From assembly GCA_000934665.2 (NCBI GenBank), contig KZ538128.1:1-64000 (forward strand): DNA of 64,000 nt. Direction: 5' to 3'. Below, one piece after another: positions 1-64,000 of the stretch. The stretch comes from Catajapyx aquilonaris (lineage: Eukaryota). The notes beneath the pieces were generated by a model. It had not been told where the DNA came from and made no database searches. It saw only the letters and a program-made list of their open reading frames with translations. Numbering within the stretch: the stretch's first letter is position 1; every line of letters begins with the position of its first letter. Position numbers and translations under genes: made by a program.

Positions 1-3000
1 GATAATCTTAATGGAAACTTTTTATCACATCCTGTGTATAACCCCACCACTCCATTTTTTGGGGGTGTCCCAATATTTTCAGATCAGGGCAAGTACTTGC
101 CCAGGAGGCCAACAACTTCAAAATAAAGGTGGCCATGTTATCCAGTGTAAAATTAATTAATTAAAGTAGGGCAGCTTACCATATGCTATATATTCACAAG
201 CTGAGACAAATCCAATAATTTTGAAGAGATTCATGATACACATAAAACAGAGTAATAAGTTGATCAAACTGAATTATTCCCTTGACTGAAATGTAATGTG
301 CGACTGTTACGGTTCCGGAATGCTGATTTGAGAAATGAGATCGTCAACACCTTCTCCAATGTAACTTCATGTTGTAAAGATGCACTTTGGATCCGAAACA
401 ATTTTTTATGACATTACAAAATAATATTCCTTACATTTTTATATGTAGGTCTACTACCAGTATTTCTTCCTCTTCCTCAATTTTTGCATTTCATGTCACA
501 TAAATAAGCAAATGGGGGAAGGAGAAGTAATGGGCAGTGAGCTTTTTTTCTCATTCATAACTCTGTCGCTCTACAGTATAAATTTCTATCATAAAAATAA
601 TTGGACATAATGTGAAAAATGTGAATTTTGCATAGGTAATTTTCATGAAGAGCAGTGTAATAATATTACAGTAGGTTCCTGAAGGAATCCTGACTATTGC
701 AATATTACTGAATAAAAATTGTATTTAACTTTCATTTGCTAGCTTCCACTATATATAGGACATGTACTGCAGACAACCGAATTTTTATGGTCGGCATCAA
801 TGCGATTTCATTAAACTGATAAAAATGACAATCTATGGATTTTTAATGGGTGTGGCGGTTCACCATATAGACAACAGTAGTAGACACTCCAAAAGTGCGG
901 AAACACTTCAGATAGAATATAGTGTAAAAAGACACGACCACGAAAATCTTTTATTTCAAAGTGCCTCGCTCAAGCCTTTCTACTAAAGAAACTATTCTCG
1001 GTATTGAGTAGACTACTGGGAGATACCCTATACAAAGGGAATGATGCAGTTGTTCTTGATGCACTTCTCTGAATGCGTGACCAACCTTTTGAATTTGAAG
1101 AAAAGGTCTGCAGGAACTTGGATCGTCTTGACCTGAATGTAAATTCCAGAAGATTCTCTTTGTAACTGCAGAAGTACAATACCGACCAAGACGAAATCTT
1201 CCCAGATCGATGTGGAAATTCTGCTCAAGTGTGACTTTTACGAGAAGCATGATGTAGCCGCTAAAAATTGTTAACTTTAAAAATGCAGATTGGTGATAGT
1301 GTAAATTGGAAAACTGTAACCAAATGATCATTTCACCATTTATTGCGGAAGGATTTTATATCGTGTGCAGGGTGTAATAGCGTGAAAAAGCAAGGCTGCA
1401 ATTATTGATAAGATGATATGCCCAATCTTACAGGTACCGTAACACGAACAAAAATTAAGTCATTATGAAGTTATTTTCATAGAGGGGTTCTATCTCGTCT
1501 AATGCTTGCTTTACGGTAGTAGAAGCTGAAACCAATTTTGGTAGGCGAAGAGTGGACATTTGCTACTTATACAGTCTCTCGCTGACTGCAGTCAACTGTA
1601 TAAGCCTCAGTCTATGCCTAAAGGCCATGCAAAGAATCACACTGTTCTTAATTTCTAATTTTTCTCTTGTGATTTCTACCCAAAGCAGCAGTTACAAAAA
1701 TAACAGCACCCTTGTTTTCCCTGCTTGCTGTAGTTCATCTGGATCCTGTTTATGCTGTATATGTTTGGACAGGAAACATTTTCTGGAAAAGCCCATTAAC
1801 TTGAATACCTGAATGTGATGTTGGTGTCGGCTATTTCTAGTGACTTGTATAACAGTTTGCCATTTTGTCGAAATTAGTTTTTTTTTTCATTTTAGCACAA
1901 ATAACTTGCGTGAGGTAGCCACACAAATAATACGCATTTTCATAGCAGTTGTATGGTAGTCCTATTGTACAGTACAAAGTATATGCAGTTTACATTCATA
2001 AATAGTGGCAATCCACGTAAAAGAAAGTGTAGGTTTATACAGTATATTTGATATCCGATCATTCCCGGTATTTAACAAGGTAATTATTTGTAAACTGTTA
2101 AATAATGTAGTATCCAACCCATGGAAATAGGGCAACTATACAGTATACCTATTCGTGTGTTGAACCGAAATGATGCATAATCATGCAATACCGGAGAGCT
2201 TTGAAAGCGCATAGTCCTGTACCATATGCACCATTGCATCCATTTTGCTAATGCGTACCAGAGGCGTACCCCCAGAAGAAAAATTGCAAAAAAAAACAAG
2301 CCACGGAACATTCACGTCACCTACACTCGACGTACATTCGCGAGGTTTCCTTTGTCGAGGTTTTCCTTTCACGGGAGATGTATAGAGGGGCTAAATTATT
2401 CAGCTAATTAGCTACGGCGTGATACAATTTTGAAGCGTAGCGCAGGTTGCGGGATCTATGTTTGTTTTTTTAACTCGGAAAGCCATATGGAGCGTCTTCC
2501 ACGGTGCGCAACTATGTGCCCACCGAGAGCAGCAATGATAATTATTCTTGGAATTCTCCACGCAAAACCAGCTACAGCTCTGCACGTAATTAATTAAGCC
2601 TTTCCAGACAGAAAACATTTCGCTACTACGACTGAGAAAGGATTATGCATCTTACGCGCATCATGGGACCGATATTCAAATTAACAAAAGAGGGCTTGGA
2701 TATCACGCCCTGAATTAATCCGGTGGGTTTGGGGAAAAAACAGCATGATGATGATCAGTCATAATCAAGATGGCCGTGTCACTCGAGTGAAATGAAGGTC
2801 TTCAAGCTCCGGGCAACATGCGGCCATCAAACGTCGTTATTCGGTCAGCGAAAAAGAGCTGGGAATGTATCACAATCTGGAAGTCAGTTCACGTGCTGGA
2901 AATGTTAGTGGCATTGACAAATTGTCGCGCTCCGCTGCGTCTCCGGGTTGATTTCTCATCCCTCGCCTGCCAGGACAAATCGGATGAATTTCACGACCTC

Positions 3001-4173
3001 ATCATTTCTCTGCGGGTTAGAAATCCACTAGGGGTCTCTCTCAGATTGGCAGAAACTCAAACTTATGAATCTCATAACAAGCTTATGTACACTCACTGTG
3101 GTAGGAAATGTCAGATGTGATAATGATTTTTCAGAGTGACCGCGTCAGTTTATTGGTCTCTGTCAGCAGTCAGATGACTCTTTCATTTTTTTGACATTCG
3201 TATCCTACATTATGAGAACTAACCTATCTGATGCTAATCTCGCATTAACAATGCATGTTTCAAATTGTAACATAACCTGCTATTGTACCCTGAAAAATGT
3301 ATGGTCAAACCCTTAGTTAGTGAGGTGGGGGGCAACTGATCCCCCCAAGGCTTCATTTAATTGCATTAATATTAATAGATGTGCCTATATACAAATACAG
3401 TCAGTGTCTGATCTGACCGTAATAACCTGTCAAATCTTTTCCCCCTGGTCGCCGCCATGTTTGAGCAGATATATAACATGGCGGCGCCCTGGGGAAGAGA
3501 CTAGCCTTGTTTTTCGAAAATTCCATGTTGGAACTCAAACCAGGCTCTAGGGGCTACTAATTCATCAGCTTGACACCTTTGCCACACTCCCGGACTGTCG
3601 AGTTGGCAGCGTTATCACCCTTCATACCCATCATAAGGAATTTGTAAACATGCTTTCATTTTGGGTTCCTGTGAAGGGGGCGAAGTGAAGCAAGGCTATA
3701 ACTTGACTACAATGATGTGCCACGCTCGAAAAAAATTCTGTCAGCAGAGTGAGTTGTATAGTACGGCAAGTGGGAAGCGGCAAGACCTAACAATGGACCA
3801 TTATGTCCGGAAAGGCCCCGATGTATGTCAGTTACGTAAAATCGAAGTTTACAAACTAACAACTAAATTTAGCGTGGAGCGTAAAAGTTGAGTTATGACG
3901 ATATTTGCATTTTTAAAAATCTTTCTCAGTCAAATATATTGTGAGAAGAAATAAACAATGGTGTACTGGTTTAGGCCACTATCCATACGCCTTTGAAGTT
4001 CCAAATTCGACTCTAGGATGAGCCGAAGTATTTTTTCATGTTGATGCAGATTCAAAGGGTTATCTCCCGGTCCATGTGGGTTTTCTACGGTTCTCCCTTC
4101 TTCTCCAATTCTCCATTACTTCCTCAGTGTTACGCACTCTTCTGTCTTCTCCCTTGATTTATTTATTTATTTA

Positions 4174-4347
4174 CAGTAAAACCTAGATATAACGCTCCTG
4201 CATATAACGCTTTCCCGATTTTAACGCCTCTTTTTTCGGATCCCTTGATAATTTCCATAAGGTAAATTTTCCCGCATATAACGCTATCCCGCATATAACG
4301 CTACTTTTGGATGGTCCATTGAAGAACGTTTTATAGAGGTATTACTG
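4174..4347. mobile_element. pogo/Tigger-type MITE
   Basis: CAGTA...TACTG ends flanked by TA on both sides; internal repeats of (gc)atataacgc. Confidence 0.7.
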
Positions 4348-6434
4348 TATTAATTAATTACTTAATTAATTTTTCATTCATTCCTTCATGCATTCATCTG
4401 ATTGTGATCATCATGAGATTAAAATTAAATAGTGCCGTAGGCTTAAAAATGGGTCGATAGGAAAATATGATTACCAGCTTCTATTCACTCGAGCTTTTTT
4501 ATAGTTCAGTTTGCTGTAGGTGTTGATAATGGCATTTATCAGGATGGAAAGGAATTTCATCTGACGGAACCCAACTTCTATTCTTGGCGTTTGATTGGGA
4601 GTGCAGTAGGGATTCTTCGGCATCGGCAATCCACACACTCTAATAGCTTTATGGTCTAAAGTAATTGCATTTCCCCCGGGAGACAGGATCCAACAGAATT
4701 TCTCCCCGTTGCATCGCTGCATTTACGCTTTAGGTATCCAAAGACCATAAACGACACGTTTTGCTAGGTCGAATACACTGTAGGAAACTATAAAGTTGAT
4801 AGTCTTAAAGATGATGTGGTGGGTTTTTCGTCTTTCTCAGTGCTAACATTAGACCTATCCATTCTCTCAACTTCAACTCTGGAGACTCTGGAGACCTGTA
4901 AAGTTTTTGGAAGAATCCCCAACACGATGCTAGTAGCATTTTGTTAATATTAAGAAAAACTCATCTTACAGCTGCACAGTATATTGTTCCTATGTGAATG
5001 TGACATATATATCCTCGGGTATCCTCCACTGTACAGGTGAAGCCGAGCGCATAACTGTCAAAAGATATGTTTGAGTTAAAGAGATCAGTGAGTCAAGTGA
5101 AATCAAAAATCAAACCCGCAACAGTCGTCTTGATTTCGACCATCACCTCACAATCACAAGAATTGTGATTCGGAAATCACGGTAATAATGCCTCGGACCA
5201 TTTCGACAGTGAACGGAAAGAACGACAGTTCAGCATGCACTAAATTACTCCTGCATTATATTCCAACATCGTGCGTGTCCTCAATTTTTCTAAATATGTT
5301 CATATGTTATCTGCATGCTTCTGGCAAATTGAGTAATACAACAGAACGTAATGGCTCACATGCGTGTTTCTCTTACACACGTTATTTCAAGTGAAACCGA
5401 TTTGATAAAAGCGATGGGTGCATGTCATTTCATTTTGTAAGAGTGCCGTTAAAAGGAACATTTTTAACCACGTAGGTAGGAACAGTGGACAAGGAGCCTG
5501 ATTTCAAATATGTGGTTTTGCATTAGAAGGTTCTCATTTCTGGGCAATGAACTCATACTGGAGCCTGCAGCAAAAGAGCCTGAATGCACATCAGAATGGA
5601 GAACTTAAATATACTGTATAAGCCACATTGGATTGTCAGATTAGGCCTACTCCGTGCTGCGCCCTTTGTGGCGAGCCTGAGGTCAAAATGGCTTGTGCCT
5701 TCTGCAAAAGGGTCGTTAAATCCAGTGCCTTCAGAATAGGCCCATATGGTGCACAAATGTGCACAAAAAAGGTGCGACACTTTCGACACAATGGCCTATA
5801 TACTGTCACATGACACACAAAAACGTATCAGATAATCTCGTCAACGAGTTTTGTGTCAAATGACACAAATCATGTGTCATTTGATATGACACACTGCATA
5901 TATCCTAATTCTGTTCTGTGAAAAGACATGCCAAAATGATTGTGTCAAGTGACACACGTGCAGAAGGATGGAAGGGTGACGCATGTAGGCCTATGCCATA
6001 GAGCACACAAGTGTGGTTTTCTGCGGCAGAATGTGTCTCTCGACTCGTATTTTTATGTCCTATACTGTAGGCTACGTTTTACCATGCTATGCTGTTGTTG
6101 AATAATTATTGAACGCCAAAAAATGTAGATTCGACTGATAAATGCGGCCAATCCATTTTGAAGCATTTGCAAACGACATATAATGACTGATGATGATGAC
6201 CTAATAATGCTTAATAGTGGTTCAAATGCAACGTAACCTGCAAATGCCTCCGAATTTGTCGGTCACTTGAACGGAATTCACTCGAGACTCGACATAATCT
6301 TGTTGAAGAGGATTAAATGAATCAACCGATTACTCTCATCAAACTGCGAGGATAATATAGCTCCACTTGCAACAAGTAGTTTTTCCCCCGACAACTGCAA
6401 TCCACCATGTACTCTATTAACCCTCCTGTGCCAC

Positions 6435-6435
<1 letters not shown>

Positions 6436-6493
<58 letters not shown>
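6436..6493. repeat. (AAT)n microsatellite, possibly the tail of a minus-strand retroposon remnant (about 6494-6800)
   Basis: About 19 perfect TAA units directly abutting a GC-richer segment. Confidence 0.85.
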
Positions 6494-6496
<3 letters not shown>

Positions 6497-7237
6497 TTTG
6501 CGGCTGAAAACCGCGGTCACAGAATAATTATGTAGTCAACGCAACGGTACGAGTGTGAGTGACGTGAAGCACAGAGCCACAGACTGTGCGGAGCTTTCCC
6601 GGACAGTTTATCCTGACTGTTAAGAGCAACTCTGCACGCCTCTTCTGTCCAACGGAATGCCTGCGTTGCAGGATATTACTTTTTACGTCCGCCTCACAAG
6701 AGTCCGAGTGGATTATTATGCCCACATTCTTCAATATCCACCAGGCTAACCGGTCTAGCCGGTGGGTGGCCGAATCCAGGACCACTTAATGTTCTTGCGC
6801 TCAGAATGCTCTAATGCTCTAAACACTCAACCAAGCAGTGCACGGACTGTGTAGTACTGCGTAGCACACGGTGCACTCCGTGTGTTACTGCGTAGCTAAA
6901 GCTACATTATCGCACACTAGTAGGGAACCTGTTATTCTCACGGACTGCTTCCATGGTAATCAACAACCACTGATATTGTTGAATGTTGCCATGGTATGTT
7001 TCCATGGCAATGTCATCAACAACAATCATTGTTGGTAATGGAAATCCCATTGCCATGGTTACCGTACGAAATGAGTATGAAATGGCTATTAAATTGACAA
7101 ACAAGCAAACAAACAAACATCGCCTTTTACACTCTATTGCATGCTAATACACTCCCAAACAAAAATAAAAATCGGGCACAAGTTGTCGATGCTGATTTAC
7201 TTTTGCAAATCAGATCCAAACATCCGGGGCTCTATAG

Positions 7238-8089
7238 CAGTGGTTCCCAAACTGTGTTCTGCGGAAACTTTGAGAATAACATGACACCTTTGAAGAAAAA
7301 AAAGCTCACTTGTCCACCACCTGGCCTTGAACACAAGGGCGCCTAAATTTTTAGTTCATTGGACGAATTTTTCACCGCAAGTGGCATTTCATGGAACAAC
7401 TGCATCAATGTAATGTGTTAGGCTCAAACCCCGAAAACGGCCATTGATCGAAAAAACTGAGCATTTCAAACGAGCATTCCTTGAAATGCTCATTTTTAAA
7501 AGACCAGAACGCTTTTCTGAACTGCACAAAAATGTCATGACGCGAAATTAGTGTCGTGGCTGGTTCAGAAAAAGCCCATAACGCGCTGTGGCAGTTTCTT
7601 GTTTCCCACTACGCCATGTAGATAACAACAATAGCGTGATTTATTTTCAGCATCTACATGGCGTACTGGGAAACCCCGCCTCCGGTACCAGCCCGGAGGG
7701 GGGTGTCGTACAGGAAGCAAATAAAACAATATTTTTGTAAAAATAAAGTTTGGCGAACTTTGCATATAAACGTTCCACGAAACCAAATTCGTTCAATAAT
7801 TATTCACTGAACAAGAATGAAGGAGACAGGGATGAACACTACGTCAGTTACATTCGCCTAAGCTTGTGTGACCTTGAACCCCAAAAAATTTGCCTCACTC
7901 TCCTCATTCCTGGGGGAGGGGTGGGGGGTCCGTCTCTTCCCCGTCGCCCCGGGTGCCTAATCCTCTTGTTACGCCCCTGCGATGTAGGCCCTACCTAAAG
8001 CCCACATTGAAGGGGNGGATGGCAGGGGCTCCGCTGTCAAATTTTTTCAAAAATAGGGCTCCATGGGACAAAAAGTTGGGGAACCACTG
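7238..8089. mobile_element. hAT (Charlie-like) non-autonomous element
   Basis: TIRs CAGTGGTTCCCAA / TTGGGGAACCACTG; 8-bp TSD CTCTATAG / CTCTATAT. Confidence 0.85.
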
Positions 8090-11000
8090 CTCTATATAGC
8101 ATAGGACTAAGTAAAGCAATTTGACCAATAGCTAAGTTTCGATGATATTCTAGTAGACTACATAATTATGCGGCGCATGCATGAATTTGAGTTCCTATAT
8201 TTCACAAGCAGCACTATACGTACTGCTTTGCCATGAACCCTTACTCTAACATAAAAACACATGTTAGGCCCATATTCGTGTCTCTCACTTGTAATAGTCT
8301 ACAGTCTCTCTCATTCCTCTTTACAACTGAGAACTTTTTTCAAACTCCTCGTCTAATTATACTGCTCTTAAATACACCCAGAAGTTTCAAAGAAAATCAG
8401 AGCGACAGAGATGGGGCAAAGGGAGGCAGGATATTGGCGGTGATAGAAGTAAGCTGATAACAACAGAGTTGTGCGAGTGTTCATCGGGCACGCAGAGAGG
8501 TGTTTTGTTGCAGCAAAATATACGACCGATAATGTACAATAGCAGAAGCGAACCATCAAAGTAATATCGCATCACCCAGGGCAGAAAAGCCCTCGGAAAA
8601 GCCTCCTTGTCATATAGCCATAGATATCATGCCTCGCAACGAATCTTCGTTATAATCTGATCCTTTTTTGATTCCTGAAAGATGCTGGATCTATCGAGAC
8701 GAGCTATTATCCCGGGATCCTTTCGCATGTAAATCTTTCTGAATGGTCCCGTATTCTTTTTCCATCGGTCGTTGACAGCACCTGGCAAGAAAGCTATCCA
8801 ATCATGTTCCAGGCAAATTGACGAAGGCGGGAGTGCGTGGTGTGAAAGACCTGGCCAGACAAATGCCCACCTATTCCATTATTCTCAGGTCGATACAACT
8901 TCTAGGGTTTCCTTTCACACCTTAACAGCTTTCCCCTTTTTTTTTCTTTCATGACCTATAGAGAATAAGAGTTTGGGTAAGGCGTCCAATCCATCAAAAG
9001 ACTTTGTTGGAAATTGTTAGTGTAATGTCAAGTGTGGGTGGGGACACAGGTGTGGGATTGGAATATCGATGTACGTGAGCCGAAGAAACTGTCTCGTTCA
9101 GTCACTCCCGCAGCTAAATGAACTTGTTGAAGGCCGTGTAATTACGGAGGTAACGAGCCATTTTGTAGCATCGCGCCATCTTGCAGGAAGCGCTGACAAG
9201 ATATATGCTTTTCCGATGTAATTCAGCTGTATCTAATGCTCACTGCAAGTTTAGCAGAACGCAGTGCCCATGCTGAAGCTTGGTGAAACTGCGTTAAAGC
9301 GACAAGATATTTAAGTTTAAAATATTGTAATGAGAATTCTGCCACAAAATTTATCTCTTACGTTTCAGTCAAATTTAGAGAGCAAAAACTGTTTCCATGC
9401 ACAAATATGTACTTAACTTGGTTTTGTAACGCTCATTACTCTAGGTACAACATGGAGGCATAATAAATAAAGTTCGTACTGTCGAATAATGCTTTGTTTT
9501 GGTATTCCACACAGTGAACCAAGAATGGTTTCATCCATGTTGCTTCAGCTGCAGGACATTTGTGTTATGTATGTCTGTATACAGTATATCAAACTCTATA
9601 CCCCTCTACATTTACAATTAGATTTCGTATAGGCCAATATCTGATTCACCATCCGACGAGAGAAAGGAATAGCTTTCATTTTTCAGTCCGAGTTTGAAAA
9701 CAAACTCTCGATTCTAACGAATACAATTACAATTGGAAGTTAGATTTTCCATATTTGGAAAAACACAATATTCCTGGAGGACTCCCTGAGGCTACAAAAG
9801 AAAAAAACTTTGCTCCAACTCTCTCCCTCTTTGCCCTCTGTCGCCCATTGACTTTGCCTCGAAAAAAATAAATAAAGAACTTCCCAGAATTGATGAAACT
9901 TCAGTTTTCTAGCTGACTCCTAGTTCTGTCAAAAGGTCAACCTTGACTATTGCTCTCCTGCCCACGTAGGTGTCGGTCAATTTGTCCTATAACAAATAGA
10001 TCCATTGATTTTAGGGTCCCTTATTTTAAACATTTGCGCAAAAAGGAGGGTGGGGTTGGTTAGAGCACACACTTAGTGGTAACTAAAATCAATTTCCGAC
10101 TGCGAAAAAAAAACCAACAGCGGCGTGTTTTACTTGCCTCCAACTCTTGCCGGAAATGGGTCGGGGACGTTGCAGGATATGCAGTTTTATCTCTTCTGCA
10201 GGATGCACGCACTATGTATCGACTTTGGTGTCAATCTTGAATGGCATCGCTGCAGTGTCGCTCTCGTTATAATGGGTGCAATGTCGTGACCTTTGCACAA
10301 TTAGAGTCATGCCCATGTGATTAATAATTCAGATATAGTGAAGTGCATTTGTCCAACACTAATTGAATGACAAAGGCTTTAAACAAAGCTCGAGCTTCTA
10401 CACGTAACTAATTTTTTTCTTGGCAGTCCATCATAATTATCACTGTTCGCTGAATTTACCGAGTTAGGCAAAGTTTATAAGCTGTTATTTATTTGATTGT
10501 TCAAAATAGCTTGGTTTTAATATAGCAGAGAGAAATAGATGTGTCTCTGCATGCTTATTCTGCAGGCGTGGCGTGTCATGATAATCAAGGAACCTGCCCC
10601 AGGCGTGTTCATTTTGCGTATGCAAGCCACATCACTATAGGTTTTAATTAATGGTCGGTCCTATTTAAGTACATGGCAATGACATTAATGATAATGCTAG
10701 CAAAGTAAAACTTTTAGTGGGATTATGCACAATGTGCTTATTAATTATTCTCATATGTTAGTTGGAACTTAATTGCGTAGGGCCGTAGGCTAATTGCTTT
10801 TTTATGATTTTGTAAAAAAAACTCAGGCCTACGTGGGCGTACCATTTCATTTTCAGGTAATTTATTAAACAGCTCGTATAGTTTATATAACTAGACGTGG
10901 TGGGTATAGGGTGGGCATCAAAAGAAAACTTAATGCAGGGTGTGCCAAATAATGATATGCCTGTTTTAGTAGTGAGGGGTAAACGGACAAACCAATTGGA

Positions 11001-11930
11001 ACGTAGTATAAAATCGTATACGTTAGCTTGTGAATGCGTCGCATAATCCAAATTAAAATAGCAGTTAAAATTGTCCAGTTTTATGTCATCTATACATTAA
11101 AATTTATGACTAGTTCAGCCTTCTACAAAGGAAGGAGTCTACTACTTTAGACTGTTTATTAGTACTTAGACCTAAGTAGGCTATAATATGCCTCCAGCAG
11201 CTCGAGCAGAAATAGGCGGAACATTATTGATTAAAATTGTACTAAGTAAATCCAATTTTGGTTAAGGTCTACTACTATATCTGATGCCTACTCTCTTAGG
11301 CAATGGCGATGACGGCGCATACCTATCTTTCCATATAATTAACTTATCATCGGGGAATATTTGCTAGTAATAATGCAGTTTGGTTGAGTTATGTATACGT
11401 GCTCTCACAAAACAACATCAAGTCATGACCATGTCAAGGCGGCCAATAAACCTGCTTTTGACTTTTTCGTAAGACAGTTAAAATAATTTATGGAACGTCA
11501 CTAACCCATGCAGGCCATTCCGCCTAAGCATTATTACCGGTAAACTTAAATTCTACGAACCCGGTTCAAATTCTAGGCCTTGAGAATGTACAGTACATTG
11601 CCGAAGAAATCCTGCAGTCCGCATTTGCATTCTTGAAGGGGTCTTGAAATGGAACCTGAATACCACAGATATATTGAGCATCTGCCTTGACTGCTTAATA
11701 GCCATATAGGGTTCACTCAAGGTACTGACCGTGACCCATAAACGAGTCTTGAAAAGTAAATGCAAACCATATTACGTAGGCTTTACATTTAAGGTGCCGT
11801 AAAATGTGTTACTCTCCCAGTGCTTCAACTGCTCATATAATTTTCATGGGAAGCTGTAGCCAAAATACATGAGGTCTGTTACATACTTATACTTGTACTG
11901 TACAATGGTATTTACATCATGAAATAAATA

Positions 11931-12369
11931 CAGTCGGCCCCCGGTTATCCGCGGTAATTGTTTTCAAGCCCTCCGAACCGAATCCTACAGTTTTCTATAA
12001 CATATAGTCTACATTCTACCTAGGTACACTACATGATAACCCATGATAAGTTTAATTATTTACAAATTGTACACATTTACGTTACACATTACGTTAACAC
12101 AATTAACAATAAATTAGAAAAGTTACAACAATTCAATACTGTCCTGCAACAAAATACAGACACCGTATACCAATAGTGCAGTTTAATTAACGAATTATGC
12201 ATATTAAGATATCAACAAAAACAACTAGCAATACAATTTTATAACAATACTGCACTGTATTGTACTAAAAATACGTGTTAGATTTTTAAAATTTAATATA
12301 TGTAAAAATATTTGTTTAATATTATTCAAACCTCGGATAACGATATTGCGCATAACTGCAGGCCGACTG
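11931..12369. mobile_element. pogo/Tigger-type MITE
   Basis: TIRs CAGTCGGCC / GGCCGACTG with TA flanks; subterminal ttatccgcgg / cggataac; related copy at about 29906-30275. Confidence 0.75.
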
Positions 12370-13619
12370 TACAAGTCACTTATATTACAGTACAAGGGAT
12401 GAATAGCCGAATTTTTCCATCTTCTTACACAATACATGTTCATTTACTGTTACTGTTTTCAAAACCATCTGGATGCATGAAAAATGCCCTTAATGATTTT
12501 CTATTATGATAGGATACAATGTTAAATTATATCGATGTTTGTCAAATAACGCCCTGAAACAAGTGCAAATAAATTGCATTGCGTTCCCGACATTGAGTTC
12601 ATTTGCACGTTTCACGAAATCAGACACGAGGCCGAGCGAACTTGGCAGAAATTGAATGGAGCTGCAAATGAGCAAATACTTTGAACACAGAAGTCGAATC
12701 ACGATGAATCTGTTTCGGATTTAGCACATTTTCCCTTGAAAGGTAAGTGAAGCAGACTTAATTACTAAAACCGTGTAATAAACCCTGGTCGTCAAAGTTT
12801 GGCAGGCAATACTAAATCGAACCACGAAGTGAAAGCTGGCCAATTTCCTTTCACACGACGAGGAATATTACGGTATACGGGTGTACGTCCTCATTTATCA
12901 TTCCTGATTAAGTTTGGGATTAGACTAACTGGATCTTGAACCGTGTTCTTACACTGAACCCCCTGCTGGTCGATGAAGAACGTGTCCTTAATCAAATTGC
13001 CATATTAAAGCGGGCGATCTATAGTAATCTCGTCACCGGTATCTTTGGTCGTTAGCGAACTGTCATCAAGTGTCTAAAGCCATTACTGTACTGAGTTACA
13101 AGTTGGTGTAGACAAGATGGAAGTTTGGACTTTCGGTAATTATTGAAGAAGTCATTCATAAAATCAATTTTTGGACTCTGGATTGGAAAAGTTGGCGCCT
13201 AATGATAAGTTTAATTTGTTGGAAAATGTAGATTACGAACTCTTTGTCCTATACCACCATAGGGGAGGTTATTTGTTCAGATCATGTTGCCTGCTTCAGA
13301 GGATTTTGAAATGCAGTGATTTGAACCAGTATGGTATAACGGGTATAATTTGGGTTTGGAATATCGCAAGAAACCTGAGTCCCAAGGAAGTAGTGTACAA
13401 CCATTTTGTAACACCCTCTCTATAAGACCCTGGTATGGTAACGCAAAAAAAGCTTAAATGCATGACTGTGGATCTAGCAAGCACCGGCGACATGTTTCAT
13501 GTTATGAACTGGCTCAACATTCAGTGTAATCTTTCTGATGGAATGGTTTAACCCAATGAAACGATTAATTTCATTAAATTGCACTCTAATGAAAATGGAC
13601 ACCTTTCATTAATTTTTTG

Positions 13620-13800
13620 CTTCTTTTCTTTTTCTTTTTTCATTACCCCACTTAGGGAGCTACTTACTCCTTGGGGGTGGGGGGGGGGGGTGGATTATCA
13701 CCATCGGGATTTGTTGGAGCGTGTTAATAAGAAGGATCTTATTAGTTTACTCCAAGGGTAGGTGGGAGGGGATGTGCAAAGTGCATGTGCGCCGTCGTTG
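13620..13800 (-). mobile_element. SINE 3' portion (same family as 62017-62354)
   Basis: Reverse complement shares gcactttgcacatccc..acctacccttgga and the atggtg..aatccaccccc tail, followed by an A-rich end. Confidence 0.6.
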
Positions 13801-15491
13801 AGTGGTTCATATTGTAAAATTGTTGCCTGATGGATTTTTCCACGTGCCGATAATAAAATATGTGTTAGGCAGTGACGAGTGGTAGATATATTCACGAATG
13901 AAAAATGTGCGGAAAGGATGTTAAATTACAACTGAGTTTTTTTGTTCCTATAATGTATAAGCTCAAATGATCTAACATGCAATCCAATCAGTATCAGTGT
14001 AATTAAACACTTCGAAGTACGTACGCGGCAAAACCATCTGCAAGAGGAAACGGCACTTCGTAGGACCCATTTAAAATATGCATTACTTATGTACGTTTTT
14101 GAAGAAAACATTTTCACTCGTAAAAGAAACTGTTGGATTCCAGTATAAATACGATTCAATTTTATTTTGATATTTAAATAATAAAATAATATGTAAATCC
14201 TCGGTGAAATGTAGAGGGGTGTATACGGGTGTATGAGTTGCCATTAAGCTTGTAATAGCATCGGTTGCGAACGACAACACATGTTTCCTATGCCAATCAC
14301 CCAGACTCGCCCTACCCTTCAGCAGTTTAGCGTATACTACTGCCCTGACGAGGGTGGAATTTCTATCCAACTGCAATGGATTCAATGGAATGAAATGGAT
14401 TTAGGGAGGATGATGTTCATGCATCATACGAAGCAGAAAGAGAACCCTAAATTGATATGAGCAAGGCTTTGACAGTGGTTTTGCTCGGTTCACCTGTTCC
14501 ATTGTGGGCTCTGATATACAGTATTTTCTCAGAATTACATTCAATAGCATAGAAGTAAGTATACCACTGTAAATATGCTGCAATATTTGGCTGGGTTTCT
14601 GATTCACATAATATTATACAAAATTCCGCTTTTACTGAATTTTTCTAGCAATTTTTATCGATTTCTAGAGGGAGCATGCAATCAGAAAACTTGGCACTGC
14701 GTAACGGACAAAAAAACAACAAAAACAACAAAAAATACTCGCAGTGCTTTTGATCTCGTCATTGCGCAGTGGTAGCACTTGTAGTTGGTAACTTGACATT
14801 TCAAGCTACTTTGAAGTACTGGCCCTCGAAACCTTTGACAAAAGATATCAAACATTGACTGAGGCTCAGTGAAGTGGACGATTCTCGTTGAGAGGACGAC
14901 AACATTGTAATGTAGGGAACAAAATTGTTTTCCCATGCAAACGGTTTCTGCTAGTTACCCACGTTATAAATAGAATACAATTAGTCCGTTATACTGTATG
15001 TTACGATTTCAACCATGCAGTTAAAACAATCTCGCGTGTACATTCGACAAGTAATGGTCACATTAAATTTTTTTAAACATTACATACACCACGTAACAGT
15101 CAAACGTGGATGCAACGGTATTTCTATGCCTGTTTTTTCTTTGGAGAGAAAAAGAGATATTGTTCCTGCCTTGTTCCTGCCTTTTGTAATACATACAGTT
15201 CAAGCACATAATCAATACCGTACCGTATCTATAATAGTAGCCTACTTCATGTGGCTTTTGTCTCGTGTTTCCCCGTATCTTCCTCCTGTGCTTCCTCCTC
15301 ATCCTAAAATGAGGATCCGGGGGAAAATGTTCACAAAAACTTTCACAACCCACTGACGGTGTATGTTGTTCCCAGTTTTTGGCATAATTCAACAATAATG
15401 TGCTTAATGTATAACTCTGAACTCACTTTAATATGCTCCATAATATAATGTTTATTCTTCACTGCACTTGAACCTATAGAGAGTACCTGGT

Positions 15492-15599
15492 GTCCAACAA
15501 GAATTGTCGCAAGCGGCAGCGCACGAACTACAGTCTCTCGTATACCTGTGCTCGTAGATTGTAGTTCGTGCGCTGCCGCTGCGACAATTCTTGTTGGAC
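15492..15599. repeat. small palindromic (MITE-like) element
   Basis: About 40-bp inverted arms: gtccaacaagaattgtcgca..gcggcagcgcacgaactaca and its reverse complement. Confidence 0.75.
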
Positions 15600-16903
15600 T
15601 GATAGTACAAGCACCATTTCGAGGAGGTGATCACATTTCACCAAATTGAACATATAGCAGCCATGAAAGCAGCCACACTGACCACTGACTAATGGTTGCA
15701 CTGGTAGTCTGGTAGAGTCCAACTAGAAGCAAATTAATTATTGGCTTCATTTTCGAGTGGCATATATGAGTTCGTCACATAAGAGCTTCCTCATGAGCGA
15801 AATCTCCAATGGTGAACTCGGCGTCGTCGTAAACGCCTCCGAAGGCCAACTGTGGCGCACGCACGGGTCGATCACACCTTGAAGTCAGCAAAGCAGCAAA
15901 GTGACCCAAAACAAGGTCTTGCTGCAATACACACATATTGATATGAGTACCATATCAAGCCGAAAATCAGTGCTATATGATTATTCGTGTTATTTGTCTG
16001 CCGCATGAAAAAATGCACTAATTCCCAGTAAATGGAAAAAATCCTTCCACGTGTACAACAAACAGGTGATATTAAAATAGCTCAAAGTAGTTTGCACTAA
16101 TACAATACTGTATAATTATACGCATTTTGAGGACTGTTAGGAAATTCTGGAGATTGTATTTACATTTTGCTTTCTCACATAAGGTTACATTATTTTTTTA
16201 TTCAATGTTTACTCACATAGGCCTACTGATGAAAAGGCAAATATTGTAGGAAGAATAGGAGAGACAATGACAGAATGAGCAAGTTAGTATTTTTTTGGTA
16301 TTATGAGAAACGGGCGATTTATGGGGCAAAGTTAGTGGACAAAGGGGCAGTTTGAAGTGGAAACGGCGCTATCATTCCACTTACAGAGCGGAAAAAAGCA
16401 CTAAAATTGAAATTGGCTATACTGAGCGTAGGAACATTGCAGTCCATCCAGGTGTCTTCTTACCTTTAGTGGGTATTTATGTGCATAAATTTTCATTTTC
16501 TCCTTATTAACAAACCTTTCTATGCGACCAGAGCAAGCTGTCACATTAGCAGTAAGACCCTCTTCAAAAGACATCCGCATACAGACTGCGGATGCCAGAC
16601 GCTCCAAAGTTTGGAAAGTGCTAGATTAGGCACTCTTTCCTTTATTAATGAATAAGAACATGAGTGCTAAAGTTTCACTGACACTGACTGTGAGTTGGAG
16701 AGTAGAATCCCATCTGAAAGGACATTAATAAATCTCCACGTCCAAAGTGGCTTGGATATGATTGTGCTTACTGCAATGTAAATCTGCTGCTATATAGTTA
16801 CAAGCCTGCAGCATTTTGCCCACTTTCCATATAACCGGAGATTAAACATCTGTTGTTCCTAAACAACTTACTCTAACCGACAATCAATTAATGTAAATTA
16901 GCA

Positions 16904-17179
16904 CCGAAGCAGTGGTGGCGGAGGGGATATGGTATCCGACTGCTAATCGGGAGGTCCTGGGTTCGAATCCCGGTGCCGGCAACTCTAACCGTGGTTTTCT
17001 GTGGTTTCCCACGGTTCCTCCAGGAGAATTCCAGAGTTGTTTCCTAAACTAATAGGCCACAGCCGCCTCCTTCCTTTCCTATCCTATCCCAAAAAGCGCA
17101 GTAAAAACGAAACGAAGAGTTCCAGTCAAAAAAATATATCCCCCCTAAAGAGCCGCCTAACGGGGTATATTTAAAAAAA
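16904..17179 (+). mobile_element. full-length tRNA-derived SINE
   Basis: A box tggcggagggg; B box ggttcgaatcc; arthropod-type core gtggttttc.gtggtttccc...ccagg...taggccacagccgc; A tail; 18-bp TSD aattaatgtaaattagca (16886-16903, 17180-17197). Confidence 0.9.
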
Positions 17180-18950
17180 AATTAATGTAAATTAGCAGCG
17201 TAAGCAACGGTCTGATGCTCAAACAATGCCTCAACAAAAGTAATGCACTCATGCAACTTATAAATTACCACAATTTGAAGTAAGCACACATAATAAGCGA
17301 GATTGTAACTGTTCTCTCCTTAAGTATACCACTAAGCAATCAAAGGCGAAGGAGATGCAAAAATCCGCGCAATAATTCGTAATCAGTCGCACTTTCCAGC
17401 TAGGGATTCTGTTTAATCCCCTTTTGAAGTGTTCTTGCAGGAAATCCTTCCTCTGCATGCTTCCACCAAGTTTCGTTTTTTCTTAGCTTTCATGTGATGG
17501 GTGGAGAATCATTTCCGCCCACTCAGCATGAATGGTCTTCCCACACTGGGTGGTAGACAGTCGGAATGGGGACATGAGTCTCCTAGCGTTACCTGGTAAC
17601 CGTGCAGATTATTGCCACCGAGAAAATGGGATCGATTTGTCACGCCTGGCTGCTTGGATGGAGAGAAGATGTTGAGGGTTGGAGAGACAAGAACTCGTAT
17701 AGTATTTTTAAAATGTGTCTCTCAAGAGCTATTTCTAATTCTGATTGGTTACTGGGATTTGAAAGGTGGCAACTAACTCAAACACCAGTGAACATCTTGT
17801 AATATGTATGACTGATTCGACCACGACTCCAAAATGCATATTGCTGAGACCAATGAAGTAGTTCCCTGGCTATGAAAATGGCACATGAGTACGTGCTATT
17901 CGTAAAGCCTTCCAACTGTCATGGATCGATCCTATAATATGTTGCGTAGGCCGAATACAGTATATGCTCTTCTGACCTCCTATTTTAGGTTGTATAGTGA
18001 CCGAAATGATATTATTTTGAGCACGAAAGTAGGTCGTGCGTAGGTGGGAAAGCCATTGAAATGGTAGGAGGAGCCTAGAGGTGGTGTAATAACATCATAA
18101 TTTGGTTTGAGCGAAAGCAGCTACATGCGAGGATGCACAGTGTAGCTGCTGACGCAAGAGCAGTGTCGCTTATTTGATCTTCCTGGCAAACACGCCGTGA
18201 CTTAATATACATGATCGAAACTTTTTTTTAAGTTTTCTGCAGCCCATATGGTATAGGCCTACACAATCATGTGACTCATGAATAATCCTGCCAGAAATTG
18301 TCGCTGGCTCTGTCTGTTTAATTTGTTGAAGCTTTATGATTAATCGTATATTGCTTGATACATTGTGCCGTTATGGTAGGTGCACAAGGGTTGTTCCGTA
18401 ATTGCTACAGTGATGTTATTGTTGCGCAATTTGAAACAGTATTGTGTTAGGGCGTTAAAGCTTTATAAGCAACTTAATTACATGTGTTAGTACAATATGA
18501 TTGATCAACTCCAATCCTCGTTGATTAACACGTTATGACAATGACAGCATGATGCACAACAGAATAGATTAATGGCACGATGAGATGGATGTAAAGGGGA
18601 GGATGTCACAATTCTATTATTCTTAAAAATTACTATACGTACTTGCATGCATAGGGCAAATTGTAGAAAATCGTTTAAATATATTAGTACCCAGTACATC
18701 AGTACGAAAAAATGCACTACATCAATACCTTATACAAGTACGCCCTTACGTTGTCTTGCTGGTGATTTACTTTTGTGGTCATCTGATTGAAGCCGCATTC
18801 TTTACTTATACCACTTCCCATATCATGTGCACCTATGATAATTGTGACGCATAAAACTCAAGTATTGTTGATGATGTGTGGATATTATGAGTCACAATTA
18901 TATGTGCACATGATATTTATCTATTATTTATTTGTATATTTGGGCCAGGT

Positions 18951-19142
18951 GACCTGGCCCAGGTCCATGGTTTTCTGTGGTTTTCCATGGTCCCCTCCAG
19001 GACAATTCCGAGGTCGTTTCCGTAAAAAATAGGCCACAGCCGCTTCCTTCCTTCCCTATCCCTGGTCCCATCAAATGGTGGTAATCCACCCCCCTAAGGG
19101 AGCCAAAGGCTCTAGCACGGGGTATGATAAATAAATAAATAA
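18951..19142 (+). mobile_element. 5'-truncated SINE (same core as 16904)
   Basis: Shared core; (TAAA)n tail; TSD atatttggg(c/t)caggt at 18936-18950 and 19143-19157. Confidence 0.85.
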
Positions 19143-21448
19143 ATATTTGGGTCAGGTAGTGTAGTCAAAAGTCTCAAAATGTGCTTACACACTCAAGCAA
19201 GTGGTCAGTTAGACACGTTTTAACCTCAGGATATTCTTGTACTCTATTCGCTGGAGCCATTCCCCGAATAATTGGATAACCCTGGGATGGCTCTCTGAAC
19301 CTGACCACAAACAAGCGCCGCACACCGCGTGATTGCATGCGACCTGTGAAACTTTAGGACAATGCTCCCATCATGGCATTTGAAAATTTCACGGTGTTTG
19401 TAAATGCAATTCAAGCCAATAGACAAACTGAACGAACATTCGGCATTTCCGTTTCAAGTTGGAATTAATGCGTAGGCAGCAATAAAATAATGGACAAAAA
19501 AAACACGGATTCGTTCCATACCCTTATGTCAACTGCAGCATGTTGTTCTGCACTGTAGGCGGTTTGCATAATCCGTGGGAAGTTTCGGGGATAGCGCTGG
19601 GGCATGGCCGGGGAGTGTGTGTGGGCAGAAGCACATGAATATTCGCGATAAGCGATGTTTCATGGAGGATTATCATGGGGAAACAGAGCTAATCCGAGAA
19701 TGCTGAGGTATATTGAGACATGAATGCGTTGCATGTTAATTGACTCATTTGAGGCGAGATGAAGCTCCAAATTAACCAGCCCGATATGCGTATCAGGAAT
19801 AATGATAGTGGTCTCCTGTGAATGTCCAAGTTGCATTGTTCAATTATTCTGTGATTTTCATGCCCCATCCCTGTCTCCCTACCTCGTTATATATTTTTAA
19901 TGGCGAAGTTCAATGTTCGCCTGCGTCATCATCGTTGCCATTAGAGTTGGTCCATAAAGGATATGGCACCGCTTTTGACTTAGCGTGACGTCACTCTTGA
20001 ATATAGTAATAAAACAATGGAAATCATACATTTAACGGTAATTTGAGTGAATTATTGTGCAATATTGAAGGAAATATTGCGTCATTCACGGATTCCCAGT
20101 TGTGTACGTACTATACTGTACGTAGCCCAACGGTGCATATTCCGTGTATTTCCAAATAGCGCTCATCAATATCGGCGAATCTCGAGGACTTGCCTCAGTT
20201 GGAGTATCGCTATACATAACACTGTATACGAGTCGAACTTGAAGGTAAGGCCACAGAAGTGATGCGATGATGAGCCAGAAATGAGATAGAGTCCTGGAGA
20301 TTTTTGCCGTTACGGAATTGAGCTAAAGTCTGAAGCCCACGGGTATACCCTTCACCTAAAGGGATCCATATGTGTGATGGAAAAAAAAAATCCAAAATGG
20401 AGAGGAGGGACACAGCAGCATGACGTAGGCTAGTTATTGGAGGATGGGTCTGGGCACTGGGAGTATATACTAGCCTATAGAAAACAAGGCAGCATACAGT
20501 TACGACCCCAAATATATTTGGTGTGGCACTAACAGTGCACTTTAGTAAATATTTTTACTCTGTTAAGAACGAGTAGCACTCAAACGTTAAGGTCCTAATC
20601 CGAGACAAGTACAGGATGCAATCTTGTTAAATCTCCATTCCTCTCAGCCTCTGAAGCACCACACCAAATGCCTGATGATATGTACGTTAATTCAATGGCG
20701 GTTTAGCCGGATTTTCACCCTTCAAAGTACACCGTTTGATGATACTGAATTTCAGCAAAAAAACGGCCAAATTGCCAGGCGCTTAGAGCAGATAGTTATA
20801 AATCGGACGTCAATGTAATCGGATTTGACAGATTGACTGGGTGCTCACCCGGCTTATATGTGCCATTACTACTTGGCATAATTGCAAAAGTGATCCTATG
20901 CTATTGATTTATACTACGCGCAACCTGTCCCGTGTGAACATTATGCATCAATAGCATATTATTGCTGCTACACTTCTTATTTGTCCAAATGAGCCGGTGT
21001 AGTATTCTATACTGTAATTTGATGACCTTTTCGCAACGAGATAAAAAATGTGCCAACTGTAAAATGTAATACAAAATTATTTGACTTATTTTCATGCGTA
21101 TTCTTGGGTAGCTGAGACACTCTCACGCGTATACTATGAAGCAAAAGTCATTGTTGGCATATTACAATTTTCAACCATACTGATCGATGAAAATCTGGCA
21201 AGTAAATCCTACGTCAGATCCAGTTGGATGTATTTTACCCAGTAGAATAAAAATAAAGCTGTCCTTTTCCCTTACGGGATTTGCGAAGTGCTTATGAAAT
21301 TATTAATAGGTACATGATGTTTCTCATCCCAAGTTGATTAATCTGGCTGTCCTACTTCGATAGTTATAACTTATAAGAGCTTCTCCTGCAATGCAAAATA
21401 TTGAAAGGTATCTGAACGCATGTAGTATATATACTATACCGGTATATA

Positions 21449-21774
21449 CAGGGTGTTTCAACTTTTTGTCCGAACAGTTATCGGAAAATTGCACGTAGCT
21501 GCTACTTTGTAAGCAGTGACTTGCAAACGGTGCTCTTTCGGAGGAACGGGGAATATTCCCTGCGAATCGTAGGTTGAAGTGGCAGACGTGCTGCCCGCTG
21601 AAAATTGAGGGTCGAGCCTGGAAAACAGGGTCACACATCCCATGGCATGTGTGACCCTCTTTTTCCCAGTCCCCATTCCTTCGACAAATGACCGTTTGCA
21701 AGTCACTGCTTACAAAGTAGCAGCTACGTGCAATTTTCCGATAACTGTTCGGACAAAAAAGTTGAAACACCCTG
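21449..21774. mobile_element. Tc1/mariner-type MITE
   Basis: About 80-bp near-perfect TIRs beginning CAGGGTGTTTCAAC; TA TSD. Confidence 0.9.
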
Positions 21775-22222
21775 TATACTGTATAGATACTACATACCGG
21801 TACTTATTGAGGGTTGCTTTGACATGTAGCAATACTGTGATTGAAGTTTCAATCCATACAGCCAACGGAAAGACATGCAAGGCTTTGAAGTAGGTGTTCC
21901 TTAAATGCTTAGAAGAACCTCTTCAAGTTAAATTACCTTTTTCTTCTCTATTGTAGAAAGACCCTTAAGCGCTACTGTAGGCACGTTTACTGTATAACAA
22001 AGAAAGGTTTGTACTGCTCTTCTTTGACTTGATTTGGACTTGCCATGCTTTATTCTTATTTGTATTTTGCAACAGTGTTTTGTCTTCCAGCTGTAAGTCG
22101 AAAATGAATACAAAATTCATAGCATATGCCACGTGTAGCATATTTATCAGTGTATGAAAATACTGGAACTATGAGGCTGCTGTACTATACGAACCTGATT
22201 ACTTTAATTATTGTCTTTTCAG

Positions 22223-22296
22223 AACTTCTCCTGGCAGTGTGTGCCACCTCGCCGGCCAGATTCTGGACACCTGTTGCACTGTCCTAATGGAAGACT
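22223..22296 (+). other. candidate 5' UTR exon of the neurensin gene
   Basis: Strong acceptor ttgtcttttcag and donor GTAAGT bracket a 74-nt GC-richer segment; no transcript evidence. Confidence 0.35.
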
Positions 22297-25200
22297 GTAA
22301 GTTTTGGTGATTCATGAGGCCTTTTCTATTTGATTTAACTCGTGCTGCACCATTCCTTATGTAAATTATGTAAAACTAGCCGACAGCACCGCGTATTCTC
22401 CAGATGGAAGTAAACACCCATTTGGCGGAATATCCCAGACGTGCTGTACAGTAGAGGTGCTCAAGTTACTATCTCCTTCGATATACACAAGTATATTCGG
22501 AGTACCTCGAAATTGTTATGTTCATTAGCGGTGCTTGTCAAAGGAAAATGTTGCCCTAATGTAACTCTGTGTGGTACAGAATACTACAAGATTCGTCAAG
22601 ATGAGAATTCTCCCAATGGCTTACAAAGCCGACAAAGGGTCCTTCCCACGATTGCTTCTACTATATCTCCCTCTATAATTTTTAATGGAAGTTGTTCCGA
22701 ATAATATTAGATGAAAAACTGATATTCTGTTTTTAAAAATAGGCCTATCTGCTGTCTGAGCACTGAGTGAAAACTTGAGCTTGAAATGGCTGCAGGATGT
22801 GCTGGGAACCTGGCAGAATAGTTTTAATTTTAATTTCCATGACAGTTTCAGATAATTGATAATTTCTTGGGTCTCATATTGTTCACGGACAATAAGTTGA
22901 ATTAAATTGAAAATGCTCATATGATGCTCAATAGATGTAATAACCCAATTTTAAGTGTTGCCAACATTGCTCAATCAGCATTTATTTTATTGTCGGATTC
23001 AGTGAGAAACATAAAACTCCAAAAATTAGTCATCATCTGATACCATGGTGATAAAAATTCGAATTCGAATTCTGCCAGGTTCCTAGCACCACCTGTGGCC
23101 ATTAAAATGCGCTGTTCAAAACCACGTTTTGACTAAAAACTGAGTTTCACTTTTCACCCAGGCCAAATATTGTTAAGAACAACTACGTCCCATAAACATT
23201 ACCATGGGCGATGGCAAATTCAATCATGGAAGAGATCCTTTATGTTGCATTAGAATAGGCGACATTTAAAGAATCCCCCAGTCCCTCTAAATAGAAAAAC
23301 GTCCCTTCAATAATATGATGGAAATGATGAACCCTATATCCGTTACTCTGAAATGAGTGCAGCAACCACACCGCTGACTGCAAGCCGAAAATGTCCGCTA
23401 CAACGAGCACTTTCATACACTGAACGTCCAAACATCACTGCTGAGTCCGTTACTTGAACCGACTCTGACAAATTGGCAGCATACCCAATTTTCCGATATG
23501 ATGTGGTGCATTCACGTGTAAGGGCGTTGCCGAAAACAGCTTATCCAGGTATCGGATTTTTGCTCAATGTGTGCAAAATTGAAAATTCAGGGTGGTAGGA
23601 TTAGGAGTAATGGTATAGCCTTGGTGATCTCTCGACTCCAGGTTCAGTCGATTTGACCCCTCGGGTCAGATTAGGTTAGCTGTTGCGATTCCCCCTGAAA
23701 TCAAATTATTATGGGCCAGCTCTTGGTATCGTGTATTCTTGTCTCACTCTGAAGGAGATGGCACAGTACAGGCGATTCGATTCAATAAAACCTTTCCGAT
23801 AGGTGTATAGGTGTGAGATTGGGTATTGCAGTGCTGCTTAGAGGTAAAGGCGTGAAGCTATGACTATATTTTGTGCTATACTTTACAGATGGGGGTACAA
23901 TTTATGGCCGATATGGTTGAATTTATGCTGGTGTTAGATGTGCCAAAAGATGGAGAGAGATTCCCATATTCAACGTAGGCATGAAATAATGTACGCAAAT
24001 GGGCACACTGTAGAATACTAAATTAGCATGTTATTTTAGTCTGGTATACTGGCTGATGAATTTTGAGACGAGAAGAGTTCATAACAAGATACATCAGAAC
24101 GTTAGTTTTGTTTATAATTAGCCAAATGGCCCACATGTTTATTTTCATGAGTTAGTAAGGGTTTTTTTCTTCTTTTTACGTGAGGTTCCGATTTGCCAAC
24201 ACTTTTAAAAATAGAACATTGAATCAAAACAGGCCAATGTTTAAACCATTGCCTTATAAACGTGATATATTTGTTTATGCCAAGCTATAAATTATTGAGT
24301 CTAGGCCAACATTGCAGATAGGAGAGAAATAACGCTTAAATCCTAGAAGATAAAGTTTCCTTCAACGCAGAGGCAAAATAGTGTATCCCTTTAATCCGAC
24401 AGAAAATGCGTCCTGGCGCTTTTATTGCTATACGCCTCGATTTACGAGCCAACCATACGCAGAGATTCAATCTCATGCTTTTATAGTCAAGCTACGTGGA
24501 AGCCGCATAGGAGGCGATTGATTAGTCGCCCTGTAATTCCAAAACCAATCTCTATCATGGTTTATGACAACGTACGAAGCCATGTCTGTCCAATGGATAG
24601 ACAACAACATTTTCCAATAATTAAAAGAGTGGAAATTTGAAACTCGTGATTTCGGAACACAACTGAAAGAATTAATAACGCTTTATACATACAGTACGTC
24701 AAAAGCTTCATATAGCTATATTACTAGATCTGACACAGTTTGCAAAGAGTGAGACAGTGACTACCGCAGTTTTTCGGATAATGCGGAGAAAACTTTTTCT
24801 CAGCCTGCCGTTCATTCAACAAACTACTATAGGTCTACAACTAGCTTGCATGAGTGGTTTTTTGTGTTTATTGGAGACAGGAGAAAAAAAGTATAAGTCA
24901 CACGTGGTGCTGCGTAGCTTTGTTATATACCATAGTGGCATATTTAAAATAACAAAAAAGCGTTCCAAAAAGGTGGTGAAAATATTACATACTTTACTTC
25001 ACATTACAACTTTTCTCTATAAGTAATGGTGCCAGTAATATCAGGAAACAGCAAGCATTTGGCCGTACAAAAATACAATGCTGCACTAAAACATAACTCA
25101 GGTGTGAAGAGTTGCACCATATTTTATCAAGCACATAATCTCACAGGAGGACTTTCATCACTCCCAAAATTATGGGATGGATTATGTGAACAAGTAGATT

Positions 25201-28098
25201 TTATAAAGATGGAGTGTGGCAGTTGCTTTCGAGAATTGCAATAAAGCAGCATTTTTACTCCAAGCCCTCCTGCACACAAAAAAATATAGTGGGATAATCA
25301 AATATAGCCTGCTCCACTCAGAATTTGTTTTTCATCCAAAATTCTGCGAGCAGTTCAATTATCCTGACCGTGTACCAGACGCCGTGCTAAGTTGAAAGTT
25401 GACAACTTTTGAACCTATCCCGTTGAGCCCTTTCATTATAAATTAGCTATAACCCTCAGAGGGCACGGATTTCAGATTATGGAGATGTGTGCCTACAACC
25501 TTGACCTTTCCGGAGGGAACGTTCCTATTAAGTACATTTAAAAAATGAATTGGCCTACCCCTAAGCCAAACTTAATCACCAGCATTGAACTCCAAGGGTG
25601 TGTAAATCTTGAGCATGTGAAAAGTGGACCCTAGAGCTATTCAATACTATGAAAGTTGGCAAGACGCCCACGTCTCCTTTTGGACAGGAAACTATGGTAG
25701 GAATTTCAAGCTTGGAAAGTTCCCTTCTTTGTATGGACGCAGTGCAGTGGGTGTCAAAAGGGTCAGACCAAGTCCATTCTGCCTTCTAAACTAGGCCTCC
25801 CACTTTGCAAGGGATCCAGTCTCATTTCCTAATTGACACCATGAAGAAGCCGACTTTCGTATCGGCCACTCATTATAATTCTGGTGAGCATGCACACCGT
25901 GAGTTGTGAGGTGAGGAGAAAGCCCTTTAATTAAGTCTGAAGACTGCAAAGTCAGCCGTAAGATGGCATAATTATTGTGGTCAGGGCATACGGAAATTGG
26001 TCCTCACAAAGTCATGTTTGCAACCCACAAAGTGCTTGACAGCAGTTGACGTACAAGTATTCCTCCACATCAGTCAGCGATAGTCTAAAGTGCATAGACT
26101 TGCAGGGTTTGGTATAGTATGAACAGCTTGAGGCGAATCTTGAATATCTGGTGATGCGGACACTGACGGAGAGCATAAAGTAAACAGAGGCAGAATGCTG
26201 ACTCAGCAAGAAAATACCTTCCAGCAGCAGGGATCATGCCATCATTACCGTCTGAAGGAAAAGCTACGTATTTGAGAAGGGTTATCTCTATGAGAGGAGT
26301 TAGTTGAGGTCCTGTTATTCTCAAAACTTCCGCGGAGTCCTACGGGGCACCGCGGAGCACAGTTTGGGAATCACTGGACTATAGTGATTCATATTAGCAG
26401 AGAAAAATGTCCTTCGTAATTCCAAATCAGGCACTCTCCTGATGATATTTTTTTGTGGAGTGAACTATATAGGTTTCTTGGTTTTTATTGTTGCTGCGTC
26501 GCCCCCGAGAACGTAGTAATTATGTTATGAATCAGGTTCTATTTTCAGCCGCTCTTTATAGTACATTGGTGTTAACTTGGGACAGATTGTTCCCCGAGCA
26601 AAAAGCACTGTACTAAGGTTTCTGCTGTGGGAGAGATTTAATATGGTTAGATGAGGCTTCCTAATCTCTCAACTAGGAAATTGCCGGAAGAGATTGTTAT
26701 TTTTGTGGGGCTTGGGGAAAAGTGAAACTAGGTCTGTGCGCTTGGCCTACATTTGTTACCAGATGCAGCTTCGGTTTTTTCTTTCACATAGTAGTCAGCT
26801 TAAAATGCAGGAAAACTGTCGTCATCCCGGAAAAAAGGGCCGAGAGTGTTGCAAGTACCCACGAGAATTTCAGACAAGTAAATAATCTAGCGGCTTGGAT
26901 ACTTTATCTACAGTATCACACGATTTAGTGTCGAAATTTAAATTTAATGGATGTATTTCATCATTAGAATGTACTAAGGCTTATCCAACGAACTGCGTTG
27001 AAAATATCTACGATTTTGTAATGTAAAAAAGGTCAATGTATATAGGCCTACAAAATTTTGTGTGCAGTACAGTCATGCACGATTAATCCGTAAGATTTAA
27101 AAAAACAGGGACGGACTGTACCGAATATTGATTGGACTCTCTGTAATGTACTGCCTCCAGGGTGACACGGTTGGAAGAACCAGAAGCTGCAATTAATTAA
27201 TTGCAAACTATGAGATACTTTGCATGCTTCTGCTCCCACCGTGGGAGTTTTGATGGGTGGGGTCGATTTTCCCATGTCGGGGCATACTGGAATGGTAGAG
27301 AGGATAAAGTAGCGGACTAATATGCTCTGAAATAAGGAGGACATCCGTTCTGGGTTGCGCTATATGAAACGGGCTTCTAAGTAAGGATTAGAGTGGGATA
27401 AGGGGGGTCAATATGTGTCCTGTCAATCTATCAGTTCTTCGACCAGTTCCATTTTAAGACGAAACTTTTGAGGGTTTTCACTGGGTGACTCAATTTTGTA
27501 CGATGTTTTCATAAATAACAGAGTCTAGCTTGTTATGCATTCAAGCAAAATTCTTTTCACCATATTCTATACTTACTCCTTCAGAGGCAAGTGCACCGTG
27601 TATGACATTACAACGATCAAATGGGATAATCATTATGATTCTGATCGTAATAACACATTTTTGTTGGAAACCACAATACAGTACGGTACAGATTTATGTA
27701 GAGTTTACTGATTATAACGTTGAGTAGTGCCCTTTTATTCCAACCTGCAAGAGTGGTCGATATTGTGACGTGACCTATCTGCTCATGCTTATCACTTGGT
27801 TCATGTTCATGCATTTTAGGACACGAAGAAATCGCAAATTAGTGTTGGCACTTTCATCATCCTTAATGTAAAGATTGCTTTTGTGTTTTTCCCCCACGCC
27901 TTTATGAATATTATACGGAATGAAAGAAACCCAAACACTTTTGGGATGTGACTGAATGTGTCCGCATCTTTCTGCTATAGTGAAACGTTGGTGAAACCCT
28001 TTATTATAGCAACATTAAGACTCTTTCACCTCCAGCCCAAGAGATGTCCGCGCAATAGGCGTCCTGATCAAGAACCCTTGACGACGACAATCACCATC

Positions 28099-28440
28099 AT
28101 GGACAATGAAGGCACAAAGGCCAACAATACGAAATCGCCCCCTTCAATCGTAAAACAGCCGGAATCCAGCGCTGGCGATGAGACTCCCAAGCGACAAAAC
28201 CCATTCGACAAGGAAGAGGCGAAATCCGAAATTGAGATGGAAATGAAGGAAGAAGATGCGGGGGAGGACAAGGTGGATTCGGCTGATCCGGTTCCGGAGC
28301 AGCAGCAAGTGGCGGAAAAGCCATCAGAGGGAGATCCAAGCAAACCTTGCGCCATTTACTTCGGAGTCAAGAGCTATCTACATCACTTCTACGAGGTCGT
28401 TTCTGTCAAGAACCCTAACCTTTACGAGGAGTGCTCGCAG
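28099..28440 (+). CDS. NRSN1: Neurensin-1-like (Vmp), first coding exon
   Basis: MDNEGTK...YFGVKSYLHHFYE matches the neurensin GVRSYLHxFYE signature; acceptor at 28035 upstream; phase-0 donor cag|GTGAGT at 28441. Confidence 0.9.
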
Positions 28441-29212
28441 GTGAGTGTCTGTCCAACCTATTTTGCCTAACAGGTGGGTGTTGCTGTCATTAGTGGTGCG
28501 AGGTGCGTGGGTGTAGACATAGGCCTAGATTAATGGCAAAGATCATTGCGTAAAGAGCATCGTATAGGATGGGATTGAGAGAAGGTGTAGTATCAGGATT
28601 GTCAGAGAAAATGTTGGTTCAAGTGCTGAAACTATGATGACGTAGATGGCTACAAACATTATTTTTTGTTCCTCAAACAAGGAAACCCACACGCAGCACC
28701 TCAAACTGAAATATTTGCACTGCTTCCGAGCGATTTACGTCAGAGTCCACGTCATTACAGGTGGCTTCCTTTTTACATGTTAGACTTGCATTGGTCCAAG
28801 AGATATTAGCTGCTGATAATGCCCTAGCGTTCTGACTCACCTTGTATAACAAAAATAGATATCCATGCTGCTATAAGCTGGAGAACGGCTGCAGCTTATT
28901 ACCATATGGAATTTAGCCCGACCATAGCCACAACTACAAGCGCTATCAGCACAACCTTGAGCATGAAATGTGCTATTGTGCTTGCAATGCTGCTTACAAG
29001 GGTCTCCTTGAAGTCATTCTTTGCAACAAAAATAGTAGTCTACTTTTCTCATGCTACATGCAATGTTGTATGTTGGTTGTTTCCACGATACTTACAGTGT
29101 ACATGTACATGTAAGTCCCCTTTAGGTTCTATAATATTCATGCAATGACTAGCAGATCAAAAACGTATTTTTCTCTGATACACGATCAAGAAAATATTAT
29201 TTGTACAATGTC

Positions 29213-29317
29213 CTATATAGCTCAAAAACATATCTAGACGATTTTGGATTTGATTCAAGTGCACTTGAGTCAAACAAATGCAAAATCGTCTCTATGTTTT
29301 TGAGCGATATATAGTAC
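29213..29317. repeat. palindromic MITE-like repeat family
   Basis: Arms ctatatagctcaaaaacat / atgtttttgagcgatatatag; similar copies at about 57332-57417 and 61335-61386. Confidence 0.65.
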
Positions 29318-29905
29318 ATCCTGCTACCCATACGTGAAAAATTGTTGTATTTTAAATTTTTTGCTCCTTACTTTAAAGTCACATTGTGAGAGAGCGAACT
29401 GAGTGTCGAAACGTCTTTCGTTTTTAATATACTGGATATACAAATTCTGAAATATCAGAAAGAATGGCTCTTCAAAATTATAGTGCCATTGAAGCAGGAT
29501 CATAAAAGCCGTCGTCACTTTCCACATAAAAGGTGCTTTATACGAAGACTTTCCGAGACGATATTGTACGGTGTTTTCAAAATCAAATCAGAGATTCTCC
29601 AAGCCTGCATTCGGATTCGTCACAACTTCGCTAACTGATGATATTCCTATAACATTTAAAGAGTCGGTCATCCAAAAACATTTTAAGGGGCTGTTACTTT
29701 GCTATGGAAGTCTACTGGGTGGAAGTAATGGCGAGAACCAATCATGCAAGGGAATGCCAGAGTGTTGAGATTGGTTCAGGCAGTAACTATGAGGATACGC
29801 TCAGCTGAATACGTGGAGTTGATTCCCTAGGCCTATTTGGCCTGATATATGGCATATACCTATTTAGCTTGCAAATGAATATAGTAGTGTAACCAAAGTG
29901 TAACA

Positions 29906-30275
29906 TAGTGAGGCCTCGTTATCTGCCGGTAATTGATTCCAACCCCCCTCACCTGCGGATAATACCTAACTATATGTATAATGTACAGTACCTGTGTACG
30001 TTTTTAAAACATATATCCACCAGTAGTGGGAGTAGTGGCTATATAATTATATAATATAACATACGTACTTACCTATGATAAGTTTAATTTTCTAATTATA
30101 TAGGCTTCATTAAGACATGTTGTACAAAAACAATTAACTCAAAAATAAAATAGGAGAGTTACAACACAGTGTTCTACATTTTTAAAAAATTGTGACATAT
30201 TTTTTAAAAATTTAATGTGTTTTTTCAATTTTCAAACCGCGGATAACGAACCCGTGGATATATGGGGGCACACTG
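29906..30275. mobile_element. pogo/Tigger-type MITE, degraded
   Basis: Shares ttatc..cggtaattg, atgataagtttaatt and aaacc.cggataacga with 11931-12369. Confidence 0.6.
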
Positions 30276-31700
30276 TAAAAATATTATATAATATTTTTCC
30301 TGTCCTCAAAGATGACCACATTCAAGTCTCAATATTCCAATACAGTAGTCTATTATATTTCACATCAAATCCATCGCATTGATTTAAACAGTTTTATATC
30401 AGTATACAACGCGTTGAAATATAACAAATATTTAACGTTCCATGGGCCTCATGAGCAAATTGGTTGCCAGCAGAGTAATCTTGTGCCGCTGCATTGCATC
30501 TAGAGCTATTGGTTAAGTGCCCAGCATAATCGGGAATGAAACCCTCTTGTGAGGAAATTGCACAATTGGAACGCGATGTGTCACAAGCAACGGAAGCTCT
30601 CCTCTCCATTAACCTAATCGCTAACGCGTTTAGGCGAATTGTGATAATCTAATTACTCCGTCAGAGCCGGAAACGTCAACTACCGTACATGAATGCTGCT
30701 GAAACAACTTTGGTGGATGTTTCCCCCCTCCTCACCCTTTGAATACCTAAGTAAACGGCATAAACTAACATTTGTAATAGTTCTAAACAGACGAGCAATA
30801 TAATTAACTTGTAAATAATTCCTCCAATAATTGTCTCCCAACCTTCCCCAAACTAACGTTTCACGTCAAAGCCACCTTTCGGAAAGTGCTCCAGGCATAA
30901 CTTTGCATCAAAGCACTCTTCTTCCCACTCTTTGTAGCCAAGTGTATTCTTCTAGTCGCAAGCTCACAATCTCCAGCATTTGCAAATCTCACGCGTATAA
31001 ATCCCCGAGGGTAACTCTAAAATGACTCTCAAAGAAGTTTTCGCGTAGTGCAGTATATACAGGCGTATTGCAAGTAAAAAGACCACTTTGCTCTTTCCCA
31101 GAGTGCGTCTTCGGGCGCATCAATATTTCTAGTTGAGCGAATCTCCAGAGTTGGCGAACCTTATTCCGAAGGATTTTAACGATTTTCTTTCGCTTTGATG
31201 CCGATACGCTACATGTATATACCGTATATAAAAGTTTCGGCCAATGTTATCATGGCGCTCAACAACCGACAGCACTCTAGCAATATGAAACGTAGTAAAA
31301 ATAGTCACCTTGCTAGATTGCTGATTGGTTCTCGTATAGCGCTAGGATACGTTTCACCGAAGCTGTTTTGGGTAGAGTAGCCTATACCATTCAAACTGTC
31401 GACCACAGCGATACGGGTGTTATGAGTTTACGACCAATGAATACTGGCATTTCTAATCTCTCGCAAATGTGGTTACTTGGTGAATTTCATTTTTCTGATT
31501 AATGCGGGAAATAAAATAGATCGCCTTCTGACAGTTATACCTGAAGTGGAGTAGTGGGAATTGAAAATATGCTCCTCAATAAATTACTTGGACATTTCAA
31601 AATATGACTTATCAACTCCAATATTAAAGGTGGCCAGCTTTCCGTCCGGTCCAGTTCATTCAGCTTTTCACCACCACGTGGCGCAAGTGAAAAGGAATAG

Positions 31701-31770
31701 CATCATCCTGCATTCCATACTACCCGGCGAACAACCATGTTCGCCGGGTAGTATGGAATGCAGGATGATG
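31701..31770. repeat. perfect 70-bp hairpin
   Basis: 33-bp perfect inverted arms with a 4-nt loop (acca). Confidence 0.9.
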
Positions 31771-32593
31771 GAATGCAGGATGAATCGGTATCCGGAGTTT
31801 TCCGCGATACCGTGACAATTTCGCCCCCGGCAGTTCCGCTGGTGACGCCCGGGGAATCGTGTGGAATGCTGCTCCTATTGACATTAAGATCGCTTTACAT
31901 TACTTCCTGCTGAATTACCATCAGCGTTTAGCCTGATCTAGGAATGTCGTCATATTCCACCATAGGTCTTCTGCTCGTACTTGGACTGTTCGTACCCATA
32001 GTCTTCAGCTTGTACTTCAAAGGACGTAACACTGAACGGGCAATCAGTGTAAACACAACACTCAACAACAAATAGGACACACTCCACTCCAACACTAAGA
32101 GTGTCCTTCTTTCCTCCACGGACTTGGAACCCATAGTTGAGAGCGAATACACATGCAACGGTAGTAAATGCGTTATGCAACCAAAATCGTCTCAAATTGG
32201 TGGGGTTTGCAAATCCCCAAACCAACAATCCTCCAAAACGTATCCTCCCCGGCCTTGGGAGATACGTAAGCAAGGACGCGTCCGTCCAGGAGGAGGCCGG
32301 TATGACAGGGCTTCCAATGGGCCAGTTGCCTCTTTTCCAGACAAGCTGGATGGGAACCGGTAATGAGTCCGGCGGGGGTTAATCAAACTATAAAGGTGTG
32401 TGTAGCAAGGTACACACCAATGTAGTGAATGCCCGTACTGTACATACTGTATAACATAAATGGCCACAGGCTCCTTAAGAGTGGTAGGATCTCCTTGGGT
32501 ATGATGAAGTCGTCGTAAGTCCTCCCCAGCAATCTCGCTCTTGGTTTCAACAGAAATCCAATGCAGGGGAATTGTTCGGGACTTCGGGTTACA

Positions 32594-35500
32594 TCATGTC
32601 AATTCCCAGAGGTCTGCTGTTTTCTGCTTGGAGTCCAGTCGCTCTTTCCGCAGTATTTGTTGTTCTTTTTTTGATTTTTTGCACCCTGTATGACCTCTCC
32701 TATTGTGACCCTCATCGCCTTCTTCCGCCTCAAATTGTTGGGGTTGTCCTCTCTTTCTCATTTGCCTGGTTTCAATAATTCCCTGCTCCCAGTACTCTTC
32801 ATCAGTCTTCTGATAGGAATTTCTCTTGGGGGCATACTGCTCCAGGTATTCCAGCCTTTTTGTCCTCCTAAGGACATCCTCGGCTGCATTCCACCTATTA
32901 GTTGATCTGTATTCAATTTTCAGCACATCATTTTTCTTCTCCAATGCTAGGGAATGATAAAGAACTCGGCTGCACTGCAATGCCGGGTCCAACCCAGGGA
33001 CGGGGGTGGGATATTCTCCCAAGCACCCCGTCCGACCAAGGAATGCGAGTCAGGTCCGAGGACCGCTCGAGTAGGAGAGTACTCGCGCTGGCGAACCAGC
33101 CGGGACCTCCATTGGGATATTCTCCCAATATCAGTAATATATGTGTATACTTCACACGTCCCCTTCCAGGGTGCCAACAGCACTTGTGACCAAATGCGCC
33201 ATTTCTGCCATGTATGAGGTGAGCTAAACTATGTAACATGCAATGTAATAATTATACTGTACAATAGAACAGTATCATATTTTGTGCGGCTAATTATTAT
33301 CATAGCACCACAATCTCCCATTACGTTGCAGTGTTCCACATACCTTGAGAAGAAAAACGGCTGATATTTCCAAAATTTTCAATTAGTTCTCCTAGATGAC
33401 TGCCGACGATATGAATGTGTGGAGTCACCCGGGCCTTTCCGTATCCCTGTCGGATATCGCCCAGTGCCACAAACTGTTCTACCCAGTGCAGTGTCTCCCT
33501 GCCAGTGCAGTTGCTCCTGCCGATGCTCCAGCAATGACATCGTACAGTTGCCCAAAGTCCTGTCATCAAGAAGATGAAAAGATTAATAATAAAACAAATG
33601 ATAGGATTATGTTGCTTATTAACTGCTCTTTTTATCACACACTTCTTGCCTTCTACCTGCCTCAACGTTTGTGCGACACAGAATCTAGGGAAAAGTTGAA
33701 GAATTGACTAGGATAAGGGCTCATTCACACATTCTCAAATGTTACTAGCAGCGGTTTTTTTTTATCCACCTCGTGCAATTTTAAGGCAAGAGGTATTTAA
33801 GGCTCTTATGACATCAGGAGGTGAAGAAAAACATGTGCCAATGATGCAGTGAGATAGCAGCCATAGCTTTCAAGGGAAAAATATCATGATCTTTCAATAA
33901 CTGTGACACATGAACCTTTATCCAAGAATGGCCAAATACATGGTCTTATTTATTGGGCAACATGGGACCTTCTCCACAGTAATATGCAAAAGTTGTGTCT
34001 GTTTTGTTTTGTACTCTTTGATGAAGGACTTTTCACCTGTGCACTTGAGCCATTATCCAAAATCCTCCCCATGCCTGACTATTCGTTTGGGCAGTATTTT
34101 CTTGTGACTACTGCAGGTATCTTTTCACCTTCAGTGGTCACATATACAAGAGTCCTTACCAAAACAACTGACTTCCACCAAAAAAACACAACAATGTGAC
34201 ACCTTTTCCAACGCCAACTCCAATTTTCAAATATGCACCTTGAGACCAATAACAATTCAGGTATCATAGACACACAATTGAGAATGTTAGTTTAACCATC
34301 CCATTCCCACCGATGCACACATACATGGTGTAATGTCATATTCACTATGTTGTAATCTAGGGAGTATGTGTCCCACAAGTTTGTCAGTTACTGTGATACA
34401 TTTTATTCTGGTCGCTTACCTTCCAGAGGGTGATGACTCCCTCGCTTGTGCTATCGGATATGATGCCTGGAAGGTGGCTTGGTAACTTATCCAGCAGTGT
34501 GTCACAGTCCTTTCCTGTAGGTGAAAAATAAATTTGAGTTCACATGCTCCACAAAAGACTTTCAACACCATCTCAAAGTTTCTTACCTGACAACGTGCTC
34601 CACTCTGTTTTGCCCTTCTGCCCAGAAGTGGTAAAAAATCTGATGTGGATGCCACATTTTCCAATAGCACCAGCAAGTTTCTGTAGTACTGTTTCATCCA
34701 CTGGAGAAGAGTCCTCACTTCATTGTGCTTGTCCATTTCTTCGCATTCAAAGGCAAGGTTCTCTAGCAGACGGTCCACGATCCTCATCTTCATGTGGAGT
34801 GTGTCCGCCACAATAGCCTGCGGCTCCACATGGAAAATTGGCAAATGTTTCACACCAGACGTCTCAGTTACATAGTCATTTTTCATATTGGAGAGATTTC
34901 TTTTGTGCGGAACAGTCGCACTTGGGCAGGTCATTCACAGGCAATCACTTGTCACAGTACAGTACTCGTACATACACGGATGCTTGCTATTGGCACTTTT
35001 TAAACCAGCCACAATCAGGAGAAATTTCATGTCCCCTCCGAGTACTATTTTCATCTTCACAAACCGGTCGACAGGATTCCTTAACCAAACTCCTCCATCT
35101 GCAATTATTTTGTTCACTTCTTCTGCCAATAAAGTGGTGGCTTCTTTCACTGCTGCATAATTTTCACTGTGTTCCATGATCATGGTGGTTTTATGTGTTT
35201 TCACAGATTGCATGTTTGTTGAGCCGTCTAAAACAAAATTCACTGCTGTCCAGTTCAGTCCATAGCTGTTCATTCTGATACCATCACCTTCTAGTTTCAG
35301 AGTAATGGTTTCTTCCCTTCCGACCATGTTTTTGTGGCCACATAGCTCTTCCACCGAATCGACAACAATCTTCATCACTGAATCTACAGTTTCTCCTGCA
35401 ACTCTGTCCTTTAACAATGAGATATTATATTGCTGGTCCACATATTCCTGACAAGATTGCAGCAAGGACCACTTTGGAATTTGTGACATGGTGCTCAAGG

Positions 35501-36737
35501 ATTTCCAGGCATTTTGGCTTATGTGGCAGCTTTGTTAAATGTGCATGAAGATGAAAACTAGATTCTTTTGATTGAGCGTCAACATGGCAAAATCAGAGGT
35601 TCCTGATATGTACAAATTGGGCTTCCCCTTAGAAACGGTCCCCTTTGCTGGGTTTAGAGCATAAGTACGTATCATTTCCCCCTATGGATATGATAATCTC
35701 CCGCAAGTCTATGCCAAATGAGTCAAGAAAATAAAGGCACGTGTCTGTCATTGTCATCACTTCCTTCAGCTTCAAATATCTCTGTCTTGCCTAATTCTCC
35801 TACTTTTTTCCTCTGTTCAGCAAGGAAAAGTCGCTGCCGGGGCCAGGCAGCCCCAATTTCTCAACTGTAAGGTTCAGTTCCTTGTTTCTTGCCTTAAGGG
35901 CTTCCTTCTCCTTCACAGTTTTGTCAAGGGTTTCAATAAGTGTTGCGATGTTGGGGTCTTGTAGTGCTACTGTCAGGCTGCCTGCACTAACACATGAAAC
36001 CTTTGCTGTTGTGCTTCTACAATACCCTACAAAAGAGTACTCCTTCTCTAGGAACGAATATTTCCCCTTCCCTGATTTCTTCTTATACAGGGTGTATCTG
36101 AACTCAGTGCCCCGACGTATATGACTGCCTTCCTAGCCACCAGAGGATCGATTTAAGTATAGGAGTCATATGTGTGGGCAGCCTCATTACTGAGATACAC
36201 TCTTTAGCGATTTTTGCCTAATCGCTCCTTCTGACTTTTAAATAGAATTTTCTGGTGTAACTAGCCAAAGAGGCCTTACCACCTGTGGGCAACAAACCAA
36301 CAAAGTCCCGCCCCCAGACCTTCCAGAGCCTTCTGACTGGGGGAGGGTCCGATGGGTGGCCTAACCGACAGGATATTTTGTACTACATGTTTGCGGCCAA
36401 TTATCTCCGTAATGAGGCTGTCCAGACATATGACTCCTATACTTAAATCGATCCTCTGGTGGCTAGGAAGCCAGTCATATACGTCGGGGCACTGAGTTCA
36501 GATACACCCTGTATATTTGCTCTTGGCGATGTTGGCATTCATTTGGATTGTGGTTTTCATGGCGTCAGAAAATGTTATGTTCAGGAGGCTGTTCAATGCT
36601 TCATCAATAGCAAAGCTTTTGCGCCTGCAGGCATTTTCAAGCTGTAGCAATGTCCTACACTTCATTTACACTTTTGCCTCACCTTCAACTATGGTTAGGG
36701 ATATCTCTTCTTTTATTGAGGAAAGTTCTCCCTCCAT
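32594..36737 (-). pseudogene. decayed, spliced RAG1/Transib/Chapaev-type DDE transposase
   Basis: Motifs in order: LKLEGDG (D 35283-5), SENY, GGDMKFL (D 35031-3), GLKSANSKHPC..YC, DTLHMKMRIVDRLL, EWSTLSG|KDCDTLL..TLWK|DFGQLY, VTPHIHIVGSH, FSSQ|ALEKKND (E 32939-41). GT-AG introns 34586-34515, 34419-33560, 33343-32947. Contains stops, frameshifts and a MITE insertion. Confidence 0.85.
36088..36511. mobile_element. Tc1/mariner-type MITE inserted in the transposase ORF
   Basis: About 85-bp TIRs beginning CAGGGTGTATCTGAACTCAG; TA TSD. Confidence 0.9.
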
Positions 36738-36767
36738 GATGTGAGCAACCACTAAACTTCACTGATT

Positions 36768-37236
36768 TTAAGGGCAAGCCTGTCTAGCAATTATTAGATG
36801 GAGGCACTCATGATGGATGCACTTGGCACCGACATTTCCCACACTGCTGTCCTTCTTGAAAACTTTCCTGGCAACCCGCACTCCACTTTTCATCTTCAAA
36901 GGAAAGTTCACCTTCCTACCGTCCCCAAGTGAATTGAACACAGTAAACCACTTCTCGGGAAGCTGTAGGTCTTCGAAGTCTTCTCCTTCATAGAGGCGCC
37001 AGCCCTTCCCAATTGGCTGGCCTCTGCTACCAAAGAGAATCATCAAGACATCCTGGCGGAGACTTGCCCTGATGGCCCCTCTATCTTGCTTGTGACTTCT
37101 GAGTCAGGCCTTCTATCACCAGGTTTAAGAACACCTCCACTCCTTCATCCAGCAGCTCCCGGCTCACGTTTGGGTACAAGTTACTCTTCTTCGCCGTGGT
37201 GACTCTCTGGTTCCATTTGACGAGGTACTTCTTTCC
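36768..37236 (-). pseudogene. chromodomain-like accessory ORF remnant adjacent to the transposase
   Basis: After acceptor ctcaacag: GKKYLVKW..., then a stop/frameshift, then RQDVLMILF...GDGRKVNFPLKMK; YLVKW is the chromodomain core motif. Confidence 0.5.
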
Positions 37237-37432
37237 CTGTTGAGCAATTACATAATGAAATTTTTCATAATAATGGAAAGTGGTGGATTGTTTAGAAATG
37301 AAAGTAGAGCTCGTGTCAGTGCTGGAAAAATGTGGAGGCTAATTCTGCTGCGCAAGATTGTTACAACAAAGAGAGTGAAAAATCCTATTTCTTTTCTTCT
37401 CAGTAGCCTACCAGTAATAATATGTAACTCAA

Positions 37433-37836
37433 AAGGGAAGTGTAAGTGTTGTCAGTGGAGTTGCTGAATGAAACTTGCCACAATATTATAGGCAAGTAAG
37501 TTATTAAACAAAATGCAGAGGTCAACTCTTATATGCCGAAAACTCACCGATTTTCTTGAAATTCGGTGCATTGGTAGCCCCAAAAAAGGGGTCACCAGGT
37601 TATTTTGAGCAGGTCACTTTAGGTTTTTCATCCCTTGGGGTGGCCTACCAATGTACCGAATTTCAAGAAAATCGGCGAGACCTTGGAAAGTGTCCCTTGT
37701 GAGTTCAAGAGGTCATAACTTTTGACCTTGTGGGCATCCGCCTAAATTGTTTGCATTTTCTTTAATAACTTACCTGCCTATATTATTGTGCCAAGTTTCA
37801 TTCAGCAACTCCACAGACAACACTTCCACTTCCCTT
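37433..37836. mobile_element. foldback/palindromic MITE
   Basis: Outer inverted arms of about 85 bp plus inner arms ctcaccgattttcttgaaattcggt / accgaatttcaagaaaatcggcgag. Confidence 0.75.
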
Positions 37837-38017
37837 GTCATAAAAGAGTCCTCCCATTGGGCATCTGGCCCTCACGGGACGAAAAGCTGGCCACGAACAA
37901 CAGTGTATTGCGTACCAGCTCTTACATTTACTGCTATAGTCCTTGAACAACATGATTTTACCCAAACATCCTGCTGTGTAACCGCGTGCCACACTCCAAA
38001 CTAGCCCATTATTATTT

Positions 38018-38269
38018 GAGGGGTGTGGTGGAAAAAGGCGATAACCCACAAAAGTGTAATTTTTCAGGAGAGCGAATTCAAGTTTGCACTCTCTTCACAA
38101 ATCATAGGGAATGCTGGTTTTGATCTAGACCGTGTTGCCGTCTCGTGCATGATACGTGAACTTGGAGTATACCAAACTGTTTGTCATGTCTTTTACATAG
38201 TTGAGCCTAGGTGTTTAGGTCAAAAATGACAAAATTGTCAGCTTATCACCTTTTTCCACCACACCTCTC
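38018..38269 (+). mobile_element. Sola-like MITE, copy 1
   Basis: GAG...CTC termini; TIR ggtgtggtggaaaaagg; 4-bp TSD ATTT. Confidence 0.8.
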
Positions 38270-39718
38270 ATTTTAGACTGTTCGTATAGTCCCTTCTCCG
38301 GAAAAGAACACCACTGGTCTGCCACTGGTGTATTGTAGTAGGCTTGGTAGTAGGCCTATTGCTATTATGCCGAAGCTCTTTGTAAAATAATTTATGTAGG
38401 ATACTTTTATTAGTCCTAATAACATTGAATGTGCTCTAATATAGGGGAAACATCACAGGATACCATCTTGTATAGCCTCTACTTATACAGTAAATCCAAA
38501 TGAGTTTCGATTTTTTTGTTTGAAAAAAAGGATTCCATTTTAGAGGCGACAGGTAATTACAAATTTTGACCTAAGACATTAACCTTATCTGCTCTACTCC
38601 AAGACACTGCGTCCAATTTATGGCTTGTTTGGACTTAGCCGGTCCCTGAGAGCCCTCTCGAGAACATTATTTTCGACCGGATGGGCCGGGATGGGCTCAT
38701 ATGCAATTTAGGCTCCTGTAAAAGATATAGTATGAGGCAGCATAAATGAATATGCACACACCAGTGTATTCAGTATAACAGCAACAGCCAAGGAGGGCAA
38801 CATAATGTATAACTTAATAATTATAATTACATTGATCCCATATAATCCATGAGTAGGGCTATATTGCTAAGCGTCTCCCTAAATCGAAACTAATTCGCCG
38901 ATAAGTATCTCAAGTGACTTTCGTATGAGCTATTTAAGCCCTTCCTTATATACCGGTAATTGCGCATATCGGAAAGAATTGGTATCGCCTACTTCCATGA
39001 ATATAATAGCCTATTCGTAAGCCCTATAATGGGGCCCTACTGGCTTCGGAAATATCTACGCTTCCATCGATACCAATATTATTAAGGTATATCCTTAAAA
39101 TGTTGACATTAACTTCCCGAAGACCGACAAATGTAACTCAAGAAATGTGACTCAGTTTTCGTTGAGCACAAAAATGACGGATCCTCTTTCCGCCGATAAA
39201 TATGGCTTTGCATAGCTGTCCCATTCTCCCCATTGCAACCTGCACACCTGCGTTCCAATTTTTTTAATCCGCCTAGGGGCAATCCTGGGGGAGAAATTTA
39301 ACCCCACAAAGCCGAAAAGCGTGACTTTATTCTACCTGTTCCCTGTCGTTTGATAGACCAGACGAGGCGACACTCACGTACAGTAATTACCCAAAATAAC
39401 GGAGATTAGTGAAAGTTAATTACAATTTGTAATAATCTTAATATATGATTTCGACAATTTTAGACAGGTTGGATGTTCTATTTTATATCTCGAGAGTCCT
39501 TTGCCAGATCGAAATAATAAATTCTGATATACTTCACGAAAGAGTTGGCTTGACTGCACATCGTTTCTGGTATTTTATGTTTCTTATCTCTTATTTACCA
39601 ACAATAGGTTTTCTGGTATTGTACTGTACTTCATAAGTGAGTAATTTACTGTGGTTTCTAACTTTAAAAAGAGTGGCCTAACATTACTTATAAGTACAAT
39701 TTCTTTTCAAATCTTCAG

Positions 39719-40195
39719 ACTGAAGACTACCACTACCTAATCCGACCTCGAAAACGGAAATGCAGCTCAGCATGGTTCAAGGTAGGACTGGTGGTCGGGG
39801 CCAATCTTCTGATCTGGGGTGTCGTGGCCATTCTGGTAGGCTACGTAGTACCACGCCGACAAGTGGTGGTAGGCTACGACCACGACCTGGAGATCATAGA
39901 CCGGACCGCCCTGAAGTTCAACACTGATCTGGAGCTGTGCAAGTTGGCTGGCCTCATCCTCTTTTGCGTCGGAGGGATGGTCACCGTAGTCACCCTTCTA
40001 TTTCCAACCTTCCTCTACAGCTACTGCGACGACTCGGTCACCGTCGAGCCGTTTCGAGTCAGCATCAAGGAAGAGTTCGTGCCACGGAGTCCTACCGACA
40101 AGAAGATACCGGTCACTGAACAGATCAAGACTGTTCAGCCCGTTTGGGAAAAGAGTAGCCTGGCTACTAAAAAAGGCCTGGTTTCGTTTCCTTAA
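39719..40195 (+). CDS. NRSN1: Neurensin-1-like, last coding exon (two TM segments); protein about 272 aa in total
   Basis: Acceptor ttcttttcaaatcttcag, phase 0; TEDYHY...WFKVGLVVG..GYVVP...A.KFN..L..CKLAGLILFCVGG matches the neurensin TM region; TAA at 40193-5; AATAAA at about 40349. Confidence 0.9.
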   Translation, partial: TEDYHYLIRPRKRKCSSAWFKVGLVVGANLLIWGVVAILVGYVVPRRQVVVGYDHDLEIIDRTALKFNTDLELCKLAGLILFCVGGMVTVVTLLFPTFLYSYCDDSVTVEPFRVSIKEEFVPRSPTDKKIPVTEQIKTVQPVWEKSSLATKKGLVSFP

Positions 40196-43100
40196 TGTGT
40201 CCACCGACATGTGTGCAACCCCAAAAAAAAATGTTTGTTTACTGTTCATCACGTGTGCCAATTGCAGAATGTATAAGTCCTTGAAGTAGAATTACCGTTG
40301 AGGTCTTCATTGGTGTAAACTTTTAGAGAGGTGAAACATGCTCGAGAAAATAAAGTGGACATCATTGCGCATGATTCGTGGCGTTGAGTTGGTGAGATGT
40401 GCCTGTCCACTATATTTTGGTCAAGCTTGTGGTCACTTTTTTTTAAATGGCTCACGCCGAGAGGCATCATCTTGAGAGTAGAAGGGGGAATTTTTAGAGT
40501 TAGGTCAGGTTATTGTCAAATGGAGTCAGATACAGTATGTCTGATTGCCATTCTACTTCATGATCTTCAATAAGGTTCCTTCTTATGGTGTGTGAGACCT
40601 AGTAGACTAGCCGAGCCATATTTTTTATTCACTTGCAAGCATCGGCCAACTTTACTTGACATAGCAACATACCGTGGCGTCAAACTACGAGTAGTCTACA
40701 TGCCTGTCCAATCCCCCCCGGAAATCAAACATAGTTTGGCGTAGAGAGAGCAACTGTGGTGACAACACGATTAATTTATTGTTTAAATGACAAAGATTTT
40801 TTTTTAAATTTCTTTGTACCCGGTATATCGAGAATATTTACCGAAATATGGATTACCTTTTTGTGCAACTGAAGTCCTGGTGGTGCATTTCATCTGGGCC
40901 AGAATCTGAATTTCTGATAGGCTATATTTCAGGTCTTCCTGTGTGTTGAGTTTGGCGATTGATTCTTCTAGGTCTCGCACATAACACGATACATGTTGCC
41001 ACTCCTCAGTAAGCTAAGAACGTACTTAATTTGGTATAATGTGATTTCATTTTGCTCTCGTCATTTTATGAAGAGTACAATAGCGTACACTTGTATACAG
41101 TACAAAAATGCTTACGTATTAACGAGCGGCAAAATGTATCGTTAAAATACTGCTGACCCAAAGATAAAAGAGTGTCGATAGAAAATATTTGTAAACATTG
41201 TATTTGGAACGAATTTGGTATATTTTTAAAACTTCCCTCGGCTGTACTTTAGTAGCAAATGGATCGTATGTCGTCAAGAAAGTGTGTCAGTAGACTATTC
41301 GGATATTTTTACAATAAGTTACTTGCATGCTAAATATTTATCGAGCATATCTCTACTCTAAAGCACATTTTAATATATCGCATGCTCATATTAAAGTATC
41401 AGATTTGACTCTTTAATACTTATGTCTGTTATTAAGAAGAGTTGTTGTCTTATTCATATCATTTTGAAAATCAGACATGAATTAAATCCATTATATAATC
41501 TGGTTTTCGGACACCGGCTACAGGCATCCTAAGGTCACTTATTGGTAGGAGTGGGTTACCCACTTGTTCGGATCCTATTTGTTGGGGCCTACTACCCCAA
41601 TGCATAATAATAATTCCAATAATGATTCGCAATTGAAAAATTGCTTGCGCGGTAAGAGGCTTGATCAGCATAACAGTACCTACCTGCATTTCTCACACCA
41701 GTTATAAAGATCTGATAAATAAATAACTGTTCATAATTATTATAATTCCAACCTTCCGCTGATAGCCAATTGATCTAGCTCCTGTTTCTTTTTAAATTTG
41801 GCACCGATACCTTGTTTACTTTATTTGCGTAAATAAATGCAATTTGCATAAATAGGGAGGGAAGAATAATTCTTCAAAAATATTAAGTATGGATGATACT
41901 GGCCTGCACTATTCCTGTATGCTAGTATTTAAGCAATTTGTAATGTTTTCAGTATTCCTTCCATATACACCTGCATTTTCCTTCAAGGTATATCCTAGGG
42001 AAGAAAATAATAGTGTTATGGAAATGGAGTGGGTGGGGACAAGAGGTGTCGTGCAAGTAATGGTTCATACTGGTTGGTGCTCAGCAGTGCGTGGTCAGTT
42101 TAATCTGCTTATTAATGTGTTCCTAATGTGCTCTTACCTTTTAAAAATATTTTAGCAACACGAAATTCTCTTCCTCAAATCTTATATGGATATGCCCCCA
42201 ATAATATTTTTTTATCTCGTGCTTATGGAATTATCTCTGATCATTCTTAGTCATTTATGTCGATTACATTGTAAAAAGAATGGAATGAAACAAAAAGTCA
42301 ATTTCATTAATATGCATGTGTTTAATTATTATGCAAGTTATCACTGAAAGACAAATAGCATATTTAGGACATGCAAATTTGTTATGTTTTAAAATATATA
42401 GTATGTGCGTCCATGTGTCAAATGCGAGCCTCCTACTATTTTAAGATGGATAATACATGATTATATTTCAGCAATATTTTCAATAATTCTGCTTCTTACA
42501 TGAATTTTGAAAACCTGTCTAAGCATATTAACCCTGGAACAGTGAGGTACTTAATCCACCTTATTATGGTACCGTGAGGGGTGCAAGGGGTGCAGTAGCA
42601 TGCTTAGTCTAATTTTGCAAATGTATATAGTTCTTGATAATCCCATTCAAAAATATAGTAGACAACAATGACTTCTTTGAATAATACTACAGCCAGCTCA
42701 TAATTTTTGAATTCATTCCTTTTATAATTGATTTGTGAGATCGACGCAAAAAAAAAAAACGGAAAAGGTAAAATATAGTGCATCACTGATTATTATTATC
42801 GTATCCTTTCTGCCTTCCCAATGCAAACATAAACATGCCAGTACAGCACAGGCAGTTGTGGACAAACATTGCTAAATATGAGAAATTCTGGATAACATCA
42901 TTGTGGAAGGGAATCTGCATTAGCGACCTATTATACCTATTATAGTCTAAATTAAATCAGTGCATCTGAAAAGGGAAGTTATTGCTTCAAATATACTCAT
43001 CTGCTATAACGAACTGTCCCATAAGGAAAGGGTTCTGCCCAGAGGTTAACTGTAAAGTGTACACTGGAGTACCAAAATTCAAGGAGTACCGGTACCAAAG

Positions 43101-45889
43101 AGTAAGGTACCTAAGGAGTACCTGGGAATATTATTGCATTTGGGCATTAGGCCACGTGCAAGAACATGTGTCGGTTCAGACCGATCAACTTCCGGTAATT
43201 GCTATTACTTTTTAATGGAATTTTTACCACTGTGAGTTTTTGGCATTGACTGCCGCCAACTATGTTTCAAGTCCATGCGACACAAACGCACAATTTTGCA
43301 AGATCTGACTGGAGTCAACAAAAGCATATTAGAAGTGTTTCTTAAGTTTATGATCCCACCGCCAGCGTATTGGACCACAAAAAAAAGTCAAAAACGTATG
43401 GTGAGAAATGTCGACGGACCAATTTTAGTAATGAGGTGGACGACCAGACACATTTGCCGTCCTCTAGACAAAGACGACAAAAGGAAGGCGTGAATATGCA
43501 GTGGTTGCCTATCAATGGAACACGATATGATATGAGTGTGATAATAATTCTTGTGCTTGAAGTGACCTCACAGGACTTAATCTGGTCAACGATTACTCTG
43601 TCTTCAACTAGTAAGAAACACCTGTAAGTTATAATCAACCATCATCCCACGGCAGCAATATTATGAGACTTTCACATTTTTACACTGATCTCATAGACAT
43701 AATGACCCTTTGCATAAAATATGTGCTAAATGTCATGATTGTGCTTTGAAGGCCGTACAGGGTCCATGTTTGCAGACTTTTCTATGAGTGTAGTACCTGA
43801 CATTAATGTGTCAAATAAATAGTAGCCTATACTTACGACTGTAAAACAAAACTCAAAACTATCCGACATTATTTTGAGCTTATTTTCTACCGAGTTGCAG
43901 CTAGAATCACGTAATCCAGGTTAGCATTAATTGAGCTACGGAATGCCCTGAAAATGTAATTAACTGTTGTTTTCAAACTAATGAGACCCACTTACAATGT
44001 GTCAACAGCAAAAAAGCAACTGCCTGTGATCGATAGTTCGGAATCGCCAATATCACACGTATACTGCTTACACTGTAGGCTAATATAGGTAGTAGATTGC
44101 ACCAACCAAAATTAGGCTGACTTACGGAGTAATAAATAAGCATTTCTACTATCATCCGTGGCGTGTTTTCTTTGGTCTCACACATGCACAAAGTTTTTAC
44201 ACAACAAAGTTTTGACGTGGATACGTCTTTAAAATCGAATCAGGGGGCATGCAGGCAAACCCGAGCGTTACAGAAAAGCGTTACAGTATATTATAATCGA
44301 GTCTATTATAACCGCGTCTGCTATAACCGACAGCAAGGGGACTCCCAAACCCAATATAACACTGAATACTTAAATGCCAGTATCAGCAGCTCCTCTGGAC
44401 ACCCTCACATCGTGAAACTCAAAAAGGGAGTGAGTCCCAAAACAAAAGGGGCTGTTCAAGCAAGGTCAGATAACATGTCTGCCGGGAAGGAAGGCAATGG
44501 CCCCATTGCCCCAACGTCACATTCAACTGTGACATAGACCTTGCGCCCACGCGCACAGAAATCTACCTGTCATCTACCTGTACATCCTTCCATATTGACG
44601 TTTTGGCGTATCTTTTGACACAACATAAGTTAGGATATGAATACAGTGTGACTGTCATGTCAAATGGCTTACAGTTTTGTGTTATTTCACGCAAAACGCG
44701 TTGACGAAATTGGGTTAAACGTTTTTTTGTGTGTGTAGGCCCCAAATGATCAAGGAATGAACAACTATTATGAGTAGGCCCTACGTCATGCACCAGAATG
44801 ATAGCCCTACTATCAGAACTAGAATAGAGATGTACAGTACATGTATAAGTGCACCCTGCTTTTTAAAATATCGGAGATATGTTCACCTTCCAAACAACTG
44901 ATCCATTCAGCATTATCTAAGAACTGTTATGGTGATAATAACATTATCTGGGTGAAATTCTGCAAATTATATTTCAAGACCGTCAGATAGCCTACACCAA
45001 GATACGCCAAAACAAGGCTAAAAGTTGAAAAACTGTATATAAGGTTCTTGGAAAATCAAGGGGTGGGTATCCGCTAGACCACTCAAAAATGCAGTTGGCC
45101 GCTGCTTTACAACCTCATAAGTTACTAGAAGTTTATATTTTAGGTAGCCCTTAATAGTAACTGTTCGAAAATTACTGCTTCATAATAAGTAGTCTAGTGA
45201 CTCAAAAATCGCTAACCACTATAGGAACACTTCATATTGGCATACACTGTTGATTTCTCTCTGCGTTGCTTTACTTATTTATGAGAAAATATTATTATAC
45301 ATAACTTATGAGAGTGTTTGAGTGACCTTTTTTACCGGATTTGAGTCCCGACTGACATTCCTAACTATTGTGATTAACTCTGTGATGTTCGCTTGCACAA
45401 ACAGCAATTTCCTTCGTATTCAAGAAATGTGGCTATATTTTTATTATACAGTAGAACAGCCGGTGTATAATAAACACTAGACTACTACTGTACTATAATA
45501 GTTAATTGACCTTAGCGGCATAAAGGCATTGGAATAATCCTTCCCCCTCTCTTCCTATTGTGTGCCAAACAACTGGTTTCACTGTAATCAAAATCACGAG
45601 CCGAAACGATTGGGAAGAGAATAACGCTAATCCTACCAGAATAATGGGTGAGAAGCAGGTATCTCTGGTTTTTAAACAAATCCTGAGAATACATATAATT
45701 ACTCTTTCCAGATGTGCATTGCCATTATAATTTTATGATCATTCATGAAGTTGCAACTGAAATGTCCGTAGTAGCTAGCGATTTCCGATATAATGCTTAT
45801 TTTTAGTAGTTACTTTTAGTGTTTATCTGAAGCATTAGCTGGCGTGAACCAATCCTTTTTGACTCCTGCAAATATAGTGTCCAGCATTT

Positions 45890-46572
45890 GAATGACCCAG
45901 AACGGAAAGGTCATAAGTCCATGAGACAAAATTTTACAGGGGAGACAAAAAACTGAAATGCGGCATTGTAAATTCGTCAAGGTGGTCGGACTCGCGGGAA
46001 TGTTGATCTTAGTCGACATTGGCATCTTGTTGAGCAGAGTTCGGTGGAAAACGCGTCATGACAGATGCGTGAGAGCGATTTAAAGGGACGGGACTTACGT
46101 CCTTTTCATTCTGAAAGATGGCAGGATGAGAAAATCTGTGCCGTTCTGTCACATATAACATAACACAAAATAATACATGTATTATTTTGTGTTACTTATG
46201 TTATCATGTGACAGAACGGCACAGATGTTCTCATCCTGCCATCTTTCAGAATGAAAGGGACGTAAGTCCCGTCCCTTTACTTCAACATTTTCCTGAATAC
46301 ATGTAGGTATATATTTACCGGATAATGACACGATGGACCAAGTGCATTTTCATTCCGAAGCAGCAATTTCAGCATGGAAAAGGTGTAAGTCTAGATCTTC
46401 CCCCTTTGCCATTCTGGAGGCAATTCTGACATGCTAAAATACAGCATATGGGTGGGGACTTTTGCACCCTCTCATACTGGATCTTATGCCCTCCATGCTG
46501 AAGAGTTTCCTTCCGCGAAAAAGTCATTTTGACCAAAAGGTGGACTTATGCCCTTTCCATTCTGGGTCATTC
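45890..46572. mobile_element. Sola1-like non-autonomous element containing an internal hairpin of about 200 bp (46081-46279)
   Basis: TIRs GAATGACCCAGAA / TTCTGGGTCATTC; TSD ATTT; subterminal repeats ggacttatgccctttccattctg. Confidence 0.7.
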
Positions 46573-47734
46573 ATTTACACTATAATATATTATGATGCCA
46601 ATATTGTTCCAATGACTTTTTTTTGCTAAGCAATCTTCAATGTGCGGCGTTAATTATAGCAGCCAATCTGCAGCCAATACTTTTAATAATTACTAAAATT
46701 ATTGTTACGCAACTGTTTAAAAACAATCAGCTTAGTGCCAGAAAATATCTATAACTACTAGTCTAATTACGGAAATTTCAGTTGGAACACCCTGTATTCT
46801 GGTTCCCGCAGAGGAAGATATTACAAAAGGCTAAATTTTATTTTGAAATCTTTAAGCACATCGGGCACCAAAACTCGCTACGTAGAGTAACATTAGCGCT
46901 TTGTTTTAGAGAATAATTAAGCATCAGAGAGGGAATTATCTAAAATAAATCCGTCCGTGAAATAATAGGAAGCACTCGTATTTGAATAATGTAACCTATG
47001 TTATGCTGCTGTACTGTTATTCGCATAAGTAATCACTGCAATTTACATATTATTTATGAACATATGCTACGATAATTTGAACACCAGCACCGTCCTTGTT
47101 CACTGTCTGGTTCATCTTCGTATTAAAATTCTAAAGTTTATTATGTGAAAATGCCTCCAAATGTAATAGAAATGAGAGACTTTATAGTCTGTGTATGTAT
47201 ATATTATATTTTTTGCGGGCTTCAACAATCAGGTGCTAAATTGCTTACTATATGAGAAAATCATGCTAGCATGTTAATGCGGCATATGAACTGAAATCCT
47301 ATCACATTGTTATTCAACAATCAATAACATTTTAAGTGCAAAATATGGTGTCTTGAAGGTCGGATTACTGGAATTCGGCAGTTATTTTTTGAGCTCAAAT
47401 ATGAGTGGACAGGATTCCAGCATTATTAGTATCCTACGTCTAATGCTATATTCATCCCTGACAGTTACTGTACTTAATTATATTTATAATTTACGAGTAT
47501 ATGACTCGTGATCATGATCATGATCAAGTCAATGTCAAAGTGGCCATCAATATTGTAGTATCGTTATACGGCTTTCCCGTCTCGATGTCCATATGATCAT
47601 TACCAGGTTGATGGCGAAGCATGAGTGTCATTTACGGGAAAATGTCTATTATATTAATTTTCCTTCGTCAGTGAGAAATGAATAAAATTGGAATGAATAA
47701 GTATGGTTGCTTATTTTTCCCTGTTTGGAGAGGA

Positions 47735-47800
47735 GCCGGCGCTGGTGGTCTGGTGGTTAGCGCTTTCGCCTCTAGTCCCAAAGTTGTGGGTTCGAACCTA
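47735..47800 (+). mobile_element. tRNA-derived SINE head remnant
   Basis: A box tggtctggtgg; B box ggttcgaacc; no pairing acceptor stem. Confidence 0.55.
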
Positions 47801-47859
47801 GCTTATATCCACGATGGTTAGCGCCTACACTTAACTGTTTGCACCACTGATACCTTCAC

Positions 47860-47873
47860 GTTACTTAGGAAAC
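47860..47873 (+). promoter_or_regulatory. RFX X-box
   Basis: GTTACTTAGGAAAC fits GTNRYY-N2-RGNAAC; lies 100 bp upstream of the ATG of a ciliary-type gene. Confidence 0.65.
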
Positions 47874-47972
47874 AACTTTCATTCGGGGGGGGATTCACGT
47901 TTTGGAGTGCAGTTTACTTTAATTATGGGGGAATCGAGTTCTGATGCTTTTTACAGGGTTTGCAGCCAGGAG

Positions 47973-48102
47973 ATGAAGCCAGAGATACCAGAGGAACTTC
48001 CTATAATAGGAGCCGAGTGGCGAGCCTTTTGCATCGGTCTACGCGCAGGACAAAAGAATGCTGGTTACGCCCGTCCAGCCCTGAAAGGATCCTTTAAAGA
48101 CT
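47973..48102 (+). CDS. pitchfork/CIMAP3-like protein A, coding exon 1
   Basis: MKPEIPEE...FKD plus phase-1 donor GTAAGT; W-x6-LRAxQxxAG aligns with exon 1 of paralog B. Confidence 0.65.
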
Positions 48103-49759
48103 GTAAGTTGCCTTTTTATTCACTATGTATTTGCTTACTCTGATCAATGACGGCATCCTGAACGACACAGGCAGGGGATCGGTTGTATACTGATGGTAAG
48201 CATGAATATATATTTGGGGTGATCCAAATCTGATTACTCAGGACGATGTCCGCTTGTTTGTTGCAGCAGGGTGTAGGGCAATATTGCCTCATTTGCTGAA
48301 TAATTGTAACAAAATGCACAATAGTGGCGTCCAAAGGCAAAAGGCAGTATCTGCATGGACCCGCAATGTCCAGATACTGCCTTTTGCCTTTGGACGCCAC
48401 AATAGATGGATCAGTCCCTTGTACAGTAATTTTTATACAATAATGCTGTAAATACTAATAATATTGTTGAAGAAAGGAAACGTTCCAGGATTGGTATATC
48501 ACAGATTGCGGCACCAACTGTTCAGGCCAGGTTGTGAGTGAACATGTGAAACTCAATTTTTCCCTACTTAGAGCCCAACTGTGAAATTTGGGTTTAAATG
48601 ATACACAGTTTTCACGTGTGTTATGACAAAAGTAGCTGCTAGAAGCCTTCAGTGGCGCCTATTTCAATTTTCAACGATAAATGACACTGACACCTAATAT
48701 ATTGCTGCATATTGTAACTAAAATCGAGGTTTAAAATGTTAATACAGGTTTTCTATTGCAATAATCCCTTCGATGGGATATCACACCGTGCAATCAGTAT
48801 GGCATGATCATCCATTTTAGCGAATGTTATTAGTTTTACAACTACACTAATTGCCCGCATCTTCTGTCATTGACATGAACACGCAACTTAAATTTTTCAA
48901 AGGTTCAAAGGTCGCCTTCCATGTCCACTTTATTATTGAATCCGCGATTTTCACAACCAGGACATTAGTATGGGGATCTCCGAAACATAATACCTGCACT
49001 ACAAATTGTGGCTATTCGCGGCTAAACTTATCCTATAGAAGAGATCTTTGCTGTTCTTTGTACCTCGGGATTCTATCAGAACGTTTTTAAAGAAGCAATT
49101 AAATATTCCAGCACTATGAGAAAACATCCAATAGATGCACAAATGGATGCAAACATGGTACACGTTTCAAGAGAATGTTGATAGCAGCAACAGTGACTTT
49201 TAACAACTTGTACGTAGAGCACATGTTTGCAACCTTCTGTGAATCCATCTCATGTCACTGATTCAGCCAAAGTACTAACGCCACTGGCCTTTAATTCTGG
49301 GTTTCATTGTTCACATTGTTTAAAGTCATTGTTGTGGTTTTAGCCACTAATAAATATATATGGCCTTACCGCACCAAGCACCGGAGATTCCAAGAACCCA
49401 GCACTTTTACATAATATTACATTATAGTTACGAATAAGCATTTATACTTTACACTTGCACAACCTGCATCTGATATCCAAAATGAAAGTACTGATTTACA
49501 TAAATTATACCCAGTACAGAGTGGCGCCAAAGTGCGCACTTCCACTCGGATTGAAGCTTCTTGGAATTTCTAAGACACAATTACGCTAGTTGATAATTAC
49601 GATTGCGGCTTCGTTACGGAAGTAATAGTTTTTAAAGACAGGATTGTATCAATGTCTATAAAATTTTTACAGCCTGAATTTCATTATTGTTGACTGTTTA
49701 CCAAACAACTGGTAACAATAAGATGCAGGCCAACAATAATGTTGTCATTTTCTATCCAG

Positions 49760-50126
49760 TGAAAACGATTGCCGGTCTGGCGTTCGGAAGCACCGTGCAC
49801 CGAAAGAAAGCACCAGTAACGTCCAGAAAGGCTCTTCTAATCGCCAATAAGCCAGATAATACTCCACCGGAATTAGGTCCAGGTGCGTACTACGACGCAG
49901 ACAGAGCATCTATCGACTATTGCATAAATAAGAAGATTACTAGCACAAAAGGAGGAATCATGCAAGCTAACGAAGCTAAGAGAGGACAAGTTGTGTACGA
50001 GCATCTTTTGGGAAACCCGTCGTCTTGGGACTACAACCAGAAAGATTCGAAGCCCAAACAGTCTGGCAAATTTTCGAAGGCTCCCAGGAAATTTGTGCTC
50101 ACCGACATCAAGAATAATAACCCAGC
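49760..50126 (+). CDS. PIFO: pitchfork/CIMAP3-like protein A, exon 2
   Basis: LAFGST..R, LGPGAY, TSTKG motifs; acceptor tttctatccag; phase-2 donor GTAAGT. Confidence 0.8.
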
Positions 50127-50459
50127 GTAAGTGCACACGTATATACTCGTACTTATATATAGAAAAAGTGAAGAAAAGTTAAGTTTAATTTGTCATTTAC
50201 ATGCTATCGTATTGACAATTGTCCTCTGTCAAACCTCACATTTTTAGAGTCCATACTATGTAAATTATGTTCCATTTGCCCCGATAAATTGATTGGAAAA
50301 ATTACTTTATCACATTGCCAGATTATGACTGACAGGGTACCATAAGTGTTTCCGACATTGCTGAATGGATACTTGCAAGTTATATTTTGTACATAGCTCA
50401 TATTTTGGTATTTTTAATTCATTGACTGACATGTGGGAGAAGTTCAATACTTCTATATA

Positions 50460-51178
50460 CAGGGTCATCGAAAGAGAATGTCCCATTTAAAAAACCCGAT
50501 AACTCGAAAACTTGCCCACATATCTGAATGATTTCAGTTTTGAAATACTAAGGAAGGTCTAAAGTTTTGGTTTCAGCTTAGTTTGTTTCGATATGTGCTT
50601 CATTTGTCTTTTGGCAGATAAGAAAGACAGTTTATGGTCTCCAGCCCAATCGGCTCAATGACATTTGGAGTTACCATTGGAATCCTATCCCGTAGGTGCT
50701 GGATATCTCTAATATTTACACCACAGACATTGTTCTTGATGATTCAAATAAAAGAGTCGCCTCATCATTGAAATAAACCTGCCGTAGAAAAATTTCATTT
50801 GTTCAGCCTCCCAGTGTGAGAAGTCTTCATGAGAAGTTTCCCAATGCCTAGCCCCTCCAGAAGCCCAGATATTACCCCCAATTGACTTTTTTGTGGAGAT
50901 GCATGTATGGTGAAAATATTCGGCATCTCCAGCACCTATGGGAAAAGATTGCAAAGGTATAATGCCAGACATGTCTGACAGTGAGTGGCTTAGGCACGAC
51001 ACCGATTACTGTATTTACATTTTTCAAGCGACAAATGGAGCTCATACCAAAACAAATTATGGTAAGACCAAAACTTTAGACATTTCTTAACATTTCAAAA
51101 CTTAAATCATTTAGATATATCTACAAGTTTTCGAGTAATAGGGTTTGATAAATGGGACATTCTTTTTCGATGACCCTG
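50460..51178 (+). mobile_element. internally deleted Tc1/mariner element in intron 2
   Basis: TIRs CAGGGTCATCGAAA.AGAATGTCCCATTTA; TA TSD; remnant of the RSPD-x-x-P-x-DFF motif at about 50855-50895. Confidence 0.8.
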
Positions 51179-51583
51179 TATTGAAATAATATAAACATTA
51201 TGTAGTGTAATCACGGCAACTGTGCTTAGCAGACCGATGCTCTGAATGAAGGTAAAAATACTCACTGTCAGTGCCACAATGAAAATCACCAGAGGTCCAT
51301 TATTTTTGAGCAAAGCATACGAGTATATTATTTACAGTATGTTTCTCCTTTTCAAAAATATGTGTGAGCCACCTTTATGGGTAAGTAAGCTCCAAAACAA
51401 CCAAATAGTGATTTTTTCCCATGTGAAGAATTTTTTGAATATGAACACTGCTGTCATATTGTGAATGGTTTTTTTTTCGTTTGTTTTTGACTATCATGTT
51501 TTCTAAGTAGGTAAAATTGTGGGAGTATATGCCTAAATTACATGCCACTCTAAACACTAACAATCCTTAATATTGATTCTTAG

Positions 51584-51929
51584 TGTGGGTACCTACTCTC
51601 CTGAGAAAGCAGAAATCGGGAAGAGCCTTCCAACTACTGAAGCATTTGGATCGGCTCACAAAGTGATTGCCGGCACTACCGTCAGGTGTATGATGCCGGA
51701 ACAGGTTGCCCTCCAGAAATGCATGATATGCAATGCAGCACCGAAAAACTCGTACTACGTTGCCGACAAGCCTTGTCCCACTTACCTAACCGAAAAGCAA
51801 TTCGAAAGGTTGCTTGGTGAAGTGGAGCCTATTGGACCTGACGAGAAAGTGGTGTGCAGTCTATGCTACAAAAATTTGACCAATCTTAAGCACAAATACG
51901 AAGTGGGAGAGTTCTTAAAGCAGTTTAAG
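51584..51929 (+). CDS. PIFO: pitchfork/CIMAP3-like protein A, exon 3
   Basis: Splice joins NNPA|VGTYSP (SHIPPO-like repeat); AFGS, CMIC and CSLC motifs; phase-0 donor GTAAGA. Confidence 0.8.
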
Positions 51930-52182
51930 GTAAGAAGTGATAATGTTTGGTTTAGTGTTACATTTAAAGTACATAATTATCATGGGCTAATTCCATGCAA
52001 AAGTATACATCAGGATCAGATTTTTAATTAAATAATTTCTATGATATTATGGTATTTGCTGAAAGCTGAGATTGTGTATTTTTATTTTTATTTTTGAACA
52101 GATATTAGAGAATTGTCACATACATTCAAGTTAACAACACTGTTTATTTCCAATATGGCGGGCGTGCAAATTTCTTTGTTCT

Positions 52183-52555
52183 AAGCGGTGGGCAACCTTT
52201 TTTCTCCGTGGGCCGCATACAGATTTTTTAAAAAATTTGACGGGCCACATTTAACAAAAGAAATTTCAACTTATAAAGAAGTTGACATTGATATATCCAT
52301 CGTTTTAAATGAACCTCCATTAATTGCATATATTATCATTAAATTCTCTGGAAATCGATAAAATTAGCTAAATATATCAATAAAAATGGCCTGTATAAAT
52401 TTAAAAAAACAATGTTTTTGTGGATTTAAAAGAATTAAAAAGAAATAGGCACAGGCATAAAATTCTGCAATTTTAATTTTTCAAAATTTTCAGGAATTCC
52501 GATATTTTTGCGCGGATCGCACAAATTGTCTTCGCGGGCCGTAGGTTGCCCACCC
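52183..52555. mobile_element. degraded hAT-type MITE
   Basis: Ends ggtgggcaacct..gggccgca / gcgggccgtaggttgcccacc. Confidence 0.6.
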
Positions 52556-52950
52556 CCTTTTCAGTGGATGGGAGATATGTTGTCCATATGAATTCCATTT
52601 TTTCAACAATAACTTACTTCATTTTTCGGCCATTGTTTCCTCTTCCAGAAGGTACCTGTGGTTTGGGTTTGCATGATAAAGCGTGATAAAGCGGTACAGT
52701 AGGCCTACAGTACATACTGTATTTGCTATCATGCTTAAATTATTATTTTTTTGTGGAGGGAGGGGATATAAATTTTTTTTTAGCCCAACAGTTGTTGTTA
52801 CTCTCCAGAGTCCAGACGATCTCATGCGCCTATAATATTCTTATCAAATGCATGTTCATTAGCCACACACATAGCAAGAAATTATTCTCTGAGCCTAATA
52901 TAATACTGAAACTGTATCATTGCCGTGATCACTTTTTCTATCCCTTGCAG

Positions 52951-53079
52951 AGGGTGAGTGGATGCGCCCAATATCACGATCATTCTGGAGGCCTGGAATC
53001 GGCCGTAACCAATCTGAAAACGTATCAGATCCCTCAGAAGAAAAGACTCGAGGGTTACTTAGCCCGATATTTGGGATGA
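52951..53079 (+). CDS. PIFO: pitchfork/CIMAP3-like protein A, last exon (about 323 aa in total)
   Basis: Acceptor ctttttctatcccttgcag; RVSGCAQYHDH...KKRLEGYLARYLG* resembles the pitchfork C-terminal YL-x-x-Y motif. Confidence 0.8.
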   Translation, partial: RVSGCAQYHDHSGGLESAVTNLKTYQIPQKKRLEGYLARYLG

Positions 53080-53629
53080 ATTAGCATTACGATGATGCTC
53101 GGATTTTTTTTTGTACCAAATTTGTTACACTCGTGTAATATAAAAATATTTGTTTTTTAAAACCCATATTCAAGCCTTATGAATATATGGTACAAAGCAG
53201 AATTTTGAAAACATGAGATATACGTACGCTCGCAGATTCTTGGATATTGCAAAACAAGTCATAACTTAAGCTTTTCCAACTTGGAATAAGATAATACTTG
53301 CCATTTCGTAATTTTCTTATATTACCAGTATCAATAAGCTTGCCTAGACCAGGTCAAATTTGGCGCTATACGGGGTTCAATGAAAATTGTTCTGTTACTG
53401 AAACTACCTGCACCATTACTAGAAAAAATATGAAGGCCAGAGGGTGATGCTCGGTAGATTGGCAGAAAATCCAAAACCGCGAATATGGATCTCAGAAATG
53501 TAGGTTATTCATTTCAGTCTGCGGGATGAACAGATGAGATCTGGCAAGGTCACATATTTTTCCAGCCATCAATATTGGGACCACATCAGTTGCATCAGAC
53601 ACATCTAACTTTGTAAAACTCAATACTCT

Positions 53630-53983
53630 TTTTTTTTTTTTTTTTTTACCCCGTGCTAGGCATCAAAGGCCTCTTTGGGGGGTGGCACACCACCATCAGT
53701 TTTCTCTGTGTATTACACTTTTTCTTCATTCACCGGTGCAAGGAGTCAAGGATGTCGGGTAGGGGTAGGGATTTTTTTTGGGGAGGGAACATGGGTGCAA
53801 GTGCAATGTCTACAAATGGGTCATGTGCTGTCCCCCAGGAGGTTAGGTTGCCAGACACCTCCTTGGTGCAGGTCAGAGACCCTCCTGACGCAGGTGAAAG
53901 GAAAGTTCCCCAGGCGGGGATCGAACCTGGGGCCTTTCACTCAGCAAGCCGTGACGTTACCATCACGGCCACCACACCTCCCC
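53630..53983 (-). mobile_element. full-length tRNA-derived SINE
   Basis: A and B boxes on the minus strand; poly(A) tail; 18-bp TSD tgtaaaactcaatactct (53612-53629, 53984-54001). Confidence 0.9.
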
Positions 53984-55384
53984 TGTAAAACTCAATACTC
54001 TGACATCTCCATTGCTGCCATTTATGATCATGTCACTATAACAATGACATGAAAATATAGTCACTCCTTCAAACTTTACACTTATCAGAGTATGCATCAC
54101 AGTTCGTGTAGAAAGTCATCCTTCATGAACACCTTCAAGGAAAAGTTTGTTCTACTGCATACATATACGGTATTATACAATAGCGCTCTATAGGCTACCC
54201 TGTAGAAAATATAAAGTCAAGGGCACCATATGAGTCATATTCAGATAATTATTATTCCAAAGAGCGGAACGAAATGATTGTTATCGATCGCCAGGTTGTC
54301 ATTCATAAATGGAACTTATTCTTTACCATCAATATTATAGCATCTCAAAAGGTCACGACATGATATCGTGGATTATAAGAAAATATGGTGGATCTAACAA
54401 GTTAATATGACAACCTTCATTTGCCATGAATGAAAGCTGTAGTTTTCATTTGTATCATTGACATATACCTGTTTTTAGCTTACAGTGTTTGACAGCCCTT
54501 TATTTGATCATCAGGCCTACAAAAGTTTCACAAAAAATGGCCAGTAGACTATATAATGAGAATGTTGAAAATCCACGCCGGTAAGTCTCTATTGCATACT
54601 TTTTGATGACAGAAACAATTTTAACGATCTTGCCAAGGTGTTGTGCATGGGGAAAGACTTTAATTGACGATTATTATACACAGCTTGCTTGGTCAAACGC
54701 TCCGACCTGCTATAGCTTGAAGGACAAAAATATTCTCTCCATTTTGCACTATATTGGTTTTACTTTACCCTGTTAATATAAATAAAAATAACTAGGCTAC
54801 CTAATATTCATGTGCTGTACCATGGGAGAAAAGCACTTAGGTCTAAGATTGTCAGCAAGCTATACCTTTTAGGTTTTACCATTTTCATTTCTGTCTTATT
54901 TCTGCTAATTCATTGGGTCCTTAATCCTGCATGCAGATTAGACGCAGCTATATTTTACTGCCAAATTGTATTTTCTTTTGGAATGTGCTTCATATTAATT
55001 TCTCTGACAAAATAATACGCGAAATCTAATAAGACACTGAATTACTATAGCTCTAAATTTTACTGCTAGTAAGGTGGAAGTCAGCTATCTACCACTGAAT
55101 ATATATGCTATTTTTAATTCCAAAAGAAGCGAACTGCTCGAAGCTAGCTGAACGTTTTGCTAGATTTGCTAATAAGTTATTCTTATAACAATTTTCCACC
55201 ATTTTGAATCTTTGTTGCAAGTACACTAACATAAACAGTAAGTAAATCAGGATTATTTTTAATAAACTGAATAGCTGGAGGGCCTGGGAGGGCAGTCCAT
55301 CCAGTTAGCCCTTCGACCTGATAACAATAAGGTAAGGAAGTATTAGTGCATCGTTTCCAAAGTGGTCAGGAGGGTTCATTGTGA

Positions 55385-55701
55385 GGAAAGAGTAGGCCTA
55401 ACCCCTACTGGCGGGCGGGAGGCGGCAGGGTGAGTGGTGGCTGGGAGCAGCTTGGCTGTGACGCAAAGGCAAGGATGCAAAGATTGATTTTTTTTGGATT
55501 TTGGAAGGGGTATGCTGTACCAACCTAACCTAACCAAGCCTAACCTTCCTTCCTTGCGCATACATACCTATCTTCAGCCATACACACCTATCATCAGCGG
55601 ATACACACCTATCCTTTATCGTTGCCTTTGCGACACAGCCCGCTGCCCCCACCGACTACTACCCTCCCGCCTCCCGCACGCCAGTAAGGTCAACTCTATC
55701 C
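55385..55701. mobile_element. palindromic MULE-like MITE
   Basis: Long imperfect TIRs GGA(A/T)AGAGT..; internal aacctaacctaacc; TSD cattgtga. Confidence 0.7.
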
Positions 55702-55909
55702 CATTGTGAAGCAGTCATCTCCTTTCCGTAAGGTTTAAAAATTATTTCAGCAGCGATAAAAATTGCAAAATAAGTTAATTATCTGGTGATTTCTTACAAA
55801 TATTCGTTGCTCTTGAGAACGGCAAATATCATAAATAACACTTGAAGTGCTGGTCCCTTGATAACCACCTCACCAGTTACGGGTATTCATCTACCAAACT
55901 ATCTAAGGA

Positions 55910-56471
55910 CTAAGGTCCAGTTGATTTTTTTTTCCTTTGCATTCTAAAATGCACGTGCTCCGCTATGAAGGCCACTGTTCCGATACCTATAGCGCAAATG
56001 ACAAGAACATACATGGGTCCCTTCATTTGATCTATTTTTAGAGCCATTGACATATCCCTGACACGGTTAATTCTTCTGGCATGCAAAAGCCCCTGCAAGA
56101 AAGCAGTGTACAAGAAATCTTCATTGTACTTGTGAATGAGTCCACTATACCCGAGAAAAGCCATCTTTCGATTAATAGCCGGTGAAAGAATGCTGTGCTT
56201 GGATAACACAAATGATACTATAATCTTCATGCTGGTATCAGGAGCAAGCATCAAGGGGTTGTGGCCATCACTGAATAGGAGTTGCATGGACCCTATTAGC
56301 AAGTAGATGTCGAGAGCCATGCAGGCCCACTCCTCATGCTCAGCCCTCATCACACATTCCATCAGGTTCTCCGACCTCTCCAGTTTTCTATTTACTTCTC
56401 GTTGGTATTCCAGCTCTGTATCCTCCACCAGCATTTTGAAAAATACAGCATGCTCTGCACCCAAGCCCCAT
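55910..56471 (-). CDS. divergent ionotropic receptor (IR), exon 5 (S2 lobe and M4)
   Basis: Acceptor atatgcag, phase 2; SFVLSKHSIL..INRK...SGLIHK...LKIDQMKGPMYVL..FIAE; TAG stop. Confidence 0.85.
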
Positions 56472-56768
56472 CTGCATATGGATCAAAATATTGGGTTAGA
56501 CACCATCATACAGAAGGTCAAAATTTTACATGAATTTATTAGAGCATAATTCTGAAGCGCAGGCATTGAAATGTCATTTGCTCAGTAAACTGAAAAAGGG
56601 CTTTTCTTTATCATAATGACAATTAAGAAATGGGTGGAGACCTAATGAACAAAGAGGTAGTTTCATTACCTGTAATTAGTTACCATTTTGAGTGCATTTT
56701 TATAAGTACGTAATTACAAAATTATTTTGAGCTCGATATTGTTAATATTTACTGATAGTATTACATAC

Positions 56769-57292
56769 CTCCACTTTGGCCGCCAGTCCACAAGTTCCTT
56801 GTAGTTGCTAGGCACTTCTTCCAAGACAGGCGCAGCAAGAAACGAAATGAGCATGGTGTCGTAGCCCATCGAGATGATATCCGAGAAGACCCACCAGAGG
56901 CAAATGAACATCCGTGCAGTGTTGGCTGTAGGAAGAAGGTTCGGGTTCTCTTCCACCAGGGTGGAAAACATGAATTGCATAGAGTAGAAAAACGAGTGGT
57001 CAGGGTAAGTGCCACTTCCCTTGAAGGGTTGCACCACAAAGGCATTTAGAACCCTCAAAATGCCCCAGAAGAATAAGGTAGCCAATACGCATGAGGCCAA
57101 AATGCACATCCACATATCAGCTGTATAAGGTTCGATGATGGACTTCCATGAATAGAGAGGTCGCTGACGATGAGTTATCATGGTGACGTACCCTTCAAAA
57201 ATGGCTCGTGGGTATTCGATCACTGACTGGGGTGGATCAAACATGATCGTAGGACCGCTGAACGGAGCTCGGTCGTATAGAACTTCTCCAAC
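56769..57292 (-). CDS. divergent IR, exon 4 (end of S1, M1-M3)
   Basis: VGEVLYDRA..PYTADMW..TARMFICLWWVFS..YDTMLISFL; GT-AG boundaries in frame. Confidence 0.9.
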
Positions 57293-57531
57293 CTGAGGAA
57301 TATATTATAATCGGATTGTGTGTGAACTATACTGTATAGCTCAAAAACATTGAAATTATTTTGCGTTGAAGCGAAATTTAATACAGTCTCAATCTTTTTG
57401 AGCGATAGAGTCCAGTACATGTCAAAGATTATAAAAGCTGCAGTGCTTTTCCTATGCCAATGTCTCTGATGGCTCTTTCACAATAATTGTAAAAGAGCCA
57501 TCAGAGAAAATGGTATAGGAAAAACACTTAC

Positions 57532-57887
57532 CATTCCGACCCAGGTACCATTGTCAAGCTGACTCTCAACAACCCCTGAGCCTAGAGACAGGAGTTTCAC
57601 GTTCCAAGTAAAGTTGAGGGAATCTCCACAGTCTGCCCAAAGAGCCTCAGCTGGAAACACGGGATGCATGTTACTCTGCCGTTGCCTCACACTCTCTCTG
57701 TTGTAAGCGTAAATAAAGAACCCCTCCAGGAATGTTCCTGATAGATCCACAGTGAAGTCGGGAAACATCTCGTTGCCATATAATTCGGACATTTTCAGGC
57801 CTTTTTCCTCATCATATTGTCCCACCGTTACCAGCTGCGGCTGACCTCCATTACAGAAAAAGCATTCTGACACCAGCTGTAACGTCT
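57532..57887 (-). CDS. divergent IR, exon 3
   Basis: ECFFCNGG..FPDFTVDLSG..LNFTW..DNGTWVGM|; phases consistent with flanking exons. Confidence 0.85.
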
Positions 57888-57942
57888 CTGAAACATAAAT
57901 GAATTACAATTATAAAAATCCACATGCGAATGGCACATTCAC

Positions 57943-58446
57943 CTTTGTATTGGTACCAGTAGGTATGTGGTCTCTCAAGATCCTTACCTGGCTGTGGGTG
58001 TATTCCCATCTTGTACAAAAAGGGGCGGTTCTTCCGATGCATTAAGGCTTGGGCCACGTCTCCACCATCCCTTCTCATGTAGACAATCCGATCATGTCTT
58101 GACCTGATCAAAGCAGAACGAGCCAGCTTCTCCAGCAACAAGGGTAGGTTATCCTGTAGGAATAAGAGCAGCACCAGGCCACAGGTAGGTCTGGCCAAGT
58201 CATGTGGAGGTGACTCCAACCATGAAAACCAATGGAGTAGTTTCATCTCGGGGAGCTTGCTCTCTGATTCGGTCAGTTGGATTTGAAGAATTGGTTGGTC
58301 CAGCGTGGCCTGATGGTAACGGAGGGCTTCCTGGATGGACAGGGGCAGTGTTGATGGATAATCATGACCCACTATCAGCCAACATGGGCCGGTATTGTTG
58401 GACAGCGCTTTTAGAAAGGAGCCAACTAGGCGGGTGGTGATATCGT
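57943..58446 (-). CDS. divergent IR, exon 2 (N-terminal domain)
   Basis: 504-nt open exon, phase 1 at both ends; acceptor cattttcccag with tactaa branch point; donor GTGAAT; followed by a 55-nt intron. Confidence 0.8.
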
Positions 58447-58691
58447 CTGGGAAAATGCAGCCATTTAGTATGCAACACGGACAGCAACATTTTATCTAAA
58501 TAAAACTATAAGATTTAAAAAATGTAACCCGAGTCTACTTATGACACTACAATTTCATTGTTAGTTTTATCGTTAAGTGTTTACAATAATTGTTGCCATT
58601 GTGACGTCAATAATGACATTCAAAATCACTCTGACATAATTATGTACCGTATTGGAAAATATTCACATTAGGGTACAAACAGTGCTCATAC

Positions 58692-58770
58692 CTGCAGCTA
58701 ATGATGGACTATGAGCGTTTACAGTCGCATACGGCAGTAAAAGTAACAAAATCAGGATTATAGGGCCCAT
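58692..58770 (-). CDS. divergent IR, exon 1 (signal peptide); protein about 674 aa in total
   Basis: MGPIILILLLLLPYATVNAHSPSLAA plus phase-1 donor GTATGA. Confidence 0.75.
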
Positions 58771-59616
58771 TGTAGCACACTGACAAAATTTCTACATTCC
58801 CCTGTTTTATATAGGTAGCTACATCATCATTTTGGCCTTCTTCAGGGAAATTGCACGGTGCCATAGGTCAGTTTAAATAGTTGATGGATAACTACTCTTG
58901 ATTATGGCATGTCACGGAAAATGCTTAGAAATTTGTTATATGACGTAGAGTACTTGCCTATCCACTCGACCCTCCCTGTTTCAGGTTACGCCCTCCATAT
59001 TTCAACATCCGTCAGTTAGTGGTAATATTGCACTTTGCATTGGACTGTTCAATAATATATGAGTCAAATCAATTTTCCATCGGTTCTGTCATTTGCGAAT
59101 TATTACTGCACTAAAATTCAGTGCATGAGGTCGCAGACAGCATGTTAGAACAAAATGTGGAGTTCTCTTTCTCATGTACAAGATGGTGAACTGCCCAAGT
59201 TCAAAGCGGTTCAACAGCAGAGAGTGACGGGTTTAAAGAGAAGCCACAAGTACGTCATACGTGAATGTGACCATGACTGTAGATGAAAAAAAAAGTTGCT
59301 TCTCTTTCAAGTCGTTGCTGGAGTAAACAAGAGACAACTATTTCCCCTTCCACTCTTAAACTGGAGACTAAGGCAAGTGCACTGCCCAGTAGGCTTATTA
59401 GGGTGGGATGTGAACCCTGAATAATAGATCAAATAACATACACTTCAAGTCGATTTCAAAAATAATCTGAGCAAAAGTAAAGGTAAATAAAAATCAATGC
59501 TATACGGCATACGGCCTACACAGTAGTCTAACGTCACAATCGCATAAAAACTATTTATATTCAACCAGAACTACTATACCGGTACTGGAAGCACCCCTGA
59601 AACTATAAGGAGAACT

Positions 59617-59882
59617 GAAGGGTGTGGTGGAAAAAGGTGATAACCCTCACTTTTGTTCATTTTTGACCTAAACACCTAGCAACTATGTAAAAGACACGAC
59701 AAACAGTTTGGTAGGCTCCAAGAGTTCACGTATCATGCACGAGACGGCAACACGGACTAGATCAAAACCCGATTTGTTTTTTAAGTAGACTGTGATTTGT
59801 GAAGCAAAGTTGAATTCGCTCTCCTGAACAATTGCACTTTTGTGGGTTATCACCTTTTTCCACCACACGGTTCACACCCCTC
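59617..59882 (-). mobile_element. Sola-like MITE, copy 2
   Basis: Inverted copy of 38018-38269; 4-bp TSD AACT. Confidence 0.8.
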
Positions 59883-60003
59883 AACTATAGAAAGGGGCAA
59901 GGAAATAATATCTTTCAGAAACGCTTACAGGTTTGTAGATTCACGATCCAAGATTGTTGTTCATTGGTATTTAACCCATTGAGCCCCAGCCGCCTAGAAT
60001 CTA

Positions 60004-61420
<1,417 letters not shown>

Positions 61421-61524
61421 GGTTAATGGTTCAAGGTAGTTCTACAACTGGCCTGCGAAAAAAGAAGTGACTGTGCGAACAGATCATGGGTGGTGCAGAA
61501 ATATGGCTTTATGATCTGTTTACA

Positions 61525-61944
61525 CGGTATCCCGACAACTGGCTGCATGTCAACTGGCCGCGGGTCATTTGGCTGCTGTGCCATTAGGCTGCGGTAAAAA
61601 TGGCTGCTGCCTTTTAGTTTCTGATTAACTTGGCTGCAGTCAGAGTTGCTATGATCAAATGGCTCGAGACAAGGGTTTTGCAGAATGAGAATCTGAGTAC
61701 ATAAATGCAACTTGGCCTAAAGGCTGTGCCCGTTGTGTTGGTGTCATCTGTATGGCTTTGGGGTGACCACACCAACACTGTCCGTTTTGTGGCGCCGCAG
61801 GCCAACGACCATTATTGCGGCTTTGCCAACCTTCAAGCTGACGCTGATATACGTATCATCAGCGAAATGACCGCCCACCAAATGGCATGGCAGCCAGTTA
61901 TTGACCCGCAGCCAGTTGACCTACAGCCAAAAGTCGTCTATTCG
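61525..61944. mobile_element. MULE-like MITE
   Basis: Inverted arms ggctg..gtcaactgg.cgcgggtca / tgacccgcagccagttgac; flanking direct repeat gtttaca. Confidence 0.55.
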
Positions 61945-62016
61945 TTTACATTGCCACTTCCTTTAACCAAGCTATCTTTAGCAGTTTATTTTAATTGTTA
62001 CATTATTGTTAAAAAC

Positions 62017-62354
62017 TGTAGGGAGACGGAGTGGCGCCGTGGTAACGCGTGCGCCCACGGAAGTTAAGGTCCCGGGTTCAATCCCCACCCGGGGTCCCAC
62101 CTTCTTTCGTGCAGAGTGAGACCGTCTCTGGCTTCGTTTCGGGTGGCGATCCTTGCACATAAGCCACCCGGGGGAGTTCACAAAACGGCAAATACAACGT
62201 CTGTGCACACGCACTTTGCACATCCCCTCCTACCTACCCTTGGAACACACTAAGTACTATCACACAGTACACCAGTTCCACCCAAATGGTGGTAATTCCA
62301 CCCCCCTAATGGAAATTAACTCCCAACGGGGTACAATTAAAAAAAATAAAATAA
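62017..62354 (+). mobile_element. full-length tRNA-derived SINE
   Basis: A box tggcgccgtgg; B box ggttcaatcc; A-rich tail; 15-bp TSD attattgttaaaaac. Confidence 0.9.
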
Positions 62355-62784
62355 ATTATTGTTAAAAACCACTTGCAGCGTACGACAATTTACTTGTGAA
62401 AAAGAAGCAACTGAATGAATTGACTATTAAACAGTATTCCACTGATTTGCAGAAACAGCTGAATTGGATGGACCAGTGAAAACAGAAGTGCATAATTATA
62501 TCATTTATCAGTGTTATTAAAATATAGGTAAAGGCAGAAGGACGAGCCTACATTATATTAGATATTTCTACCACCAAAATTAGTAACCAATAATGAAAAC
62601 TAATAATGGCATTATGTGATTTCAAGAAGTTAAAAGTTCTGATATTGGCAGTCTGATATAACAGTTTAACTTAGAGAAACTATGGAGACGCATTTTGTAT
62701 TGTTTAGCCTGGGGAAGAGTCATTAGTCGGACTCGCCTCAAAGGCAATTAGCATGAAAAACTGATTTTACTAATCCAACACAGC

Positions 62785-62884
62785 ATGGACGACCCTTACG
62801 AGGAAGCAAGAAAGCTATGGCTCATAAAACGAGACCACTTTAGGGCTCTGCAGGTGGCAGCCGGAATGAAGGAAGACAAAAAAA
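62785..62884 (+). CDS. pitchfork/CIMAP3-like protein B, coding exon 1
   Basis: MDDPYEEARKLWLIKRDHFRALQVAAGMKEDKK plus phase-1 donor GTAAGA. Confidence 0.65.
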
Positions 62885-63675
62885 GTAAGAATCCGAATTA
62901 TTACGTATGTAGCCTAAGGCTACTACAGTTATCACTGTCAGAAAAAATCATGCAATAAGACAGCAGAAATATGGCAAATTACTGTAAAACTTCTTCAGGA
63001 CTCTTCTGTAACAGTACCGTATATAACATCCTGTATATTAATGTACCAAAGCGGGCAATGCAGTAGATATACATGATAATCATGCCCCTTCATATGGAAA
63101 AGTACCGGTACTATAAACTTCATATCTTCCAACAATTCGACATAGGCCTACCCAAATGCTATATGAAATACTCTAAAATAGTACAGTCCTGAACTCCTGA
63201 TGCATGCTGATACACATGCTGCACATACATATGAAGGGCATGTATATGAAGGGCTGATGTCTCAAATTCATGCAAAACTGTTTCTTTTTTGCAGAATTCA
63301 GGTGTCTGAAGCTGTTTATGACCCATGGAGGTGATCTGACGCCTAGTCATTATAATATATTTATTATGGGTCAGATCATCTTCATTCATCATAATTATAT
63401 TTAGGCTACATGAGCCCATCTACAAACACAACTGAATTATGCAAAAAAAAATGACATGAGGTTGGTATATGAGCGGGTCCTAAGGAGAGTTTACCCTAAA
63501 AGTTTGTCAGTACAGTATTATTACAGAAAACCTTTTATAAACGATATCATTATCTCGCCACAATTTAATAATAGACTACATAGCGTCATTATTTATAATC
63601 GCGTTCTACTGTATATATTTCATGCCCCACAACTAGACTACAGATAATGTAACAAATAAATGCTTTCTTTTGTAG

Positions 63676-64000
63676 AACATGTAATACCTGACTTGGCGTT
63701 TGGGAGCACACTTCCACGAAACAAGTGGCCAATGCCTTCAAGGCAATTCCTGCAAATCCCACCCAGCACAAATTATCTCATTACCCCAGTAAAACCCGAA
63801 GATTCCCTGGGTCCAATGTCCTACCATCGCGATGAAGTCACCAGCATGGTGTACCAGCTGGAGAAACAAATATGCAGCACCCGAGGTAGATACTTCGGTG
63901 CGACTCTCTACAAGCAACAACATATGTTCGCATTTGACAATAGCCAGTCGAGCACCCCTGGGCCCGGTACCTACACCAAATCGGAATACTATCCTGGGCC
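63676..64000 (+). CDS. PIFO: pitchfork/CIMAP3-like protein B, exon 2 (runs off the window end)
   Basis: Acceptor ctttcttttgtag, phase 1; HVIPDLAFGSTLPR...LGPMSY...CSTRG...STPGPGTY; open to the end of the window. Confidence 0.8.

Follow-up and report, generated by a model that had tools for sequence, protein, structure and literature searches.

The question raised by this locus is what a set of broken, minus-strand reading frames inside a neurensin intron of Catajapyx aquilonaris once encoded, and whether these frames belong to a larger unit. The window, i.e., the whole stretch of DNA that was analysed, comprises 64,000 nucleotides (positions 1–64,000 of contig KZ538128.1, assembly GCA_000934665.2). 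An earlier note on this DNA proposed a spliced, RAG1/Transib/Chapaev-like transposase fossil nested antisense in the neurensin gene. The nesting is borne out: neurensin exons on the plus strand, at 27952–28470 (Pfam Neurensin, a weak match, E 0.0032, profile positions 2–29) and 39668–40195 (Pfam Neurensin PF14927, E 2.9e-25, profile positions 13–122), flank the minus-strand fossil. We consider it very likely that this fossil is a dead, low-copy, two-gene cut-and-paste DNA transposon insertion, with a transposase of the RAG1/Transib/Chapaev/CACTA-Mirage ('CMCT') clade; according to PMC12730594, this clade of DDE transposases unites EnSpm/CACTA, Mirage, Chapaev, Transib and RAG1. The element probably spans ~31630–37894, antisense in the neurensin intron, and nothing in the C. 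aquilonaris copy is still functional.

Eight collinear minus-strand pieces, running from 36737 to 32594, match a family of ~830-aa proteins. Seven of these collinear pieces match the family profile at E 2e-38, 2.6e-19, 1.2e-15, 2.4e-12, 4.3e-5, 7e-4 and 0.015, and the eighth, N-terminal piece matches the same profile weakly (E 0.67). Together they span about three quarters of the profile, which was built from 36 intact relatives and has 741 positions. The pieces fall into four exons. Exon 1 (34587–36737), delimited by profile pieces and by tblastn of intact relatives, carries an N-terminal coiled-coil region, the first and second D, a Cys pair and the DTLH motif. It is followed by intron 1 (34515–34586, 72 nt), exon 2 (34420–34514; profile positions 556–589, E 7e-4), intron 2 (33560–34419, 860 nt), exon 3 (33344–33559; H-x4-H, profile positions 612–665, E 1.2e-15), intron 3 (32947–33343, 397 nt) and exon 4 (32594–32946; catalytic E, profile positions 663–731, E 2.4e-12), which ends in a stop codon at 32594–32596. 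All three introns, each GT..AG and on the minus strand, are seamless against the profile of the 36 intact relatives (junctions LSG|KDCDTLL for intron 1 and FSSQ|ALEKKND for intron 3), and the pieces join through them, as the earlier note had stated. The donor of intron 2 lies immediately 3' of L-W-K; by eye, this donor is common to the distant relatives L022/L025 and L048, and seemingly also to L034. Intron 3 contains a high-copy repeat at about 32968–33174.

The motifs named in the earlier note are all present on the minus strand: the first D in LEGDG (codon 35283–35285), the second D in GGDMK (35031–35033), two Cys (34974–34976 and 34959–34961), the D and H of DTLH (34803–34805 and 34794–34796), H-x4-H (33411–33413 and 33396–33398) and the E of ALEKKND (32939–32941). 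The last lies just past intron 3, as the earlier note had said, and ORF-based annotation would miss the fossil because the catalytic E is hidden behind an intron. One detail departs from expectation: the Cys pair is spaced C-x4-C in the window copy, versus CxxC in the family. Among the 36 intact relatives, D370, D451, C470, C473 and H532 (numbering of relative P0002) are invariant, and H682, H687 and E707 are conserved in at least 90%. The residues conserved across the CMCT clade occur as a complete D-D-C-C-D-H-H-H-E pattern in 32 of the 36, and in the window all are present except for the altered Cys spacing. The window copy is heavily damaged, with (i) five in-frame stops in exon 1 (36666–8, 35800–2, 35791–3, 35535–7 and 34935–7), and (ii) three frameshifts, near 35680 and near 34702 in exon 1 and between 33559 and 33500 in exon 3. 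No counterpart of the SAP-like tail with which the family proteins end was detected in the window.

The extent first given for the fossil, 32594–36737, holds for the transposase part, while the complete unit is larger: our analysis adds a second gene upstream of the transposase and a candidate 21-nt inverted repeat. The gene 2 remnant (about 36768–37330, minus strand) lies upstream of the transposase on the same strand, and consists of the N half of a chromodomain (..YYEKFHYVIAQQGKKYLVKW), followed by a 140-aa domain. It contains a frameshift near 37085–37100 and stops at 36768–36770, 30 nt ahead of the transposase ATG. A profile of 16 partner exons matches window positions 36771–37103 with E 5.9e-20. 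Pfam Chromo (PF00385) matches all 12 of the relative exons tested (E 6.6e-11 to 2e-5; 11 of them above the cut-off of 25.1 bits); it was not detected in the window piece, where the N half alone survives.

The partner gene is linked to the transposase across distant relatives. Partner matches were obtained by tblastn in 20 of 53 related loci; in all, the partner is present in 30 of the 53 and, where the downstream sequence reaches 1 kb or more, in 24 of 32. These counts overstate independence, since some loci are near-duplicates (L031/L042, L026/L027, L028/L030 and L022/L025); tree support was taken as FastTree local support values. In all 30 loci the partner lies downstream and is convergent (tail-to-tail) with the transposase, whereas in the window it is upstream and co-directional. 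Two further observations tie the genes together. Firstly, the pairwise identities of transposase and partner are correlated (rho 0.54, a value reached by 5 of 2000 permutations). Secondly, the partner domain and pieces of the transposase are fused in a single protein, P0145. The 140-aa domain is predicted to adopt an alpha/beta fold (pLDDT 93), and the predicted model appears to have no clear structural match: Foldseek returned no match at E≤0.001 against PDB (best 0.057) or BFVD, and VIA-align gave none at Z≥5 among 48,161 chains, the best being an R3H domain (Z 3.8, rmsd 4.2 over 72 residues). The profile of this domain likewise found no match among PDB sequences and Pfam.

The candidate terminal inverted repeat lies past the 3' end of the transposase (31630–31650) and beyond gene 2 (37874–37894), with 19 of 21 bases paired; none of 100 shuffles gave 2 matches. 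The earlier note had found neither terminal inverted repeats nor a target-site duplication (TSD); a candidate for the former is now at hand, and no TSD was found at the candidate ends of the window copy. On the left, a unique flanking contig from DNA runs ends at 31662, and the interval 31651–32593 constitutes a non-coding 3' part of the element on the minus strand, with read depth above the flanks and no Pfam match in its frames. A perfect 33-nt palindrome is seen in this part, at 31701–31770. On the right, the boundary is uncertain, because a contig of a second copy stops matching at 37368, within the proposed element. No tRNA or Rfam family was found in 31000–38500.

The candidate ends read GTGGCC..GGCCAC, versus the CA..TG usual for the CMCT clade, whose elements we took to be marked by 5'-CA..TG-3' termini and a TSD of 2–5 bp. 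Of the 18 related loci for which both flanks are available, L010 alone has a flanking inverted repeat that exceeds shuffles; the start of gene 2 adjoins an inverted-repeat arm there too. Alternative CAG..CTG ends with GC on either side are possible in both the window and L010, and in both the complementarity continues outward. CAC..GTG termini with a 3–4 bp duplication, as in Chapaev, were not seen at the uncertain candidate ends of either. Comparison of copy boundaries among the related loci gave no common terminal motif, and the end motif GCCAG..TTCC, shared by the window and L010, was dropped for lack of enrichment: it turned up 7 times in the loci, against an expectation of about 4.9.

Two MITEs have landed in or beside the element. 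The first (36088–36511, 424 bp) sits in exon 1 and has 114-nt inverted arms that are 96% complementary, with TATA on each side. Contigs from DNA runs join 36083 directly to 36512 and so omit 428 nt (4 shared letters), marking the empty site of this MITE; on reading the sequence, removal of the 428 nt restores the frame. The second (37433–37836; 85-nt inverted arms, contig depth >10,000) lies at the 5' end of the gene 2 remnant. The element itself is present more than once in the genome: its interior read depth in the DNA contigs is ~2x that of the flanks, diverged contigs from a second copy carry sequence of intron 2 (33680–34025) and of intron 3, and one contig joins 31960 to 34101, as a copy with a deletion would. 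Besides the window copy, the genome holds two or more diverged copies, one of them a deletion derivative.

These copies bear on whether the locus could instead be the pseudogene of a host gene, or gene pair, domesticated from such a transposase. Spliceosomal introns, low copy number and the lack of a TSD would all fit a domesticated gene, as would the fact that clear ends are seen in one relative only. Domestication is nonetheless very unlikely, given the further genomic copies with their deletion derivative, the inverted repeat flanking the unit, and the position of the fossil antisense in an intron of another gene. The relatives also speak against it, in that they occur as many diverged, frequently broken copies within single sample sets. 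We therefore retain the reading as a transposon insertion.

To which transposases is this insertion related? The database search returned 281 relatives at E≤1e-3 (best 8.4e-33). No relative in Pfam or the PDB came up when the window frames were used as single-sequence queries, and a word-based search for longer proteins found none; with the family alignment, 4 proteins were recovered. Searched against PDB, the core profile finds RAG1 proteins first: each of its 16 top-scoring distinct sequences is a RAG1L or a RAG1 (E 1.6e-10 to 0.0023), with coiled coils next. The best match is RAG1L 6b40 (E 1.6e-10, profile positions 415–693), and the zebrafish and mouse RAG1 chains follow at E 5.6e-10 to 1e-7. 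The second D, CxxC, DxxH, H-x4-H and E are aligned with the RAG1 motifs, at positions that we take to be D708, C727, C730, H937, H942 and E962 of RAG1; the first D falls outside the stretches aligned by HMMER. Two further family profiles gave the same outcome. Among solved proteins, the family profile hence meaningfully matches none but RAG1 and the RAG1L of ProtoRAG (6b40, 3jbw, 4wwx), which have the same order of motifs. The earlier note would have given up its reading had no profile or structural match to RAG1/Transib/CMC emerged; at the profile level one did, to RAG1L/RAG1, with every motif aligned apart from the uncovered first D.

The Pfam evidence is weaker and points in two directions. 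RAG1 and DUF1280 are the commonest weak Pfam matches of the family: in a further set of 114 members, RAG1 matches 14 (best E 8e-6) and DUF1280 matches 11 at E≤0.05 (best 3.2e-7), counted by E-value rather than by the Pfam curated cut-off. No DUF1280 match was found in 17 full-length members scanned at E≤0.01. DUF1280 is, according to PMC3985635, the Pfam family of Chapaev, and it is both the best-scoring Pfam family among the members and the label of the protein atlas cluster nearest to relative P0002 (score 0.91). The Chapaev signature motifs C(2)C, LH and H(4)H, as given in PMC4079192, are all conserved in the family. By composition, the N-terminal Chapa zinc finger was not found: 33 of the 36 members have no CxxC before the first D, no Cys/His columns are conserved there, and the upstream N-terminal exons of L004, L010 and L019 are not Cys-rich either. 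Elements of the Chapaev3 type, as described in PMC3014272 and PMC4079192, are 1.8–2.3 kb long, with a single gene for a transposase of 485–561 aa, CAC ends and a TWA duplication; the family differs in its ~830-aa transposase, its partner gene and its units of >5 kb. Together, the profile match to RAG1L/RAG1 with aligned motifs and the weak RAG1 and DUF1280 matches support a RAG1/Transib/Chapaev-like reading, of which kinship with RAG1 stands and membership of Chapaev or of Transib in particular could not be shown.

A narrower possibility is that the element is a Transib proper, or a RAG-like (RAG1L-RAG2L) transposon closely related to the ancestor of RAG1. The PDB search, in which RAG1L and RAG1 alone were found at E 1.6e-10, and the atlas, where the 199-aa frame of the window is nearest to RAG1 RNase H clusters (score 0.95), are in its favour, and Transib shares the clade with the family by the Cys/His motifs, according to PMC12730594. 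We nevertheless judge such a close relationship very unlikely. Single members are mostly below the Pfam RAG1 cut-off, their identity to RAG1 being too low, while DUF1280 matches are equally frequent and score better; the family also has no RING or N-terminal zinc finger, in contrast to RAG1, and a coiled-coil-like N-terminal region instead. No HzTransib chain was matched at E≤10 or E≤1 by the three family profiles against PDB, a result still compatible with a distant relation. Unlike in Transib, no RSS-like end was found, and neither a heptamer-like CAC end nor a 5-bp duplication could be discerned at the candidate ends of the window copy and L010, although a 2026 preprint argues that such end features vary within Transib.

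The partner gene also argues against a RAG-like transposon, of which the RAG2-like partner is a kelch propeller. RAG1/RAG2 and ProtoRAG are two-gene units with convergent genes, and the family element is likewise two-gene, and convergent in most relatives. However, no adjacent RAG2-like gene was found: the linked gene encodes a small protein with a chromodomain and an unrelated 140-aa alpha/beta domain, and not a kelch propeller that bears a PHD finger. The collinear profile matches, to E 2e-38, and the 281 database relatives practically exclude that the motifs fell into this order by chance in open frames without kinship.

An insertion of a two-gene, CMCT-clade transposon is thus the reading that we carry forward. 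Accessory genes are familiar from other two-gene DNA transposons, such as the Myb-like ORF of PIF/Harbinger and TnpA of CACTA. The family resembles these in that its transposase is accompanied by a second, non-catalytic gene, and differs in the accessory itself, a chromodomain joined to a domain without clear structural match. No description of a chromodomain accessory in the CMCT clade was found in the literature searched. When intact, gene 1 (36737–32594, four exons) would have encoded a DDE transposase of ~830 aa, and gene 2 (~37330–36768) a small protein whose chromodomain is followed by a 140-aa domain at the C terminus. The chemistry of RAG1 and Transib consists of a nick, followed by a hairpin on the flanking DNA; in the same fashion, the intact transposase may have bound to the inverted ends, cut the DNA and joined it again. 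The chromodomain of the partner might have tethered the reaction to methylated histone tails, or aimed it at them.

For the window itself the meaning is modest: its neurensin intron holds the fossil of a transposon that is now inert. For the family, we tentatively suggest, as a possibility rather than a probability, an undescribed RAG1-related transposon lineage of cnidarians, molluscs, ticks and C. aquilonaris, whose transposase works with a dedicated chromatin-reader partner made of a chromodomain and a 140-aa domain of new fold. It is through RAG1-like transposases that V(D)J recombination is followed back to its origin, and known lineages close to RAG1 are few. With its linked chromodomain partner, the family offers a separate instance in which a transposase of RAG1 type is coupled to a histone-mark reader, and the intact multi-copy members in corals, mussels and ticks make the family testable at the bench. 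Should this coupling prove functional, it would be relevant to the dependence of RAG1 on RAG2 and to the target choice of such elements. The lineage, if real, would parallel the way in which RAG1 works with RAG2 and its histone-reading PHD finger, suggesting that RAG1-type cutters were paired with histone readers on more than one occasion, or that such pairing predates RAG.

The fossil lies between two plus-strand Neurensin frames, a weak Pfam match at 27952–28470 (E 0.0032, profile positions 2–29) and a clear one at 39668–40195 (E 2.9e-25, profile positions 13–122), and is itself encoded on the opposite strand; its description in the earlier note as antisense within a neurensin intron therefore holds. 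The source DNA of the window is animal. Elsewhere, the window contains an ionotropic glutamate receptor-like gene on the minus strand (56714–57304; Pfam Lig_chan, E 1.1e-11; neighbouring frames up to 58495), and a long array of ATG/ATA triplets (60650–60860) whose open frames give poly-D/poly-N or poly-H/poly-Y.

The motifs that the earlier note had listed for the transposase are present in minus-strand stop-to-stop frames. A query consisting of the two largest of the fossil's frames, read through with an X at their single stop, matched 281 proteins at E ≤ 1e-3 in a search of 1.84 billion representatives, many of them 700–860 aa long; the best match, P0002, is an 826 aa protein (E 8.4e-33, 34% identity). 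A profile built from 36 near-full-length relatives (A1) was then run over the window's pieces in all six frames, and matched eight collinear minus-strand pieces: 35803–36132 (profile positions 72–157, E 0.67), 35632–35790 (176–210, E 0.015), 34938–35534 (249–433, E 2e-38), 34419–34934 (450–518, E 2.6e-19), 34576–34719 (519–559, E 4.3e-5), 34387–34539 (556–589, E 7e-4), 33324–33707 (612–665, E 1.2e-15), and 32597–33049 (663–731, E 2.4e-12). Judged by these matches, the entire coding region of a protein of ~830 aa is present.

Three canonical introns had been proposed, and each proves seamless against the profile, with GT..AG borders and no profile positions lost or gained at the junctions: intron 1 (34586–34515, 72 nt), intron 2 (34419–33560, 860 nt), and intron 3 (33343–32947, 397 nt), all on the minus strand. 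That these stretches are instead later insertions was rejected on three lines. Firstly, a GT donor directly follows the same L/I-W-K/Q in distant relatives on metagenome contigs (loci L022/L025 and L048, and by eye seemingly L034), and L022 and L048 share the positions of further canonical introns. Secondly, the same genome has a second, diverged copy, whose contigs span parts of introns 2 and 3. Thirdly, in five of the 53 related loci a single unbroken frame spans almost the entire profile; since others have introns, the family includes members with introns and members without. Neither intron 1 nor intron 3 was seen in any of the 53 loci. In some relatives the transposase N-terminus lies on a separate upstream exon (L004 419–670, L019 1571–1891, and L010 647–1051, the last ~700 nt upstream of the main transposase frame). 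Separately, two transposase copies that are 95% alike, L044 and L001, differ by a 611-nt stretch (L044 5696–6306) with ATGAA on both sides, which looks like a later insertion rather than an intron.

The fossil copy is dead. It contains in-frame stops at 36666–8, 35800–2, 35791–3, 35535–7, and 34935–7, and, as derived from frames and profile coordinates, frame changes near 35680, near 34702, and between 33559 and 33500; its Cys pair is C-x4-C, as opposed to CxxC in the family. Exon 1 is interrupted by a MITE with 114-nt inverted arms and TATA on both flanks (36088–36511, span by reading of the sequence). DNA contigs from the source species join 36083 to 36512, skipping 428 nt with four shared letters, and this joined form is the empty MITE site; the two halves of exon 1 read in one frame without those 428 nt. 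Two further MITE-like elements lie at 37433–37836 (85-nt inverted arms) and 38017–38270 (28-nt inverted arms), and the summed contig depth of the three exceeds 10,000, against ~30 for unique DNA. Within intron 3, positions 32968–33174 form a high-copy stretch (depth 1,000–3,900) with no tRNA and no Rfam match, where the second element copy has a different 213 letters.

A Pfam scan of the catalytic part of 17 full-length members returned no family at E ≤ 0.01. The best 16 matches of the family profile among all PDB sequences are amphioxus RAG1L (6b40, E 1.6e-10) and 15 RAG1 entries; those below are coiled-coil noise on the N-terminal region, which in the family resembles a coiled coil. Two more profiles (150 and nine sequences) returned RAG1/RAG1L only, and no HzTransib chain is among the PDB matches of the three. 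The family's GGDmKF..G..A.S.Y.C.wC aligns on RAG1 G.GYDEK..GLEASGS.YICTLC, its DeLH on RAG1L DATH, and its TPYmHilvyHvpe...fsgQglEklN on T.YLHKTLAHVPE...ASEGNESGNK, RAG1 motifs that we take to contain D708, C727/C730, H937/H942, and E962; the first D falls just outside the aligned stretch. D370, D451, C470, C473, and H532 are invariant in the family, and H682, H687, and E707 nearly so. The evidence shows a DDE-type core with a Cys2His2 site, homologous to that of RAG1. In a protein atlas, the fossil's own 199-aa frame is nearest RAG1 RNase H/pre-RNase H clusters (score 0.95), and for P0002 the closest is a nematode cluster (score 0.91) with DUF1280 in 51% of its members. Across 114 further family members, Pfam most often matches RAG1 (14 members, best E 8e-6) and DUF1280 (11, best 3.2e-7), with a single match to DUF1258; Transposase_21 is absent from the families listed. 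In PMC3985635, DUF1280 denotes Chapaev transposases, in one clade with RAG1, and DUF1258 denotes Mirage. PMC12730594 gives two Cys and three His as the mark of a "CMCT" clade, and all five are conserved in the present family.

RAG-like transposons carry a RAG2-like partner. Transib gave no sequence match to the family. As to the N-terminal Chapa zinc finger of Chapaev, in a test of composition rather than fold 33 of the 36 members lack any CxxC in that region. Chapaev3 elements, as described in PMC3014272 and PMC4079192, are small and carry one gene, with CAC at their ends and a duplication of TWA. Hence we place the family in the RAG1/Transib/Chapaev neighbourhood but cannot assign it to any one of the three. 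In a FastTree phylogeny (88 cores, 270 columns; rows kept at at least 180 aligned residues, 88/88 passing), the fossil splits off first, on a long branch, within a clade shared with P0002–P0007, P0168, and P0170 (local support 1.0), inside which the tick proteins fall. Named relatives come from Ixodes scapularis, Rhipicephalus appendiculatus, Mytilus, Dendronephthya, Desmophyllum, and Paramuricea, and all are annotated as "uncharacterized" or "hypothetical". Precomputed Pfam accessions PF28175 and PF28422 are attached to members P0013 and P0192 and may be recent entries for this family; a Pfam scan of P0013 returned neither.

A second gene accompanies the transposase. Just upstream of the transposase start, on the same strand, a frame at 36771–37103 has tblastn matches in 20 of the 53 loci (E 5.9e-14 to 8e-4), and a profile of 16 such partner frames matches it in return at E 5.9e-20. 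This profile matches 30 of the 53 loci, always downstream of the transposase and on the opposite strand; where the locus continues downstream for at least 1 kb, 24 of 32 have the partner. Two more conserved exons lie further upstream on the partner strand in related loci, with canonical donors and acceptors in those examined (L003, L010, and L002). The middle exon matches Pfam Chromo in 12/12 loci tested (11 above cut-off), linking a chromodomain gene to the transposase. The last exon (~140 aa, alignment A5) has no Pfam or PDB sequence match; its fold is predicted with high confidence (pLDDT 93.2, pTM 0.82, 14 sequences), and the model has no clear relative by Foldseek against PDB (best E 0.057) or by VIA-align among 48,161 chains (best Z 3.8), and none in BFVD at E ≤ 0.001, absences that are no proof of a new fold. 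Across 12 loci, pairwise identities of the last exon correlate with those of the C-terminal part of the transposase (rho 0.54, equalled in 5 of 2000 label permutations; related loci share history), which fits inheritance of the two genes as one unit. In the window, the partner has no introns, its chromodomain has lost the second half, a frameshift lies near 37085–37100, and the gene stops 30 nt short of the transposase ATG; it is co-directional with the transposase, whereas the arrangement in the 30 loci is convergent. Since the partner domain is fused ahead of transposase pieces in one database protein, P0145, the co-directional form also exists elsewhere.

To examine copies and ends, DNA contigs from one sample (three runs) and one small run were mapped on 30001–40000 at 80% likeness. 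The flanks (30001–31662 and 38244–40000) are single contigs without differences at depth ~30, and the element's interior is about twice as deep. Additional contigs match 32661–32968 and 33174–33358 (~87% likeness), 33680–34025 (~90%), and 35077–35391 (~98%), and a single contig joins 31960 to 34101. As each form occurs at about the depth of the unique flanks, we infer paralogous copies rather than alleles. The earlier note had found neither TIRs nor a TSD. A candidate 21-nt inverted repeat (31630–31650/37874–37894, 19/21 bases matched) does bracket the unit; it has no other match in the window, and none of 100 shuffles gave two matches. No duplication adjoining it was found. One second-copy contig ceases to match at 37368, inside the candidate unit, which leaves the right boundary uncertain. 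Among the 18 related loci that include both flanks, a flanking inverted repeat rises above its shuffles in L010 alone (147–169/5362–5384, 21/23 bases), making two cases in which such repeats surround the unit; most contigs are probably too short for both ends. Just inside the candidate end lies a perfect palindrome (31701–31770, 33-nt arms, 4 nt between). Depth is ~4x unique in 32005–32338, with a summed ~1,750 in 31671–32004 in small run X5; frames of 31671–32338 have no Pfam match, and the stretch is possibly a further repeat, or a fragment of a gene family, lying in the 3' portion of the element.

RAG1 and Transib bind element ends, nick them, release the DNA via hairpins on the flanks, and rejoin it. 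By analogy, the transposase would have (i) bound the element ends, (ii) nicked them and freed the element through hairpins on flanking DNA, and (iii) joined it to a new site. The partner, given its chromodomain, may have bound methylated histone tails, thereby steering or licensing the reaction, with its C-terminal domain as a putative contact to the transposase or the element ends. No description of a chromodomain partner was found for Chapaev, Transib, RAG2, CACTA, or EnSpm in the literature searched, which did not include Repbase Reports, where an earlier description is possible.

Overall, the fossil is real, and the original reading of it is supported. As a locus it is inert and ordinary; the two-gene, RAG1-related lineage to which it belongs is poorly charted and merits closer study.
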